Source: Spizellomyces punctatus DAOM BR117 (lineage: Eukaryota). Taken from it: a stretch of DNA of 64,000 nt. A program made the translations under genes and the position numbers. The notes under the pieces are model-generated. The model made no database searches and had not been told where the DNA came from. It saw only the letters and a program-made list of their open reading frames with translations. Shown here piece after piece: positions 1 to 64,000 of this stretch (within the stretch, counting starts at the first letter, position 1; each line of letters starts with the position of its first letter). The DNA lies in NCBI GenBank assembly GCA_000182565.2, contig KQ257454.1, one strand, 5' to 3'.

Positions 1-1197
1 ATCCTGCTCACGTTCCTTGTCTGGTTCCAGAAGCTGCAACTCGTCTGGCATTCCTTCCATTTCCTTAAAAATCAAAAATCCATATCAATCACTGCGGGTC
101 AATTCATCATTCAGCTTCGTCGCACCTCATCTGTATAATCTTCCGGCCCAGATAGAGGAAGAAGGAGATATGGCAACAAATTCAGCTCAGTATCAGTGAG
201 TAATAGTGCGTGTCCTTCTGGTTCAAAAGCTGTATTCTTGATTGTATGGATGGCGGCACTACGGCGGATACGGTTGGGGTGCTCGGTAAATGGCACCATC
301 TTACTCAATCGTAACGCTCCGTCAACTCCCGTCCGTCCTCGGAACCATGCCGCTCCGGCTGGTGTCATCGCCACATTTGACAGCACCCCACCAAGGAAAT
401 GATATTCGGCGTCCGGATTATATCCCTTCCCTGCACCCCTCACAAAGACTTCCAGCAGATTGTCGAGGTAATGGGTTTTTAGTTTGGTGGTGGAGGGATT
501 AGGTTGTGTGGAAGGAGTTGGGATAGGAGACGTGGATTCCGCTGATGGGCTGGGCGCAGCTGCTGATCGTGAGATATCCGCGACGAGTTTCCGTGCCACA
601 GAGTTACTTTCGGAAAGATTGTTTAACAACATACAACATAGATCGGCTACTACATTTCGAGGTAACTAGTCAGATATAAAGAAGCACAAAGATAAGTATT
701 AGTATGAAGACATATTTGGGTGATACGATATGATCTACATACCACAATCAGCAATATCAGGTCATAAAGGAAATCTTCATTGTCCATAACGGAAACAAAG
801 ACAGGGTCCACGCACAGGTTGATTAAAGCACTGAGTGCATCATGAGCTGCCAGCTAAAAAGAAATCCATGGTGTCAACTTTTGCTTGCGGAACTGAACCA
901 TAGATCACACCAACCGGCTCTCCCTTGGTCAATGCCATTAGATCCTTTACTACTCGACAGCCATCTTTCTTGAAAAAGGGAAGAAATTCCGGCGTTGTAG
1001 TGAGTCCTGCAATATTCTTTGCTGCTAGTTGCCGCACCTAATATAGGATTGGGTTAAGCTTCGGGAGAAAATTGCTTTCAAAACGGAATTTTGCATACAT
1101 CTGGTCTAGGATCTCTTAGAAAGGAAAAAAGCTATGAACGATATTTACCAACAGGTTAGCAACGCGAAATCGGATGTTCGAAAGCTACATTTTCCAT
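1..1197 (-). CDS. HGH1: Hgh1/FAM203 eEF2 chaperone (spliced; 3' end runs off the window)
   Basis: Exons give MEN|LFSFLRDPRPD|VRQLAAKNIAGLT... and YNPDAEYHFLGGVLSNVA...FTEHPNRIRR...IKNTAF...LLPYLLLPLSGPEDY, typical of the Hgh1 ARM domain. Confidence 0.85.
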
Positions 1198-1357
1198 ACT
1201 TCGTCTAGTTGTGCCTCCATATCTGCAGCAGCAAGGTGAGGTGGTGAACACACGACAGATTGTCCAAGAAGAGAGGCGAGTTGCTGTGGCAACAGGCGCT
1301 TTCGTAAGCACCCTCAGACGGGAGCAACCCCACAGACTGTCCTTGCCACCACAAAGC

Positions 1358-2635
1358 ATGGTGCCCACATCCATTGAATTGGGTTTGGACCGCATCAACC
1401 GCCTTCTAGCCGCTCTAGACAGCCCTCAAACCAAATTTCCGGTCATACACGTAGCCGGTACCAATGGCAAAGGATCAGTGACTGCATGCATATCAGCAAT
1501 CCTCACGCATGCAGGTTACAGAACTGGCCGCTTCAATTCGCCCCACCTGGTTTCTCCCCTTGATGTAATTCGCATTAATGACCGTATCATAGCCAAAGAT
1601 TTGTATGCGACATGCTACGGGAAAGCATTCAGGGCTGACGAAGAGAATGCAATTGGGGCCAGCTTGTTTGAAATTCAGACAGCGACAGCCTTTTTGGTAT
1701 TTGCGGAGCAACATGTCGATATAGCGATATTGGAAGTTGGGTTGGGTGGGAGATTAGACGCGACCAATGTTTGCTGTAGTCCATTAGTGTGCGTTTTTAC
1801 TGCGATCGGTATGGACCATGTAGATCTCCTTGGGGACACAATCGAAAAGATTGCCGCAGAGAAGGGTGGCATCATCAAACCGGGAGCAATGGTCGTCATT
1901 GGACCACAGGTCGAAGAAGAAGTAACTCCTGTTCTAATACGCATGGCCGCCGCGCACAACTGTCCAGTCCACATTGCTTCTCCTGCCGTTCGCCCATCGG
2001 ACTCAGACTTGATCGAGGTCCAATACAACGGCCAAATTGTCCGCACTCCTTTAGCTCTTCTCGGCGCCTTTCAGTTGTCAAATGCTGCGACAGCGCTGAA
2101 AGCCATTGATGTGCTCACCTCTGCGCATCCTCAATTCAAGGTCCCAATTGACGCAATCACGTCTGGGATGTCCACAGTACGATGGGCTGGAAGGCTGGAA
2201 TGGGTCGATATCCCAGGTTTGGGTAGGATACTGATTGATGGTGCGCACAACCCCCCGGCAGCGGAAGCCTTAGCCGACTTTGTTAGCAATCAACGCAGTA
2301 AAACAAAAGACGGGCGTGTAGGATGGATAGTGGGCTTGACGCAAGGGAAGGACTTGGAAGGCCTGCTGAGCTACCTTCTGAAAGAGGGTGACAGCCTCTA
2401 TGCTGTCCCCTTTAGTCAGCCAGAACAGATGCCATGGATCCGATGTATACCAGCCGATTCGATACGGGAACGAGTAGTCAATTCATTCTCGGGTGTCCAT
2501 TGTCTGTCATTCCCAAGCCTATCACAATGCTTAAATGCGCTGGGACAGGACGAGACTCGGCCTAATCTTTTGGTTCTCTGTGGGTCTTTGTATCTGGTCG
2601 CAGACTTATATCGTTTATACTCTATACCGTCATGA
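1358..2635 (+). CDS. FOL3: Dihydrofolate synthetase (FolC family), intronless
   Basis: IELGLDRI, IHVAGTNGKGS P-loop, EVGLGGRLDATN, WAGRLE, LIDGAHN, CGSLYLV; ATG at 1358 chosen over the upstream GTG. Confidence 0.92.
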   Translation: MVPTSIELGLDRINRLLAALDSPQTKFPVIHVAGTNGKGSVTACISAILTHAGYRTGRFNSPHLVSPLDVIRINDRIIAKDLYATCYGKAFRADEENAIGASLFEIQTATAFLVFAEQHVDIAILEVGLGGRLDATNVCCSPLVCVFTAIGMDHVDLLGDTIEKIAAEKGGIIKPGAMVVIGPQVEEEVTPVLIRMAAAHNCPVHIASPAVRPSDSDLIEVQYNGQIVRTPLALLGAFQLSNAATALKAIDVLTSAHPQFKVPIDAITSGMSTVRWAGRLEWVDIPGLGRILIDGAHNPPAAEALADFVSNQRSKTKDGRVGWIVGLTQGKDLEGLLSYLLKEGDSLYAVPFSQPEQMPWIRCIPADSIRERVVNSFSGVHCLSFPSLSQCLNALGQDETRPNLLVLCGSLYLVADLYRLYSIPS

Positions 2636-2716
2636 AAGTGGAAGGTCCCCGTAGTCGAATCTTTGATAATATATACTTGGTGTAATGCTTATACATAGAA
2701 TAAAGTGAACGAACTC

Positions 2717-4734
2717 TTATCGCTGCTTTGTTCTGTCCCCTTCCCCACCAGCGAAGATGCTTGTATTATGCTCCGCCACTTGCATCCACCTCTCCTTTTT
2801 TCTCTTGCCCTCGATGTACCTCATACTGTGTGGAATCAACCAGTTAATTCATTGCCTCGCAGCATTTGAGCAAATCTGATAGTAGCTCACCTCTCATCGT
2901 AAGATCTTGGCATGACGCGAGGAACTGACCCCCCGTCTAAGGCCATGAACGTAAAATGAAACGTATTCGTGGTGCTTTGCTCGTCACTGATCGGATCTAA
3001 TACATCTGCCCGAACCTTGACTTGGAAACTACGAGACGGCGACCCGGAGGAATAGGTTACTTGAGACGTGAGACTAAGTAGTGATCCAACGTGCACTGGT
3101 TTACGGAAGCTGATATCGTCGAGGGCAACAAAGTGTATCCGTGATCTGCAAAAGATGAGACCAGTCGAGTGGGCTAACTCGTATGCGAGACGGATCAGAT
3201 AGCCACCAAATACGTTTCCGTGAATATTGCGGTCTTGAGGCATGCACATAACGAGGCTTTGTTTTAAAGTATCTTTCATCCATTTCACATCTTCTGGCAT
3301 GTCCCTGTTGTAGGTTGGATCCAAATATTGGATGTACTCTTTATATAGGTCATGTACCAGGGACATCTAAGAGCAAAGGGGTGAGATCTATTGAAAAGAG
3401 AATGTTGCAGGAGATTGATGATTACCTCTTCAAAACTTGGGGGTATTAGGCTTAAGTCAAACCTTCTCTCGGCGACCTTTCGAGCTTTGTGCTCTAAACA
3501 CGGACTCGGTTAGCTCGCCAGCTTGGCTTCAAGACAGTTTCGGGAATTAAGGCTCACCAGCTCCCAGTTTAAATAATCGGCGCTCTTCCTCTGTTTCCAG
3601 CTTCAACTGATTGATGGCCGCGGCCTTTCCAGTGTACGGATCTCTTGCAACCTAATCATGCGTACGTTATCAATAGGTATTTTCGCAATGAGTAAGACGG
3701 GAATGACTTCACCATTGAAAACTTTGCCGCAAGAATTGGCTTGCCAGGGACACGCTGGTCCGCCGATGGTTGGCCAACTCCAAACGCGGATTGACCTGAC
3801 TGCGGGGCTCCCTCTGGCACTGTCTCGACCCAGCAGCTGACCTCCATTGATGATGTTCCTACCCCTATATCTCAGTTAACATATGCACGCTTAAATGCAT
3901 CACCAGATGCACTTACATGTGACATGGCCACTAATCCTAATATCTTCATCAGGTGGTATGACATCCAACATGTCAATGCGATCAAGACTCGCTAGGATGT
4001 ATAATCAGTGTGTGTGTCTCCAGGCGCTTCTAGAACCATCTTCATGATATTCACCTGTTACAATGGTCAACGGAATCGTCTCTGATCGCCCATCATCACA
4101 ATGCAAGTACCCAATCGATCCAGCTAGGGCATCAAGGTCTTCAAGGATCTTCCCGATCCGAATTCCACCATATACATTGAGATACTCTTCTTTGACATCC
4201 GGCTCGGTTTTGAAAAGAAGATATTCCTCAATATAAGAGTCTTTCATTTTCTTTTCAAGAATGACTGGTATGTCGGTCTGGCTTTCACCCGACTCTGCCC
4301 GCTTTTCCAGCGCTTGTTGTTGCTTTTCAGCGAGAAACCGATTGATCCACATACTAGATTCGTTTGACTGCATTAGGAAAGAGCACCAAAAAGCATTTAT
4401 AGTGACAGTGGAGGGACATGTACCGATGTGTCGCAGACGTACGGTTGCGTACGTAGGGCAAAACCATCCACTTCCGTCGCGTTGCTGCTTCAGTTTGCAT
4501 GGCGTCTGAAAATGAACGACAAGAGGACTGTAAGCATCAAAAGAGAAGCTATGAGTTAGTCGTTCCATTACTTTTTGCGCCATTTAACTTGGTTCTGCTG
4601 TCTTCGGCCGCGGCGAAGGGAACCAGGTGCAATTCTCGGCAGAGCATCGGCTGGCAAGCGATGCGCTTCAGCCCCATGGTGTTGTGGGAACCTGGACCTG
4701 CAAGCAGTCCTAAACGATAGGACCTACGCAGCAT
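2717..4734 (-). CDS. Mitochondrial double-hotdog acyl-CoA thioesterase (ACOT9-like), spliced
   Basis: YLNVYGGIRIGKILEDLDALAG and PQDRNIHGNVFGGYLIRLAYELA hotdog motifs; Arg-rich presequence from ATG 4734. Confidence 0.85.
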
Positions 4735-4903
4735 GTCTGTGGAATTCCTTACAGTGAAATGACGATGGAATAAATGGGGAGATCTACAAAGTTTTTGAAA
4801 TTCCGATGACTGCCCAGAATGGCATCATTACGTGTGCACACGGTTGAGAATGACAACGCTTTGTATTTTCCCTTCCTTCAGTTTACTTACTTTTGACTAG
4901 ACG

Positions 4904-6022
4904 ATGCCAACAGCTCCCGTCCCAGACGCAAGCGAGGATGAAGCTAATTTCCATGCAGCTGCAAAGTATCTTGCGTCACGGCAAGACCTGCATTTGAGCA
5001 ATGAGATCATGTTACAGGTTTGTTGAAAGAAATGCTGTTTAGGACTTGCGTTCTTTTTGGGTATGAATGTAACTAGATGCCAAGTGCGTTAATAGTTTTA
5101 CGCGTTATACAAAGTTGCGACTGTTGGATCATGCAACGTTCCAAAGCCAGGCTTCTTTGACTTTGCGGGGAAGGCCAAGGTTGGCAGTCGATGGAGCTCA
5201 ATCGATATTCAACACAGGCCGTTTTCTGACTTCCACTACGTTCAAAGTGGGATGCATGGGCTTCTTTAGGAGATTTGCCCAAGCAAGAAGCAATGTCACG
5301 ATATGTGAGATTCGTTGCTGAGCATGCTGGCTGGAAGCCGGGTGAGAGCGATCGCGAGGTTAGTTGGTAGCTCCAGGAGTCTCTTCATTTCCTTGCACCA
5401 ACTGTATTGCATATCTCCAGACTACGGATAGCGAAACATCACCACGCACACGCCCTGAAAAGACTGACAAGTCTACCGGTGTATCAGTTAGTACAATGGC
5501 CAATGACCGTGAAGAGATTAGGTATGTGGACATAAATCCATGCTACCAAGTCAAATACGAAACTAACTGGTCCGTCAAGTGATGCCGACAAGACAATATG
5601 GAACTGGGCCGAGGAAGGGGTAATTGAGAAGGTCGTTGATATGATTGATGCCAAGCGTGCCGATGTCAATCAAGTGGATGATCAAGGGATGACCTTATTG
5701 CACTGGGCCGCGGATCGAGGGTATGTGGAACTGACCAAGATACTACTGGAGCGAGGTGCATCCGTTGATGCACAAGATAATGAGGGCCAAACACCACTAC
5801 ATTATGGTAAGAAAACACATGAAATACCCGTGTCACGCCACTTTGATTGATATCTCTCGTATAGCTGTCATTATTGAAAATGAGGATATTGTGAGAAAGC
5901 TTATTGCTAGTGGGGCAAGTTCAGCAATACGGGACTTCAATGATGAAACGCCACTGGATTCTGCCTCAGAAGGCATTAAGAGTGTTATAGTAATTGAATC
6001 TTCAAAATTATCAAAAGGATAG
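4904..6022 (+). CDS. Acyl-CoA-binding domain + ankyrin repeat protein (ACBD6-like), spliced
   Basis: Exons encode FHAAAKYL...LSNEIMLQ|FYALYKVATVGSCNVPKPGFFDFAGKAK|WDAW (ACBP), then GMTLLHWAADRG and GQTPLHY ankyrin repeats. Confidence 0.87.
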
Positions 6023-6512
6023 AAATCTTCTACGGCGTAATATCCATCCACCTCTAATGTTGTTCCTATTCGTCCTGGGTTCATGTCCAGATAAATGGAC
6101 TTGCAACAACGGCACGTAGCATCCGCGCAGGTTTCAAAGGGGGCGGAAGGTTGGGATAGAATGCCAGAAACCACGTTGCATGGCGAAATGCCAGCACGCA
6201 ACCAACGATCATTAACATAAGCTTGCTCGGCACCAGTCTTGCATGGCGCACCGCCAGATAAAGTTACAACCTGGCAGTCCAGACGATTCGAGCTTTGGCC
6301 TTATCGATTATCATAGTCCGAGTGCGCGACAGATACACTACAAGTATCAGATATGATGAGATCTTGTATCGGATCCTTTTCTTGTTTTTGTATCTGATCA
6401 TGTACTTCAGTAAGGCAATTGGAACTGTTTGGATTATTAACATACACATCCCAATGTCATTTTTCACAAAGCATATAATGTATTGATATTCAACAAAAAT
6501 TGCAGACCCCTC

Positions 6513-7745
6513 CTAGTCATTGTAACCTGAGACCTTTAATGAGCCAACTTGCTTTCTCAAGCCCTTGGGATGGCCCGCCTTTTCGTCCAGATCCTCCTGC
6601 CTACTCTTTCCGCCCTTGAAAACTGGCCGCTCACCGTGTGGAGTGACGCGAATGGCATGCCGCTTTTCTGGCCAAAAGTCGTAGGTAGCTGAGTGTATCG
6701 TGGATCTGTTGTCCCAGATTGCCACGGCATCCTTTGACCACTTCCAGCGGACAGTCACATCCACGGATTGCGAGATCAGCTTGAAGAGGAACGAAAGAAT
6801 AGCCTCAGACTCGGCTTTAGGAACTCCAACGATCGAGCGAGTGAATCCTGGATTAACAAAGACAGACTTCCATCCCGTAACGGGGTGCGTCCGGACTAGC
6901 GGATGGACAGTAGTGATAGGATCACGGCGAACCGTTGTTCCAGAGGCCTGGGCGCCCTGTGCTTGCTCGTGAGCTGAGTGAATGGCGCTCAATCCCTCGA
7001 GATACTGCTGGAAGGCGGGTGAAAGCTGGTCGTAGACTGCATATCCCGACACCCAGAGAGTGTCACCGCCACCACCAGGAGGGGTGGTGATTACCCTAAA
7101 TGAGGTATAAGCGGGAGGTTGAAGCTCGTATGTGACATCCGAATGCCAAAGTTCTTGCTGTGTAAACTGGTTGTTTCGTGGAGGTCGCTTTCCGTCAGCG
7201 TAAACAACGTGAATTTCCTCAAGACCTGCTTTCTTCGGGAGACCGGTGGTAGCGTGCTTATGAAGCTTGCCCCAGTATCGACCAAGATCCAGCTGTTTCT
7301 CGACAGTAAAGTCCGATTGGTCACGAACAAAGACCACACCGCGGTGGGCTACCAACCGAGCCAGATCGTCCTTCTGCTCGTTGGTGAGATCCGCTAGACG
7401 CACTCCCTTGAGTTCAGTTCCAATGGTAGGAAGTACGTTCTCAGCTGTAACGCTATTGCTAAGAAGCCGCGAGTACTTTTCATCCCCGAACAGCCCGCGA
7501 TCGGGGTCGACCTCAAACTCAGCTAAAGGTTCCCACTTAACGTCGGGAAAGCTGGGAAGGAGGTAGTCATACTCGTAGCTAGTTTCCTCAGTTGTATCAA
7601 AAGCTTCGGCGTAAGTAGGTGCAGGAATCGCATATGAAGGGATATCAGTTCCAGTTTGGCTTTTAGCTGTTGCTTTGATATCGCTGATTAAGGTAGCTTG
7701 GTCCGGAAGAGCCGCCGTTTCTGCGAGTGCGTGTGGAGGGGCCAT
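6513..7745 (-). CDS. Alpha-ketoglutarate-dependent sulfonate/taurine dioxygenase (TauD/Jlp1-like), intronless
   Basis: WHSDVTYE (HxD), GGDTLW, HPLVRTHPVTG, WDNRSTIH facial-triad motifs; 410-aa ORF. Confidence 0.93.
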   Translation of the reverse strand: MAPPHALAETAALPDQATLISDIKATAKSQTGTDIPSYAIPAPTYAEAFDTTEETSYEYDYLLPSFPDVKWEPLAEFEVDPDRGLFGDEKYSRLLSNSVTAENVLPTIGTELKGVRLADLTNEQKDDLARLVAHRGVVFVRDQSDFTVEKQLDLGRYWGKLHKHATTGLPKKAGLEEIHVVYADGKRPPRNNQFTQQELWHSDVTYELQPPAYTSFRVITTPPGGGGDTLWVSGYAVYDQLSPAFQQYLEGLSAIHSAHEQAQGAQASGTTVRRDPITTVHPLVRTHPVTGWKSVFVNPGFTRSIVGVPKAESEAILSFLFKLISQSVDVTVRWKWSKDAVAIWDNRSTIHSATYDFWPEKRHAIRVTPHGERPVFKGGKSRQEDLDEKAGHPKGLRKQVGSLKVSGYND

Positions 7746-8877
7746 GTTCTTACTCAGATAGCAATGTCAAAGATGATTCTGGATTCTGGTGCCTGTGATG
7801 CACTGGCTTTTGGAAAAGACCGCTGCGACCGCCCTCCTTTTAAAAGACTTCGTTAAGGTGGGTATGCTGTTCGCGATCGTGGCGCAGTGAGTTAGGTAAG
7901 GAACGCGATCGCGCAATTTGAGAAAGACTTCAAAGCATCACCGCAACCCCAACACGTTCGCGAGTACGACGGACCCCCCACGGTTTGCATTTCTAAGCTC
8001 ATTCGCAATCACGAGCTTTGATGGTGGGGGAAGGAGGGGGTAATGGGTGGGAGATCCATGTTCCACTATTTGTATTATTCATCTTGTGGCAGAGTGATGG
8101 AGATTGATGGTTTTATGTTTCCTAAATGGGGAAATCTGTCAGGTAATGGTCAAGCGTTTGTGTGTGCCGATTCAAGCATGCTATCATGGAAGAGTGGGGG
8201 ATTTTCGAATCCAATCGTGTCCAATTACGAACTTTGGGGGTCTGCGGACTGAAGTGATCGAATGACGATTGAGAGATGAGATGCAATCACTCATGCTATC
8301 TGATCACTTTTATTGCTGGCAGTCATTTGTGCTCTGAAAGTTGCTTGGATCCTGCCAGGGACCTCGTGCCTCCCGGAGCCACCAGGGGAATATCCATTCT
8401 TCAGCATCGACGGAAATTGACGTGCCATTCTTGATTAGTAACTGTAAAGTTCCTGCTGTTGAGTGCTTTTCAAAATGTAATATTCTCATGCCATTCGAAG
8501 ATGTTCCAAGCGTTCTTGGTGCAATCACCCATATGGTTGCTTGGGAGAGGACGTTTGTAGTCTAGCATGAATATCCGGCGCAAGCTGGTCCTCTAGGAGT
8601 AACCCTATTGAGCCATGCTGAAGAGATATTGGTGAAAAGCATCATTCGGGAGTTTAAGCAACTCGGCTTCGAAATCGCTTTCATCATGTGGATTATTGTT
8701 AGCTATCTTCGCTGCTCAAAGTCTTTGACAACTGGAGGACTCTTGTGTGGTTGGTTCAAACCAAAATTAGGCGCTGTCTCAAACTACTGTACACACGCGT
8801 ACGCCGTTCTGCAGAAACTGAGCAATCCCATCGCAAATACATTCAGCACCAAGAAGGTGCCCTTTACACATTTCAGA

Positions 8878-10529
8878 ATGTCACATCAGAGCGGAATACA
8901 ACGTAAGACGTTTGGGGCCCGGTCGGTCTTCAGCAGGGAAAAGTGGCATCTTGACCAATGCATTCACAGCATCCGAAGAGCTTCTTACAACATTCAACAA
9001 TGCATTGCAAACGACAGACCAGCGTGCCATCAAAGTTGTCATTTCTGAGGGTTCGTCCTTGTATCTTCCATATTGTCCTCCAATGTTCCATAATCAACAC
9101 TTTTTACTTTTCTTTGAAGAGGTCATGACCGTTTCTGACACTTTGCCAGTGAAGGGAAGCTGGGAGGAAGGTAAAAGTCGTTTGCATGGGTTTGAACCAA
9201 TATGCTTTCCATAAAAGTAATGCAAGAGTGGAACAGATTTTCCCCTCCTATCGGCTTGGTTTGGGCCCACAGAACCCTGCTTCGTTCTGTGCCGGATGGA
9301 TTCAACTCTGCCAAGTGGAGATTTTGAATGGATCTTGCTGCAATATGTCCCTGATTATGCCAAAGTATGTGATATTCTTGTGTGTCTTTGTATGACATAC
9401 CCTTTATGCGGCATGTTCACTCATAATCACATCAATGTGCATGTAGGTCCGAGATAAAATGTTGTATGCATCAACAAAGGCGACTTTGACAAAGGAATTG
9501 GGCGACTCAAAGTTTGTGGACACCTTGTACGGAACAACACCGGTACAATTTATGGTGTTCATTCATAGCAGGAAACCTAATACTGAAAGGACACCAAATC
9601 CAGGCTGAAATGTCGCTTGATGGGTATCGTAAGCACATTATACACAAGGAGGCAGATGTGCCATTGACGGAACGTGAAATCGAAGCTCAAGCCGTTAGAT
9701 TGGCAGAGGTGGGAGGGTGCTTGCGAGATGCTATTTATACCTTGGAAGCTAATGGGTCGACAGTCGAGTGCAGACATTGGAATGTCGTCACGGAGATCTC
9801 ATGCCCAAGGCGTGACATTCCCCTTTTCGGATACGGCTAAGGGCGCTTTGCGACAACTGAAGGATGGGAAAGCGAATGTGGTTGTACTGGTGAGATGATC
9901 ATGGTGTTTAACTCAGCCAACCGATCGATCATGACAATACGAACGGATTTTCAGTCGGTAGACTTGTCCCAAGAATGCATGGAACTTGATACGGCAGGGG
10001 ATACGACTTTGTCAGAGCTACCGTCAGTCATTGAGCCCTCAGTTCCACGTTTTGTATTTTTCACTTTCCAAAATACCGAATACAATGGCGCGCCTTCCTC
10101 CCTAAGTGGGTTCCCAAGCATAGATAGAACACTTCACTTCGCTGATTACTAAACTATAACAGTCTTCATTTATGTTTGCCCGCCTGAGTCGAAAGTGAAG
10201 GAGCGCATGCTGTATTCCTCTTCTCGTGCCAGCGTTGTTGCGTATGTAGAAGGTGAATTGCAGTTAAATGTGGTAAAAAAGGTAACTTGGAAATTACTTC
10301 TTCGTATGAATGGACGACCAACTGATTATTAAATTCAATATAGTTCGAGGTTGACTCTGTCGACGAGGTGGATGAAGCCACTTTAACAGAAGAGCTCTAC
10401 CCGAAACAACAGGGTACACCAGGAATGACGAAGCGTGCGTTTGCACGGCCGACTCGACCGGGAAGAGGTCCTGCGCGCGTATCACGGGCAGGGACTCCTT
10501 CCTCTACTGGGAGTGCAGATACTTCTTAG
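8878..10529 (+). CDS. TWF1: Twinfilin (two ADF-H domains), multi-exon
   Basis: MSHQSGI N-terminus, VRDKMLYASTKATL, PLTEREIE linker, VKERMLYSSSR, C-terminal FARPTRPGR tail. Confidence 0.9.
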
Positions 10530-10594
10530 GATCAATGGAAAATGTAGATTTCGAAAACATTTGAGATCCCTTTTTATTTAGACCGGCGACAATC

Positions 10595-11535
10595 TCAAGT
10601 TTTACGCCGTGTCAAATGGTCGTATATGACCACCTGTGTGTGCTCATCGGTCTCAATTTCTGTTCGCGTCGTGTTATCACCTGGTTTTGGCTCCTTGAAC
10701 GCGAGGAGGAAGATTAACTTGAAGGAAATATACTCTGGTGCCAATAGAACAAGACATCTCTCATCTTTCAATCCACAGACATACCTTCGGGTCAACGTTT
10801 ATGATTTTCCTATCTCTTTTATTTTTAAACAAGAGTCCGTTCTCATTGTCTGCAATCACCTGAAAATTTGGGGTGGCATTACTCGTACAGGTTTGCGTCT
10901 CCCAATTATAAAAGCTCATGTCAGATGGGCGGGGCATCAAAACTTTTGCACGCGAGAAGTATGGTTCGAAATTCTCGGTCTTTAAGCGATAAGCGTAATC
11001 AATGTAGCCGGATATCTCTTGCGACTTGTTGTTGCGGGTTCGTATGAAAATTATGGACTGTGGTGGTAACCAGTGAATATATGCAAGACAGATGATTACT
11101 CTCAAATTACCAACTCAACTTTTACCTACAGTGAGTTTCCCACTTCTGTTGGCTTCTTCCCTATCTGCAAGGGCTTGAAGAAAGAGAGATTTCGATAGAT
11201 CCTTTCCCTGGGATGCCAGGACTTTAGTCGCTAACCGTTTCGACAATCGGAAATTCTCTGCCGCCTTCTTTCTCGATTCGAATTCTTCCCTCTTCAAGGG
11301 CTCGCCTGAACCTCTGTATCCCAGTTCAACCAGCTGTCGTGCTAGTTCTTTGTCCTTTTTATAATACGGGTTACCGTGGACCCCCCGCAGGATATGAAAT
11401 CGGGACATATCTTACTTCCAAGTAATACAAGTCTATAGCAGTAATTTGACTGTCAAGATATTCTTCATAAGTACCAAATTCAGCAATGGTATTATCGCCT
11501 GGACCGTTAGGGAGGTCCCCCAATTCGTCGGCCAT
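10595..11535 (-). CDS. CFAP299: Cilia- and flagella-associated protein 299 (DUF4464/C4orf22), spliced
   Basis: [13 protein letters not shown]...[54 protein letters not shown]...YDHLTRRKT. Confidence 0.9.
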
Positions 11536-11861
11536 TCTGCGGTCTCAAAGCCCGTCGTCAGTTGAGAGTTCTAAACTCAAAGAGTTGCTCAACTGTGTCG
11601 GAGGCAGCTTACGAGAAAGTCACGTGATTGTATCACCGATTCCTCATTGGCGACTTCTTTTTGGGCAAGTTGATACCAGAGTTGATGCTTGACCTTTCGC
11701 AACGTTTTCCAGCGATTTTTTCAAGCGCATTTTGACCTTCAGACGGCTCCATCCTTGTATTCAGTCATTCTCAGATCGATAGCTTCTTAGTGTAAACGGT
11801 TCCTACGGCATTTTTTCCCATCTTCTCGGCCATTCGGCAGTACAGCTGCACCAAGAGTGCA

Positions 11862-13873
11862 ATGGCAGCAGACAATTCAGGAGCAGAGCTCGAGGCTGAG
11901 AGAACAAACGAACAGCAAGAGACAATAGAAAAGAAAAGCAATGCTGCTCGTCGAAAGTCCAAGTCGAAAGGGATAGCACCAGAGGAGCTGATAACGAATG
12001 AGAAGAAAGAGATCCCCAATACAAGCTCGACAGATAAAAAGCAGGCTGCTGCATCAAAAAAGTATGATCGTGCAGGAATAACCACCATTTCCTTGAAAGT
12101 GAGTAGAGTGAAGGAAGGAATGGGTGGCATCTTAAGCATGATTTTGACAAGCTACTTTTGCAGGGCGTGGGGGATAAGAAGCTGAAAGGGAAGCTCAAGA
12201 GGTCGGAGAAAGCGGCGCGCGAGGCAGCGTACAAAGCTGCTCAAGCTGAAGTACTGCTTCCAGCTGAGGCTGGATTTTTGGAAGCAGAGGGTCTGGAGAA
12301 AACATGGAAGTTCACACAGAATCAGCTCAAGGACAACTTGGATGCAAATACCAGTAAGAACGTTTTTGACCTCAAGCTGAAAGATTTTGGCCCGTACACG
12401 ATGGACTACACTCGGAATGGACGACATATGCTGATTGGGGGACGGAAAGGGCATATCGCTACATTTGACTGGAAGACGGGAAAGCTCGGCTGCGAACTTC
12501 ATGTCAAAGAAACCATCCGTGATGTGAAATGGCTACATAATGAAACGATGTTTGCTGTGGCACAGAAAAAGTACACGTATATCTACGACAACACTGGTTT
12601 GGAAATTCACTGCTTGAGACAACATACTGAGATAAATAAGCTGGAATTCCTACCGTACCATTTCCTCCTGGTTACCGTGGGCAACGCCGGATGGCTAAAG
12701 TATCAAGATACATCTACCGGCAAACTCGTTGCAGAGCTTCGTACAAAGTTGGGACGGTGCGATACAATGTCCCAAAACCCGTATAATGCCGTCGTACATC
12801 TCGGTCACTCTAACGGGACGGTTACATTGTGGGCCCCCACGGTGTCGACCCCCTTAGTGAAAATGCTATGTCACAAAGGGCCTGTGCAGGGAATTGCGCT
12901 TGATCGAGGAGGAAACTATATGGCCACTACTGGATTAGATGGCCAAATGAAGCTTTGGGATATCCGCACGTATAAATGTCTTCAATCGTACTACACTCGA
13001 ACTCCTGCTGCCACATTGTCGATATCACAACAGGGACTCTTGGCGGTTGGATACGGACCGAACATTAGCGTATGTGATTTACTTAGTTGCATTGTGCGTC
13101 GTGCTTATCATCATTCTTATCACACTGGGTTCCCTTCGTTATGCAGATTTGGAAAAATGCTTTCAAAACAAAGCAGAAGGAACCATATATGACTCACTTA
13201 AGCGCCGGCAATATTGTACAAGATATTAATTTCTGTCCTTACGAGGATGTCCTCGGATTTGGTCACAGCAGTGGCATATCTAGCATTGTTGTTCCCGGAT
13301 CTGGTGAACCGAACTTTGATACTATGGAAGCCAATCCCTTCCAGACGAAAAAGCAGAGACAAGAAACCGAAGTTCATAACCTACTCGATAAGGTTCAGCC
13401 TGAGATGATTGCCCTAAACCCAGAGTTTATCGGTGCTGTTGATCGGGCACCGGCGGAAGTCATTGCGGAGGAGAGGAGGCTGGAATGGGAGGTAGGAAAG
13501 ACCTTCATGTAGTTCGACGCAGCAATACTACTGGACAGTTGTTCACCGGTGCTGTTTGCAGGCAAATCACCCCAACCAAAAGTTTGTCCCCCAGCACCGT
13601 GCTCGAGGAAAGTCCTCCTCTATGCGACGATACTTGCGCAAACAATCGAATGTCCTGGATGCAAAGAAGGTATATTTTGGATTTCTATCGCTGTTCTCTT
13701 CTCTTGTTATTGATATTTCGCATTTGAATTCGTTGCATCAGGTCGAGATGCAAGAGCGTCTCGAAAAGGAAAGAAGAGAGCGTGAGAAGGAGCGCAAGCG
13801 TGCGCGTGGGGAGGGAGAGCCAGAAATACCTCGGACGGCTCTAGATAGATTCACAAAGAAGATAAAAGTCTGA
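11862..13873 (+). CDS. UTP7: SSU processome WD40 protein Utp7/WDR46, spliced
   Basis: FGPYTMDYTRNGRHMLIGGRKGH, LEFLPYHFLL, BING4CT motif PGSGEPNFDTMEANPFQTKKQRQETEV. Confidence 0.93.
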
Positions 13874-14446
13874 AGGTGTATTGGTCATTATTTAATTTTC
13901 ATTAGCGAGTTTTTAAAGTTCAAGGCTGAGTTGCATATATGCATTCAACAGCACAAGGCTTGTTACCCAAATATCTGCCTACAAACACACTGGCAAGCGA
14001 CTGACGTAAGCATCGATCACCCACGTAATCCATTTGTGCACAGTGGACTCTTTGGTTCATCGTCATGGTCAGTGGCAAGTTTTCTATGCAAGTGTCCAAA
14101 TGAAGAGTATTTTGGCATGGCAAAGCTTAACAAGCTCCATAAGCGTCGCAGAGCCCTGCTCTTGGCGTTGGTGGGGTTCGACACGGCGCATCGCAAAGCC
14201 CTGGAGTGGCAAGCTCAATGACTCATCATGGCTCCTGGGGCTTCTTGGCGAGTGTTAAAAGACACAGCTTGTGGTCCGAATAAGGAAAGATAGTGGGATT
14301 TTGCATGGAGTGTGATGGGATATGTGACTATCGTAGCATATGCTTCAATTGCGCCCAATGAGCGCTTATCCATGAGCGCCCTATAAAAGGTGTCCTTGAG
14401 TTTGAGCTCCGTACCATTGGCAAAAACGCTTTCACACAAAGTCCAG

Positions 14447-17400
14447 ATGCATCACTTTTGTCCATCAATCCTCTTTTCTGGTCTCATACTAGGCGGCTTT
14501 CTACCTCTGTTGGCCGCCGAATATCGTTCTTATGATGGGGTTGGCAATAACCCTGGCGGTCTCGCTGGCCTTTCACAGCTCCGGACACCGTTTAGCGGCG
14601 CATGGTACGATATTTCAGATCCCATCAATTATACCAACCGCATTATGGTATTGGAGACAACGGATCCGGTCCTTTCTGCACGTAATGTGTCCAATCAGAT
14701 GGCCTCTGCTATGGTCACTGGTGGACCACGTAAAAATAGGAGGATGATCAATGATTTGCATACGATGTGGGGAGCCATGATTGGGCTGGATTATGTGTGA
14801 GTTTTGAAGTACATGCTTTGGTATTGAATCACGAACCTGGTCTTATAGATGCTGCAATTGGGTCATGTTCAGGAAGACGATGATGAACACCACCAACGTC
14901 ACCATGTCGATCCCGAGGTAAAGTGTTCTTGTTGTGAGCGATTATAGTAGCTGGAACTCCAGAGCTGACACCAGTGACGCATCAGGTGCGATGGCTACTT
15001 TGACCCCGACTGCAGTGAGTACGAGTAGTGACCCATGTCACTACAAAATGAAATCCTCACCGCCCAAAATACTACCCGGTTGCTAATCCAACTTTTAGCC
15101 GGTATCAAGAATTTCACATTTCAACGGGCATTCACAAATGAAAGTGCCAATCCCGAAAGAACCGCACTCAATCTCGTCACTCCCTTCCTAGATGCCGGCG
15201 TCATTTACGGCACGAATGAAACCCGAGCGAGACTTTTACGAACCTTCATCAATGGCAAAATCGTTCTAGACTCTGATGAATTACCCCCACGAATTTCCGA
15301 AATGCCTGCACTGGACATGGTGGGTCCACCTCCTCCATCTCTCGCCACCCAGCTGGGAGATGCAAGTACCCGTGGTGCTCCACGAAGCGAAATGAGAGTG
15401 GGGGGCGATGCGATTTCAAATGTTAACACATTCGGGTTCGTGATTGTTACGTTATTTATGAGGGAACATAATCGATTGTGCGATCAATTTGCGAGCGAGC
15501 ATATAGGGTGGGATGACGAGACCTTGTATCAAGAGGCCCGGAGATGGTAAGTGTTCTGGTATTTGGCATAACTACCTGTATCTTGTAGCTACGAGATTTT
15601 CGAGAAAATAATCATGCTGTTCAAAATTAAGGGTCATTGCTTTCATGCAACGCATCACTTACTACGAATATTTGCCGGCTCTTACGTCTCGCGTACTACC
15701 TACATACACTGGCTTCAACGCTAGCACGAATCCGCAAGTGACCATCTTCAATTCCGCATGCATTTTACGATACGGACATAGCGAAATGAATGATGCAATC
15801 GAACGGCTGGATGAGCGATACGTTCCTCACCCACGGGGTCCGATCTTGGTTCGGGATGCCCCTTTTGATCCCGATAAGGTGCTGGATGCTGGAATTGAAC
15901 CTGTCTTGAGAGGACTTGTGTCTCAAGTGCAGAATCAAGTGGATTGGGAAGTCACTGGCGATTTACGGAACTGGATGTTTGGGCACCCAGCGGGAATGCC
16001 GGGTGTTGATATGATTGCGCTGGATATTCAAAGGGTTAGTTAAAAGAGACCCGATGATTTAATTCTATATTCACATTTCTGGTTACTTTACAGAACCGCG
16101 ATTTTGGCATCCCACCTTACAATGATGTGCGAGAGTCCTATGGCTTGTCACGCGCGAAATCCTTCCAAGAGATTTCGTCCAATCCTCGAATTGCGGCAAC
16201 GTTGGCAAACATGTACGGGTCGGTCGATAGAGTTGAGGCCTGTATCGGTAAGTCACTGTTGATAAACAAACCTTCAATAATCAGCAGAGTTGCATGTTCA
16301 GCAATATCTGCAGGTGCGCTGGCAGAGGATGAATGGCCCGGCTGCAATATGGGTCAGCTGCTTCATGAAGGCCTTCGGGAACAGCTGACTAGAATACGGT
16401 AGGGCATCTTAGTTCATGTTTAGAGTTACTTTCGTAGGTTACTAAACGATACTGTTAGCAACGGCGACAAATTCTGGTACCAAAATGAGCAGTTCGCACC
16501 CGAGGACCTCAAGATCATCGAGTCAACATTGTTGAGGGACATCATCGCCCGGAATACATTGTGGAAAGATCCGCCAATAAACGTGTTTTTCTCTCTGGGG
16601 GCACAGATGAGCCGAAGAAATCTAGTCGAGGCTGAGCATGCGCTAGCAAAAAATGAAGAGTTCCTTGAAGACTTTCCAAAAATTTCTGGAAAAGAGCAGG
16701 CAATGCATTTAGGACCGGCGTTCAAAATGTACTGGAGTGTCAACGTGAGGAAGGGAGAGGCAGAGTTTGTTGTTGTTGGACGTAATGAGGTCCGTGCTTT
16801 TGCTTTGACGGTTCATTGTTTGTTTTGTTTATACTGAAAAAGTCAAGTAGGGTTGGATTGGCGTAGGATTTGAACCTGATGATTCAGGTATGACCAACGC
16901 AGACATGGTCCTCGGCTACGCACTCGAAAACGGTACTACCTATATTCGTGGCGCCCGCTCGGTGGCAAACGAGCCCCCAATTCCCTATCCAACTGATAAC
17001 CCTGGAATCACGAACGCAAGCGCGGCACGCATCCATGGATTCACAGTTTTGAAATTCACTAGACCATTAGCTGCCCGTCCTCCATTCAACAAAACCTTGC
17101 CAATTGCAAGACCTGCGAAAGTGGTATATGCAATGAATCCAATGTATGTCGAACCCTTATATCACGGGCCTGAAAGAGGATTGGCAAATGTGGACTTGGT
17201 GCCTGCTTATGGTAAGAAGATGGACTTTAGATCATGTATCAGATCGCTCAACTTTCTTGATACAGTGAACTACCGTCCTGTAACCTTCAATAGCGCTATC
17301 GGGATTGTTTTCACCGTCATTGGGACAATTCTGCTCTCGATAACACTAGCAACCATATACGTGGTCATTACTCGTCGAATGGACCCTATCGTCCGCAGAT

Positions 17401-18519
17401 CAAGTCCACCCTTTCTTCTCATCATCCTGGTCGGCGTGGCTTTGGGGTACGTGTGCATATTCGTCTGGACGATCCCAAGGAGTGATGCCGCGTGCAAAGC
17501 AAGGATGTGGTTGGTAGGATTGGCTTATATCTTGATGTTTGGGTGAGTTCCACCGCCCCGTTGCCGATTGTTCACTGATTCTAACCATCAGGTGGTGGAT
17601 ACAGCTTTGCAACTGTAAAAAACTACCGTATATACTTGGTGTTTCGGGGAGCAAGTGGATCCAATTTGAGTACTCGCGCCGTTCTTTTGGGAAGTATCCC
17701 ATTGCTGGCCATTGAAGTGGTAAGCGAACATCGTCGTGCAAGGCATTTGTATTCCCAATCATTAACAAACATTCATTGGGAGATCCTCCTTACGATATGG
17801 ACATTTGCCGACGCACCATACCTTCGTGTAACCAGCGATATGGTAGATTGTTGGTATGGTCGTGTGATGCCAGCAATTGTGCTGGCATACAATCTGCTTA
17901 TTTTATTGTGCGGCCTATACATTGCCGTGTGCGTCCGTCATGCATATACCGACTATCGGGATTCATTTGCGATTGCATTTTCGGTAAGTATCTGCTAATA
18001 ACTGACACCACAAGTGATCTCAACAAGTATTAACTTTTGGGATAGACGTACAATTTTGTGATGTGCATTATCATTCTTGTACCCGTATCGGTCTCAGGTC
18101 GCACCGCTGTCGAGCGATATGTTCTCGAATGCATAGCAATCCTCTTGGTAACAACAGGGGTCCTAGCGTTTTTCTTTGGTGGCAAGTTATGGACAATCTA
18201 TGTCATCAATCGTGGTAGCATCCGTCTTTCTTCGTCATTCGTCCCAGAACACGAGTACCGAGGATCTCGACATTGGGCTTGGTCGTTCGGGAGCGCTTGG
18301 AGGCATACCCTAAGGGTGCGGAACCCGGAGGAACAGAGAGTGGAGGTGACAACACCTGCGAATCAAGAACCAAAACCTGGAGAGGGGGAGGCTGTTGCCT
18401 CGAACAGTGTCATCTCGTCCCCAACGATCGGCCAAGCATTGATGGAGAGGCTTTTCATCGTTAACCGGTCAACAGAAACCCAATCCAAACCGACCACAGA
18501 AACAGAAGGCGTCATATGA
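14447..18519 (+). CDS. Signal peptide - animal-type heme peroxidase - DOMON - class C GPCR 7TM fusion (13 exons, ~1090 aa)
   Basis: Exons 14447-14796, 14873-14917, 14986-15014, 15099-15546, 15632-16034, 16094-16247, 16314-16398, 16459-16789, 16851-17211, 17266-17542, 17605-17719, 17783-17983, 18046-18519 join in frame (3273 nt). Peroxidase motifs YRSYDGVGNN, TPFLDAGVIYG, FMREHNRLCD, LYQEARRW, LRYGHS, DIQRNRD, GDKFWY. DOMON motif GWIGVGF...GMTNADMV...LYHG. 7TM motifs IVRRSSPPF, CKARMW, KNYRIY. Confidence 0.85.
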
Positions 18520-18652
18520 TGATGAATATTGGTAGTATTTTCGTCCTTTGATAAGGAGCTGTAGGGTGCAAGGCAACAACATGGCCTATTCGCATGTAAA
18601 TTAATAGCTTAAACCTTGGGAATGGAAAAAGATTTTGCTGCAAAACCCTGCT

Positions 18653-19363
18653 TCAAAACAGCTGTCTATACACACTAGCAACAACAGTACCAGACAACAT
18701 ACACAACAATATGGAGGTGCCAAAGTACTCAGTGTGCAGGCGCGCAAAAGTTCTAATGTCCTTGCCGTAGTTGATGTTTTCGGTAGGCTTTGATTCAACA
18801 GGTAAATAATTCAGGGGAGGTTGGCCGTTTGCTGATAACAAGCTTTCAAGCTCTGACCGCGCAACTTGCAATTTGGATTTTATGGTTTCATTAGAACCTA
18901 CCATATGCTTTCTTTAGCCATTTTGCTGCTCCGGGAGTTCCGACCAAACTTTTTGCAGAGGCTGTGAAGGATGAAAATTACTAGTGGCGAGTCGTACGAA
19001 AGTGATATCTTGACAGCTGCGGATGGTGAAAATGGCGAGAAACAACTTGTCCTCCAAGGATGTACATTAAACACCATGCAAAGCACACACTCTCGGATCC
19101 CCGTATCAACTGGTTGAACAAGAAAGATTAGTTAGTCCTTTAGAACTTTTTTTTTTTGTTTCACTATCAGCGATTTATTGTCAAGGGTGGAATTCGTCCC
19201 TTTCTCCATTTCTGATTATCCTCGGTCTGATTTGACGGTTCTCAGCTTTCTTTGGACCGTACACCTTAGGCACAGAGGAGTACGCACTGCACCTACCAAA
19301 ACCTTTTGGGAAAAATCCAACGATGGCCTGTAAGTAATCGTTTTGTTCATGTACTCGCTTCAT
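18653..19363 (-). CDS. Possible small multi-exon hypothetical protein with a C-terminal hydrophobic segment
   Basis: Several GT...AG pairs allow an in-frame ~115-aa product ending FGTSILLCMLSGTVVASVYRQLF; no family recognised and the model is uncertain. Confidence 0.3.
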
Positions 19364-19401
19364 GGCGGTAACATATCATTGGTTTCAACAAACTAGCTGT
19401 A

Positions 19402-21082
19402 ATGACCTCATCTGGCCGAATGATGAAGCGGCTTCTTCGCCAATTAAACAGAATACCCATGGTAAAAGAAGCAAATGTGAAAACTAGTTTTTTGCTCCTT
19501 GCTAATATGGATAGAAAATCATGTTAGCTTGCATGGATTTTCATCATGAGTGGATTGGGGATCATGTTTGGTCTTGTTGCTCCTCAGTTTTCAAAAGAGT
19601 ACCTAGCACTCCTCTCCACTCATATCTTCTTGCCCATGGTGAAATCGCTCATTGTTCCCCTCATATTCTCGTAAGTTGCCTTCTTTTAGGCTTTTTAAAA
19701 AGGGCTGTTGGGCTTAATGTTACGTTTGCGAGCAAGGCTGCTGGTGGTTGGAATTGCTGGACATGGAGACGACCTCGCACGGGTAGGAAAACTCGGAGTA
19801 AAATCCATGGCGTACTTTCTAGGATTGACTTTTATTGCCAGTGAGTTTCACAGTTTTCATTGGAGGGCCATACTATTATGATTTTCTTTTGCTTATTCCT
19901 TTGTGGTCTCTAGTTTTCATTGGTCTCGGGTTTGGGAATGCGATTAAACCAGGAAACGGAGTGACATTGGGTGAAGTCAAAAACGCCAATGCCACAGCTG
20001 CAATCAAAAGCCAAAAAATCTCCCTAGCATACGAACTCAACCAAATCATTCCCGAATCGTTTTTCGCTGCGGCTTCCGCCAACAAGTCGTTGCAGATTAC
20101 CTTTTGTGCAATCATGTTTGCTTGCGCTTGTATGCTGGTCCCGAATAAGGAGCATAAACGAGTCATGGTGGATTTTTTTGATGGTTTGGCGAACGTCATG
20201 TTGTCTGTTACGAATTTAGTGATGAAGTTTACACCTCTGGTGAGTATCTAATTTGAAAAAAACGAATCTAACGTTTCTTTAACCTTTATATTCGTTTCAG
20301 GCCATCGGCGGAGCCTTGGCGAAAACAATTGCCACAAACGGAATCGGCGTTCTGTCTACTCTTGGAAAACTGATCGGAACCGTTTACCTCGGCCTCCTCA
20401 CATTTGTTTTCGTTATCCTCCTTCCCATCGCCCTTTGGGCCAAAGTCCCACTAGTGCCCTTTATGCGACAGGTTTCTCATCCCCTCATCATTGCCTTTTC
20501 GACTGCCTCATCCGATGCTGCCTTGGCAAAGGCAATGGAGAACATGATAGAGCTGGGCGTTCCAAGGGAAATTGTTTCATTTGTTATTCCTGTAGGGTAC
20601 TCGTTCAATCTTGATGGTACAACTTTGTACCTAGGGACTGCAGTCCTGTTCGCCGCGCAGGTTGCCAATGTAAACTGGAGTGTTGGCGAGCAGATCTTGC
20701 GAATGCTCTTGGTCTTGCTAATGAGCAAAGGGATTGCTGGTGTGCCGAGGGCATCGTTGGTAGTCTTGGCCATGGCATGCGACAATTGGAACTTGCCAAC
20801 CGAGATTGTTGGTTTGGTACTTGGAGTGGATGAAATCATGGATATGGCCAGAACGGCTGTCAATTTGCGTATGTGCTCTCTTATTGGCGCAGATATTCTT
20901 GAGATCGTTGGCTAATCTTTGAATGCTTTCGCGGAAAAGTCGGAAATTGCCTAGCTTGCGTCGTTATTGCCCGCTGGGAGGGCGTCTTCAAACTATACAG
21001 GCAATCGACCGACGACAGCGACATTGAGGACTCCCCTGATGCGCTACATGTGAAGCTAGACGTGGATAAGACTGTTGCATGA
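19402..21082 (+). CDS. Dicarboxylate/amino acid:cation symporter (DAACS/SDF, GltP-like), spliced
   Basis: MVKSLIVPLIF, IAFSTASSDAAL (HP1), GYSFNLDGT (TM7), SKGIAGVPRAS (HP2), DMARTAVNLVGNCLA. Confidence 0.92.
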
Positions 21083-21327
21083 TGATCTGTTTTGTTATAT
21101 TGGAGCTGGTCGTTTACTTGCCCGCTGGAAGCGGGCCAAATAGGTTGGATTGGCCTCATAAGAGTGTTCTGGAAAGTGACCCTTCCACCGAACACATCGT
21201 ACTGACATGGCAAGCCTGGCGCGCCTGTAGCAAGAATGCGACTTTGTATTATTTCTGTCTCCATATCATATGCAATACCAACAGAGAATACGGATCGGTA
21301 TCTAGTTCAACATTTTATTAAACTTTT

Positions 21328-22087
21328 TCACGCGGCTCGCTTTACTTGCTTTGCGTTCTGGTGGATCTATAAACCATAATGAAAAGTAAATATTGAATCC
21401 CGATCACGGCTTTAACGTGTACTCTTAGATTCACCTGTGGTTGCACGTTCACGATACCAGCGAGTAGCTTGTCAATGACCTGGGCCTTGTTCCTGTTGTA
21501 AGCTGCAGTAACTTCTTTAAGCTGTGTCTCAGTGTCCGCGTTTGCCTTTGATACGATATCATCTGTGCTTCCAGTGTACTATTCATATCATAAGAGGATG
21601 TGAGAGAACTGATATTGGGCATGTATAACAACTGGTGACAGTAACAAAACGGTTGCTAACCTGCTTCTCGAAATCAGCGTGTTCCTTGTTCTTTTGTGCC
21701 TTCAACGCTTCAATCTCTTTCTGCGCTTCTGTTCGTGCGTCCTTCAAGCGCTGCACACGATCTATGCAGGGTGAACCGCATGTTTAGCTTATCGCGCATT
21801 CGTCATTCCTTTGGTGTCTCTCGCCAGTAGCCATTCTCCCCACGCCGTCCATACTGCCGCTTTACGGCAGAGTACCACCCGGCGCTGTACACTACTATAG
21901 CACCTTACATTTTCTTGCTGTCGCAACAACTTTGGAGGCCTCCTTTTCAGCTTCCAGTAGAGTTTGAATTCCTTGTGCGCTTTGAGCCTGCCACGAAAAG
22001 CATTAACGTCGTCAGCACTGTACACAACGAGGCTCAAAGGGTATATCGGTGTGATATTGTTCTGTGCTTGTCACTCGCCCTCACCAT
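21328..22087 (-). CDS. VMA10: V-ATPase subunit G, 5 exons (first exon is the ATG only)
   Basis: M|AQSAQGIQTLLEAEKEASKVVATARKY|RVQRLKDARTEAQKEIE...; not in the ORF track. Confidence 0.9.
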
Positions 22088-23014
22088 TATGGAGTTATTG
22101 TTGACTTGAGCAGGATAAGAAAACGCGATGTGGATGGGAAGCTGAATCGTTCAACGCAGGACAACGCCATCCATAAGCGCGGAGTATCACGTGACAACAC
22201 CACTCGTTCATTGCCCAAAGTCTGTAGTTCGTTCAAAGTCGATGCACTTTTTCACTTTAAATGAAAGGAAATCTATCCTTTTATGCAAGCTACATATAAG
22301 TGTAAGGCTGATATTAATGCATCATATGGAGTCTACGCAGGTCGCCATACGGCGTGCACGTTGCTCAATGCTGGCATGATGTCAATCGTTTGGATGTGGC
22401 ACCTTGTCATTTCCGCATCATCTACAGTAGCGTCTGCATTCAAAGTCGGCATTTCCGCAAAAAAGTATATGAACTGGTACTCCACGTAGACAGAGCGCCG
22501 CTTAACGTAACCACTTTAACAGACTTGGCTATTCCCTTACTTGGGGGGAGTCAACGCCATTTTCTACAAATGAAGATCAGTTACCTGCCACTGGTACTGA
22601 CTTTTCATGGGCAGATTTGGCCATTAGGCTCTCCCGCAGGTTAACTGCTACAGGTTTTAATCTTATCAAATTGTTCAAAGCACCACTGAAAGTGAATAAT
22701 GGCCTTCATCTGTAAATATCATCAACAAACCCGAACTGCATCTACAGTTGATGTTAAAGCCACGTGACTACCCTTAGGGAAATGTCATTCAAACTTAGCC
22801 AGCCACCTGGACTCTCTCGTCAGCGATACGCGGAGGATTCTGCCAACGGGGTTCCGTAGTAGGAAATGGCATTCATTTGGTCATTTTAAACAATTATTGT
22901 TTCTTATAATCCATCTTTTGTGGTAGATCTTGATATTTCTTACTTGCTCCTTCAACTCTGCTGTGGTTTTCTTCTGGGGTTTCTGGTATTGTGGGTGACG
23001 GAACCATAAGGAGG

Positions 23015-25070
23015 ATGGCAACAATCGCACAGGTACATGCAATTTATGGCCATTGTTTATTCTTTTGGTATGGTCTGCTACGATGTGTACATAGTGTAAA
23101 CATTGCCATTACGTGGTGGGACTTTTCTATTAGTTGCAATGTTTCCATACTTACCATCTCTCTGCATACTACGCTACATTATTTCCATTGAGAAGGCACG
23201 AGGAGGCCGACATGGGGGCTTTCGATCGGATTTTCTGATTGCCAACCGTCGACGGGAGGAAGAGACCCGAACCCGCATGCGCGAGCAAATCCAATACTAT
23301 GAAAAAACAGCTCTACAGTCGCATTTTGAAGAGTCGACAAATGCCGCTATCATGCGAAACAGGATCATGCGCCGTTTTGAGGAGCTAAAGTCTCAAGAGA
23401 ATAGCAAACTTGAGCAACGGAGGGAAAGGTATGTAGGTCGGGTTCTTTTACGGCTCGCGCTCTAGGTGCCGACTAGATATACCATTTTGTTAGATTGCGA
23501 CAGTTACTGGCCCACGATGACGAACGGTACCAAAAGGAACTGGCATCAACAGTCGTGACTGGAGAATCTCGGGTCGAAGCCATGCGGGCAAGAATGAATG
23601 AATTGAAAGCAAAGCGAGAAAAGGAGCGTCAGAAAATCGTGGAGGAGAAGCTCTTGCAACGATGGAGGTGGGAGCATAGTTTTAATGCAACCATCCGAAC
23701 TGAAATTGATGAAACATGTGTGTCTGTTTGGTAGAAACGAATGTGACGAGCTTCGTTCTATAGAGTCACATCTGTTGGAAAAAGAAGTTGCCAGCGCCAG
23801 AGCGGAACAGTTGATCGAAGTCCAAGAAAAGAGAGCATTGGCAAAGCAGGAGAAAAAATACTACGATGATCTGTGGGAACAAGATCGTCTCAAAAAGATT
23901 GAACGAGAAGAAGCAGATCGGTTACGAAGAAGAGCCATGAATGAAGCCATGACAGCTACCTTGCAGGAACAGCTACGACTTCTCAAAGAGCACGCGCAGG
24001 AGGAACAACGATTAAAGCAGGAAGAGGGAGTTTTGATGGTAAAGTGACCGCTCATACGACCTCCACATATTGACATGCGCTAAATTTACAAACTCGCACC
24101 ATTCTAGCGACAAGAACACGAGCTTCGCCTGCTAGAAGAAGAACGAGCCCGACTCCGCAAAATCCAAGACCAACGCCAAGTCCGCCTCGAACTCGATGCG
24201 TTCAACAAGCTCAAAGTCCAACAACGTCAGCGTGAAGTCCAAGATGCCCTCGACTTGGATATCAAGATTGTCAATGCCTTTTTCCGCATGGATGAGCAGG
24301 AGAAAGAGAGCCGTAATAGACGAAAGGAAGAGATGAGAAAGGAAATGCTGCTTTATATGGAACATTTGAGGGAACAACAACGGATTGAGAAGGAGAGAGA
24401 ACGAGAGGTTGACAGGATGTATGCTGAGGAAGCTGAAAAGGTTACTCTTTGCTCACAAAACCTGATCTGCCTACCTTGAGTACTGACAATCTTTGTTCTC
24501 ACAGTTATGGCAAGCCCGAGCAGAAAAATGGAGTAAAGAACAAGGTGCACGCGACCGGCTCATGCAAGAGGTTCTATCCGGTCGCCAAGAGCAACTACAA
24601 AACGCCCGTACGTTCCCCACCATACTTGCCCCTTGAATGACTATCATAATATTAAATTTTCCCACTTGTGTACAGTCAACCACAATCGTGTCCGTCAGGA
24701 AGAAGCCCGAATGGAAAAACATCTTCTTGAACAGCAAATCGCTCAAGCGCGTGCCCAAGAAGAGGCAGAGCGGGAGCGACATGCACGTAATGCACAAGAA
24801 TATAAAGGGGCATTGTTACAGCAAATGACAGTTGCGCAAGAGAGGAAGAAGGTGGAGAAGGAACAAGCTGCACGGGAGAGTGCGGCTGAAAAGGAAGCTG
24901 AAGAGTTATACAAGGACTTGCTTCGACAAGAGACGGATCGCGCGCATCAATTGCCAAGGTTTGGACAGAGTAAATGTGAAAATCACAACGTTTTTTGCTG
25001 GAGGCTTACCCGTTTTTTACTTGTAGAGTCCGAGCCTTTAGAGCAACGAACCGTGATGCTACTCGATTGA
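23015..25070 (+). CDS. CFAP53: Axonemal coiled-coil microtubule inner protein, CFAP53/CCDC11-like, spliced
   Basis: TPH-type coiled coil; RMNELKAKREKERQKIVEEKLLQRWR|NECDELR, YYDDLWEQDRLKK. Confidence 0.78.
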
Positions 25071-25338
25071 CAGTCACACCCATGTGGGCGACTGTCGTTG
25101 GGTCTGGTGCGAAAAAAACGAAATAGAACAGAGCCCATGTCAAATAAAAAGTAGCATAAAAAAAGCGCCTATGCGTGTTTGGTTAGAGCATATTGTTTTT
25201 CTCTATTGTTGACGTCAAAAAGCTCGCGCAGATACAGAGCACGATGTATATGTATTGAGACCGCTGCATGTTTTTCTCTATGCTGCGCACCACCACAATA
25301 TGCGCTTAACGAGATCCCCAACTAGATGACACAATCTA

Positions 25339-26082
<744 letters not shown>

Positions 26083-26234
26083 TTAGCGGTGAGTTGTGTA
26101 TGTGTGTTTGCGTGTGTGTGGTTTTGTGGAGTGTGTTGACGTTTGATAAACCAATACGTACGTACACAAGTTGCAGATGGCAAGAAAAAAAAAAGGAAAT
26201 GAAAAACACAAGGGAAACTCCCCAAACCCTCCCC

Positions 26235-26320
26235 TTTTTATAGGACGCAAACTGCGAGACGCGGGCGGTGTGTTTAGTCATTATCTTGTAGTGGGTGGGA
26301 ATATTTGGATGATGAGTCAT
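26235..26320 (-). promoter_or_regulatory. Ub-Ub-AN1 promoter: TATA box plus AP-1/Yap-type sites
   Basis: TATAAAAA (minus strand) near 26240, TTAGTCA 26274-26280, ATGAGTCAT 26312-26320. Confidence 0.5.
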
Positions 26321-27071
26321 TAATAGATTTGTAACCATGTGACTCCAACGGCCAACTGCGCCTCGGGTGTGGCTTTTACCCGAAGGATTTCAAAAAGTTG
26401 GAATTGATTCAAGCAATGACGAGAAACGTAAAGACATTTGAAATTCCGACTGGAGATTCCTTTGGAGATTCTCTTGAGGAATGGAATGGGGAGATGGTGG
26501 CCTTGGTAAGTGAGCACTTGTAGTAGTAGTAGTAGATGGGCAGAGATAATAAATAAAAAAACAGGTGTGATATGTGATTTAGCATAGCCCTTGAGCCTTT
26601 TTGACAAAGACCCTTGGCTGTTCAATTCCCTCCTCCTCGCATGCAGCTGGCGGAAGTTCCTCCTCCTTTTTCCTACTAAATGGCTGTAAGACGCTGGCAA
26701 ATGGCTGTGTTTTTTGCCCAAAAGGATTCCATCATTTTATTGATAATGACGTGGTTGAAGAATTGGGGGCGCGCGGAACTTGCCATGGCCAAAGTTTTTG
26801 TACTTGATTTCTTTAATCTTTTGGCTGACTGGTTCTTGTGAAATCTTGTATTGCCCTGCCCTCCCTTTCTGACATGGAACTGCATATTGTTATCGGCAAT
26901 TGTGGTAAACATTTTCAATAACGTAGCGTAATGATACTGACTGTTTGCGCCATCCCATTCGCTAGGCGGTATATTCTACAGTAAATGTACAGTAATCCAA
27001 TAATGATGCAATAACAATTTAAGACCAACAAAAACATGAATAAAATCCACCCTCCCATCTCCCTTGATATT

Positions 27072-28203
27072 TTAGACTTCCAAAGTCACTTCAGGGAATG
27101 GAAGGGCCATAAAGTCATCGTCAAACTCGAGTGCAGAAATGTCCTCTGCCTGCTGCAAAAAGACTATTTGTCGTTCCATTTCAGACAAGATCATTGTGAC
27201 AAGATAATACAAGAACATTCATGCAGAATAACTCACATTCATCTTGAAATGGTAATTTCATGCTCAAATCTGGAGGGGACAATTCCGGCAAGTTATCATC
27301 GTAGAGGGCATCCCAGATGGCTGGATCCACGTAGGGATCCAAGCGGGGTTTAGCCAAAAAGTGGTGGTCGACAATCAGCTCTGGGTCTGGCCTGTATTTC
27401 TCCTCTGCATTATGGAAAAGGCGTTAGCAACCATTTAGAGCCCGTAGCCGTTTCACGAACATCCATACCGAATGTAGATGGAGGCATATACTCAATCTCA
27501 ACATCCTCTAATGCTTCTACCGCAGTCCCTGAAGCAACATCAGCTGTACTCTCCACTCGGTTCTCATCCCCAAAATGTTTCTTCACTTTGGTCGAGCTCT
27601 TTTTTGCCGATGATTTCAGAGATCGGACCTGTTCACCAGATCGGCTCATCGTGGATCGTTCTAATGCTCTCTGTGAATCAAAGGCCTTGTACGGAGTTTC
27701 GAATTTTGCAGCTTTAAGAGGCTTCTCGTGGGATGTCGGCGCCGTATTGCGCGGTGTGTTGACCTTTTCTTGCAGTAAGCGCTTGACGGGGGCGGGAGTC
27801 TTGACTGGGACCATGAGCTGCACATGTTTGTTCTTGGGGATATTCTTTAGAGCGCTTCGTGATTCTACAGTGGCGTTGGTTTCTTTGACGTTGACCGATT
27901 TGCCTTGCAAGGCGGTCGGCTGAATTCCCACTGTTACAAGGACCATCCAAATCAAGTACACACAAAACAATGCGCTAACAGAGAAAGAGACATACCTCGC
28001 CCGCCAGGCGTCTTTGCAAACCCACTGGACCCTTTCCCCACCTTTGCTGGCGTCGCATTTTCCTTGTCCACATTCAACAGTACGGTTTTCTTACTCGTTA
28101 GCCCAGCCCGACCAGGTGTTTTAAACGACAGGCCCTTTGCTCCAGGTGTCTTGGTCGCGCCAACAGCATTCTCCTTGTCAACATTGTTTTCCTTGTTTTG
28201 CAT
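27072..28203 (-). CDS. Putative securin (separase inhibitor; Pds1/Cut2/PTTG1-like), 4 exons, ~309 aa
   Basis: Exons 28203-27996, 27930-27469, 27404-27237, 27163-27072. Three KEN boxes, D-box RSALKNIPKN, many TP sites, EDVEIEYMPP motif, acidic C-terminus. Confidence 0.65.
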
Positions 28204-28766
28204 GTGCCGTTGGACGGCGCGAACCGAGGGAAGATTCCGAATCATTCTGTGTGCTGCCAAGACTCTGAATGCGGTATGGATGACCGCCGTCAGATGCAAT
28301 CTCTGTGACGGCTGCGGCAGAGGGCTTGTAAACAATTAAAACGCTGCACTTGTCTCGTCTGGTCTGTTGGAGATCATCAGATGCAAATGCGTAGCAATTT
28401 CAAGTCAACAGATCAGCTACGAACAGAGTTGTCAAACACACCGACGCGTTCGAATGTCCGACTGGCACTCTTGGGTAAGCATTCCGATCGTCCTCACACC
28501 CGTTGCGAAATGCCGTGGAATGTTGTTTGGAAACAGAGATGTTAGCATAGCCAATGCAGCACACCCATGACTTGTCAAATGTATGAACTCTGTTCGTTGG
28601 TTACATGATCAGCATCTACCTGATATTTGAATATCAAGATATTGCTCGACAGGTGAGTATGGTACAGTGCATCTGCACCAGTCCTCCAATTGATATTGCG
28701 CAGAATTCAACAGAATTATACGAAAAATATATCATGTCCTATCAAGTATACACAGCTCTTTTACAT

Positions 28767-31129
28767 TTACCGCAAATACCCATTCGGCTGCGCACCATTT
28801 TGGAACCCGCTTGTCCTCAGAGTCCGCAATTGTGGGTGTGCAGACTGAAAAGTCGTAAACACCATATAACTGAACACGTTATCATCTTCGATGGTTGCAC
28901 CGCGGTTGGCCCAGTACAGGCGGAACATTTCTTTTGTTATCTGGTCCATTCTTGAAAGGGATGAAGAATTAGAAAACATGTGAATGATTGTGTCGGAGGA
29001 AATTCGAGCTTTTTTACCGTTCTGAGCCATCAAATCCTGCCTCCAGCTCTTCCTCAAAAAGGCGATCCCGAGATTTCTCACCAGATAGCCATTCGGTAAA
29101 CCGAGTGCAATCAAACGCAGCGCGGAGCTGGTGAATGTCAATAAAACCTGCAACCAAAAACCCGTCAGCCAAGAGTCACTCGGATCATATATAAACCAAG
29201 TAACTTACCCCGTTTTGGGGTATCCAGTCGTGCAAACGCTTGATCTGAAACGTATCTTCTTAGTGGATCCATGTCACCTCGCAGGTCTTCAATGAAGCGC
29301 ATATACGGAATTGCATTGCTCTCTGTCGCATAGTGGACGATCAAACCATCCATGTTCTGTCATCCCAGAAAGATGAATCCAGGTGTCACCTAGCCAAAAA
29401 GATTGGCCATCACGCATACCTCAACGCCGAGCAGCGGTAAGCATTCTAAGAGCACCTCTGTAAATACACCTGCAGGAACACAAAGAGTTTGATGCGGGTC
29501 TTGCGCGCGTAAGTTTCGGATCAATGATGCGACTGTCAGACGTTTTCGATTTGATGCAGTTGAACGAAGTTGGTTCTTGATTGTCTTGAAGATTAGCTGT
29601 AACCCAAGAACGTACAATCAGGTTTCCCTTTTCTCTAACTGAAATCGTGTCTCTGGTTTTTACCTCGAGAGGCAGCACGATACCAGCCGTTCGATCCACT
29701 CTGCCCATTCTCCTTATACGAACTCTTTGCTCTCCCTCTCTCATCCCTATCGCGGCTACACTATAATCGGGCAACACATCGTAACGTTTGTATACAAGCC
29801 TGCCATCCCTTTTCCGTGGCTTGGGTGCTGGAGTTGCTGGGAACCCTCGGGTACCGGTCCTATCATCGGCTGTCGACTGGGTTTGGTCCAATATCGGCCA
29901 GCAGCATTTTACCATTGAAGAAAAGGTGGTGTCGGACGAGTAGCTGATGGAAAGACCGGCAAAGTAATCCAGAAACTGGGTGCGAGATATTCTTGGGGGA
30001 CAGTAGTATAGGAACGTGTCGATGAATTCTAAGGTAACTTCTTCTACTCTTTTATGGCCTGCCATTAAATGTGTGCGCCTTAACCAATATGCACGAATAT
30101 GCACCAATCTGTAGAGATACCTACCATTTACAACGTCCGGATGTCCAGCGGCGTGAAATGCTCTTTTAACCTCCTCTCTATCAATCTTTCCATCATCCCC
30201 TTTTCTGAAATGGCCAAAGAGTGCAAGGATGACTTCCCGCCGTTGGCTACTAATCTTGCCCTAAGGAATTCTAGGCATAAGTGAGCCTGATCAGAACAGG
30301 TACTTGACTGAGATTGCAATACCGCAATAGCTTTGACCAGTTCGTTATAGACGAGATGGTTAGTTCCAAAACCGTAGTTCTCGTATAGAATCGTAAAGCC
30401 CTGTAATACAAGTGATGAGGACATGTCACGGATGCTGGCTTTTTAATGGCATTGCTTCACGATCTGACCTCTGGAGTAATCTCCAGCTCTGCATCTTTTA
30501 ATGCTTTTTCGAATCTTGGCAGAGTCAGCTTTCCGCTGTAAACATAAAAACATCATTTATCAATTTTTGATGCCCTCAAAAAAACGTCCTATCCGTTCAA
30601 ATTACTTACCTCCTGTCCAAATCATTCTTTTGGCAAAACTGCAAAAAACTAAAAATGCCACGGGCACCGCGCCGGCTCAAGGTATCCTACATCGAGGATG
30701 AATATCGGACAAAAGAACCCTACAAGCTGCTACAAACATTACTTACACGAAGCTCTTGCAGAATGGATTCCACCCTGGGATCCACTATTGGGTTCTTTGT
30801 TTGTGCTTGTGCTCCTAATGACTGGGGCACCTTGGAAGACTTTTGCTGAGTGGAAAATTTGTGTTCGGTTGGTTGAAGCCATCCTTGTTCATAGGCACGG
30901 CGTTGTAGGACCGCACGAGGTATATGCTTCGTGCTTCATAAAGAAAAGTAAATATATTAGAGATGAATAAGATGGGAAGTTTACAATATTTTGTAAAAAA
31001 AAAATACTGTTACCTATAGTTTGTCGAAAACAATGCCAGTCCCGCAGGTGATTCGAAAAACGATTCCGATCCCAGATCTCGTGGGGGCTTGGCGGCGGAC
31101 AAGCCTGGCGGGTTCCTTGCCCTGAGCAT
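28767..31129 (-). CDS. Calcyphosin-like degenerate EF-hand protein, multi-exon (boundaries approximate)
   Basis: LEFIDTF...ISRTQFLDYFAGLSISYSSDTTFSSMVKCCW and FIEDLRGDMDPLRRYVSDQAFARLD resemble calcyphosin repeats. Confidence 0.55.
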
Positions 31130-31861
31130 TTTTCAAGACAAAGGTTGCAAATAGTGCGACTGTAACCGAGCGCTGGCTATCGCAGATGAGGAATTTGGCC
31201 AAGTCCGATGCTTATGTCATCTCTCACCCATGGTGTTGTCAAACTTCATCGTACGCTTTTACTTTTTGCTCGGAGGGTAACCATTTGAGGTGGTACCGCT
31301 TTTAAGACTTTTGTGTAAGAGTTTATTTGGATATTGGTGCCAGACGATCCTATTTCCTGTCGCTGGAGCTCGTTCGCTGTAACTCGGCCAGCTTATCAAC
31401 TCTGTTACGGCGTCACAACGTGTGGGGTCATGTTGGCTGCCACAGAACCATGTCATGAAAAGACATGCTGACTGAGAACATGTCAGCATGAGTATCAGCA
31501 TGCATGTTGTGTATAGCTATTCTTATAGGCTGAATCTAAAGTCTCACTGGCGTGAAGAGCAGTTTACATGAATGGTCCAAATTCAAAATATGCCACCCCA
31601 ATGGCCCCATGCTGGAATGGATCGACAGCGTTGGTCCCCTCAAGCCCTTTCAAAAGCAACAATCAAGAACACATGTTCAACGGAAAACTCTGGTTGCCCA
31701 AAGGGCGCGGACCCTGCCTGACTCCATCTGACGCAAACAAAAGTGTGATTCAACACACAAAAGAATCCCTCAAGATAAAAGGCCGAGCTTTCGTTTCCCT
31801 TCCGTCTTTTTGCCTCAACATTCCTACCTACAAACTCGCTACGTTTCTTTTGTTTTGCACC

Positions 31862-32211
31862 ATGGCCGAAATTCACGGACAAGAGCCCCATACCTATGAA
31901 TATGCCAGCGCAGACCAACTGGCTGAGCGCGATATGGATGAGACGCAAAAGGCGCGTTTCGAGGAGCTGATGCACAAGCCTGCGGTGAGGGTTTTATAAA
32001 GTATATCACTCTTTTTGTTAAGGGCGATGCTGTTTATACTTTATTCAGCATGAATTGCGCAACATTTTGGAAGAGCATCACATTGAGTACAAGGTAAGAT
32101 GGACGGGCGTCTGTGGGATTGATGGACTGTTGTGCTGAACGTTCACCATGATAGGATTGTAACGAAAAGCAAGAGTTTGCACGAAAGATTATGGATCGTG
32201 TCAAAGACTGA
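31862..32211 (+). CDS. Small (~74 aa) protein with a SAP/ARMET_C-like motif, 3 exons
   Basis: MAEIHGQEPH...LMHKPA|HELRNILEEHHIEYK|DCNEKQEFARKIMDRVKD*, with canonical introns. Confidence 0.65.
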
Positions 32212-32920
32212 AAGCTCTACGCAGCTTTTCTCTTCTAGTCCCGTTGCGTTGATCCAGTTGCGTTGATATGGGTTTTTAGTCGTCTAGTTTGTGCTAGTGT
32301 TTTTTTGCAATTCTGGTAGACGAGGGCAGGGTAGTTCTACTGGGTGATTTGTTCTTTTTTGACATAACGTTTGGTTTATTTGGGCTTTTGGGCAACAAGA
32401 TGAAAATGGATTTTGGAGACAAGTTGGGCCTTCTACAAGGTTTTTTTTCCTTATCGCTATTGGACTTTTGGCTTCTTTTTTGGGCCTTTGATGAAGCGAC
32501 GAACCCTGGCAACATGTAGCGTTCAAAAGTACTGCGCAAGCGACACCCACTCACCCATTCACACATACTCTTCCATTAAAACCATCAACTTGCAAGCAAG
32601 AAGCATTCCTCCATCAAAGCAAAGCAACTCACATTCTAATAAAAAAAAGAAGGAATAATCCCAAGTGTTCGAAACTCCGCGTTCAACTCCAAGAAATTTG
32701 AGGCGCTTCCCAATTGGAGAATCTCACCCCAAATTGAAACACTTTTTGATTTGTCTCCAAAATTACTAAAAGGTTGAACTTTTCCTTTTGGTTTTTTTTA
32801 CGTTTGCTTTGGACAAGGGACTTTAGAACAAGAAGAACAAGGATATATTCCCCCATTCTTTTCTACCATTACTTTCACCACTTTTCGTCTTTGACTTGGT
32901 TGACAAAGAGGTTACAGCTC

Positions 32921-35665
32921 ATGAAGTCGTCCGCGTCATGTCATTATTTGGCATTACAGTAAAAAGACGTGCGCGAGGCAAGTCGGATTCAGCAAAGGAT
33001 AAAGAGGTGAGGAACTCAACGCTTTTGTGTGGTCCGTAGAGAAAATGTAGAGGATGGGGGGAAGGAAGGAAGGAAAGCGACAAACGACGGTCGTCATTCA
33101 CGTGATGAGGCCATCGCTCAGCCGCCCAAAGGAGGCCAGCGGAGGGGAGAGTGCAAAGACGCAAAAGGATCTGGCAGAGGTTTTTCCCCATTCCCCTTCA
33201 AACTTGTTAATTAACCTTTTGCGCAACTCCCCGTGTAGGAGGTTCAACAACCCCAATTCAAGTCTCCCAGCACTCGACTTGGGCCGCCTCTGGTTCCACC
33301 GTCACGACCATTGAATCGTGCTCGACCTCCCCTCACTCGATCGGCAACATTTCCAGTTTTGCAGCAACCGAGCCTTGACATTCCAAACGCAAACTATCCT
33401 TCTTCCCACCTATCCGCCCCGGTGAACGGCACAATGCAGGAAAACGGCTCACACGATCCTCCGTCGCCGACTTGGCGCGAGGACGCTCCCTACCTTCCCT
33501 TTTTGGACGAAGTGCGTGCAGCAGGCCAACATCAACGAGCCAATTCCTTTATCTCAGAAGAGGGAACATCGTTAGGGAGACGTCTAAGTTCTCGTGGCCG
33601 ACGCAGTCTAAATCGTCTCAAAGCTACTCTGAACTTGGGTAGCGAGGACTCGTCAGCGTCTTTGAGTGCTGATAATGACGCTCATTCTTCTCATTCTGCA
33701 AGTACAAGCAATACCGCTGTGCACTCGGATGGACAAGAAATTGATCCAGTCACTGGTGTTGCGTTTGCAAACGAGAGGGATAATGCAGACTTCCATCGCG
33801 CATATCCCAGCATTGATGATACTGATCGGTTAATCGATGGTACGGTCACATTTTAACGCCTGTACGTGAGAATCCATCTTTTGAATTGTAACCCTTTTTC
33901 TTGTTTACCATTAGATTTTGCTTGTGCGTGGAATAAGGAAGGTCTCTTGATCCAAGGACGCATGTGGATTTCTCAGCGTCACGTATGCTTTAAAGGCTGG
34001 ACGCAAAGCTCGCACATTTGTATTCAGCTTGCCAAAGTGAAAAGCATTGAAAAAAGGAACATTGCCCTCGTCATTCCAAATTCCATGGAAATAGAAACGG
34101 AGCGCGGAAAGTATTTTTTTGCGAGTTTCTTTAATCGAGATACCACCTATGACTTGCTCACCAAGCTGTGGAGAAACAATATGGTACTGTGTATTTGTCT
34201 ATCTGGTGTTTTAGTTTTTGTATAATGTCTTACGGTTTTTATCCAGTCATCAACCAGCTCACGGGATTCTGCGGACGACGAGATCGACGAATCTTGTACC
34301 TGCGACGGCTTGGGTACATGTGAATCTTGCTTCACAAAGGCTAAATTAAACGGACGCCGCGGGAGCGAGGATGCGCGAGGGAGACCGCTCTTGCGTAAGC
34401 TGGGAATTGGCCAAAGGGACAAGTCATCCACCTCCGAGAACGCTAGCACCGAATCATCGCCACAAATCTCTTCTGTAGCCAAAGCTGCTGAAGTTGGCTC
34501 CCCCATTCTCACCCTTACCACCGCCGAAGGTGAAAACATTGCGCCTCCGACGCCGCCAGACAGTCCACCCCGTGCAAGATCCGAACAGCCCGCTGCACAA
34601 TGTCAATGTGGCGAGGAGCACAGAAGAATGAGAACAATATTAGACAATACATATCCTGTGCGAGTTGAAGATTTGTGGACAATGTGGTTCTCACCCAAGA
34701 GTGATGACGGCGACTGGTATGGACGTTTTTTGGTTCATAATCGCAAAGTCAAAGGTGGGTCAAACAAATCAAAGGCTGTGCATTATATGTATTTGGCATT
34801 AAGAATGCATTTTGTGTAGATTTGGCGATTGGCCCATGGGTGGCGCCTGATGATGTGTCGGAGGCAAAACCGCTGCCCATACCTTCTGGGAATTCCGCAT
34901 ACAGTCCGTCGATGGCTGACGCTGAAGTTGGCTGGCATAGAAAATTGGAATATATCATGCCCCTCACCGGGCCGATTGGGCCTAAACAAACTAAATGCAT
35001 TGTCGACGAACAAATTGTTGCCAAACAAGATGGGTAGGTTTACTCTGTGTAGTTGCAACTTTATCAATCCAGCAAAAAACTAATCACAAAGAACATCCAG
35101 CGCTATTTGCCTTCAAAGTCGCGCCGTAACCCCCGATGTCCCTTCAGGACAAGCATTCCACGTCATCACTCGAATCTGCCTCCTTCACACCCCACCAGCC
35201 AGCACTCATGTCGTCGTATCCACCGAAGTCGTTTTCACGAAATCCTCCTGGATCCGTGCAGCTATTGAAAAAGCTACACCAGAAGGACAGTCAAAATTTT
35301 TCAAAGAACTGGATTTGGCTTTTACTGCCGAATTCACCAAAAAGCATGCCCATAAAAAACACATCAAGAAACCAGTGCATCATACGATCATAAAGTCCCA
35401 CTTGAGAGGGCATTCGCCCTCGCCTTCCCCATTTACCCCCTCGTCATCATTACCGCCAGAAAGGCAAGAACAACCCAACCAGCATGTTATTCCTTTGCTG
35501 TCTGGCTCCTCCTTGGAACCCAATTTGACGTTTATGGTGTTTGCTGTTTTGATTGTAGCCGTTTTGTTGTCTTTGAGTATGCAAGCTGTTGCATTGTACA
35601 AAGTTGTTGGGATTTTGGAAAAGGTGGAAGCAAGAGTTGGAGAGGCGTGTGGGAGGGTACTGTAA
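32921..35665 (+). CDS. GRAM + VASt/StARkin sterol transfer protein with C-terminal TM (Lam/GRAMD1 family); start uncertain
   Basis: NADFHRAY, DFACAW...LIQGRMWISQRHVCF...KYFFASFFNRDTTYD (GRAM); RKLEYIMPLTGPIGPKQTKC...TPDVPSG (VASt); TM FMVFAVLIVAVLL. Confidence 0.85.
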
Positions 35666-35942
35666 CCATAGTCCTATAGAAGTTTTTTGTAGCATAGTCG
35701 CAAAGTTTTGTTTTTCTGCCTACATGTTTCTTGACTTGTTTTATTTTTGGCCATAAAGAAAAAACAACCAGTGTTACCTTGCTGTTTGTGCAAGCAGGAG
35801 AGCTATATTTACAACAAACGCTCCAAAATGACAAACGTTCACACAATCTAGAGTAAAACCCCCGTGCGATGTCCCAGAAGATATATAACCTTCCTCTCCC
35901 AATAAAGCGCAAATGCATCAGTGACAACAAAACAAAAATGGA

Positions 35943-37794
35943 TTAATGTTGAGCCCATTGGATCGATTTCAGATCAATGCCTTCCTGAACCTATAGATAT
36001 AAAAAAAAGTCATCAACCACCTGTTTGCAAAAAAAGAAACACCACAGAACATACCATCTCCCATAAAGGACTCATCTCCCTCAACCTTCCCACATGCTTC
36101 ACAACCCTATCCACAACAAAATCCACCTCCGCCTCCGTCGTGAACCGTCCAATCCCAAACCGAATCGAACTGTGCGCCATATCATCATCGGCACCGAGAG
36201 CACGAAGCACGTAGGACGGTTCCAGGGATGCTGATGTGCATGCGCTGCCGGACGAGAGCGCAATTTCTTTGAGAGCCATTAAGAGGGATTCACCTTCTAC
36301 GTAGGCAAATGAGAGGTTGACGCAGCCAGGATACGAGGCATCGGGGTCGCCGTTGCGGACAACGTGTTCGATTTGGGAGGTTATTCCATTAATAAGGCGG
36401 TCCGAAAGGGCTCTGATGCGAGCTGCGTCGTACTACAGTTCACCAAAAAAAAAAAAAAAAAGTGATAAGCTATAGCTGTTCTCGTACCAGTATACTCAAA
36501 ATGTCACATACATTCATTTCCTCTTTGGCGATAGCACAAGCCGCACCCAACCCTACAACCAAAGGAGTTGGTACAGTCCCACTCCGCAAACCCCTCTCTT
36601 GTCCACCACCAGACATGATTGGCTCCAATCGTACACGCGGGCGACGTCGAACATAGAGGGCACCAATGCCTTTTGGACCATATATTTTGTGTCCTGATAT
36701 GGACATGAGATCCACGTTCATGGCGTTCACGTCGAGGGGTATTTTACCGACAGCTTGCGCCGCGTCAGTCTACACATCGCAGAAAAAAAGGATTTAGGAA
36801 TTTTGTCATATGCAAGGTCAAGAGATGGGGTTAACCTACATGAAAGAATACTTTTTTTGCCCGGCAAATCTTTCCAATCTCTGCAATAGGTTGGATGACT
36901 CCAATCTCATTGTTTACGGTCATGATGGACACCAGAGCGGTTTCAGGTCGGATCGCTTCTTCCAGAGTCTAACATGAAAAAGAAGGTAAGTTTCTGCGAG
37001 TACACGCCATGCAGAAATGCGTACCTGAAGATCAATCAGTCCATTCTCCTTGACAGGTAAATATGTCACATCGAAACCCTCCTCTTGCAACACACGGCAA
37101 GAGTCCAACACACATTTATGTTCCGTCTGAGTAGTAATAATATGGTTCTTCTTACTCTTGTAAAACCTCGCAACACCTTTAACACTCATATTGTTTGACT
37201 CGGTAGCTCCACTTGTGAAAATAATCTCTTTGGGATCTGCTCCAATAAGATCGGCCACTTGCTGTCGCCCCTTTTCTACACCTGCCTCCGATTCCCAGCC
37301 GTATTGATGAGTTCGTGAGTGGGGATTGCCGTAGAATTGCGTCATGTAGGGGAGCATAGCGTCGATGACTCGAGGATCCATTGGGGCGGTTGCTTGGACG
37401 TCGAGGTAGATGGGGCGTCCGTCTCGTTTCACAAGGGATTCTTCAAATCCAGAAGCTGGATGATAGAATGCTTTAATATACAGAAAGCGGGCTCTAAACA
37501 AGCAAGGTGATCTTTTGCATATCCCAATCCCCAGCACCTTCCCGCCGCCAATATCATGCAATTTGGTACAAGCATCTCCTTCAAACCCATCCAAAACAAC
37601 CGATACGCACCTTCTATTGGTGTCTCCTGTGCGGTAGCAGCAGCTTGCACACGTTGTGTCGCAGTAACCAAAGTCTTCCTCGAGTCGACTACGGATCTCC
37701 TTGAGCAGTCTCGCAAAACTGTCGACGCACACCGTGGTCGCAAAGCATTGACTGCCTGTACCGTAGGACGGCCTAGGCGATACAGAAGCGACAT
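35943..37794 (-). CDS. NFS1: Mitochondrial cysteine desulfurase, spliced
   Basis: [58 protein letters not shown]-terminal IQWAQH. Confidence 0.96.
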
Positions 37795-38047
37795 GATTGG
37801 TTTCGTGTCTCTATTCAACCGATGGGGTAATGCCTCCTTGGGTGTGTTCAAAGAAAAACACAATGGGGTTGAACGGTTTGTTTAAAAACTTGGTGAGTCG
37901 GCGGATATTTACATTTGACGCGGCACCGTGACTTTGCATTGTGGCACGGGCAGATAATTAATATCACGTAATACGATCGGCAACGTTTGGTTTTGCATTT
38001 GTCTTTGTTTTGCTTTTGTGAATTATCAACCATATCGCATCAAAACC

Positions 38048-38365
38048 ATGGCGAGCCCAACCCAAAGAGTACTTTATGATGGTGGGTACGGTACAAGAGG
38101 AAAAGATGTATCGATCCAATAAAGTTGATGGATATGTTTTCTTTATAGTTTTCTTGCGCAGGAATTCAACCTTTGTTTTGGTCATCTTCTCTGCTGCCAT
38201 GGCGGTTGAGATTGGGACGGACACTCTTACTGATGTGATTTGGGATCACATCAATAGAGGGGTTAGTTGGTGTCTCAATGGAATTTCTCGTCTGTGTTCA
38301 TAGATTTGACATTTCAATGCTAGCGGCAATGGAAAGATATTCGCAAGAGATATGTGACTGAGTAG
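38048..38365 (+). CDS. QCR9: Cytochrome bc1 complex subunit 9, 3 exons
   Basis: LYDVFLRRNSTFVLVIFSAAMAVEIG...IWDHINRG|RQWKDIRKRY. Confidence 0.9.
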
Positions 38366-38882
38366 CATTGAAGCTCGAGGTGTTCTTAAGGTTCTAATCT
38401 GGCGCAATACAATCTCTTCATCCTCAATTGTTGGACACATGTTGACACCCGGTGCTTGCACCAACACATTTGAATTTGGAATTTCACCTCCTGCCACTTC
38501 CTAATGCATATGCGCTGATTCTATCAGGTACTATCTATGTCTACAATTATATAACTAGATGTTTAACATCTTATTTCTGCAAGAGTCTTTAAAGAATGGT
38601 GCTTGTCCTCCAAAGCATATCATGGTCCGCTCCATTGGGTCCACTAAGCAAGACCGCTCCCAGTACGCTGATGCGACATACGCTTGCCAATCTTTTGAGT
38701 CTTGGTGGTCTTCCGATTTAAGAAAGAAGAGCACTCACCATTGGTTATGAATAACAAATAACAAAGGTAGAGGAAGGAATCCCAGTTGCGGATCTAACTC
38801 ATTAGTCACGTGACTTCATTTAGCTTATTTTAGCTAAACGAATAGACTCTCAACCGATAGCGTTCAAGCAATCATCTTCCAC

Positions 38883-40015
38883 ATGTTGGCATCACTCGCC
38901 CAACGACATTTGAATCGTTCGTTCCCGTGTCTCCAACAGACTACCCGAATAATGACGACGAGCACCACAACCAAACCACGCGTCCTTCTCTGTCGCACCC
39001 TCCCTCCACAGTCCCTCCACCGCATCACAACCGAACCATCCATCCAACTGATTCAATCGACGGGCACATCGCGAGAAGAGTTTTTGGAACTTGCACGGGG
39101 GGTGGATGGAATATTGGTAAAGTTGACAGAAAAGGTTGATGATGAGTTATTGGATGCGGCTGGACCTCAGCTAAAAGTGATTTCAACAAGTGAGTTTGGA
39201 AATGGGTGCTTTATGGGATCCCGTATATCTAGGTCTTGATGTTTGCGCTAATTTTCCGCCCCTTCTTTTTGACAGTGTCTGTGGGATATGATCATATTAA
39301 TGTACCAGCATGCAAGGCGCGGGGTGTCAGACTCGGTAACACTCCGGACGTGTTGACGGACGCGACGGCGGAGCTCACGATTGGGCTGCTTTTGGCTACG
39401 GCACGTAGATTTGGGGAAGCTTTGAGGGCACCTAAAACTGGTGATTGGCAGGCTTGGACCCCTACGTGGATGTGCGGAACTCAACTGACTGGGAAAACGG
39501 TTGGGCTGGTTGGATTTGGACGGATAGGTGTCGCTGTGGCAGAACGACTGCAGGCATTCAAACTGGGCAAGCTCCTCTATGCCTCACCTAGTGAAAAACC
39601 TCATGCAGCGGGACGGCTGAACGCAGTGCACCTCCCGCTTCCCCGGCTGCTAGCTGAATCCGACATTGTGATTGTGACTTGTGCGCTGACACCGGAAACC
39701 AAACACCTGTTTTGTACAGCAACGTTTTCCCAGATGAAATCGACGGCAATATTTATCAATACCGCGCGAGGCCAAATTGTCAAGCAAGACGATTTGATTC
39801 ATGCCTTGAAAAATGGCACAATTGCTGCAGCTGGACTAGATGTGACAGATCCAGAACCGTTACCCAGCAACCATGAACTATTACAATTGGATAATGCAGT
39901 TGTGTTACCACATGTAGGTAGTGCTACGATAGAAACGAGAGAGGCTATGGCGCATCTGGCCATTGATAACTTGCTGAGTGGGCTTGCCGGAGCCAAGATG
40001 CCAGCAGAAATTTGA
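38883..40015 (+). CDS. GRHPR: Glyoxylate/hydroxypyruvate reductase (D-2-hydroxyacid dehydrogenase), one intron
   Basis: SVGYDH, NTPDVLTDATAE, GFGRIG, INTARG, GLDVTDPEPLP, LPHVGSAT. Confidence 0.9.
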
Positions 40016-40487
40016 TTAGAAAGACCGATATGGTCCTAGTAAATCCTGGAAACATATCGAATGTAGTAGAATGTAGCAAAAAGATGCTGACATGGCTTCC
40101 GTGTTGAAATGGGATATATCTAATGCTCGTCAATCCTTCCGTTCCGGGACTAGCAGAAAGTAAGTTGCAAAGGGAGACAAAAACAGTCCGGGATGTCACG
40201 TGACAAGGAACCTGCTTACTAACAAGGCTTTCAAAGTTAAGATCGACTGTTTGTCATTTCCGGAACTTGCATTTCAAAAACACATTTGCGCAATTGGGCC
40301 ATCCGGGAATTGTTATAAAAGGAGGACGTTGTCCCGTCCTTTTTCTCCCATCATCAGTTTGTTTGCAAGTAGTTTCTTGTTATTGAGCCTTACACGTAAG
40401 TCTTATCGGTATCAACTTTAACAACTCGTCAACACTTTCAAAAAAACAAGCAACCTTCTTTCAAAAACCTTGTAAGTCCCAAAAAAA

Positions 40488-41444
40488 ATGCGATTCAAGA
40501 CCGCACATCTCAAACCAACATTACTCACGAAACCCCGCCCGACAGCATCTCTCCACACCACCACAATGCCCACCTACAAACCCGTCAAACAAACCGTAGT
40601 CTCAACAGCGCAACCCGAAGGCGCAGGTGCAACCGTTCGAAGAAGTATAGGCACCCACTCACTCCGAAACCTCGATCCATTCCTCATGCTCGATGAGTTT
40701 ACTGTTCTTCAACCTGCTGGATTCCCGGATCACCCCCACAGAGGATTCGAAACTGTTACCTACATGCTGAACGGCGCGATGCAGCATGAGGATTTCGCTG
40801 GACACAAGGGGATTATTCGTCCAGGGGATTTACAGTGGATGACTGCTGGACGGGGGATCATGCATGCTGAAATGCCTGCATCGGATGAACCTGCCCATGG
40901 TCTCCAATTATGGGTGAACCTCCCTAAAAAGGACAAGATGGTTAAACCTCGGTACCAAGAACTCCTCGACAAGAATGTTCCGAGGGCTCAGTCGCCTGAT
41001 GGGGGTGTATCGGTTAAAGTCATTGCGGGCGAGAGTTATGGAGTCAAGGCCGCGGTCTTGACCTACACTCCAATCATTTACCTGGATGTGAAAATGGAAC
41101 CTGGTAAAATCTTTGAACAATCTATTCCGGAAAATTGGACGGCTTTCATGTATACCCTCGATGGAACGGTTGTGGTCGGGAGTAGTGCAACAAAGGTGGA
41201 TCCGCATACCACTGTTGTGTTGGGAGAGGATGGGGACACCTTGAAAGTAGAGTCGGCTGACAAGGCCCATTTTGTCGTCATTGCGGGACAAAAGATCAAC
41301 GAGCCGATCGCACAACATGGGCCGTTTGTCTTGAATGATCGCAGTGAGATTATGCAGGCGTTTATGGATTACGAGATGGGTCGAAATGGGTTTGAGGGCG
41401 CTGCAGAGTGGGCCAGCAAGATTGGAGGTCGTGGTGGAAGATAA
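40488..41444 (+). CDS. Pirin (bicupin, quercetin dioxygenase-like), intronless
   Basis: DPFLMLDEF, GFPDHPHRGFETVTY, WMTAGRGIMHAE, GLQLWVNLP, GPFV. Confidence 0.95.
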   Translation: MRFKTAHLKPTLLTKPRPTASLHTTTMPTYKPVKQTVVSTAQPEGAGATVRRSIGTHSLRNLDPFLMLDEFTVLQPAGFPDHPHRGFETVTYMLNGAMQHEDFAGHKGIIRPGDLQWMTAGRGIMHAEMPASDEPAHGLQLWVNLPKKDKMVKPRYQELLDKNVPRAQSPDGGVSVKVIAGESYGVKAAVLTYTPIIYLDVKMEPGKIFEQSIPENWTAFMYTLDGTVVVGSSATKVDPHTTVVLGEDGDTLKVESADKAHFVVIAGQKINEPIAQHGPFVLNDRSEIMQAFMDYEMGRNGFEGAAEWASKIGGRGGR

Positions 41445-41731
41445 TCAATTGTAGAGCATCTTTTTAAAACTAGTTTTTATCATGTGTGTGTATGATGATT
41501 TGTAGGATACAACTATTTTGTTTTTTTTGATTTGCAAGTTTAAAATATAAAAAGAAAAATGCCAAAGGCAACTTGAATTCTCGTGAAAACGCTTACTTTT
41601 CAATAAACATCAGTTTATATTCAAATCTGGTCCCACTCACAAAAAAAAAAAAAGACAACTATGGTACAACCAAAATAAAGTTACTATTCCATTCCAAAAG
41701 TCATCCCCCCACTCACACCATTCAAACACCT

Positions 41732-44261
<2,530 letters not shown>

Positions 44262-44747
44262 GATGATCTACTCTTGTATTAAATGCGAGAGATAAAGATA
44301 GTATGCGTATATGTGTGCTCTGGGAAAATGTGCCAGGCAAATCAAGACAATCAACAAGGACCAGATGAAGGGAAATTGCAGCAAGCAAGACCTTTTAAAC
44401 CCCCCCCCCCCCTCCCCAAACCTGCTGCGGTAAGCGCCGTTTCCGCCCCAAGACTTGTGGGGTTAGTCACGTGTTTGAGCTTTCCATTTTAGGTTATATT
44501 TGATCTTAGATTCAGATCTTGTTAGATATCGTTTTGTTCAGCTTTTTTACTGATATATGTCATGTTGCTTGTCGCTTGCCATGGCTGTTTGACAGCGCTC
44601 GACATGGCAAGCACTGCAAATGGTTGGGATGTTTTTGCAATGGAGTAGATCATTGGAGTCAACTCCAAAAGCCCATTGCAGTTGCTGCGCAGTTTGAAAT
44701 GTCAAGTCACGCGCTTCCACGTGAGCGCATGAATCCGGATCCAATGA

Positions 44748-46088
<1,341 letters not shown>

Positions 46089-46329
46089 AATGTTTTAATG
46101 TACAGAATGGGGGTATTGTTTTTTCTCTATTTTACCTGCATATAAAGTATTTATCATTGTTGGATTACGGATACATACTTTTTTTTTTGTGTATTGGAGA
46201 CTCGGGTGGTTTTGAGTATCTGTTATGTAGTGCATTGGCAAAAACAAGGGCACCCATTTGACCACCATACAGTATATTACAATGTGAAAGGGGAATAATT
46301 TACAAATATACACACAAGACAAAACCCGA

Positions 46330-46608
46330 TTACAGCCCACCCAACAGCTCGACAGCTTTCTCAAACTCTTTCTCGACCCTTTCGAATTCCTTCTGCTTTG
46401 CTTCCCCCCGTTTCTTTGCCTCCACCATCGCCTGTCGTCGCTTCTCTTTCACACTTGTTTGGGTCGATAATGCTGCTAGGACATCATTCAGTTGTGAGTC
46501 GAGTGCATCACGCAGGTCAGCGTCCTTGTCTTTCTGTTGGTAGGGGTGTCGGCGTGCGGATGTAGGGGTCTGTTTGGTGCGCTTTTTGGATTGCTTTGTG
46601 GAGGGCAT
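46330..46608 (-). CDS. Small basic/coiled-coil hypothetical protein
   Basis: 92-aa ORF MPSTKQSKKR...RRHPY...VELLGGL with NLS-like composition; an intron-like segment lies upstream. Confidence 0.45.
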   Translation of the reverse strand: MPSTKQSKKRTKQTPTSARRHPYQQKDKDADLRDALDSQLNDVLAALSTQTSVKEKRRQAMVEAKKRGEAKQKEFERVEKEFEKAVELLGGL

Positions 46609-46964
46609 TTGTTGTCTACATGAAAGCAATCACCAAAAGGTTAAAGATGTAAACAAAAAAAAAAAAAAATTACCAAATTTCTGTGGCGTTTGGCCGCGTT
46701 CAAACGGCCTCAAGTTGGGCTATTTCTAGCAACTGTTCAACGGTCAAAACTCAACGGCATCTACGGTTTATCTTTTCTATTGGAACGGCTTTTGGAGTTG
46801 GACTGTGTGTGTAGTGTTATAGAAAGGTGTGTGTGTTGTTTTGTTCTTTTTTTGTTTGTTTGAAGATTGACTTGACGACTTGCGTGCTTTGTTCTCCTCG
46901 CATGCAGCGTCCTTTGACGTTTTTCTCTTTCACAAACCATTTGAATTCGTTTTTGGGTCAAAAA

Positions 46965-48079
46965 ATGAGATTCGTCGGGCTTGCAAAGGCATTGCTGCAA
47001 GTTGTTGCCTTGACAGCCGTTCTCTTGACATGGTCATCGATAGGTGCCGTCGCCCGCTCTCCTCATTTAAACAATGAAACGCAAAACATGACATTCTTTT
47101 TTGATTACGATAGGCCGAGTGACCAAGGCCCTCTGGCTCGAGACGGACACCCTACACGTCTGGTTCGGACCCCCGAAAACACCCACAGAGATCCACGTCG
47201 GGGAGGTTTACAATGCGACGATCGAGTGGGAATCCGTGTTACGGACTCGCAAGACGTACTTGAATGTATCTATGGAGGTTGGGTTGCGGTGTGCGGGTGG
47301 AAAGGATGGGGGTGTGACACATCGGATTGATAATTGGATTGTACAGCAAAAGGATGGTATGTCGATGGTTTCGATACGAGGGTGCTTTTTGAAGTTGGAA
47401 TTTTTTTGACATTTTCTTTACAAGGTTCCGTTTACGTTGATTACCCCATGACACCACAAGACCTCCGCTCAGATCTCACTGAAGCGCTTTGTTACCTCAA
47501 CATTGACTACGTGTACATGGCCAACAACCTCGTAGACCCTGCCACGCGACCCCTGACAAAAGACAAGGCCATGTCAGCTGTATTTAAACTCACACGACGA
47601 AAACGGGTGCGTCCTCTTCCGTTTGCGAATGCCACAGTGCTCTCAAATGCCGATCGGACACTATCCCTCCAACTCCGCGTGGATGAATCATCTAGGCCGC
47701 GACAATTACGGTTGAAGCAGCCGCTGGTTAAAACGTATCCGTATACGGCTGTGTCGATTTGGCCGGAAGATGATCCCGAGTGGACGTTTGATGAAACGGT
47801 GTCGATGTGGGCGTTGGTGAGGTGGATTGTTTTTGTGGGTGGGTGTTGGGCTGCGTCCAAGAATGAGCGGGTTGTGAAGGGGGCGGCATGGGTATGGGAT
47901 ATAGTGTCGAGTTGTTGGAAGGCGGATATTGAGGTATGTTTCTGAATACTGTAATGTGACATGACATGCGTATTGAGTGTTTTTTCTTTCTTTAGGACCC
48001 GCTTGCACCTCGTAAAGTGGTACGCTCTCGAAGACGAAGTTTTCTACTTCGTGATCATTTGCCCGTGCATGTCACTTAA
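46965..48079 (+). CDS. Hypothetical secreted/single-pass membrane protein, spliced
   Basis: Signal peptide MRFVGLAKALLQVVALTAVLLTW; exons joined by canonical introns; hydrophobic MWALVRWIVFVGGCW near the C-terminus. Confidence 0.55.
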
Positions 48080-48625
48080 TGCTCAAAATGCACCTCATGT
48101 GGATATGTGGGGTTTTTCTCACTTTTGTTTACGGTATCAGTAGAAGGGGGGGATAGTAGCCAAGTGTATTTAATAATGGATATAGAATCAACATGCAATC
48201 GCTGCAGGCAGTTGAGAAATCTTGCATTTTGGCGCTTTGCTGGGTGTTTACGACTCCAATCCCTTCAATTCCAGCATCACCAAGGACATGGTACAGTCCA
48301 TGATACCCTTACGTAAGCAACTCCGCTACGAAGGTTCCTAATGGTTGATGGAGATAGGCCAAAAGTCGCAACGTAATGTGTGTATTAGCTGTGTATGATA
48401 CTTTGTTGACAAGAAAATAAAGAGTTGATCTAACCACGATCACCCAAAAAAAAATAAGGGTAAAATCACATTTTGGGGGATCACCTATTGTTGTCCCAAC
48501 CATCGGAAAATAATTTCTTGTCGGTGTGTGGATGGTGGGTGTGTTTTTGAGTTGGCTTTCATTTTTTGTTTTTTCTACTCTTTTGGGTTTTCCTTGGATT
48601 TCCAAGGTTCTTTTTGACGGTCATC

Positions 48626-50883
48626 ATGAACCGAACCATGACACTCCACCGCGCGACATCACTAACGAGTACCGACCAAGAACTCAACGAAGGAATGGGT
48701 AATCAAAACCTTCTAACGACCAATTGATATTTGTTTTGTTGACTTTCTGTTCTAGCGGAACTGGAATTGCAGAAATTGGCTAGACAGTATCGGATCATGG
48801 AGGGGGATCGAAAGGCTTATTCTGAGGAATCTAGGTTGTTGATTACTAAACAGCGGTGAGTTTTGTGCAAGTGACTGGGAGGAAGGAGAGGACGGAGGGC
48901 TGATGGAGGTCTTTAGGGCGACGATTGAGAAACTTAAGCGGGAGAACCAATACTTGGTGGATGAACTTGCGCTTCTGGAACAACGAACGGATGAAAAGAA
49001 TTTAGTTGGACGTGAGAAAAAGGTGGAAGCATTGGCGGAACAAGCTGGTAAGTTTAATGTGCAGGTCTTTTTTTGGCTAATAAAAATGGTATGGTTGTAC
49101 TGAGGATGACATGTTTAAAGATGCATATAATCGTAAAATCCGAGCATTATTAAACACCATTTCCAACCTCGATGCAACGACCACTGCCCTCTCCCGCGAA
49201 ATTGACACACAACGCTCACACCTCGGAGGTGTCAACGCCGCATACGAAAACAGCGAATCCATCACAAAGCAAATCAAAGTACTCGAAAACCGATTGGATA
49301 AAGCTCTCGTGAAATTTAATAAATCGCTTGCGGTGAATAAAACGATGCGGGGGGTGATTGATAATTTGAGGAGGGAACGAATGGTTTTTGATGGGATTTA
49401 TCGGAAATTTGAGAAAGAGGTTGGTGAGCAGAAAAAGTTGATGGCGGAAGTGATTGAGGCGAGTAATTCCGCATATGAAGCTCGGTAAGAAACAAACCAT
49501 TTTCTTTCATTGTATGCAGAGTTTGTTCATGTATGTCTCGTTTAAAAGAGATGAAGCACAAGCTCGTATGATTGCCTTGAAAGAGAAGTCAGAAAAAGAA
49601 CATCAAGCGTACATTCAGGAAATTAAGGAACTGGACAGAAGTTTGGAGCAGGATAAGAGGTTAAAGGATTTCATGGCGACCAAGGTTGCTGATCGACATG
49701 TACCCGAGGACGGAGATTTGAAAAAAGAGGGCAAGAAAAAAGGTTTTTTTTTTATAAAACACACACACACACACAAACGTATTCTTGAAATACTAATACC
49801 ATGCTTTTTGTTTTCTGTAGACAAGACGATCCTTAAACCCCGCTTCGGCTCTCAAGATACCCTAACCGACTCTCTAGAATCCTACGAAAAAGCCTTTTCC
49901 CAAATCCAATCCAAAACCGGCGTATCCAGCATAAAAGACCTCGTCAAACGCATGAAAACCGTTGAGGACGAAAACTTTTCCTTGTTTAATTATGTCAATG
50001 AAGTGAATAATGATATGGAGCAGTTGGCGGAGGAGATTATTGAGATTCAGAAACGGATGGATGCGCTTAGAGTGGGGAATGTGGTTGAGGAGGAGCGGAT
50101 GGAAGGGGTTTTAAAAGGACTCGAGGTAAGAAAAAGAACCATCCCAAAGCAAGCATAACTTTTGGTATGTGTGTTTACTCGCATTTTAATGGCCCTTTAT
50201 TTTAGACTCTCCTAGCCACAACAACCAAACAGCACACCCAATACGAAACTCACTACACTGAAATGCTCGCCACCCTATCCGACCTCACACACGCCCTCCA
50301 ACCCCTCTCCAACCTCTGCCCCATCACAGACGACATTATCACAACACTAGGTCACATTGAACAAAAGACAAACGAACTCCTCACGCTCTATTATGCCGTT
50401 TTTCCCAAAAAGACTGGATCGGCTGCTCCGTCTTTGGAGGAAGGGGGGTCTGTGCCTGGGAGTGCGACGGAGAGGTCGACTGTTGTGGTTGTTGGTGGGT
50501 TGTTGGGGCATGGACCGAATGCTCCTGTTGGGAATATTACGATTGTGCCGCCTTCGACTGGGTGAGTTATCCCTTTCATTTGTTCTTTTGGGATGCCGGG
50601 TGCATTTGGGTTGTTGATGGTTTTGAGTCTGTAGGGATGACCATGACGATGACTTGATTTCGGAAGAAGATGATCGACCCCTTACGCGAGAGGAACTCGA
50701 AAAGAGGACATTGCGTGGTGTATGTCTCTTGTCATATCTTTGATGAAGCGATACATGTTTAATGACGGTTTCCTCTAGCTCTCCAAACGTGATAAACATC
50801 ATGGAACGACCAAGACGGCTGGGTCAAAGCATAAGCGGAAGGGAGGTGCTGCTAAAAAGAGTGCATCTGTCGTCGTAGAGTAA
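48626..50883 (+). CDS. Outer dynein arm docking complex subunit DC2 (ODAD1/CCDC114/CCDC63 family), multi-exon
   Basis: LQKLARQYRIMEGDRKAYSEE, IKVLENRLDKALVKFN, ASNSAYEAR|DEAQ, EDENFSLFNYVNE, DRPLTREEL. Confidence 0.9.
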
Positions 50884-51139
50884 GAGTTGGTTGTTTGTTT
50901 TTTTTTTCAAGAAAGGCTGGATTACCTGCACCTTTTTTATTATTCTTTTTTTTGTATAAATACAAGTATGCTGTTGTGTGTGGTTTTTTGGTTGTCCAGA
51001 TTGTGATATCTTTTTTCATACTCTCATCATTTGTATTGGTTCCTCGTCAAGTGTTCCAAAAAATAAAAGATACCGCTGTGTTAAAACACGGCCATGAACA
51101 CGCGCTTGTGCTCTTCCCAACTCTCCATCACACATCATC

Positions 51140-51703
51140 ATGCCCCCCATCCACATCTCCTCTCGCGGTGAATTCACCAAACACATTTCCGCCTCCACAT
51201 TGGCAAGTTTACATCTACTCTGCCTTGCAACCCACCTATTTTCTAACTCCCCCCAAAAAATAGACTGTCGTTGATTTCTACGCAACATGGTGTGGACCTT
51301 GTAAAGCCGTCGCACCCCGCTACGAAAGCCTCGCAACAAAATACCCATCCGTCACATTCCTCAAAGTCGATGTCGACGAGCAGCAAGTAGGTTTACACTC
51401 CACTCCTTTTCCATCATGCTTTTGTTAATGGTGCAATCGTAGGATATTGCACGGGAATGCTCAGTGTCAGCTATGCCGACCTTTCATTTATACCGATCCG
51501 GTAAACGGTTGGCGGAGGTAGTGGGTGCCGATATCAATCGGGTTGAACATCTCGTACATGAACACTCGAGTGGGAGTTCTGAAGGGGTGTTTCCGGGAAA
51601 AGGAAGGAAATTGACGGGGGAAGTTGTGCAGGAGGAACCGTCGCGGAGGTGGGTTTGGGTGATTGTTGTGTTGGTTTTGGGGTGGGTTTTGTGGAGCAGG
51701 TAG
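51140..51703 (+). CDS. Thioredoxin with C-terminal SHP box and tail anchor, 3 exons
   Basis: [26 protein letters not shown], then FPGKGRKL and [17 protein letters not shown]; first intron is GC-AG. Confidence 0.87.
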
Positions 51704-52175
51704 TTTGTTTTTATGGGTATTTTTTGGATTGGGATTGGTGATTGCCAATGCATGTGTTGTTGTCGTGAATTTCTAGGGATGTTATCTGCCCTTTCTCTCT
51801 CTGTGTGTGTGCGTTTGCACGACGACCAGAAGCAATGAGATCAATAATGTGGGCCATCAACAAGAAAGAAATGGGCAAAAACAGCATTCATATGTAGTTG
51901 CTTGTCGGCATGCAATACGAGTACGCTGTTTGACAAAATAATCGGACCAGTCCACTTTATATTTTCAAAAAACGTTTAAAAACATTTCTATTCATTCATT
52001 CATAAAGAGATACAAACAAAAAACGTCCTTCACGTATCCCATTCCGCGCTTACAACTGTTAAATGACACCTTGCTGGTCTCAGATACATTTCGAAAGTTC
52101 CCATCGCATTGAAGGGTCGCATCTCCCCAGCGCACACATACATTACGTCCTCAAAATTTGTGTTTGTTGAATTTT

Positions 52176-53738
<1,563 letters not shown>

Positions 53739-54081
53739 TCATTGGAAATTCATGCGAAATGCATAGGATGAGTGTGCGAGAATACGGTTGATTATGTTCG
53801 ATAATAAGTATCTATATGTGGCCAGATGCATCCCTACCCCTGGGGCTATCCGCGCGACTAAGCATAAAACCCTATCGTGGTCGGTTCTGTAAGGTTGCCT
53901 ATCATTGATGACTTCTTGTGGATGTCACATAATATTCTCGCAGAACAAGAATTGGTAACAATCCATCCGAGTGACAACTCCGTATGCATTCAACTAGACT
54001 TTTTACGTGGATGTAAAATATCTTGCAAATGGGGTCATCCATTAACCGCAATCAATAGCTTTGATAGGGTTAAGTAGTTAA

Positions 54082-55111
54082 TTACATAAACGTATTCTCA
54101 TCCCAATCAGAATCTTCATGAGCAGTTTCACCCTCATCACATTCTTCATCATTGTCATTCACTGTCGCAACATCCGCAAGAGCGACAATGCGGGCTTGGC
54201 GCATGAGATGCCCGATCCAGGTAAAAACTTGCTGTCTGGCTTCAACATCTTCGGGATGGCTCGTAAGATCCATAACCATGATCCGAGAAGCTTGCACATG
54301 TCCGTCTTCCCCAATATTGAAAAATTGCCAAATAAATCCATCCGATAGCATGATGTAAACAACCGCCGTCTTTCCTACTGCTTTTCGCTTCTTTTGGAGT
54401 GTTGCACCTTGTGCAATGGCTTGGTTGATATACGACGAGTACCATCCCATTTTGGATTGCACAGGTATCAAATAGATATCCTGTGCGGGTGGATTGTCCC
54501 AGCATGGTGCGCATCTGATAGCATAATCCACTTTGCCAACAAACTCTGCATGTTTACTTTGCCATCCAATTGATATGTTACCCCAACAACGCATGGGCAC
54601 GTTGTTTTGGAACTCGTCATTGTTCATCACGTCCATCAATACCACATCAATGAGTGTTCGTCGCACGGAGTCGCAGTCAAACACAAAGCAGTTTGCCATG
54701 CTTGCAACAATAGCATCTATGTCATGTCCAAGCATTGAAAAATAGTTAAAAAGATTTGATCAACAGCCGACAAATGCGCACATTTGGGCTAGACATACCA
54801 AAAGCCGGCCGTGGTGTAATCTTCCTGACATCCTCAGGCATTTTCCATTTACTACTTAATGGGTTCCAAACGTTAGTAAGGGTTAGTCCAAAGTCCCTTG
54901 TCAGATGATTGCCTTTAACATCACTAAATTGGATAGACTGTGAAAAGAACAGACAATCGTTGGTCAAATTCTGGATTTTCATGCTTTATTCTTTTACTAA
55001 TAACAGAAAGAATAACTTACAGCGACAGGCGGATTTAAAAATGCTTGTAAACTCGGAACCAAGACTGAATCTGGTATTCGCTTTGGAATAACCAATTCCT
55101 TTTTCAACCAT
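54082..55111 (-). CDS. Restriction-endonuclease-like (PD-(D/E)xK fold) protein of the Crinkler C-terminal type, spliced; 5' exons uncertain
   Basis: GKVDYAI...YLIPVQSK...INQAIAQ...VYIMLSDGFIWQF follows the fungal REase pattern G..DY...EAK...Q...YG..TDG..W.F. Confidence 0.6.
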
Positions 55112-55722
55112 GTAACAATACGCTGTTCGCGTGATCTCTTGGGCATCTGGTACTAATAGGAGGAATAACTAGATCGTATAAAGTCAAGGGGAAGGGACAA
55201 AGGTTCTCCAATTTATAACGTTGGTATTTGACCAGTGCCTTATGTGATTGCTTTTAGAACAAGCAGCCACGTTTGAGGGCTTTCTTTTTTCCTTTACGTC
55301 CTTTTCCATGCCAATTGACACGACGTTTTGAATGCCCAAAAATAAAACTGACTCTGGACCTCCGGACGTAATTGTCTAAATCTGAAGACGTAGTTATTAT
55401 TTATAATGATGGACAGAAAACCATCCAAGCACATGATACTTGTCACCGTTTGCAAGTCTCGAGCTTGGAACAAACGCATCACAGAGATGGGATATGAGTA
55501 GGATCTTCATTCACATTTCTTGCTTGAAGGCCTCTTCATGGCAGCAGAGTTGGCGAGAGCTGGGCTTTCGAATGTTTAAGTAACAAGGCCAAGCCACTTG
55601 TCATATGGCTATTTATGGGAGACATTGCTGTTTTAGGTTATATATATTCATATATCCTAATTAGTCGTAATGCAAACCCTCAAGTGCTCGATATGTGTGA
55701 TGCTTTCATGCAACTCGAGTCT

Positions 55723-56427
55723 TCAAGTTGTTGCAGAGACTGTCGTGACTATGGATTGCAGTTGGCTCAGAATCGTTTGTTGGTCAGGCAGATATCCCAA
55801 TGCAGCCGCAGCTAAGACAAAGAAACAAACCATGACGGCACATCAGTACATTACTTCTACCCATAAACGCAAAACTTTTAGCACTGCTCAACACTTACCC
55901 GCAACACCCGCAATCCCCACAACAACCACACTCGACCACCCCCCAAACCACGGCCGTTCCGGTACCACATTCTCGTTTCCAACAAACTCAACGGGCACAG
56001 CTTCTCCCCTCTTGTAGGCATCCAAAACAGCCAACCGATCCTGCACAGCCTGAATTGCATTTTTACGGGCATCCCTCACAGCACTAACCCCCTGTGTATC
56101 CACAGCATCCAACCGCTCCAACAACCCGACCAAAGCCTCCTCGTACCCCACCAACGCCTTATTCTTGTCAGGTATTAAAGCCCCAGTTGCGTCCCGTACG
56201 AGTGGTGTACGTAGTACGGTTGGTTCACGTGTCTCTCGTAGCGTTCGGAGGTCGGAGAGGACGGAACGGAGGGTTTTGAGCGCAACGGGAGCGGGAATGT
56301 TGGGTCGCTTACGACGACGGATGGGCGTGCTTTGTTGGTCGGGTGTTTCGGGGGCGTCATTGGAGGCGGTGGGCTGCGGTCCTTTACCGGATTTTGAGCC
56401 TGGCTTTGAGCGTGTCTTTGGAGGCAT
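55723..56427 (-). CDS. BAG-domain protein (Hsp70 co-chaperone) with C-terminal TM, 2 exons
   Basis: YEEALVGLLERLDAVDTQGVSAVRDARKNAIQAVQDRLAVLD; tail WSSVVVVGIAGVA|AAAALGYL. Confidence 0.8.
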
Positions 56428-56749
56428 TCTCTCGTGCTGTGCAAATGTTTTAAATTGCAAAGCAATACGAAATGCGCTCACTTGCCATGAAGTGAGGATC
56501 GCGAAACCAAGCCCCATGCGCCACACACTATCCACCAATCAGAGGAACATCCAAAAGAAAACACGACTACGCCACACGTAGGCCGAGCGACGGCCTCCTC
56601 CTGCATCTCACGCACGGCAACTCTTTTTCCTTTTTTCTCCCTCTCGTCGTCGTTCGTCGTGTGCATTTCCATTACTTCGTGATTTGCCCGAACATTTTCG
56701 CTACGGCCCACCCTTTTCTTTTCAAGAAGACACTTTTGAAAGACTTGCC

Positions 56750-57055
56750 ATGGCTCACTCTGCTGTTTGGTTCTCTCACCCCCGCAAGTACGGAAAGGGA
56801 TCTCGTCAATGGTACGGGTTTAACGAATATGTAGGAGAGTGGACTTGGTTGTGAAGTGACACACTTGCTTTTTTGTAGCCGCGTCTGCGCTCACCAGGCC
56901 GGTTTGATTCGTAAATACAACCTCAACATTTGCCGTCAATGCTTCCGCGAGTACTCTCAGGACATTGGATTCATCAAGGTTTGTTTTTAGATACTGTTCT
57001 TGTCGTCGTTGTTGGTATGGTCTAATGTTTTTTGTGAATGTTATAGTACCGTTAA
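56750..57055 (+). CDS. RPS29: 40S ribosomal protein S29 (uS14), 3 exons
   Basis: [56 protein letters not shown]. Confidence 0.96.
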
Positions 57056-57639
57056 GCCTTTACGGATGTGGTGTGGTACCCCCTTTTGTTGTTGTTGGGC
57101 CGTAGCGGGGGGTTAGTGGACTTTTAATAGTACACTTGGTTTTTTACGTCCAATTACCGTTCTTTTGCGAGTTTGGGTGGCGATCATGTGGGAGTTCTGT
57201 TTTTTCCAGGAGGGAGTTTCTGATGCATCATGATGGGCGAATCAGCATTGTCGCAAATGTGGAGCACAGGGGTTGTACATCTGTTCAGACGAAATATCTG
57301 CGATGGCGGAGTGGCATCTCCAAACTCACATGGCAAAATGGGACCAGCAGTTCCAACAGCGTACTATTGCATATGATGCTCTATGCCTACGCTGCTAATG
57401 TCCTGGGTGGTGGGGACAATGTGTTACCCAAGAAGACCGCATTGATTCGGGTTCAGCTGGCCAAAAAGATGAAGCACGCATTAATCCCATTCACGAACAT
57501 GCCTTGCTAGCAATTCGTTCCAAACTCGCATCTCATGTCTATCTGGAAGTCACCCACACATGTCTTTAGGAGAACAGTCTCTCAATATTCACAGGTAATC
57601 GAAAATAAAATTATACAAAATAATAGTGTGCCTATGGCA

Positions 57640-58793
57640 TTACAAGAAAAACCTTCGTCGACTCGTATCCAATTCCGGCTAACAATAAATCATGAGTCCA
57701 AACTATCCCAAAACCCATGCACACACACGACATTCTCACCTTGTGCATCCATTCATATTCTCCATACTTTGTATCAAACGTTCCTTTTTGAAGCCATCGA
57801 AGCTTTAACGTGAACCTCGGTCCAAGTTCCTGTAGATCGCACCGCTCACCGTCTCTAAAGATATACCTACGAACAACGAAAAATATCCATCAGCCACGCA
57901 CCCTAACCACGCATACACAAAAAATCAAAACAAACCTATGCCGCCTAAAGAAAATAAAATCCCTCTGATTATGAAACGTTGCGACTTGTCTCCCCTTAAA
58001 CTCTGGTACATGCGGAAAAAGCGCTGCAAAAAACCTTCCAACAGTATGTCCCAGCCGTGTCGAAAAGTTGTTTAAAATAAGTTCAGGTTTATGTGCGTCT
58101 GTTTTGCCGTGTCCTCGGATTTCTTTGGAGAGTTTAATGCTTGAGAGCTTAAAGTGGGCTGTGGGGCCGTTTGGGAGGTGGATCATTGTTATGGCGTCTA
58201 CAAACAAAATGGGTTGGTCACTTATGTAAAGAAATATTGGGATAAAGAAAGTCGTACGTACTAGGTGTCTTTCGGTCTTCGTTAATGACAATCACGTCCG
58301 TATAATCTCGCTTAATGGCCAACTCGACAATCTTTTTGATTTCGAATTGGGATCCTCGTTTTACAAACTCTGCATCCGGAAAGATGGATACGAATTCATT
58401 TGCAAATTCATAAACGTTCTATAAAAGGTGTGAGTTATCAACCTTTCATGCTGTTGCTTGGAGTTGATGACATACCGCACTGGCCCGTTTAGAAGTCGTC
58501 ACCAAAATCTTTGGTCTTGCCCCACTAAAATACTCTTTGAATTCATCCACACCCTCCTCTTCCATCACCTCCTCATCATCCCCAACAAGCGTCTCGTCCA
58601 CCTCCCGCATATTCTCCAATGTTTTCGGAACATTTTTTTCTAATCGCTCGGCTTTCAGTTCTGGTGCGTCGGCTTCTTGTTTTGCGAGGGTTTTGCGGCG
58701 ATTGAATTTGGCTTTTGCTTTAAGGGATTTGAGACGGTGTGCGACTTCTGAGCGCTTGAGCTTGTTTTTAATATCTGATGGATTTCGAGGCAT
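57640..58793 (-). CDS. RPF1: Brix-domain ribosome production factor 1, spliced
   Basis: [79 protein letters not shown]. Confidence 0.93.
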
Positions 58794-59236
58794 GGTTGGC
58801 AAAGAATGTGTGTTGTGTAATGTTGAAATGCAAAGACGAACATGCTCTCCATGCATTGATCTTCCCAAAAAGAAATATGCATTGGAATGCGTTTCACGTG
58901 ACCTTTGACGTGTGTTATTACGTAATCGGCCCATGTGTGCTTAAAAGTCATTTATAGATATCGATATATGCATTTCTTACGTGTTAAAAACTAGCGTAGG
59001 ATATGCTGAAAGCATTGGTGTAAACAGAAGAAGAATACTATGGCTGCACTGTGTTTTCATAATAGAATTGTTGGAATAATTCCATTTGCTCCGTTGAAGA
59101 CTTCTGTTGAAAAAAATACTAGGCGCGCCTAACGTGAGGAATTTTTAAGACTTGGGGGTTTTAGAAGGGTACCTGACCCTCTCGAACAATTGACGACTTA
59201 CGTCCCATTTCACATCATCATTCTTGTATTTACAGC

Positions 59237-60990
59237 ATGTCGTTCTCGGAACGCAGTCCCCTCCTCACATCACCCACACACCCCCGTCCCCGCTCGAATT
59301 CCACTTCTACGACCATTACAACTCAAACCCTCATGGGTGCCCTCGAAGCTGCCCATATCCATGCTCCACCAATCGATATTCCCTCTTCCTCCTCCTCGTC
59401 TTCAGGGGATGAGGAAGAAGGGTCTTTAAGCGTTCGACCTGTTACGGCCCGGGTACCGAGTATAGAGTCACCGACATGTCCGGATCTGAATAGTTCGTCA
59501 AGTGTGGATTTGAATCGGAAAAAGTTGATCATTGCGACTGTATTGTGTTTTTTGTTTTTTCTGGTGGAGCTTGTTGCGGGGCTTGTTGCTGGTGCGTATT
59601 GCTTTTTTATTATGTGCAAGAATGACACAATGTAGAAAGATTCGTGAAAAGTAGCCAATGTTTTTTGTTGCTGCGGATAGGTTCGTTGGCGATCTTGAGC
59701 GATAGTTTCCATTTATTATCGGATATTGCTGGGTTTGCCATTTCGTTGGCTGCCCTGTACCTTTCCCAACAACCCGCCACAAAACGTACGTATCACTTTG
59801 TAACCCTTTCACAGAAACACACACGTATTAACGTTAAAACACTAGGCCACTCTTACGGCTTTTACCGTGCCGAGATTATTGGTGCCATCCTCTCGACCTT
59901 CCTCATCTGGATCTTAACGGCCGTTCTCGTCTGGGAAGCCGTCGAACGGATTCGGAATCCGGTCCCGATTGATGGGCGTATCATGTTTGGGACGGCTGCT
60001 CTGGGGGTTTTTGTGAATATTGTGCTGGGGTTTACGTTGCATGGGGGACATGATCATGGGCATGGGCATTCACATGGGCATTCGCATGGGCATTCGCATG
60101 GACATGGACATGAACACGGTCATGAACACGGACATGATCATGGACATGATCATTCTGAGCATGACCACCCTCACGATCATCCTCACACTCTGGACCATTC
60201 TTCACCAAAGAAGCGAAAATCCGTACGTACCATACCCTCACATTCCTTTACTGCTAAACCTCACACATACTCATACACAACATGTCTAGCACACAAACAT
60301 TAATGTCCAATCCGCTGCTATACACGTCATTGGCGACCTCCTTTCCTCCATTGGCGTCCTCATCGCCGCAACCGTCATTTGGATCAACCCATCCCTCACT
60401 ATCGTAGACCCGATATGCACATTTGTGTTTTCGGTGTTTGTCTTGGCGACTACCGTGAGACTCATGATGAATAGTTTTACGGTTCTTATGGAGGGTATGT
60501 CCTTGTATAACGGGCTTTTGTTTTTGTGTAAGGTTTTGATTTTTTTTTGTGTTGGATTCGTAGCCACTCCACATGATATTGATCCGATGGCTGTTGCGAG
60601 TGATTTGAGACGGATTGCGGGTGTACGCGATGTACATGATTTGCATATTTGGAATCTTACGCTAGGAAAGGTAATATATTTTACAGCGCACTCTTCCTTT
60701 TGTATCGAGTAGAGCAAAAACTAAAAATCATATCCATCAAGGTCTCACTCTCGGCCCACCTTGAAATCCAACACCACTTTCCAAATGGCACCGAACTGGA
60801 TTTAAACGACTACCATACCATTTTAACTCAAGCCCAAAACATGCTGTGCTTTAAATATGGTATCCATCATGCTACGGTTCAACTGGAGGGTATGCCTGTT
60901 GATGAGGTGTACGTGGAAGAGGAAGGGAGTGATGGGGTTGGGAGTGCGAGAGTACATTGTAATCCGATCATGTGTCGAACAGGGGTATAG
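59237..60990 (+). CDS. CDF zinc transporter (ZnT2/Zrc1-like), spliced
   Basis: SLAILSDSFHLLSD, SYGFYRAEIIGA, His-rich loop, NVQSAAIHVIGD, VHDLHIW, GIHHATVQLE. Confidence 0.93.
60047..60200 (+). repeat. Coding His-rich tandem repeat (12-nt units such as catgggcattcg, catgaacacggt)
   Basis: Encodes HDHGHGHSHGHSHGHSHGHGHEHGHEHGHDHGHDH in the CDF cytosolic loop. Confidence 0.85.
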
Positions 60991-61086
60991 ATGCGTTTAT
61001 TGCATAATATATAATAGTAGATTGGAGTCATTCTATATCCCTTTTACATTTTGTTTTTCCGCGCTCTTTTCGCGTGTATGTCGGAA

Positions 61087-62190
61087 CTATACCTTGACCT
61101 CCTCTCCAACAGGACACCCCACCTCTTTGAGCACCTCCATAGGCCCAACCCTCTTCACCACCTCCAATTGCTCCTCATTCTTAACCAACAACATCCCCGC
61201 AAACCCCACCGAATTGACACTCACCCCAAACGCCCTCTCAACCCTCCTCGGCACAACCATCATAAACTCTCGTGTCATAATCATATTATACGATGCCTGT
61301 GGGTGTGCTGCATCGGGTACACCGGACGCTACATGTTCATTTCGCTGTAAACACGGCCCGGGATCCAACCTTGCAGATCTAAACGCGTGTTGAACGAGCG
61401 CTTTGTATATTGTTTCGAGTGTTGTCGGTGTGGGTGTCGCTGGAAGGAGAGATATCCCATGTGCAAAAGGGAGTGTTGCATCTGAAAAGGGTGTACCTGT
61501 ACCCCATTGTTAACATTGTCCGCATGTGTGGGTGTTTTTGGATGGCTAAAAAAACCTACCGGGTTGGTCTTTGCGCGTTGATATAAGTGTTTGAAGGGGC
61601 GGATATACATCATCTACTTCTGTTGATGCCGGTATGAGTTGTATGTGTTTATGTGGGACGCTGGGTAGTGTTAATAACGATCGTTGTTGTCGAATTTACA
61701 AGACGATCAGTATTTTACCTTGCACCGGATTCGGGTCCGCAGTTGTAGAATCCTAAATATTGACTTCCACCTTGTGTCATGACATTCCATGTTGCGCTGA
61801 AATCGTGTGCGTTGAGGGGGAACATTTGTGATTCAAATTCTACCTTCCATCAACACGTCGTACCATATGTTCACTGGTAATGAATGTTCTAATTGTCCCA
61901 TCCTTACCTTTGGTAACAACCAAAACATGTCCCTTGACCACACTAAATTTATTCAACAAAACAACATGCCGCTCGTATTCATGTACAAACATGGCTGGAT
62001 CGTAGGGTAAGAATGGGTTTCGCTTGTCGGCGACATAGCCATCTGGTTTCTTGGTAAGAGATGGTGCGAGGCGGATTTGGAATGCTATACCGTGCGTAGG
62101 GTGGATGTGGAGTTGAGATGGTATGAAAAACAAATGAGACGATGCGAGGGCTTTCTCGAACGCTGTGGTGATCTTTTGGCCAAGTGACAT
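61087..62190 (-). CDS. APA2: Ap4A phosphorylase / ATP adenylyltransferase, multi-exon
   Basis: NPFLPYDP, VLLNKFSV, FYNCGPESG|ASQRHKHIQL (HxHxQ), SYNMIMT...VPR...VNSVGFAGMLLVK. Confidence 0.88.
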
Positions 62191-62394
62191 CTGGAGCAGA
62201 TCTTACCCGCAGCGCGGAATCGACGGGACCCTGAAACTTCACAAAACAACAAACACGAGCGCGAATGACCTCATCCTTGTTGACATGGCAACACCCGATG
62301 TTGGAAGGCCAGATGACCTTTCCTTTGGGCTTGACTTTTCTTGACTTTGATTTTTGCAATCTCCCCCCATCTTTCACCAGTTGACAGCTACAAA

Positions 62395-62745
62395 ATGGCC
62401 CTCCCAATAGACCGAACTCAAATCCTCCGACTTTACCGACGTCTCCTTTCGTCCTCACGGTAAGAACCTGTTCTTGCATCCCATAAACACTGCCACCACA
62501 ACAAAACTAAATTGTTCTTGCATACCAAAAGAACCCTCCGATACACAGACCAAGACTACTTTCGCTTCCGTATCCGAGAAGCATTTCGACAAAACCAGGA
62601 TGTCACGGATTCGGCAAGACAGGAGCGACTTTTCAAGGTATGTTACTGGTGTCATGCTTGTTATTTTGGATTATGGGTGTTTATTGTTGAACTTTTTTAG
62701 AGGGGCGTATTTATGTTGGAGAATGAGCGGGGTGGGTTGGTATAG
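62395..62745 (+). CDS. LYR-motif microprotein, AltMiD51/L0R8F8 (MIEF1 uORF)-like, 3 exons, 71 aa
   Basis: Exons 62395-62459, 62532-62637, 62701-62745 give MALPIDRTQILRLYRRLLSSSRTLRYTDQDYFRFRIREAFRQNQDVTDSARQERLFKRGVFMLENERGGLV. Confidence 0.85.
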
Positions 62746-63231
62746 GTGTGCGCAAAGAATGTCTATGAGGATATCAAAAAGCATGGTTGAGAGCAACCAT
62801 CGTTGGAGTGGAAATGGTGCTTTTCTGTGTATATTGGGACTTGGGCAATGTAAATAGGACTTGTTTTGTTTATGTGGAGTAGTTCATTGGTGGGTCTTTC
62901 GTTGAGGCGGGACGGTTGCGAGTCTGCAACAAATGGCCATGTCATGTTTCTGTGATGTACAAAGAATCACACATGTATGATTGTTCTTTAAAAAAGCGGA
63001 TGCATTGTGGTAGATTCACCTCGTCATTGAATGCAAACCGTCTATCAGACGAATCAGATATACCATCATATCATAACCTTCATGCAATACCCAACATTTC
63101 AACGTTCCGGTATCCACAAAGCCCAATTTCATCCACACAGCAATTCTCATAGTTAAACGACACCTACTACCGACCCACCTCTTCGACGCTACTCGCCGAA
63201 GATGTATCCGAGGAACCCCCAGTAACCTTTC

Positions 63232-64000
63232 TCAAATGCGCTTCCCGCCCCATACGTATATCCACCTCATCAAAGATTTCCACACAGAGTCGAGCAGCTG
63301 CGGCTTGGGCCAAACCAAACATCAAGGGTCCAACCCAGGGTATCGAGAGACAGAACCAAAACGGGAGCGTAAAACCGGCAATGATGGGTTCGTTCCGAGC
63401 AAGCCAAGCTCTCCGCTGGATAAAAACACATCAGCACGCTTCAAAGAGATACATTAAAATAGAAACCAAAGAAGCACTACCTGACTAGAATTAAGCTGAG
63501 ACCGACACAAGTACGGTTCAACCAACTCCCGCTCTAGGGCTCTGAACCCCCATATTCCCCTCAACATCGGCCCCGTTACGAATTTCCACCAAGGCGGTGA
63601 AATCAGCCCCGCGGCACACATCCACGCCGCCCGATAAAACCCGACTGCGAATCCCAGATATGTAAATGTCGCTGCTGGCCAGGCTAGCAGCCCAAGAACA
63701 GGGACCAAAGACGCAATATAAATCACTGCGAGGATGATGATGCGTTTCGCGTATCGCTTGAGGTAGGAAAGGATCCGAAGTGTCCATGATCGTCGTCCTT
63801 GCTGTGTACTCACAGACCCAGTGAGCGCCGAAAAAGCCGATCGCTCCACAGGCATCGGTTCATCTAGCACCCTCGCAAATCGCATGACAAACCTCGCTTT
63901 GGCACTTGGTAATGCCAATTGAAGCGTCAATCCCCTCAACGCCTCAAAAAACAATCTATCCAGCGGCTCTGGCCATGCATATCGAAGTAAATACAACCCT
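63232..64000 (-). CDS. Multi-pass membrane protein (fungal UsgS/EI24-like), 5' end outside the window
   Basis: LRY...LDRLFF, IASLVPVLGLLAWPAATF, RELVEPY, IAGFTLPF...IPWVGPLMFGLAQAAAA. Confidence 0.6.

Follow-up and report, generated by a model that had tools for sequence, protein, structure and literature searches.

The window, that is, the whole 64,000-nucleotide stretch of Spizellomyces punctatus DAOM BR117 that was analysed, carries at 14447-18519 a gene of 13 exons on the plus strand, the strand of every feature located below. All its introns are bounded by GT..AG and measure 52-85 nt, and the exons, spliced from the window sequence, form one uninterrupted coding sequence of 3297 nt (1098 aa). 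The encoded protein runs from a signal peptide through An_peroxidase, DOMON and 7tm_3 domains to a 105-aa tail, and the profiles for these domains (PF03098, PF03351 and PF00003, respectively) all match both the window exons and P0001, an orthologue of 1133 aa from Spizellomyces sp. 'palustris' that is 87.9% identical over 1141 columns. A TATA-like element (TATAAAAG, 14382-14389), 58 nt upstream of the ATG, may serve as promoter. The 3' UTR spans 18520-18650: raw RNA reads from run X6, whose first mate maps to the plus strand, reach a depth of 111.9 over bin 18416-18562 and of 55 over bin 18563-18700, and loose poly(A) ends, 5 reads at 18645 and 4 at 18650, place poly(A) addition at about 18645-18650.

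Exon 1 (14447-14796, donor GTGAGT) holds the start codon, the signal peptide (14447-14518, with a hydrophobic N-terminus at aa 3-27) and the N-terminal peroxidase-like part; it is followed by exon 2 (14873-14917) and by the 29-nt exon 3 (14986-15014), which encodes CDGYFDPDC and restores the family consensus PxCDPxFDP. An alternative start of exon 2 at 14849 adds 8 aa, opposite gaps in every other alignment row; with the acceptor at 14872/14873 the product has 1090 aa instead of 1098 aa, in agreement with the original prediction of 13 GT-AG exons spliced into a frame of about 1090 aa. When scored with a family profile that contains no Spizellomyces sequence, the 14873 form comes out best (780.9 bits, in a single alignment over profile positions 16-966), followed by the 14849 form (770.0) and by a variant with intron 9 (17212-17265, 54 nt, GT..AG) retained (763.5); such retention would add 18 aa to the linker between DOMON and TM1.

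Matches to An_peroxidase on the exon translations are collinear (profile positions 1-82, 128-259, 261-400, 401-451 and 483-520; lowest E 5.9e-26), with the peroxidase core in exons 4 (15099-15546; E 5.9e-26 for profile 128-259) and 5 (15632-16034; E 1.1e-25 for profile 261-400). The domain continues through exon 6 (16094-16247; E 2.1e-11 for profile 401-451) and exon 7 (16314-16398), the latter collinear with P0001, into exon 8 (16459-16789), which contains the peroxidase end (GDKFWYQNE...; profile 483-520), a linker and the first DOMON strands. Both the window protein and P0001 belong to the peroxidase-cyclooxygenase superfamily by sequence and fold. The relatives of the domain found by phmmer in the PDB are 8s6c (3.9e-75), DdPoxA 6erc (3.2e-63) and human DUOX1 (1.3e-36), and Foldseek with the peroxidase part of the AF2 model of P0001 finds 8s6c and DdPoxA 6erc at a TM-score (target) of 0.73-0.74, with DUOX1 also a fold relative. 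That model shows a beta-sandwich at 620-772 and, at 788-1028, seven long helices, and its peroxidase core has a pLDDT of 80-95, but confidence in the protein as a whole is moderate (mean pLDDT 66.4, pTM 0.58), and the inter-domain arrangement was therefore not used.

The superfamily membership originally predicted for the domain is upheld and the proximal His is kept, but the catalytic side of the pocket is lost. The proximal haem-ligating His, His340 in RYGHSE (exon 5, 15777-15779), is present in 14 of 14 7tm_3 fusions. In the window protein the distal motif WGQFxDHD has become WGAMIGLDY (exon 1), with Gln replaced by Ala, Asp by Gly and His by Leu (Leu114, 14786-14788), and the catalytic motif GDxRxNE has become GDAISNV (exon 4), with Ile247 (15413-15415) for Arg and Val250 for Glu, followed by the REHNRL helix. 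Judged by the alignment, the window protein lacks the distal His and catalytic Arg of an active peroxidase, and because the distal Gln, Asp and His and the catalytic Arg and Glu are all lost, the domain is a putative peroxidase-like haem pocket and not a working peroxidase. A distal His occurs in none of the 13 7tm_3 rows with a residue at that position (L, L, G, I, T, V, M, N, V, M, S, F and N), and the distal Arg is kept in 10 of 14 receptor forms, so that residual chemistry is possible in those.

The DOMON core lies in exon 9 (16851-17211), and the profile match on the open reading frame 16851-17543 reaches 45.1 bits against a cut-off of 32.7 (profile 30-123, E 1.5e-11), compared with 45.8 bits in P0001. 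Met629 in GW.G.GF...M..D (16890-16892) and His720 in YHGPxR (17163-17165) are candidate axial haem-b ligands, each at least 80% conserved across 26 aligned DOMONs including that of the window; the domain thus combines a match above the profile cut-off with the axial-ligand pair of a cytochrome-type DOMON. They correspond to the Met and His that, according to a preprint, ligate haem b in cellobiose dehydrogenase and in CYBDOM proteins (bioRxiv 10.1101/2023.10.10.561639). With the proximal peroxidase His and the DOMON Met/His pair all conserved, the potentially two-haem ectodomain of the original prediction appears plausible. His720 sits on the last DOMON strand, from which a linker of about 15-25 residues, without a cysteine-rich domain, leads to TM1.

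The membrane part begins in exon 10 (17266-17542), which encodes TM1-TM3 (7tm_3 profile 2-88, E 7.1e-16) with IVRRSSPPF in ICL1 (aa 777) and the TM3-top Cys in AACKARMW (17493-17495). Exon 11 (17605-17719) supplies the end of TM3 with KNYRIY (aa 833; Lys833, 17618-17620), ICL2 and the start of TM4; exon 12 (17783-17983; profile 131-203, E 1.9e-6) the end of TM4, ECL2 with the Cys of DCWYG (17849-17851), TM5 and ICL3; and exon 13 (18046-18519; profile 204-249, E 9.8e-4) TM6-TM7 and a cytosolic tail of about 105 aa, ending at the TGA stop (18517-18519). Seven hydrophobic segments occupy aa 748-993 of the 1098-aa model, and in P0001 the 7tm_3 match extends over profile 2-251 (7.1e-42, 144.2 bits), alongside An_peroxidase (E 1.4e-102) and DOMON (8.4e-12). 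Hallmarks of class C GPCRs are the TM3-ECL2 Cys pair and, where TM3 ends, a basic K..R motif; here they accompany a full-length 7tm_3 match and seven TM helices, and every one of the class C signatures originally read from the sequence is present. The TM3-top Cys, K..RI at the TM3 end and the ECL2 Cys are at least 80% conserved in 12 family rows, ICL1 R..P.F is conserved across the receptor family, and the nearest solved structures are mGlu1 (E 5.4e-11; the TM3 Cys and K..RI of the window protein align with it), mGlu2/5, GABA-B2 and CaSR.

A reading of the membrane part as cytochrome b561 is ruled out, since PF03188 has no match on the window exons or P0001 in a scan that does detect b561 in relatives, the family alignment contains no conserved His in the TM helices (b561 has four haem-ligating His), and 7tm_3 matches instead. 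Likewise, Pfam finds no b5, FAD or NAD domain in the receptor forms, and no DUOX/NOX ferric-reductase TM, FAD or NADPH domain in the window protein or P0001. The Venus-flytrap domain usual in class C receptors is absent: no ANF_receptor or periplasmic-binding-protein match was obtained with Pfam on any window exon or on P0001.

This architecture is not restricted to S. punctatus but characterises a family with members in at least two eukaryotic supergroups and among environmental sequences. Besides P0001, at least 12 further representatives share the full architecture, at 25-34% identity. Among the best 150 representatives drawn from a library of 1.84 billion proteins, local HMMs detect the family 7TM in 12 and DOMON in 34, and the presence of all three domains is borne out by Pfam for 11 of them (P0001, P0008, P0012, P0019, P0021, P0031, P0038, P0040, P0058, P0081 and P0136); P0161, a further three-domain receptor form, was added separately. 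Two of these proteins are amoebal transcripts, from Vexillifera abyssalis (P0012) and Rhizamoeba saxonica (P0019), and P0008 aligns in one piece across all three domains (query 273-1028).

Beyond the receptors, the same peroxidase-DOMON cassette precedes other outputs: a single TM and a cyclase (P0007, P0013, P0033 and P0159), a single TM and a kinase (P0014), and b561 alone (P0009, P0011 and P0098). In 10 representatives, as well as in many proteins of Glomeromycota and chytrids, it precedes Cyt-b5/FAD/NAD domains, to which b561 may or may not be added. The cassette family, which extends over fungi, Amoebozoa, diplonemids and green algae, is annotated in databases only as 'heme peroxidase' or 'hypothetical protein'. 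In the tree, the DOMON-linked peroxidase domains form one starred clade (99*), separate from 7 of 8 DOMON-less rows. The main 7tm_3 clade is also starred (99*), with the Spizellomyces pair apart on a long branch beside the cyclases (support 92, unstarred). By this grouping, the 13 receptor rows without a distal His represent no more than two independent events, and the test does not reject a single clade for all 7tm_3 forms (p-AU 0.179). Receptors are not alone in having lost the distal His: electron-chain forms with a residue in that column have His in 12, Phe in 8 and Met in 1 of 21, and 2 of 4 cyclase forms retain His; on its own, such loss is no mark of a sensor. The recurrence of the cassette on receptor cyclases, a receptor kinase and electron chains suggests that a redox-active ectodomain has been put to repeated use in sensing.

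Full-text literature searches returned no description of the peroxidase-DOMON-7tm_3 architecture and no paper on peroxidase-DOMON-b561/Cyt-b5/FAD/NAD proteins. The earlier expectation that no characterised protein has this architecture therefore holds with regard to publications, although not as a matter of rarity, the architecture being recurrent without having been described; two JGI records already bear an automatic three-domain name. Krishnan et al. (2012) list 14 fungal 'Glutamate family' receptors for S. punctatus (PMC3251606), among which the window gene may be included; the words peroxidase and DOMON are absent from the main texts of that paper and of a 2025 eLife survey (PMC12716839).

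Several known systems resemble the window protein in part. Class C GPCRs without a cysteine-rich domain (GABA-B, Dictyostelium Grl and the fungal 'Glutamate family') share the full-length 7tm_3 domain, the Cys pair, K..RI and a large ectodomain on a short linker, but the window ectodomain consists of An_peroxidase and DOMON, without Venus-flytrap, NCD3G, Cache or any other domain reported for the family. DUOX also carries an extracellular peroxidase-homology domain of the same superfamily on a multi-pass membrane domain, and the haem pocket of vertebrate DUOX is likewise degenerate; DUOX, however, has a NOX-type ferric-reductase TM, EF hands and FAD/NADPH domains and makes H2O2, whereas the window protein has a GPCR membrane part, an interposed DOMON and no electron source. 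The contrast with DUOX drawn at the outset was incomplete in one respect, as the same cassette also precedes b561/Cyt-b5/FAD/NAD oxidoreductase chains. CYBDOM proteins (DOMON plus b561; SDR2/FRRS1 and the plant CRR/AIR12 relatives) similarly place an extracellular Met/His DOMON directly before the membrane domain, while the window protein has 7tm_3 rather than b561, no conserved TM His, and a peroxidase-fold domain in front. The peroxidase-DOMON-electron-chain proteins of early-diverging fungi, among them Rhizophagus, Gigaspora, Paraphysoderma, Boothiomyces and Sorochytrium, share the cassette and the peroxidase clade (99*) and come from the same region of the fungal tree, but have a transmembrane electron chain in place of the receptor domain and are annotated only as 'heme peroxidase'. 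Haem-based sensors with signalling outputs, such as H-NOX/soluble guanylate cyclase, globin-coupled sensors and haem-PAS kinases, are cytosolic or bacterial. They would be alike in logic, with a His-ligated haem in an apolar pocket signalling gas, redox state or ligand to an output domain, be it a cyclase, a kinase or a receptor; the forms of the cassette that end in a cyclase or a kinase parallel this logic. The folds are unrelated, and we know of no sensor of these three types that forms a GPCR ectodomain.

A gene-model artefact, in which a gene for a secreted peroxidase-DOMON protein and another for a class C receptor lie head to tail, is highly improbable. Chytrid genes are closely spaced, and although reads cover the last exon, no splice junction of the receptor gene reached the threshold in the RNA reads, so that a single transcript in S. 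punctatus rests on continuity of the open reading frame and on homology. Within exon 8 alone the peroxidase domain ends and DOMON begins, and the single open reading frame 16851-17546 encodes DOMON and TM1-3 unspliced, because intron 9 is 54 nt long, in frame and stop-free; two domain junctions thus fall within single open reading frames, and the domains are separated neither by a stop or a start context nor by an intergenic spacer. Moreover, the same fusion recurs in 13 other proteins, two of them transcriptome-derived, and single alignments cross all three domains. The receptor gene is therefore confirmed as one gene rather than two adjacent ones, with the domain order originally predicted.

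As to function, the protein could be a membrane-anchored enzyme in which a working oxidoreductase ectodomain, either an oxidase/oxygenase whose hydrophobic ferrous haem reacts with O2 or a peroxidase that depends on other residues, is served by DOMON as electron relay, with the 7TM as anchor or product sensor. The closest architectural relatives, which join the cassette to a full NAD(P)H/FAD/b5/b561 chain, provide a catalytic context for this; 9 of the 21 electron-chain forms lack the distal His, making a His-less pocket compatible with some catalysis in the clade, and most receptor forms retain the distal Arg. This reading is nevertheless unlikely, given that receptor forms have neither an electron-supplying domain nor a conserved TM His, that the window protein lines its pocket with Ala, Gly, Leu, Ile and Val, that a full-length conserved class C 7TM with TM3 Lys/Arg and Cys pair exceeds the needs of an anchor, and that the cyclase and kinase versions favour signalling outputs. 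An equally doubtful prospect is a haem-free pseudo-enzyme that binds a non-haem ligand (sugar, lipid, protein or cell-wall component) or adheres in a peroxinectin-like manner, the receptor reporting that ligand and not redox state. Five of five distal catalytic or haem-linking positions are altered in the window protein, and the peroxidase-homology domain of human DUOX1, a fold relative, is reported without haem and sets a precedent for a haem-free fold. For DOMON domains, binding of either haem or sugar has been described (Iyer et al. 2007, cited in PMC8027222). Set against this are the invariance of the proximal His among receptor forms that share only 25-34% overall identity, the retention of the DOMON Met and His throughout, and the closest DOMON outside the family, that of P0002 (36% identity), which combines three DOMON repeats with EGF-like domains and hydrophobic segments at its C-terminus and in which Pfam detects no b561; conserved putative ligand residues are hard to explain without a cofactor.

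On balance, it is somewhat probable that the protein is a plasma-membrane receptor in which a peroxidase-fold and DOMON ectodomain acts as a haem-based redox sensor and signals through the 7TM: a stripped haem-peroxidase and a DOMON set on a class C 7TM, recurring in amoebae and environmental eukaryotes, probably represent an extracellular redox or oxidant haem sensor. Building on the observed gene structure, domain identities, residue states, family and alternative output domains, the mechanism may be pictured as follows. The signal peptide would place the two-domain ectodomain outside the cell, where a peroxidase-cyclooxygenase fold with its proximal His kept and its distal catalytic residues exchanged for apolar ones would adjoin a cytochrome-type DOMON with a putative haem-b Met/His pair, linked straight to class C TM1. 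The cassette may have descended from a redox-active module in which DOMON passed electrons to or from the peroxidase haem, as its b561/b5/FAD/NAD relatives suggest. Receptor forms would then have lost peroxide turnover and would report the oxidation or ligation state of their candidate haem(s), which would depend on oxidants and reductants outside the cell or on small ligands (H2O2, O2 or NO, for example), and a change of state would be relayed to the 7TM and from there to heterotrimeric G proteins. Haem occupancy, ligand binding, conformational relay and G-protein coupling are all conditional in this scheme; more speculative still are the identity of the ligand and the suggested part in zoospore or host sensing.

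A broader interpretation, possible although somewhat short of probable, would make these proteins the first haem-cofactor GPCRs, whose two-haem ectodomain reads oxidant, O2/NO or redox potential and drives G proteins. The cassette would then be a general, unrecognised eukaryotic module for extracellular redox sensing, derived from a transmembrane electron chain from NAD(P)H to extracellular haem and connected, perhaps on more than one occasion, to GPCRs, receptor cyclases and receptor kinases as outputs.

Irrespective of that interpretation, the analysis brings to light a family in which the cassette is joined to a GPCR, a cyclase, a kinase or an electron chain, and which was not found in the searchable literature. 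Class C GPCRs are viewed as nutrient, amino-acid and ion receptors with Venus-flytrap or Cache ectodomains; if the sensor reading is true, extracellular redox state, peroxide or gas would constitute a new class of input for GPCR signalling. Spizellomyces, a chytrid that is not a pathogen, is genetically transformable, which makes the sensor hypothesis directly testable, and the receptor would offer a testable candidate for the sensing of oxidative or oxygen gradients by motile zoospores and amoebae.

Short open reading frames, shifting frame from one to the next, occupy positions 14447-18519 on the + strand, and removal of 12 GT..AG introns of 52-85 nt each joins them into an open 3297-nt coding sequence of 1098 aa. 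Exon 2 has two usable acceptors, with starts at 14849 or 14873, the latter giving 1090 aa, which agrees with the spliced frame of about that length in the original prediction, whose quoted sequence motifs were also found in the window's protein. Scored against a profile of family members excluding any Spizellomyces sequence, each splice variant gave one alignment over profile positions 16-966, the 14873 variant reaching the best score (780.9 bits), ahead of the 14849 acceptor (770.0 bits) and retention of intron 9 (763.5 bits); the eight residues added by the 14849 variant lie opposite gaps in 20 of 20 other rows. Pfam scanning of single exons recovered collinear matches to An_peroxidase (profile positions 1-82, 128-259, 261-400, 401-451 and 483-520), DOMON (30-123) and 7tm_3 (2-88, 131-203 and 204-249). 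Exon 8 by itself spans the junction from the final peroxidase helices to the opening strands of DOMON, which makes this junction independent of splicing, and DOMON and TM1-3 share one reading frame (16851-17546) because intron 9 (17212-17265, + strand, 54 nt) is in frame and free of stops. Retention of this intron would put 18 aa into the DOMON-TM1 linker and leave the protein otherwise intact. The hydrophobic, signal-peptide-like N-terminus (aa 3-27), the seven hydrophobic segments (aa 748-993, 1098-aa model) with the ~105-aa tail behind them and the ectodomain location of 11 of the 13 N-x-S/T sequons fit a receptor.

A single close relative was present in the databases: P0001, a 1133-aa hypothetical protein of Spizellomyces sp. 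'palustris', with 87% identity over the DOMON-TM1-3 frame and 87.9% over the 1141 columns of its alignment with the spliced model. Pfam places An_peroxidase at residues 26-573 (E 1.4e-102), DOMON at 629-753 (E 8.4e-12) and 7tm_3 at 785-1023 (E 7.1e-42, profile 2-251). In the deposited P0001 model, the counterparts of introns 2-3 and part of intron 8 seem to have been taken as coding sequence (residues ~117-201 and 650-657; window 14797-15098 and 16790-16850); residues 117-201 have a pLDDT below 50 in the AF2 model, and the family motif PxCDPxFDP, encoded by the window's exons 2-3, is missing from P0001. In the AF2 model, built on a 19-row alignment (mean pLDDT 66.4, pTM 0.58), the peroxidase core is confident, residues 620-772 form a beta-sandwich and residues 788-1028 form seven long helices. 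Foldseek matched 8s6c and 6erc, confirming the peroxidase fold (TM-score (target) 0.73-0.74); peroxidases dominate the best 50 matches to the whole model, and because no 7TM or DOMON match was among them, class C identity rests on sequence profiles. An ESM Atlas search with the DOMON-7TM part of P0001 gave no usable match.

On the level of these profiles, the best solved relatives of the 7TM domain were mGlu1 (E 5.4e-11), mGlu2/5, GABA-B2 and CaSR, and the Spizellomyces 7TM scored 144.2 bits against Pfam 7tm_3 and 115.5 bits against a 10-sequence family HMM, at pairwise identities of 21-30% to family members. Positions conserved across the family are R..P.F in ICL1, the Cys at the top of TM3, WL.G, the K..RI that closes TM3, the Cys of ECL2 and an acidic residue where TM6 begins; these are class C hallmarks. 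Cytochrome b561 was considered as the membrane part and rejected, as Pfam gave no b561 match on the window's exons or P0001 and the family TM alignment contains no conserved TM histidine. The assignment to 7tm_3 is thereby upheld.

A word-indexed homologue search with P0001 residues 580-1030 recovered P0001 alone, so the wider family came to light only through exhaustive search of representatives: phmmer with P0001 against 1.84 billion representatives returned 10176 proteins at E <= 0.001, and among the best 150 of these, local HMMs placed the family 7TM in 12 and DOMON in 34. All three domains were confirmed by Pfam in 11 proteins (P0001, P0008, P0012, P0019, P0021, P0031, P0038, P0040, P0058, P0081 and P0136); the twelfth 7TM member, P0109, is truncated, and a profile search added a further receptor form, P0161. 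Members are 25-34% identical to P0001, and several align across all three domains in a single alignment, as does P0008 over query residues 273-1028. Two are transcripts, P0012 from Vexillifera abyssalis (MMETSP) and P0019 from Rhizamoeba saxonica (Trinity), and the others are JGI or Logan contigs, two of them bearing an automatic three-domain name. Additionally, in P0012, P0021, P0031, P0058 and P0136 the peroxidase domain begins only at residue 292-431, and the preceding 290-430 residues gave no Pfam match at E <= 0.001; this N-terminal extension is missing from the Spizellomyces proteins.

The peroxidase-DOMON ectodomain, here termed the cassette, also occurs with other partners. Among the 34 DOMON representatives, 31 of which were covered by the Pfam scan (P0020, P0061 and P0119 lying outside it), the cassette is followed by 7tm_3 in 12, by cytochrome b561 only in 3 (P0009, P0011 and P0098), by Cyt-b5/FAD_binding_6/NAD_binding_1 with or without b561 in 10 (P0010, P0022, P0027, P0032, P0082, P0084, P0092, P0102, P0105 and P0114), by a nucleotide cyclase in 3 (P0007, from the diplonemid Sulcionema specki, P0013 and P0033), by a protein kinase in 1 (P0014), and by no further Pfam domain in 2 (P0128 and P0143). 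P0159 is a fourth cyclase form. The environmental protein P0020 (2531 aa) carries 12 tandem DOMON-like repeats by local HMM. In the cyclase and kinase forms, one hydrophobic segment separates DOMON from the catalytic domain, giving them receptor topology. The profile search yielded 172 matches at E <= 1e-30 among 8000 scored candidates, and the 120 listed include electron-chain forms from Rhizophagus, Gigaspora, Funneliformis, Entrophospora, Cetraspora, Dentiscutata, Boothiomyces, Sorochytrium and Paraphysoderma, as well as a b561 form from the green alga Tetradesmus. Many early-diverging fungi (Glomeromycota, chytrids and Blastocladiomycota) carry An_peroxidase-DOMON-b561-Cyt-b5-FAD-NAD on one polypeptide, electron-chain examples including P0010, P0022, P0027, P0032, P0082, P0102, P0105, P0114, P0163, P0175, P0178 and P0194. 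Labelled only 'heme peroxidase' in the database, such a polypeptide apparently constitutes a complete path leading from NAD(P)H in the cytosol to a peroxidase-fold haem outside the cell.

In a quick IQ-TREE analysis of the peroxidase and DOMON parts (42 rows), all DOMON-linked peroxidase domains formed one starred clade (99*), apart from seven of the eight DOMON-less rows; the eighth, the 514-aa fragment P0066, falls inside it. Eleven 7tm_3 rows and the kinase likewise formed a starred clade (99*). A long stem (1.07) carries the window's protein together with P0001 beside the cyclases (support 92, unstarred), and forcing all receptor forms and the kinase into one clade cost 8.35 lnL and was not rejected (p-AU 0.179), so that the data fit either one fusion or two.

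Pocket residues were read from alignments to solved peroxidases and to family and outgroup rows. In the window's protein, WGQFLDHD has become WGAMIGLD (Gln to Ala, Asp to Gly and distal His to Leu) and GDxRxNE has become GDAISNV (catalytic Arg to Ile, Glu to Val), and the (F/Y)R(F/Y)GH motif, read as RYGHSE, keeps the proximal His. Fully apolar, this pocket cannot be a conventional peroxidase site; the predicted peroxidase domain therefore stands as a superfamily fold, by Pfam and Foldseek, but not as a conventional site, given the His to Leu and Arg to Ile changes. The distal His is found in none of the 13 7tm_3 receptor rows with a residue there (L, L, G, I, T, V, M, N, V, M, S, F, N), whereas distal Arg is present in 10 of 14 and proximal His in 14 of 14; it occurs in 12 of 21 electron-chain rows with a residue (the others being 8 Phe and 1 Met), in 2 of 4 cyclase forms and in 6 of 7 such rows of the DOMON-less outgroup. 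The acid-base His has been lost from all receptor forms, yet not from these forms only, and among them this loss represents at most two independent events. As a strict sensor marker it was rejected, since Phe occupies the position in many Glomeromycota electron-chain forms. The Phe in many electron-chain proteins hints at chemistry other than peroxide reduction.

Across 26 DOMON domains (12 from receptor forms, 11 from other forms and three repeats of the multi-DOMON protein P0002), GW.G.GF...M..D and YHG(P)xR are kept at >=80%, and Met629 and His720 of the window's protein occupy the conserved Met and His positions. In the cytochrome of cellobiose dehydrogenase and in the DOMONs of CYBDOM/AIR12 proteins, the haem b ligands are a conserved Met and a conserved His (bioRxiv 10.1101/2023.10.10.561639). 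The DOMON His lies on the last strand, ~15-25 residues ahead of TM1, a position that offers a short mechanical path from haem to helix bundle, along which the haem state in DOMON could be relayed to TM1 and the bundle.

RNA evidence comes from one strongly 3'-biased raw-read run of the same species label (X6), in which the three final bins (18269-18700) reach depths of 25.2, 111.9 and 55 and first mates map to the + strand. Loose poly(A) ends, in five reads at 18645 and in four at 18650, place the mRNA end ~126-131 nt past the stop codon; the 3' exon is thus transcribed and polyadenylated. Depth over the gene body is sparse (0-1.6), and no splice joint in these 3'-biased reads reached the listing threshold. 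Nothing about splicing can be read from contig runs X1, X2 and X4, which are low-depth genomic DNA with pieces running through introns. Directly upstream of the ATG, 14300-14446 has an X6 depth of 6.85 on the + strand, and these reads could be this gene's 5' UTR downstream of TATAAAAG (14382-14389) or the 3' end of the upstream WD-repeat gene. By ORF translations, that neighbour (11796-13873, +) encodes a WD-repeat protein with a basic C-terminal tail and the downstream one (19829-20915, +) a multi-pass membrane protein resembling sodium:dicarboxylate symporters; both look unrelated. Within the 64-kb window, tblastn with P0001 found no second copy.

Full-text literature searches, whose scope excluded ~1.7 million PMC articles and all subscription journals, found no publication describing a peroxidase-DOMON-GPCR or the cassette joined to any partner, the electron-chain fusion included. 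Krishnan et al. (2012; PMC3251606) list 14 receptors of the Glutamate family for S. punctatus, with no ectodomains other than the PBP type, and their text contains neither the word peroxidase nor DOMON; the window's locus may be among those 14. Both words are also absent from the available text of a 2025 eLife GPCR survey (PMC12716839), and the accessible portions of PMC5410147 and PMC4760084 hold no statement on G-alpha in Spizellomyces. The original prediction knew of no characterised protein of this kind: the architecture proves to be recurrent, in at least 12 further members, but no description of it was found.

The exon structure in S. punctatus is a prediction from sequence and homology, and an artefact of gene modelling could in principle have joined the domains; collinear matches to three profiles over 13 exons are not chance, the Vexillifera and Rhizamoeba transcripts show that single transcripts with the fusion exist in Amoebozoa, and such an artefact is considered highly improbable. 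The electron-chain partners of the cassette indicate that it is in origin a redox module whose relay cytochrome is DOMON. An enzyme tethered to the membrane would suit that ancestry; the receptor forms lack both an electron source and the distal His, and this reading appears unlikely. Equally, a catalytically impaired pocket would suit a haem-free ligand-binding or adhesion domain; the fact that every receptor form keeps its proximal His, at an overall identity of 25-34%, speaks for continued haem binding in these forms, and a haem-free role is accordingly held to be doubtful.

Reuse of the cassette on a GPCR, on receptor cyclases and on one receptor kinase is the pattern typical of a sensor domain and, together with the redox-module origin and the missing electron source and distal His, favours the haem-sensor reading. 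The peroxidase-DOMON-class C receptor is real and conserved, with a predicted function, and the finding relates to two known kinds, class C GPCRs and haem-based sensors: the window's protein is, with somewhat better than even probability, a haem-based extracellular sensor of redox state or a small ligand, mounted on a class C receptor.

Follow-up and report, generated by a model that had tools for sequence, protein, structure and literature searches.

The question raised by this locus of the chytrid Spizellomyces punctatus DAOM BR117 is what a peroxidase-like domain without its catalytic residues might do when joined to a class C G-protein-coupled receptor (GPCR). The window analyzed, 64,000 nucleotides of contig KQ257454.1, contains a gene whose 12 GT-AG introns, when taken out, leave a single ORF without internal stop codons. 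The encoded protein has the order signal peptide, peroxidase domain, DOMON, class C seven-helix (7TM) domain, and cytoplasmic tail. Its features are listed below, with the peroxidase residue given before the receptor residue for each substitution.

14447..18519, + strand: complete gene of 13 exons encoding 1098 aa; no stop before the terminal one in the spliced model
14447..14518, + strand: probable signal peptide, aa 1–24; hydrophobic stretch at aa 4–22
14519..16600, + strand: animal-heme-peroxidase-fold domain, aa 25–560, presumably extracellular; PF03098, E 1.4e-102 on P0001
14768..14791, + strand: distal helix WGAMIGLD; Gln91 to Ala110, Asp94 to Gly113, His95 to Leu114; calcium ligand Asp96 kept as Asp115
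15167..15199, + strand: distal calcium-binding loop; Thr and Asp equivalents kept, Ser to Gly
15401..15424, + strand: GGDAISNV; distal Arg239 to Ile255, heme-ester Glu242 to Val258
15765..15785, + strand: LRYGHSE; Arg345 (= Arg333) and proximal His348 (= His336) kept
16023..16034, + strand: rest of the proximal triad; Asn421 to Asp430, Arg433 (= Arg424) kept
16691..17207, + strand: DOMON, aa 591–742; PF03351, E 8.4e-12
17283..18192, + strand: class C GPCR seven-helix domain, aa 750–990; PF00003, E 7.1e-42, seven hydrophobic segments
18205..18519, + strand: cytoplasmic tail and stop codon; low model confidence for the tail
18328..18655, + strand: transcript 3′ end with poly(A) site at ∼18645; RNA run X6

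The modelled protein is 87.9% identical to the annotated protein P0001 of Spizellomyces sp. 'palustris', which also contains the WGAMIGLD, GGDAISN(V), and LRYGHSE motifs. Pfam An_peroxidase, DOMON, and 7tm_3 were matched both on pieces of the window and on P0001. The 3′ end of the receptor gene is transcribed and polyadenylated: run X6, sampled at about 6% of its reads, reached a depth of 58–110 in two bins covering 18328..18655, and five reads carried an A12 loose end behind 18645, where the genome has non-A letters. Coverage by X6 was mainly of this 3′ end and included zero splice joints, the intron set being predicted; RNA contig runs X1, X2, and X4 matched the DNA ungapped and are uninformative on splicing. 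The annotation of P0001 is spliced differently from the present model just downstream of the distal helix (stretch ∼133–175).

Residue register was taken from alignment to a profile of 45 canonical peroxidase domains. In this alignment, the MPO-equivalent residues Gln91, Asp94, His95, Arg239, and Glu242 are replaced by Ala, Gly, Leu, Ile, and Val. An earlier note on this DNA had read the canonical distal motif WGQFxDHD as WGAMIGLD, with loss of Gln, Asp, and the distal His, and GDxRxN as GGDAISN, with loss of the distal Arg. Both readings were borne out by the profile, which places Leu114 and Ile255 where a distal-pocket His and Arg would stand. The list of changes was incomplete, in that the loss of Glu242, the Asn421 to Asp substitution, and a second heme site in the DOMON had been overlooked. 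With Glu242 absent as well as Asp94, both heme-ester acids are gone. Heterolytic cleavage of H2O2 needs the distal His-Arg pair (PMC3533774). Because that pair and both ester acids are missing, peroxidase activity of the MPO/LPO type appears very unlikely for the receptor domain, and the description of it as a pseudo-enzyme is apt with regard to this chemistry. His105 was considered as a stand-in distal base and provisionally rejected; it sits nine residues before the His95 position.

The distal register rests on the profile, on the W-G...D anchors, and on the predicted fold. Asp115 was invariant in all 13 alignment rows, and the anchors support the register. A phmmer comparison with PDB entry 8S6C agreed on the register of the distal helix, the helix stretch by itself contributing −1.0 bit, and a plain BLASTP search with exon 1 left the helix unaligned to a fish MPO. 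In the AlphaFold model of P0001, block pLDDT values for helix 103–116 were 96 and 92. Splicing is unlikely to be the cause of the distal loss, as judged from the letters around the exon end. WGAMIGLD stops ahead of a GTGAGT donor at 14797; between 14740 and 14800, the sole earlier GT outside the GTGT run (14795–14798), at 14767, makes a poor donor; and the canonical distal motif is absent from every frame of the gene region.

On the proximal side, LRYGHSE had been described as intact, and His348 and Arg345 are indeed retained. Within the His-Asn-Arg triad as defined in PMC5787809, the receptor has Asp in place of Asn421, a substitution also present in 17 of 236 stand-alone peroxidase rows. For comparison, a set of 12 non-redundant receptors (average identity 35%, 11 of them covering the distal helix) was assembled. 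The Arg424 and Asn/Asp421 equivalents are kept in all 12. Since the proximal His occurs throughout this set together with its Asn/Asp partner and the Arg farther downstream, heme binding by the peroxidase fold is plausibly retained. The Thr and Asp of the calcium loop were likewise found in 11/11 covered receptors. Retention of the proximal His, Arg, and Asn may be due in part to the needs of the fold, a possibility that counts against the sensor reading.

With 344 bits on P0001 (cut-off 25), PF03098 places the domain within the peroxidase-cyclooxygenase fold. The peroxidase domain of the P0001 AlphaFold model superposed on 8S6C with a Z score of 46.5 (rmsd 1.9 over 490 residues), followed by DdPoxA (6ERC, 44.4), MPO (40.3), and DUOX1 (40.1). 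Both AlphaFold models were made from P0001, in which the ∼133–175 stretch is spliced unlike the present gene model. Model 1 has a poor 7TM part, with no GPCR among the 50 matches listed, and model 2 has a good 7TM part and a poor peroxidase N terminus. Eight N-glycosylation sequons lie within the peroxidase domain. In the ESM Atlas, the whole protein pointed, at 0.79, to a peroxidase-DOMON cluster, and the domain alone led to generic peroxidase clusters. A complex prediction of peroxidase domain, DOMON, and two hemes scored 0.00 with the alignment unused and was counted neither way.

The DOMON contains a putative pair of heme ligands, Met637 (16890) and His728 (17163), both present in 15/15 receptor rows; the pair was assigned by family conservation and motif rather than by residue-level superposition on cellobiose dehydrogenase (CDH). 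In the CDH cytochrome domain, a Met/His pair ligates heme b, and the pair is absent from sugar-binding DOMONs and dopamine β-hydroxylase (PMC10691727). The DOMON model matched the dopamine β-hydroxylase DOMON with a Z score of 14.8 and the cytochrome domains of cellobiose and pyranose dehydrogenases with Z scores of 12.3–12.8; phmmer with the DOMON piece found no PDB match. The sequence and model together suggest a DOMON of the cytochrome type, which would add an electron-transfer element beside the peroxidase fold. The membrane part is assigned to class C by a 7tm_3 score of 144 bits on P0001 (cut-off 33.5) and by model matches to mGlu2 (Z 27.9) and GABA-B (Z 27.5), those to class A being 17.8 or less. 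A Pfam domain search of P0001 found no Venus-flytrap domain, which is typical of class C but not universal. Five G-alpha loci are present in the S. punctatus genome.

The same receptor design was found in distantly related amoebae. The additional receptors came only from a full HMMER scan; word-seeded searches found no three-domain receptor other than P0001. The distal His is kept in 0/11 covered receptors and the proximal His in 12/12, the distal His being present in 187/191 covered stand-alone peroxidase rows, a set that includes near-duplicates. Canonical peroxidases have 70 columns with conservation of 90% or more; Asp94 and His95 are the only ones of these that no receptor retains. Further drift is seen at two Leu columns (each kept in 1/12) and one Pro column (2/12), which weighs against the sensor reading. 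Glu242 survives in one of the 12 receptors, with Lys in its place in eight.

The earlier note had proposed a five-coordinate heme in a hydrophobic distal pocket. For the S. punctatus receptor itself the hydrophobic pocket stands, the mean hydropathy across six pocket positions being +1.73, but it does not extend to the family, which has the distal Arg in 10/12 receptors as well as the frequent Lys. As the Arg is so widely retained, the alignment indicates that the apolar pocket is a variant of the S. punctatus gene itself and not a family trait. Five-coordination is similarly not assured for the family, since 6/11 receptors have Met, a possible sixth ligand, at the Gln91 position, where S. punctatus has Ala. 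With such variation the pocket does not point to any one ligand, which counts against the sensor reading. The Ala and Gly substitutions would be expected to enlarge the cavity, making it fit for a gas but equally for something bulkier.

The peroxidase-DOMON module is also found on cyclases (P0103, P0109, and P0129), on a kinase (P0110), and on redox chains of b561, b5, FAD, and NAD(P)H modules, in which the DOMON is the electron link. A place in front of cyclases and a kinase is what would be expected of a portable sensor. Among DOMON-bearing proteins other than the receptors, the proximal His is present in 26 of 27 covered cases, and the distal His is missing in seven of 19 covered non-7TM cases, mostly of the reductase type; the rows of this comparison are related and partly duplicated, and a Fisher p-value was set aside for that reason. 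Distal His loss is therefore not specific to signalling, a point against the sensor reading, and a changed catalytic role is favoured in the reductase-type proteins. Two of three cyclase fusions retain both distal His and Arg, so that disarming is not a precondition for signalling. Versions lacking the distal His and retaining the proximal His end complete NAD(P)H-FAD-b5-b561-DOMON chains in P0008, P0043, P0049, and P0213. Besides the receptor, the S. punctatus genome holds one canonical redox-chain paralogue and one His-less one, the latter, from a motif reading, at locus L013.

A tree of peroxidase domains placed the chytrid receptor outside the clade of the other receptors (support 96/99, 51 rows), as did a tree of peroxidase plus DOMON (SH-aLRT 99, 26 rows). 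The 7TM tree was unresolved, with P0134 outside too. AU tests did not reject a single receptor clade (p 0.41 with 35 rows, 16 having been dropped; p 0.14 for peroxidase plus DOMON). All trees and tests were run under LG+G4 without a mixture model. On the question of an independent origin, two of the trees place the chytrid receptor apart, and the AU tests allow one clade.

The explanation that we hold to be the best, with moderate confidence, is a class C GPCR whose two-heme ectodomain has been retired from peroxidase chemistry and reports a ligand or redox state to the 7TM domain. On this view, a transmembrane redox enzyme would have been the source of the two-heme module. In the peroxidase fold, His348 would ligate a heme b that is not covalently attached and whose distal face is open and apolar. 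The DOMON would carry a six-coordinate Met/His heme, exchanging electrons both with the peroxidase-fold heme and with external redox partners. Once the open heme bound a ligand or changed its oxidation state, the module would move relative to the 7TM domain and alter G-protein output. The leading, though tentative, candidate for the input is O2 or NO binding to a heme that the DOMON maintains in the ferrous state. The ambient level of oxidant or reductant and a bulkier apolar iron ligand fitting the Ala/Gly-widened pocket come next, each less probable again. An extracellular ferrous heme without a transmembrane electron supply would tend to autoxidise, which counts against the sensor reading.

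The domain might instead be an enzyme of altered chemistry (an oxidase, a NO dioxygenase, or a hydroperoxide-converting heme, fed by the DOMON heme) that makes or destroys the 7TM ligand. This we consider unlikely, despite the His-less versions at the ends of redox chains (L013 included), which are most simply read as having a terminal catalytic heme, and despite an Asp next to the proximal His that is common to most of them (21/29). The receptor lacks b561 or any other transmembrane electron path. COX and alpha-dioxygenases have a catalytic, radical-forming Tyr three residues before the proximal His, and in the receptor that position is Arg345; a COX, alpha-dioxygenase, or linoleate dioxygenase reading was rejected on this ground. 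The fold is also nearer to 8S6C and DdPoxA (Z 44–46) than to alpha-DOX or COX (Z 30–32). More doubtful still is the proposal that heme itself is the ligand, captured from the free state by an apo-domain and switching the receptor on loading. It draws on the retention of the proximal ligand alongside the loss of the ester acids (Asp94 in 0/11 and Glu242 in 1/12), by which any heme would be non-covalent and exchangeable. The ester bonds, however, form autocatalytically with H2O2 (PMC5787809), and their loss is expected anyway once peroxidase chemistry has gone. A six-coordinate DOMON heme would also be left unexplained. The heme site is, moreover, deeply buried in the peroxidase fold, which speaks against this role.

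To much the same low degree, the peroxidase fold could be a heme-less scaffold, dimerisation module, or binder of a non-heme ligand, only the DOMON heme being functional. DUOX provides the precedent, its fold persisting without catalytic residues (P0088, lacking distal and proximal His; PMC4654585), and the model superposes no less well on DUOX1 than on MPO (Z 40). Unlike DUOX, the receptor keeps the proximal His and its hydrogen-bond partner, and this His recurs across the receptors and nearly all other DOMON proteins. Least probable by far is an artefact of mis-splicing or mis-register, or a decaying pseudo-enzyme. Introns without RNA joints, the weak alignment of the distal helix alone, and the different splicing of the orthologue just downstream leave some room for it. 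Against it, the 13-exon frame is open, the orthologue has identical motifs, and the domain is 90–94% conserved outside one loop; an identical loss is seen at this column in ten other covered receptors. Identity to the orthologue is 94% in the peroxidase core (aa 153–560), close to the 95% of the DOMON and the 96% of the 7TM and higher than the 87% of the tail, and the domain is therefore not decaying.

For the favoured two-heme receptor, the closest relatives in fold are the MPO/LPO-type peroxidases, especially Dictyostelium DdPoxA and cyanobacterial 8S6C, which share an rmsd of about 2, the proximal His and Arg, the distal calcium site, and ∼30–34% identity. The receptor differs from them in its apolar replacements of Gln, His, Arg, and the ester acids, in Asp for Asn421, and in being fused to a DOMON and 7TM domain rather than secreted alone. 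The peroxidase-homology domain of DUOX is likewise an extracellular fold without the distal His on a membrane protein, but it is tied to a NOX core and lacks the proximal His that the receptor keeps as His348; the roles that have been proposed for it are those of scaffold, dimerisation module, or non-heme-ligand binder. EF-hands and a NOX core were not found on P0001, where An_peroxidase, DOMON, and 7tm_3 were the only matches. CYBDOM proteins and CDH resemble the receptor in having a DOMON with a Met/His pair just outside the membrane; in the receptor, the membrane partner is a GPCR 7TM domain without b561 hemes, and a peroxidase fold lies upstream.

Heme gas sensors (the H-NOX of soluble guanylate cyclase, the heme-PAS of FixL and EcDOS, and globin-coupled sensors) combine a His-ligated heme, an open or displaceable sixth site, and a fused signalling output. 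The principle proposed here would be analogous, although fold, location (theirs is cytoplasmic), and outputs differ. We know of no heme-based gas sensor that is a GPCR or has the peroxidase-cyclooxygenase fold. Class C (glutamate-family) GPCRs share with the receptor a 7tm_3 domain beneath a large ectodomain and are known for binding small solutes through ectodomains of the flytrap type. In class C receptors, including fungal ones, the ectodomains described in the available sections of two surveys (Krishnan 2012, PMC3251606; de Mendoza 2014, PMC3971589) are of the Venus-flytrap/periplasmic-binding, Cache, pentaxin, TIG, kelch, and similar types. Those sections mention neither a peroxidase nor a DOMON ectodomain, and no prior description of a peroxidase-DOMON GPCR was found in the portions of the literature searched, these surveys included.

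A broader and distinctly tentative proposal is that this is the first GPCR to sense by a heme cofactor. An undescribed, portable two-heme module of microbial eukaryotes, once the outer end of an NAD(P)H-to-peroxide electron wire, would have lost its distal His, possibly repeatedly, and then been transferred to GPCRs, cyclases, and kinases, where it would signal the O2/NO level or redox state outside the cell; chytrid zoospores and germlings could thereby be guided to oxygen or oxidant gradients. If true, a heme-based GPCR would give eukaryotic cells a new means of surface sensing, of gases or of redox state, and would put the MPO/LPO fold to a new use. The family also amounts to a natural experiment, the peroxidase-DOMON pair being coupled to four outputs, in some proteins with the distal His and in others lacking it. 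Because S. punctatus holds the canonical and His-less redox-chain paralogues in addition to the receptor, these three versions offer a direct way to test how a peroxidase turned into a sensor or a terminal oxidoreductase.

Pfam searches of the pieces of the receptor gene returned An_peroxidase, DOMON and 7tm_3 domains in that order, and removal of 12 GT-AG introns gave a 1098-amino acid product with no internal stop. Hydropathy analysis revealed a hydrophobic stretch at the N terminus and seven membrane segments. The features of the gene are as follows:

14447-18519, plus strand: receptor gene, intron-rich and eukaryotic, from domain matches and the spliced model
14986-15014: 29-nt mini-exon within 14849-15098, restoring the Cys-Asp...Asp-Pro-Asp-Cys loop common to homologues
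17720-17782: predicted intron 11, in frame and lacking a stop, with an unusual GAG acceptor; boundary or retention uncertain, motifs unaffected

The product is 87.9% identical to P0001, the annotated orthologue from Spizellomyces sp. 'palustris', which has the same three domains; the public model of P0001 is spliced otherwise at window 14849-15098 and is probably mis-predicted. The splice point of intron 1, which has two acceptors, both in frame, is likewise uncertain, and the choice leaves the motifs unaffected. In one RNA run, the 3' end of the transcript was marked by a non-templated A tail at ∼18645; no intron joints were seen in this run, in which depth was 0-1.5 over most of the gene body. 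Upstream of the gene, RNA was present at a depth of 10-15 in the minus direction (13900-14227) and 6 in the plus direction (14228-14391). Pfam analysis of the window identified five neighbouring genes, for which no link to the receptor was seen; they encode a WD40 protein (12158-13873), a sodium:dicarboxylate symporter (19835-20915), a trichohyalin-plectin-homology protein (23103-24047), a TauD dioxygenase (6513-7745) and a Mur-ligase-family protein (1211-2635).

The earlier note held that the peroxidase domain lacks the distal catalytic residues and keeps the proximal heme ligand, and the three motifs on which it drew were all found, at 14768, 15401 and 15765. Residues are given in myeloperoxidase (MPO) numbering, including 333, 424 and the Ca-loop numbers. 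Alignment to a profile of 45 canonical peroxidase domains placed the distal substitutions as Gln91 to Ala, Asp94 to Gly, His95 to Leu, Arg239 to Ile and Glu242 to Val, with Asp96 kept; on the proximal side, His336, Arg333 and Arg424 are retained and Asn421 is replaced by Asp. Taken alone, the distal helix aligned weakly with the cyanobacterial peroxidase structure 8S6C (-1.0 bit) and failed to align with a fish MPO. Support for its register comes from the profile, the invariant Asp and the predicted P0001 model, in which this helix has pLDDT >90; the model superposes on 8S6C with Z 46.5 and an rmsd of 1.9 over 490 residues. In the MPO description from which numbers 91, 94, 95, 96, 239, 242, 336 and 421 are taken (PMC3533774), Asp94 and Glu242 form the heme esters, His336-Asn421 is the proximal pair, and heterolytic H2O2 cleavage requires the distal His-Arg pair; the same triads are described for the Dictyostelium peroxidase DdPoxA (PMC5787809).

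HMMER was run in full against 1.84 billion representatives and gave 10,176 matches, of which the best 150 were listed. Pfam analysis of 36 proteins, picked mostly for long matches and 35 of them from those best 150, identified 11 three-domain receptors, P0001 among them; truncated P0203 was added by means of a 7TM profile made for this analysis. Besides Spizellomyces, the named sources are two amoebae, Vexillifera abyssalis and Rhizamoeba saxonica. Exclusion of duplicates (P0001, P0260 and P0261) left a non-redundant set of 12, the window receptor plus 11, with a mean identity of 35%. Here the distal His and Asp94 are each absent from all 11 receptors covered, Glu242 is kept in 1/12 and Gln91 in 3/11. 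By contrast, the proximal His, Arg424 and an Asn or Asp at 421 are present in 12/12, and the Ca-site Asp in 11/11. Among stand-alone peroxidases, the distal His occurs in 187 of 191 covered rows (45 of 236 were not covered; near-duplicates included). The window receptor retains 52 of the 70 columns that are at least 90% conserved in these enzymes; Asp94 and His95 are the only two kept by no receptor, and Glu242 and two Leu columns are down to 1/12. The disarmed distal and kept proximal site is confirmed at the level of sequence, and strengthened by family conservation. N-terminal to their peroxidase domain, five receptors (P0108, P0117, P0127, P0154 and P0229) carry an extra ∼290-430 residues that match no Pfam family; four of these regions can be aligned with one another, and P0229 bears the label 'plastocyanin' in one source.

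The hydrophobic distal pocket proposed earlier was found in the window receptor, with a mean hydropathy over six positions of +1.73, the highest tabulated, but not in the family, where 10 of the 11 others are negative. The distal Arg is kept in 10/12 receptors, Lys replaces Glu242 in 8/12 and Met replaces Gln91 in 6/11. Judged from these residues, the Ala/Gly-widened apolar pocket is a variant particular to the lineage of the window receptor. Ligands may differ from one family member to another, and a distal Met may occupy the sixth site in some.

The DOMON domain is a putative second heme site. Met637 and His728 of the window receptor are conserved in 15/15 receptor rows, and the pair recurs in 29 of 32 DOMON domains of other peroxidase fusions, the remaining three being incomplete. 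Such a pair is described as ligating heme b in cellobiose dehydrogenase and as absent from sugar-binding DOMONs and dopamine beta-hydroxylase (PMC10691727). Structural matches to the predicted DOMON model were the dopamine beta-hydroxylase DOMON (Z 14.8) and, at Z 12.3-12.8, the cellobiose and pyranose dehydrogenase cytochrome domains. Profile and model fold both assign the 7TM domain to class C (mGlu2, Z 27.9; GABA-B, Z 27.5; class A, at most 17.8). Five loci of the genome carry G-alpha genes, and there are many further 7tm_3 loci (31 exon-level matches).

The peroxidase-DOMON module also precedes other outputs. It is joined via a membrane segment to adenylate/guanylate cyclase domains in P0103 and P0129 (both from Sulcionema) and in P0109, and to a protein kinase domain in P0110. 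Elsewhere (named sources including glomeromycete fungi, Paraphysoderma and Cymbomonas) it precedes a cytochrome b561, cytochrome b5, FAD- and NAD-binding chain, b561 being weak and not called in all. Both His residues are present in 12 of 19 covered non-7TM proteins and the proximal His alone in seven. Two chain genes lie in the genome that carries the window receptor:

L015:1753-7420 (G000:C12): chain gene with a canonical distal helix
L013:1996-7150 (G000:C13): chain gene, apparently His-less, the motif being read across a predicted splice site

Their predicted products would form a full transmembrane electron chain with a peroxidase-fold heme at its end, resembling a convergent DUOX-like enzyme; no description of this family was found in the literature searched. 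In the simplest history, the module would have started out as the outward-facing end of a transmembrane electron wire, with later reuse as an input domain, the trees being unrooted. In these trees, the chytrid receptor falls outside the clade of other receptors, loosely with the cyclase fusions. AU tests did not reject a single receptor origin (p 0.41 and 0.14), and independent fusion of the chytrid receptor is therefore only a possibility.

The window protein belongs both to the class C GPCRs and to the peroxidase-cyclooxygenase fold; its residues indicate that it is not an MPO/LPO-type peroxidase, DUOX or dioxygenase. The earlier interpretation of a pseudo-enzyme acting as a gas or ligand sensor is borne out in part: the receptor, a candidate, probably works like a heme-based sensor. 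A heme ligated by His, not covalently attached and open on its distal face, would sit in the peroxidase fold; its redox state would be set or reported by the heme of the DOMON domain, and a ligand or redox change would be relayed to the 7TM domain. We favour this mechanism as a whole, by a modest preference. Within it, O2/NO sensing is a tentative choice of input; redox level and a bulkier apolar ligand are both doubtful.

Two observations count against this heme-sensing mechanism: loss of the distal His is found also in redox-chain enzymes, and His and Arg are retained in two of the three cyclase fusions (P0103 and P0129). An enzyme of altered chemistry, producing or removing a ligand, is unlikely. 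Still less probable, and equally so, are a receptor for heme itself and a scaffold that binds no heme, a role proposed for DUOX (PMC4654585). Artefact or decay is very improbable; the pattern is one of selective loss at the distal site with the heme anchor spared, because identity to the orthologue is 94% in the peroxidase core, as against 87% in the tail.

No paper on the peroxidase-DOMON-7TM architecture was found in the full-text literature searched, a body that most subscription journals lie outside. The searched text and three supplements of Krishnan 2012 (PMC3251606) contain neither 'peroxidase' nor 'DOMON', and the window gene's motifs are absent save for one short match in another protein. 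The searched text and supplement files 2 and 3 of de Mendoza 2014 (PMC3971589) list 7tm_3 architectures without peroxidase-DOMON, and the searched parts of PMC10445921, PMC3591440 and PMC8027222 hold no such fusion. The searched text of PMC12716839 makes no mention of it; that paper's glutamate-receptor domain data (supplementary file 12 and Figure 3C) lay beyond the search and may bear on novelty. Two environmental proteins are already annotated automatically with all three domains; the architecture is present in databases and seemingly undiscussed in the literature searched. It would be categorically new if heme-dependent signalling were shown.

A fourth An_peroxidase gene of the genome (L014; G000:C8:855812-857580, minus strand), at which no DOMON or 7TM domain was found, has motifs that appear alpha-dioxygenase-like. 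Four database proteins (P0099-P0102) have two tandem peroxidase domains, the cluster of P0099 being named Saprospiraceae; P0100 seemingly lacks both distal residues, His and Arg, in its second domain, with a proximal His kept.

What the first reader, a model, noticed from the sequence alone, without database searches (positions are those of the whole stretch)
27072..28203. Probable securin in an early-diverging fungus
Seen: a low-complexity ~309-aa protein with a basic N-half holding three KEN boxes (NKEN, DKEN, DKEN), a D-box (RSALKNIPKN) and many TP Cdk sites. These are followed by EDVEIEYMPP, a DPE about 11 residues later, a downstream NLPEL and an acidic tail. Known: securins are almost undetectable by BLAST but share KEN/D-boxes and a [DE]IExxP-type separase pseudosubstrate, and human securin has an LPE docking motif just downstream of it. 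Inference: this is the lineage's securin and probably sits in annotations as a hypothetical protein.
Basis: partly seen in the sequence, partly recalled or inferred. Interest (0 to 1): 0.75.

Follow-up and report, generated by a model that had tools for sequence, protein, structure and literature searches.

The report
Chytrid fungus securin, predicted separase inhibitor
This unnamed chytrid-fungus gene very probably encodes securin, the brake on the protease that separates sister chromosomes, which is an expected but hard-to-find member of a known family rather than a new kind of system.

Summary
The gene is real: four exons on the minus strand, with introns 1 and 3 seen spliced in public runs. 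Five homologs were found, all Spizellomycetales 'hypothetical proteins'. All six keep DKEN, an RxxL D-box and IEYMPP. The stretch DVEIEYMP copies the predicted cleavage site of this genome's own kleisin, SIEIERAR, with Pro replacing the P1 Arg. A complex prediction for the cognate Geranomyces pair scored 0.64 against a best control of 0.02 (mark reached by 51 of 78 solved, 2 of 108 mismatched pairs). It placed that Pro on separase's catalytic His/Cys. One of three runs failed and a pass from memory is possible. No Pfam or PDB sequence link to known securins was found. Verdict: securin, about 0.9; a new member of a known family. A 2011 survey found none in chytrids; a 2025 preprint calls securin widespread, and its unseen supplement may list it. 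The scan noted securin candidates before in other genomes.

The parts
27996..28245 (-).
   Evidence: donor GTATGT at 27995
27931..27995 (-). Intron 1, 65 nt, GT..AG
   Evidence: spliced joint 27930-27996 in one contig of run X5
27469..27930 (-). Exon 2: D-box region, basic linker, pseudosubstrate motif
27405..27468 (-). Intron 2, 64 nt, GT..AG with CTAAC branch site
   Evidence: sequence and homolog collinearity; not seen spliced
27237..27404 (-). Exon 3: KYxP/DPE docking stretch, later LPE
27164..27236 (-). Intron 3, 73 nt, GT..AG
   Evidence: spliced joint in runs X1 (1 contig) and X7 (4 reads, 3 starts)
27072..27163 (-). Exon 4: acidic tail and stop
   Evidence: RNA depth peaks here in X7
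28216..28245 (-). Conserved N-terminal motif MIRNLPSVRA, function unknown
   Evidence: M1, R3, P6, V8, R9, A10 invariant in 6 of 6
28186..28194 (-). KEN box 1 (this species only)
28168..28176 (-). KEN box 2 (3 of 6 orthologs)
28057..28065 (-). KEN box 3 (DKEN invariant in 6 of 6)
27887..27916 (-). TALQGKSVNV: most conserved 7-residue window; looks like a D-box lacking its Arg
   Evidence: identity 1.0 over 4 homologs; the D-box likeness is inference from the alignment
27830..27859 (-). D-box RSALKNIPKN
   Evidence: R, L and N aligned invariant in 6 of 6
27479..27505 (-). Separase pseudosubstrate DVEIEYMPP (E230 = P4, P233 = P1)
27364..27399 (-). KYRPDPELIVDH: probable exosite (LPE-type) docking stretch
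   Evidence: K, Y, P, D, H invariant in 6 of 6; ortholog residues 297-299, 303, 305 in the modelled interface
27283..27291 (-). Late LPE (43 residues after P1), kept in 4 of 6
   Evidence: not in the confident interface
28444..28449 (.). ACGCGT (MCB-like) 204 nt upstream of the ATG; weak
   Evidence: 30 of 475 500-nt tiles carry one

Best explanation
The gene encodes the securin of a Spizellomycetales chytrid. The acidic C-terminal third lies along separase. E-I-E-Y-M-P-P enters the active site like a cohesin cleavage site: Glu230 takes the P4 position and Pro233 sits where the substrate's P1 Arg would, so it is not cut (modelled for an ortholog pair, not shown). The following KYxP..DH stretch docks on the adjacent helical domain (modelled). 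The basic, disordered N-terminal two thirds carries KEN and D-box degrons. APC/C-Cdc20 would ubiquitinate it at metaphase, freeing separase to cut the kleisin at SIEIER/EIERAR (inferred from known securins). The TP sites are probably Cdk sites that tune this (inferred). Shown here: the gene, splicing of 2 of 3 introns, transcription, motif conservation, single copy, and a separase and kleisin in the same genome.
For: Layout matches the definition in PMC6690013: N-terminal KEN and D boxes plus an invariant Glu in a conserved patch. EIEYMPP is the second most conserved 7-mer (0.96 vs mean 0.33) and lies at 69-74% of the length in 6 of 6, with net charge +24 to +27 before it and -15 to -22 after. 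It parallels human 113-EIEKFFP, the substrate rule [DES]-hydrophobic-ExxR, the fission-yeast DIE motif and Pro at P1 in budding-yeast securin. The genome's kleisin (Pfam N and C domains) has 2 strict sites, SIEIER and EIERAR, of 5 ExxR in its 525-aa frame, with an LPE 69-71 residues on. The genome has a 2109-aa separase with intact His/Cys. Complex of Geranomyces HDU88 P0158 (1185-2101) with P0003 (270-345): score 0.64, best of 3 controls 0.02; the mark was reached by 51 of 78 solved and 2 of 108 mismatched pairs; runs agree in at least 36% of contacts; partner pLDDT at least 42. Pro289 touches His1974 and Cys2000 at 2.3-2.4 A expected error. Of 59 genomic motif matches, only this gene has 2 or more KEN within 1100 nt upstream. 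ESM Atlas ranks a 'Securin' cluster third (0.88) and a cluster with PF04856 on 55% of members seventh (0.87), a lead only.
Against: No Pfam family for the 3 exon frames or the 5 homologs. No PDB chain at E up to 10 for the profile or the motif peptide. Homologs stop at Spizellomycetales: 5 of 6856 and 5 of 7997 candidates, so no chain of similarity to a tested securin exists. Atlas recognition is low (1270), ranks 1-2 are unnamed, and exon 2 alone matches Cyclin_N clusters at 0.81-0.84. In one search one of three runs scored 0.06, partner pLDDT was 43-52 and the alignments were not used. The test is uncalibrated for disordered chains and peptides, like complexes are solved so a pass may come from memory, and the pair folded was the Geranomyces orthologs, not this protein. 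A true substrate peptide would probably dock there too. No literal LPE lies 11-14 residues after the motif, and no NxLx-hydrophobic-E is evident before it (read). One review describes P1 as a large hydrophobic residue; here it is Pro, as in budding yeast.
Confidence: 0.9

Rival explanations
1. An APC/C pseudosubstrate inhibitor of the Acm1/Mes1 type. Its several KEN and D-box-like motifs would occupy Cdh1 or Cdc20, and the IEYMPP patch would serve some other partner.
For: Up to three KEN, one D-box and an invariant Arg-less D-box-like TALQGKSxNV; many TP sites.
Against: No ABBA-type motif (pattern recalled). It does not explain an invariant copy of the kleisin site, the acidic C-terminal third, or the active-site placement. 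Only one KEN is kept in all six.
Confidence: 0.04
2. An ordinary APC/C substrate, such as a spindle or chromatin protein, with a conserved motif that resembles a separase site by chance.
For: [DE][IVM]E[YF]xP occurs 59 times in six frames of the genome. Exon 2 resembles cyclin N-terminal tails in the Atlas. No family link.
Against: The motif is among the most conserved parts. The combined layout occurs in 0 of 20,000 shuffles and in 1 of 59 genomic matches. The model picks the predicted register without an alignment. No folded domain is predicted (mean pLDDT 42.7, shallow alignment).
Confidence: 0.04
3. A securin-like separase binder that arose independently in chytrids by copying the kleisin site. 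It would work like securin but not descend from the ancestral securin gene.
For: No detectable similarity outside Spizellomycetales. The 2025 preprint concedes possible convergence of such motifs. PMC3195147 treats fungal and animal securins as non-homologous.
Against: Known securins also fail to find each other by PSI-BLAST. Motif order and the aromatic-P3 / Pro ending match known securins. This rival shares the mechanism of the best explanation, so its probability overlaps with it.
Confidence: 0.08

Closest known systems
Budding-yeast Pds1 (PDB 5U1S/5U1T with separase) and fission-yeast Cut2
   Same: [quoted passage not shown]
   Different: No detectable sequence similarity. Extra conserved motifs here (MxRxLPSVRA, TALQGKSxNV). 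No VPE/LPE proper at +11 to +14. Untested experimentally.
Human securin PTTG1 (Pfam PF04856; PDB 7NJ1)
   Same: 113-EIEKFFP parallels EIEYMPP; a proline-containing docking stretch follows within about 10-13 residues; KEN and D-box N-terminal.
   Different: P1 is Phe in human and Pro here. LPE is replaced by KYxP[DP]. Longer (323 aa). PF04856 does not hit.
Plant PATRONUS/RSS1
   Same: Securin recognised by layout (KEN, D-box, invariant Glu patch) rather than by BLAST.
   Different: The plant pseudosubstrate is ambiguous, while here it is clear; PATRONUS has genetic and pull-down proof, this has none.

Membership tests
Securin | Conserved KEN box in the N-terminal part | tested here: met
   DKEN invariant in 6 of 6
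Securin | Conserved D-box in the N-terminal part | tested here: met
   RxxL with downstream N aligned in 6 of 6; N at position 9 in P0001, about 10 in the others
Securin | Invariant Glu in a conserved acidic patch, [DES]-hydrophobic-E-x-x with non-Arg at P1 | tested here: met
   [ES]IEYMPP in 6 of 6; definition
Securin | LPE/VPE docking motif 11-14 residues after the pseudosubstrate | tested here: inconclusive
   DPE at +11 here but not conserved as such; KYxP invariant and in the modelled interface
Securin | Intrinsically disordered, no folded domain | tested here: inconclusive
   Ortholog model pLDDT 42.7, 294 of 353 residues under 50, but only 5 sequences; low hydrophobic content in the N-part
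Securin | Binds separase through the active site | tested here: inconclusive
   Model supports it: 0.64 vs best control 0.02, P1 Pro on His/Cys, 2 of 3 runs, ortholog pair; a prediction, not a measurement
Securin | Inhibits separase and is destroyed by APC/C at anaphase onset | not testable with these tools
   needs experiment
Pfam PF04856 Securin | HMM score above the cut-off | tested here: not met
   0 of 8 sequences; the genome search with PF04856 was uninformative because nothing rang anywhere. Not filed as PF04856; the securin assignment is functional.
Acm1/Mes1-type APC/C inhibitor | D-box, KEN and ABBA motif in a row | tested here: not met
   no ABBA-pattern match (pattern and definition recalled)

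The most novel reading that the evidence does not exclude
Spizellomycetales securin has a second job. Two motifs are conserved about as strongly as the separase site: the N-terminal MxRxLPSVRA and the Arg-less D-box look-alike TALQGKSxNV. I know neither from other securins (recall; not searched). The second could hold Cdc20/Cdh1 without triggering destruction, making the protein both separase inhibitor and APC/C damper, for example to time the synchronous nuclear divisions of the sporangium.
Probability: 0.12. Interest if true: 0.65.

Novelty: new member of a known kind. Interest (0 to 1): 0.42.

Why it matters
Securins are among the hardest cell-cycle genes to find. A 2011 survey that included two chytrids lists separase but no securin for Chytridiomycota (PMC3195147, Table 2). 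This names a concrete gene and its orthologs, now annotated hypothetical, and corrects the start. It supports the view that securin control is general in fungi. It gives a seed for profile searches in other early-diverging fungi and a ready experiment (P1 Pro-to-Arg, degron deletion). It is not surprising: a 2025 preprint already argues that securin dates to the last eukaryotic common ancestor, and its supplement, which I could not see, may list a chytrid ortholog.

Tried and rejected
Pfam on 3 exon frames and 5 homologs: none. PDB by profile and by motif peptide: none. Foldseek on the low-confidence model: none, and uninformative. PF04856 over the genome: nothing, with silent controls. Profile search A2 found no new homolog. 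Metagenome scan: 135 pattern matches, 0 confirmed; a second scan could not be built from alignment A3. The one deep HMMER job went to separase, so no deep profile search for securin homologs was run. Paper search for motif strings gave only noise. 'securin chytrid' gave 91 papers, of which 20 were listed, mostly unrelated and probably matching 'securing'. The second EIEYMP in the genome (L031) follows a stop directly and has no KEN upstream: rejected. The ExxR in FEEKYR is not conserved (1 of 6): not taken as a cleavage site. The late NLPEL as the docking motif: 43 residues away, 4 of 6, outside the confident interface. MCB-like promoter site: 5 in the window vs 9.3 expected, 30 of 475 tiles; not counted as evidence. 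Run X3 contigs are unspliced and gave no exon evidence. The C. thermophilum structure paper and the journal version of the preprint were not held.

Full report
Gene. The region holds a four-exon gene on the minus strand. Four of nine listed runs were laid. Intron 1 is skipped in one contig of X5. Intron 3 is skipped in one contig of X1 and in 4 reads of X7, whose depth peaks over the last exon and 3' end. Intron 2 was not seen spliced, and coverage there was thin. It rests on GT..AG, a CTAAC branch site and the homologs running straight from IEYMPP into KYxP. An in-frame ATG at 28245 adds 14 residues, MIRNLPSVRAVQRH. All five homologs start with the same motif and P0001 matches the genome from exactly that base, so 323 aa is the better model. 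No RNA contig reached either ATG.

Motifs and chance. The three KEN, RSALKNIPKN, 7 TP, EDVEIEYMPP, DPE, NLPEL and the acidic tail are there. In 100,000 shuffles, three KEN arose 17 times, [DE][IV]E[YF]xP 189 times and seven TP 61 times. KEN and RxxL ahead of the motif arose in 0 of 20,000, while a loose pseudosubstrate pattern arose in 16,007 of 20,000. The patterns were picked after seeing the protein, so these numbers overstate the case.

Homologs. Three searches returned 1 of 1139, 5 of 6856 and 5 of 7997 candidates: Powellomyces hirtus, Geranomyces variabilis (2), G. michiganensis and Phlyctochytrium arcticum. They are 29-37% identical to the model, and all 7 records in their clusters are named hypothetical or uncharacterized. 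The host is therefore probably a Spizellomycetales chytrid (order assignment recalled). The best conserved 7-mers against four of them (P0002 left out as 90% identical to P0003) are TALQGKS 1.0, EIEYMPP 0.96, PSVRAVQ 0.89 and DKENATP 0.79, on a mean of 0.33. The motif sits at 69-74% of the length, with a basic part before it and an acidic part after it, in 6 of 6. Only one KEN is common to all. The late LPE is in 4 of 6. The gene is single-copy by protein search. A metagenome scan confirmed 0 of 135 pattern matches.

Partners in the genome. Separase lies on contig C3. Its full 2109-aa protein is P0006, with Peptidase_C50 at E 2e-124, the GHG and GCSS catalytic motifs and its best PDB match in C. 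thermophilum separase (organism of 5FC3 recalled). A Rad21-type kleisin lies on C13. Of 5 ExxR in its 525-aa frame, which includes intron read-through, 2 fit [DES]-hydrophobic-ExxR: overlapping SIEIER and EIERAR. An LPE follows 69-71 residues on, within the 50-100 given for substrates. Lined up P8 to P1, the kleisin reads SIEIERAR and the candidate DVEIEYMP. That the kleisin is cut there is itself a prediction.

Is there a better candidate? A DNA pattern for [DE][IVM]E[YF]xP gave 59 matches (29 for the reversed control), and all 59 were examined. This gene has 3 KEN and 5 [KN]TP within 1100 nt upstream; 6 others have one KEN and 52 have none. The scan misses motifs split by introns or with other residues at P3 and P1.

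Complex. The spliced window protein was not available to the tool as one chain, so the natural pair from one Geranomyces assembly was folded: separase P0158 (1185-2101) and ortholog P0003 (270-345), paired by locus-tag prefix. Runs scored 0.06, 0.64 and 0.65; median 0.64, best of 3 controls 0.02. The mark was reached by 51 of 78 solved complexes and 2 of 108 mismatched pairs; for eukaryotes, by 39 of 65 without a like structure and 2 of 126 unrelated pairs. The runs agree in at least 36% of contacts, partner pLDDT is at least 42, and alignments were not used. In the best run Pro289, the first Pro of IEYMPP, touches His1974 and Cys2000 (invariant) at 2.3-2.4 A expected error. Glu286 touches 2037-2038. 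Residues 297-299 (YVP), 303 and 305 are also in the interface. This is the register predicted beforehand. Separase-securin complexes are solved, so the pass may partly reflect memory, although no PDB chain resembles this protein by sequence. The test is uncalibrated for disordered partners.

Against. No Pfam hit. No link by sequence to any tested securin. Atlas hits stay under 0.9: two securin-labelled clusters at ranks 3 and 7 for P0001, but Cyclin_N clusters for exon 2 alone. No literal LPE at +11 to +14. No experiment.

Mechanism. Shown: gene, transcription, conservation, presence of separase and kleisin. Modelled: pseudosubstrate insertion with Pro at P1 and docking of KYxP. Inferred from known securins: inhibition, APC/C-dependent destruction through KEN and D-box, Cdk phosphorylation at TP sites. 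Confidence 0.9.

Literature seen. PMC6690013: passages, section 9, one supplement search without chytrid mention. PMC6858450: passages and a supplement search. PMC10317155: parts 1-2 of 4. Passages only: PMC12609080, PMC7863939, PMC10003635, PMC8995007, PMC4626109, PMC3195147 (44, including Table 2, blank for chytrid securin). bioRxiv 2024.01.07.573240: outline, passages, sections 3 and 17. It infers securin in LECA from short motifs in 177 proteomes that include at least one chytrid (Gonapodya). Its figure and supplement were not seen and may list an ortholog. Searches for a described chytrid securin: securin + Spizellomyces gave 1 paper and securin + Chytridiomycota + separase gave 1 (both PMC3195147); securin + early-diverging fungi gave 0. 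The library lacks most subscription journals. I recall that fission-yeast and Chaetomium securins have a very similar stretch ending in Pro; beyond the DIE core this comes from no call.

Verdict. A well-supported new member of a known family, with a corrected start and two unexplained conserved motifs. Useful, not surprising: interest 0.42.

Noticed in passing
window 25339-26082 (-): Two tandem ubiquitin units fused to a C-terminal AN1 zinc finger in one open frame.
   Followed up: partly
window 27887-27916 (-): TALQGKSxNV is invariant in 6 of 6 and closely resembles the true D-box of P0005 (RPALQEKTVN) without the Arg.
   Followed up: partly
L071:2327-2350 (G000:C13): The kleisin has two overlapping strict separase sites, SIEIER and EIERAR, two residues apart.
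   Followed up: partly
L005:1187-1686 (G000:C3), upstream of separase: Four ACGCG half-sites within 290 nt of the putative separase ATG; none upstream of the kleisin.
   Followed up: no
window 28663 and 28767-29204 (-): A poly(A) end at 28663 marks an expressed upstream neighbour without a clear Pfam family (best Swc3, E 0.09), leaving about 420 nt before the securin ATG.
   Followed up: no
window 23607-25070 (+): Coiled-coil gene with a trichohyalin-plectin-homology domain, probably a ciliary protein.
   Followed up: no
L072 (G000:C4:1705300-1709300): A second, divergent kleisin-like gene (Rad21_Rec8 C-terminal hit, E 9e-5), possibly Rec8; no strict separase site in frames of 80 aa or more.
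   Followed up: partly
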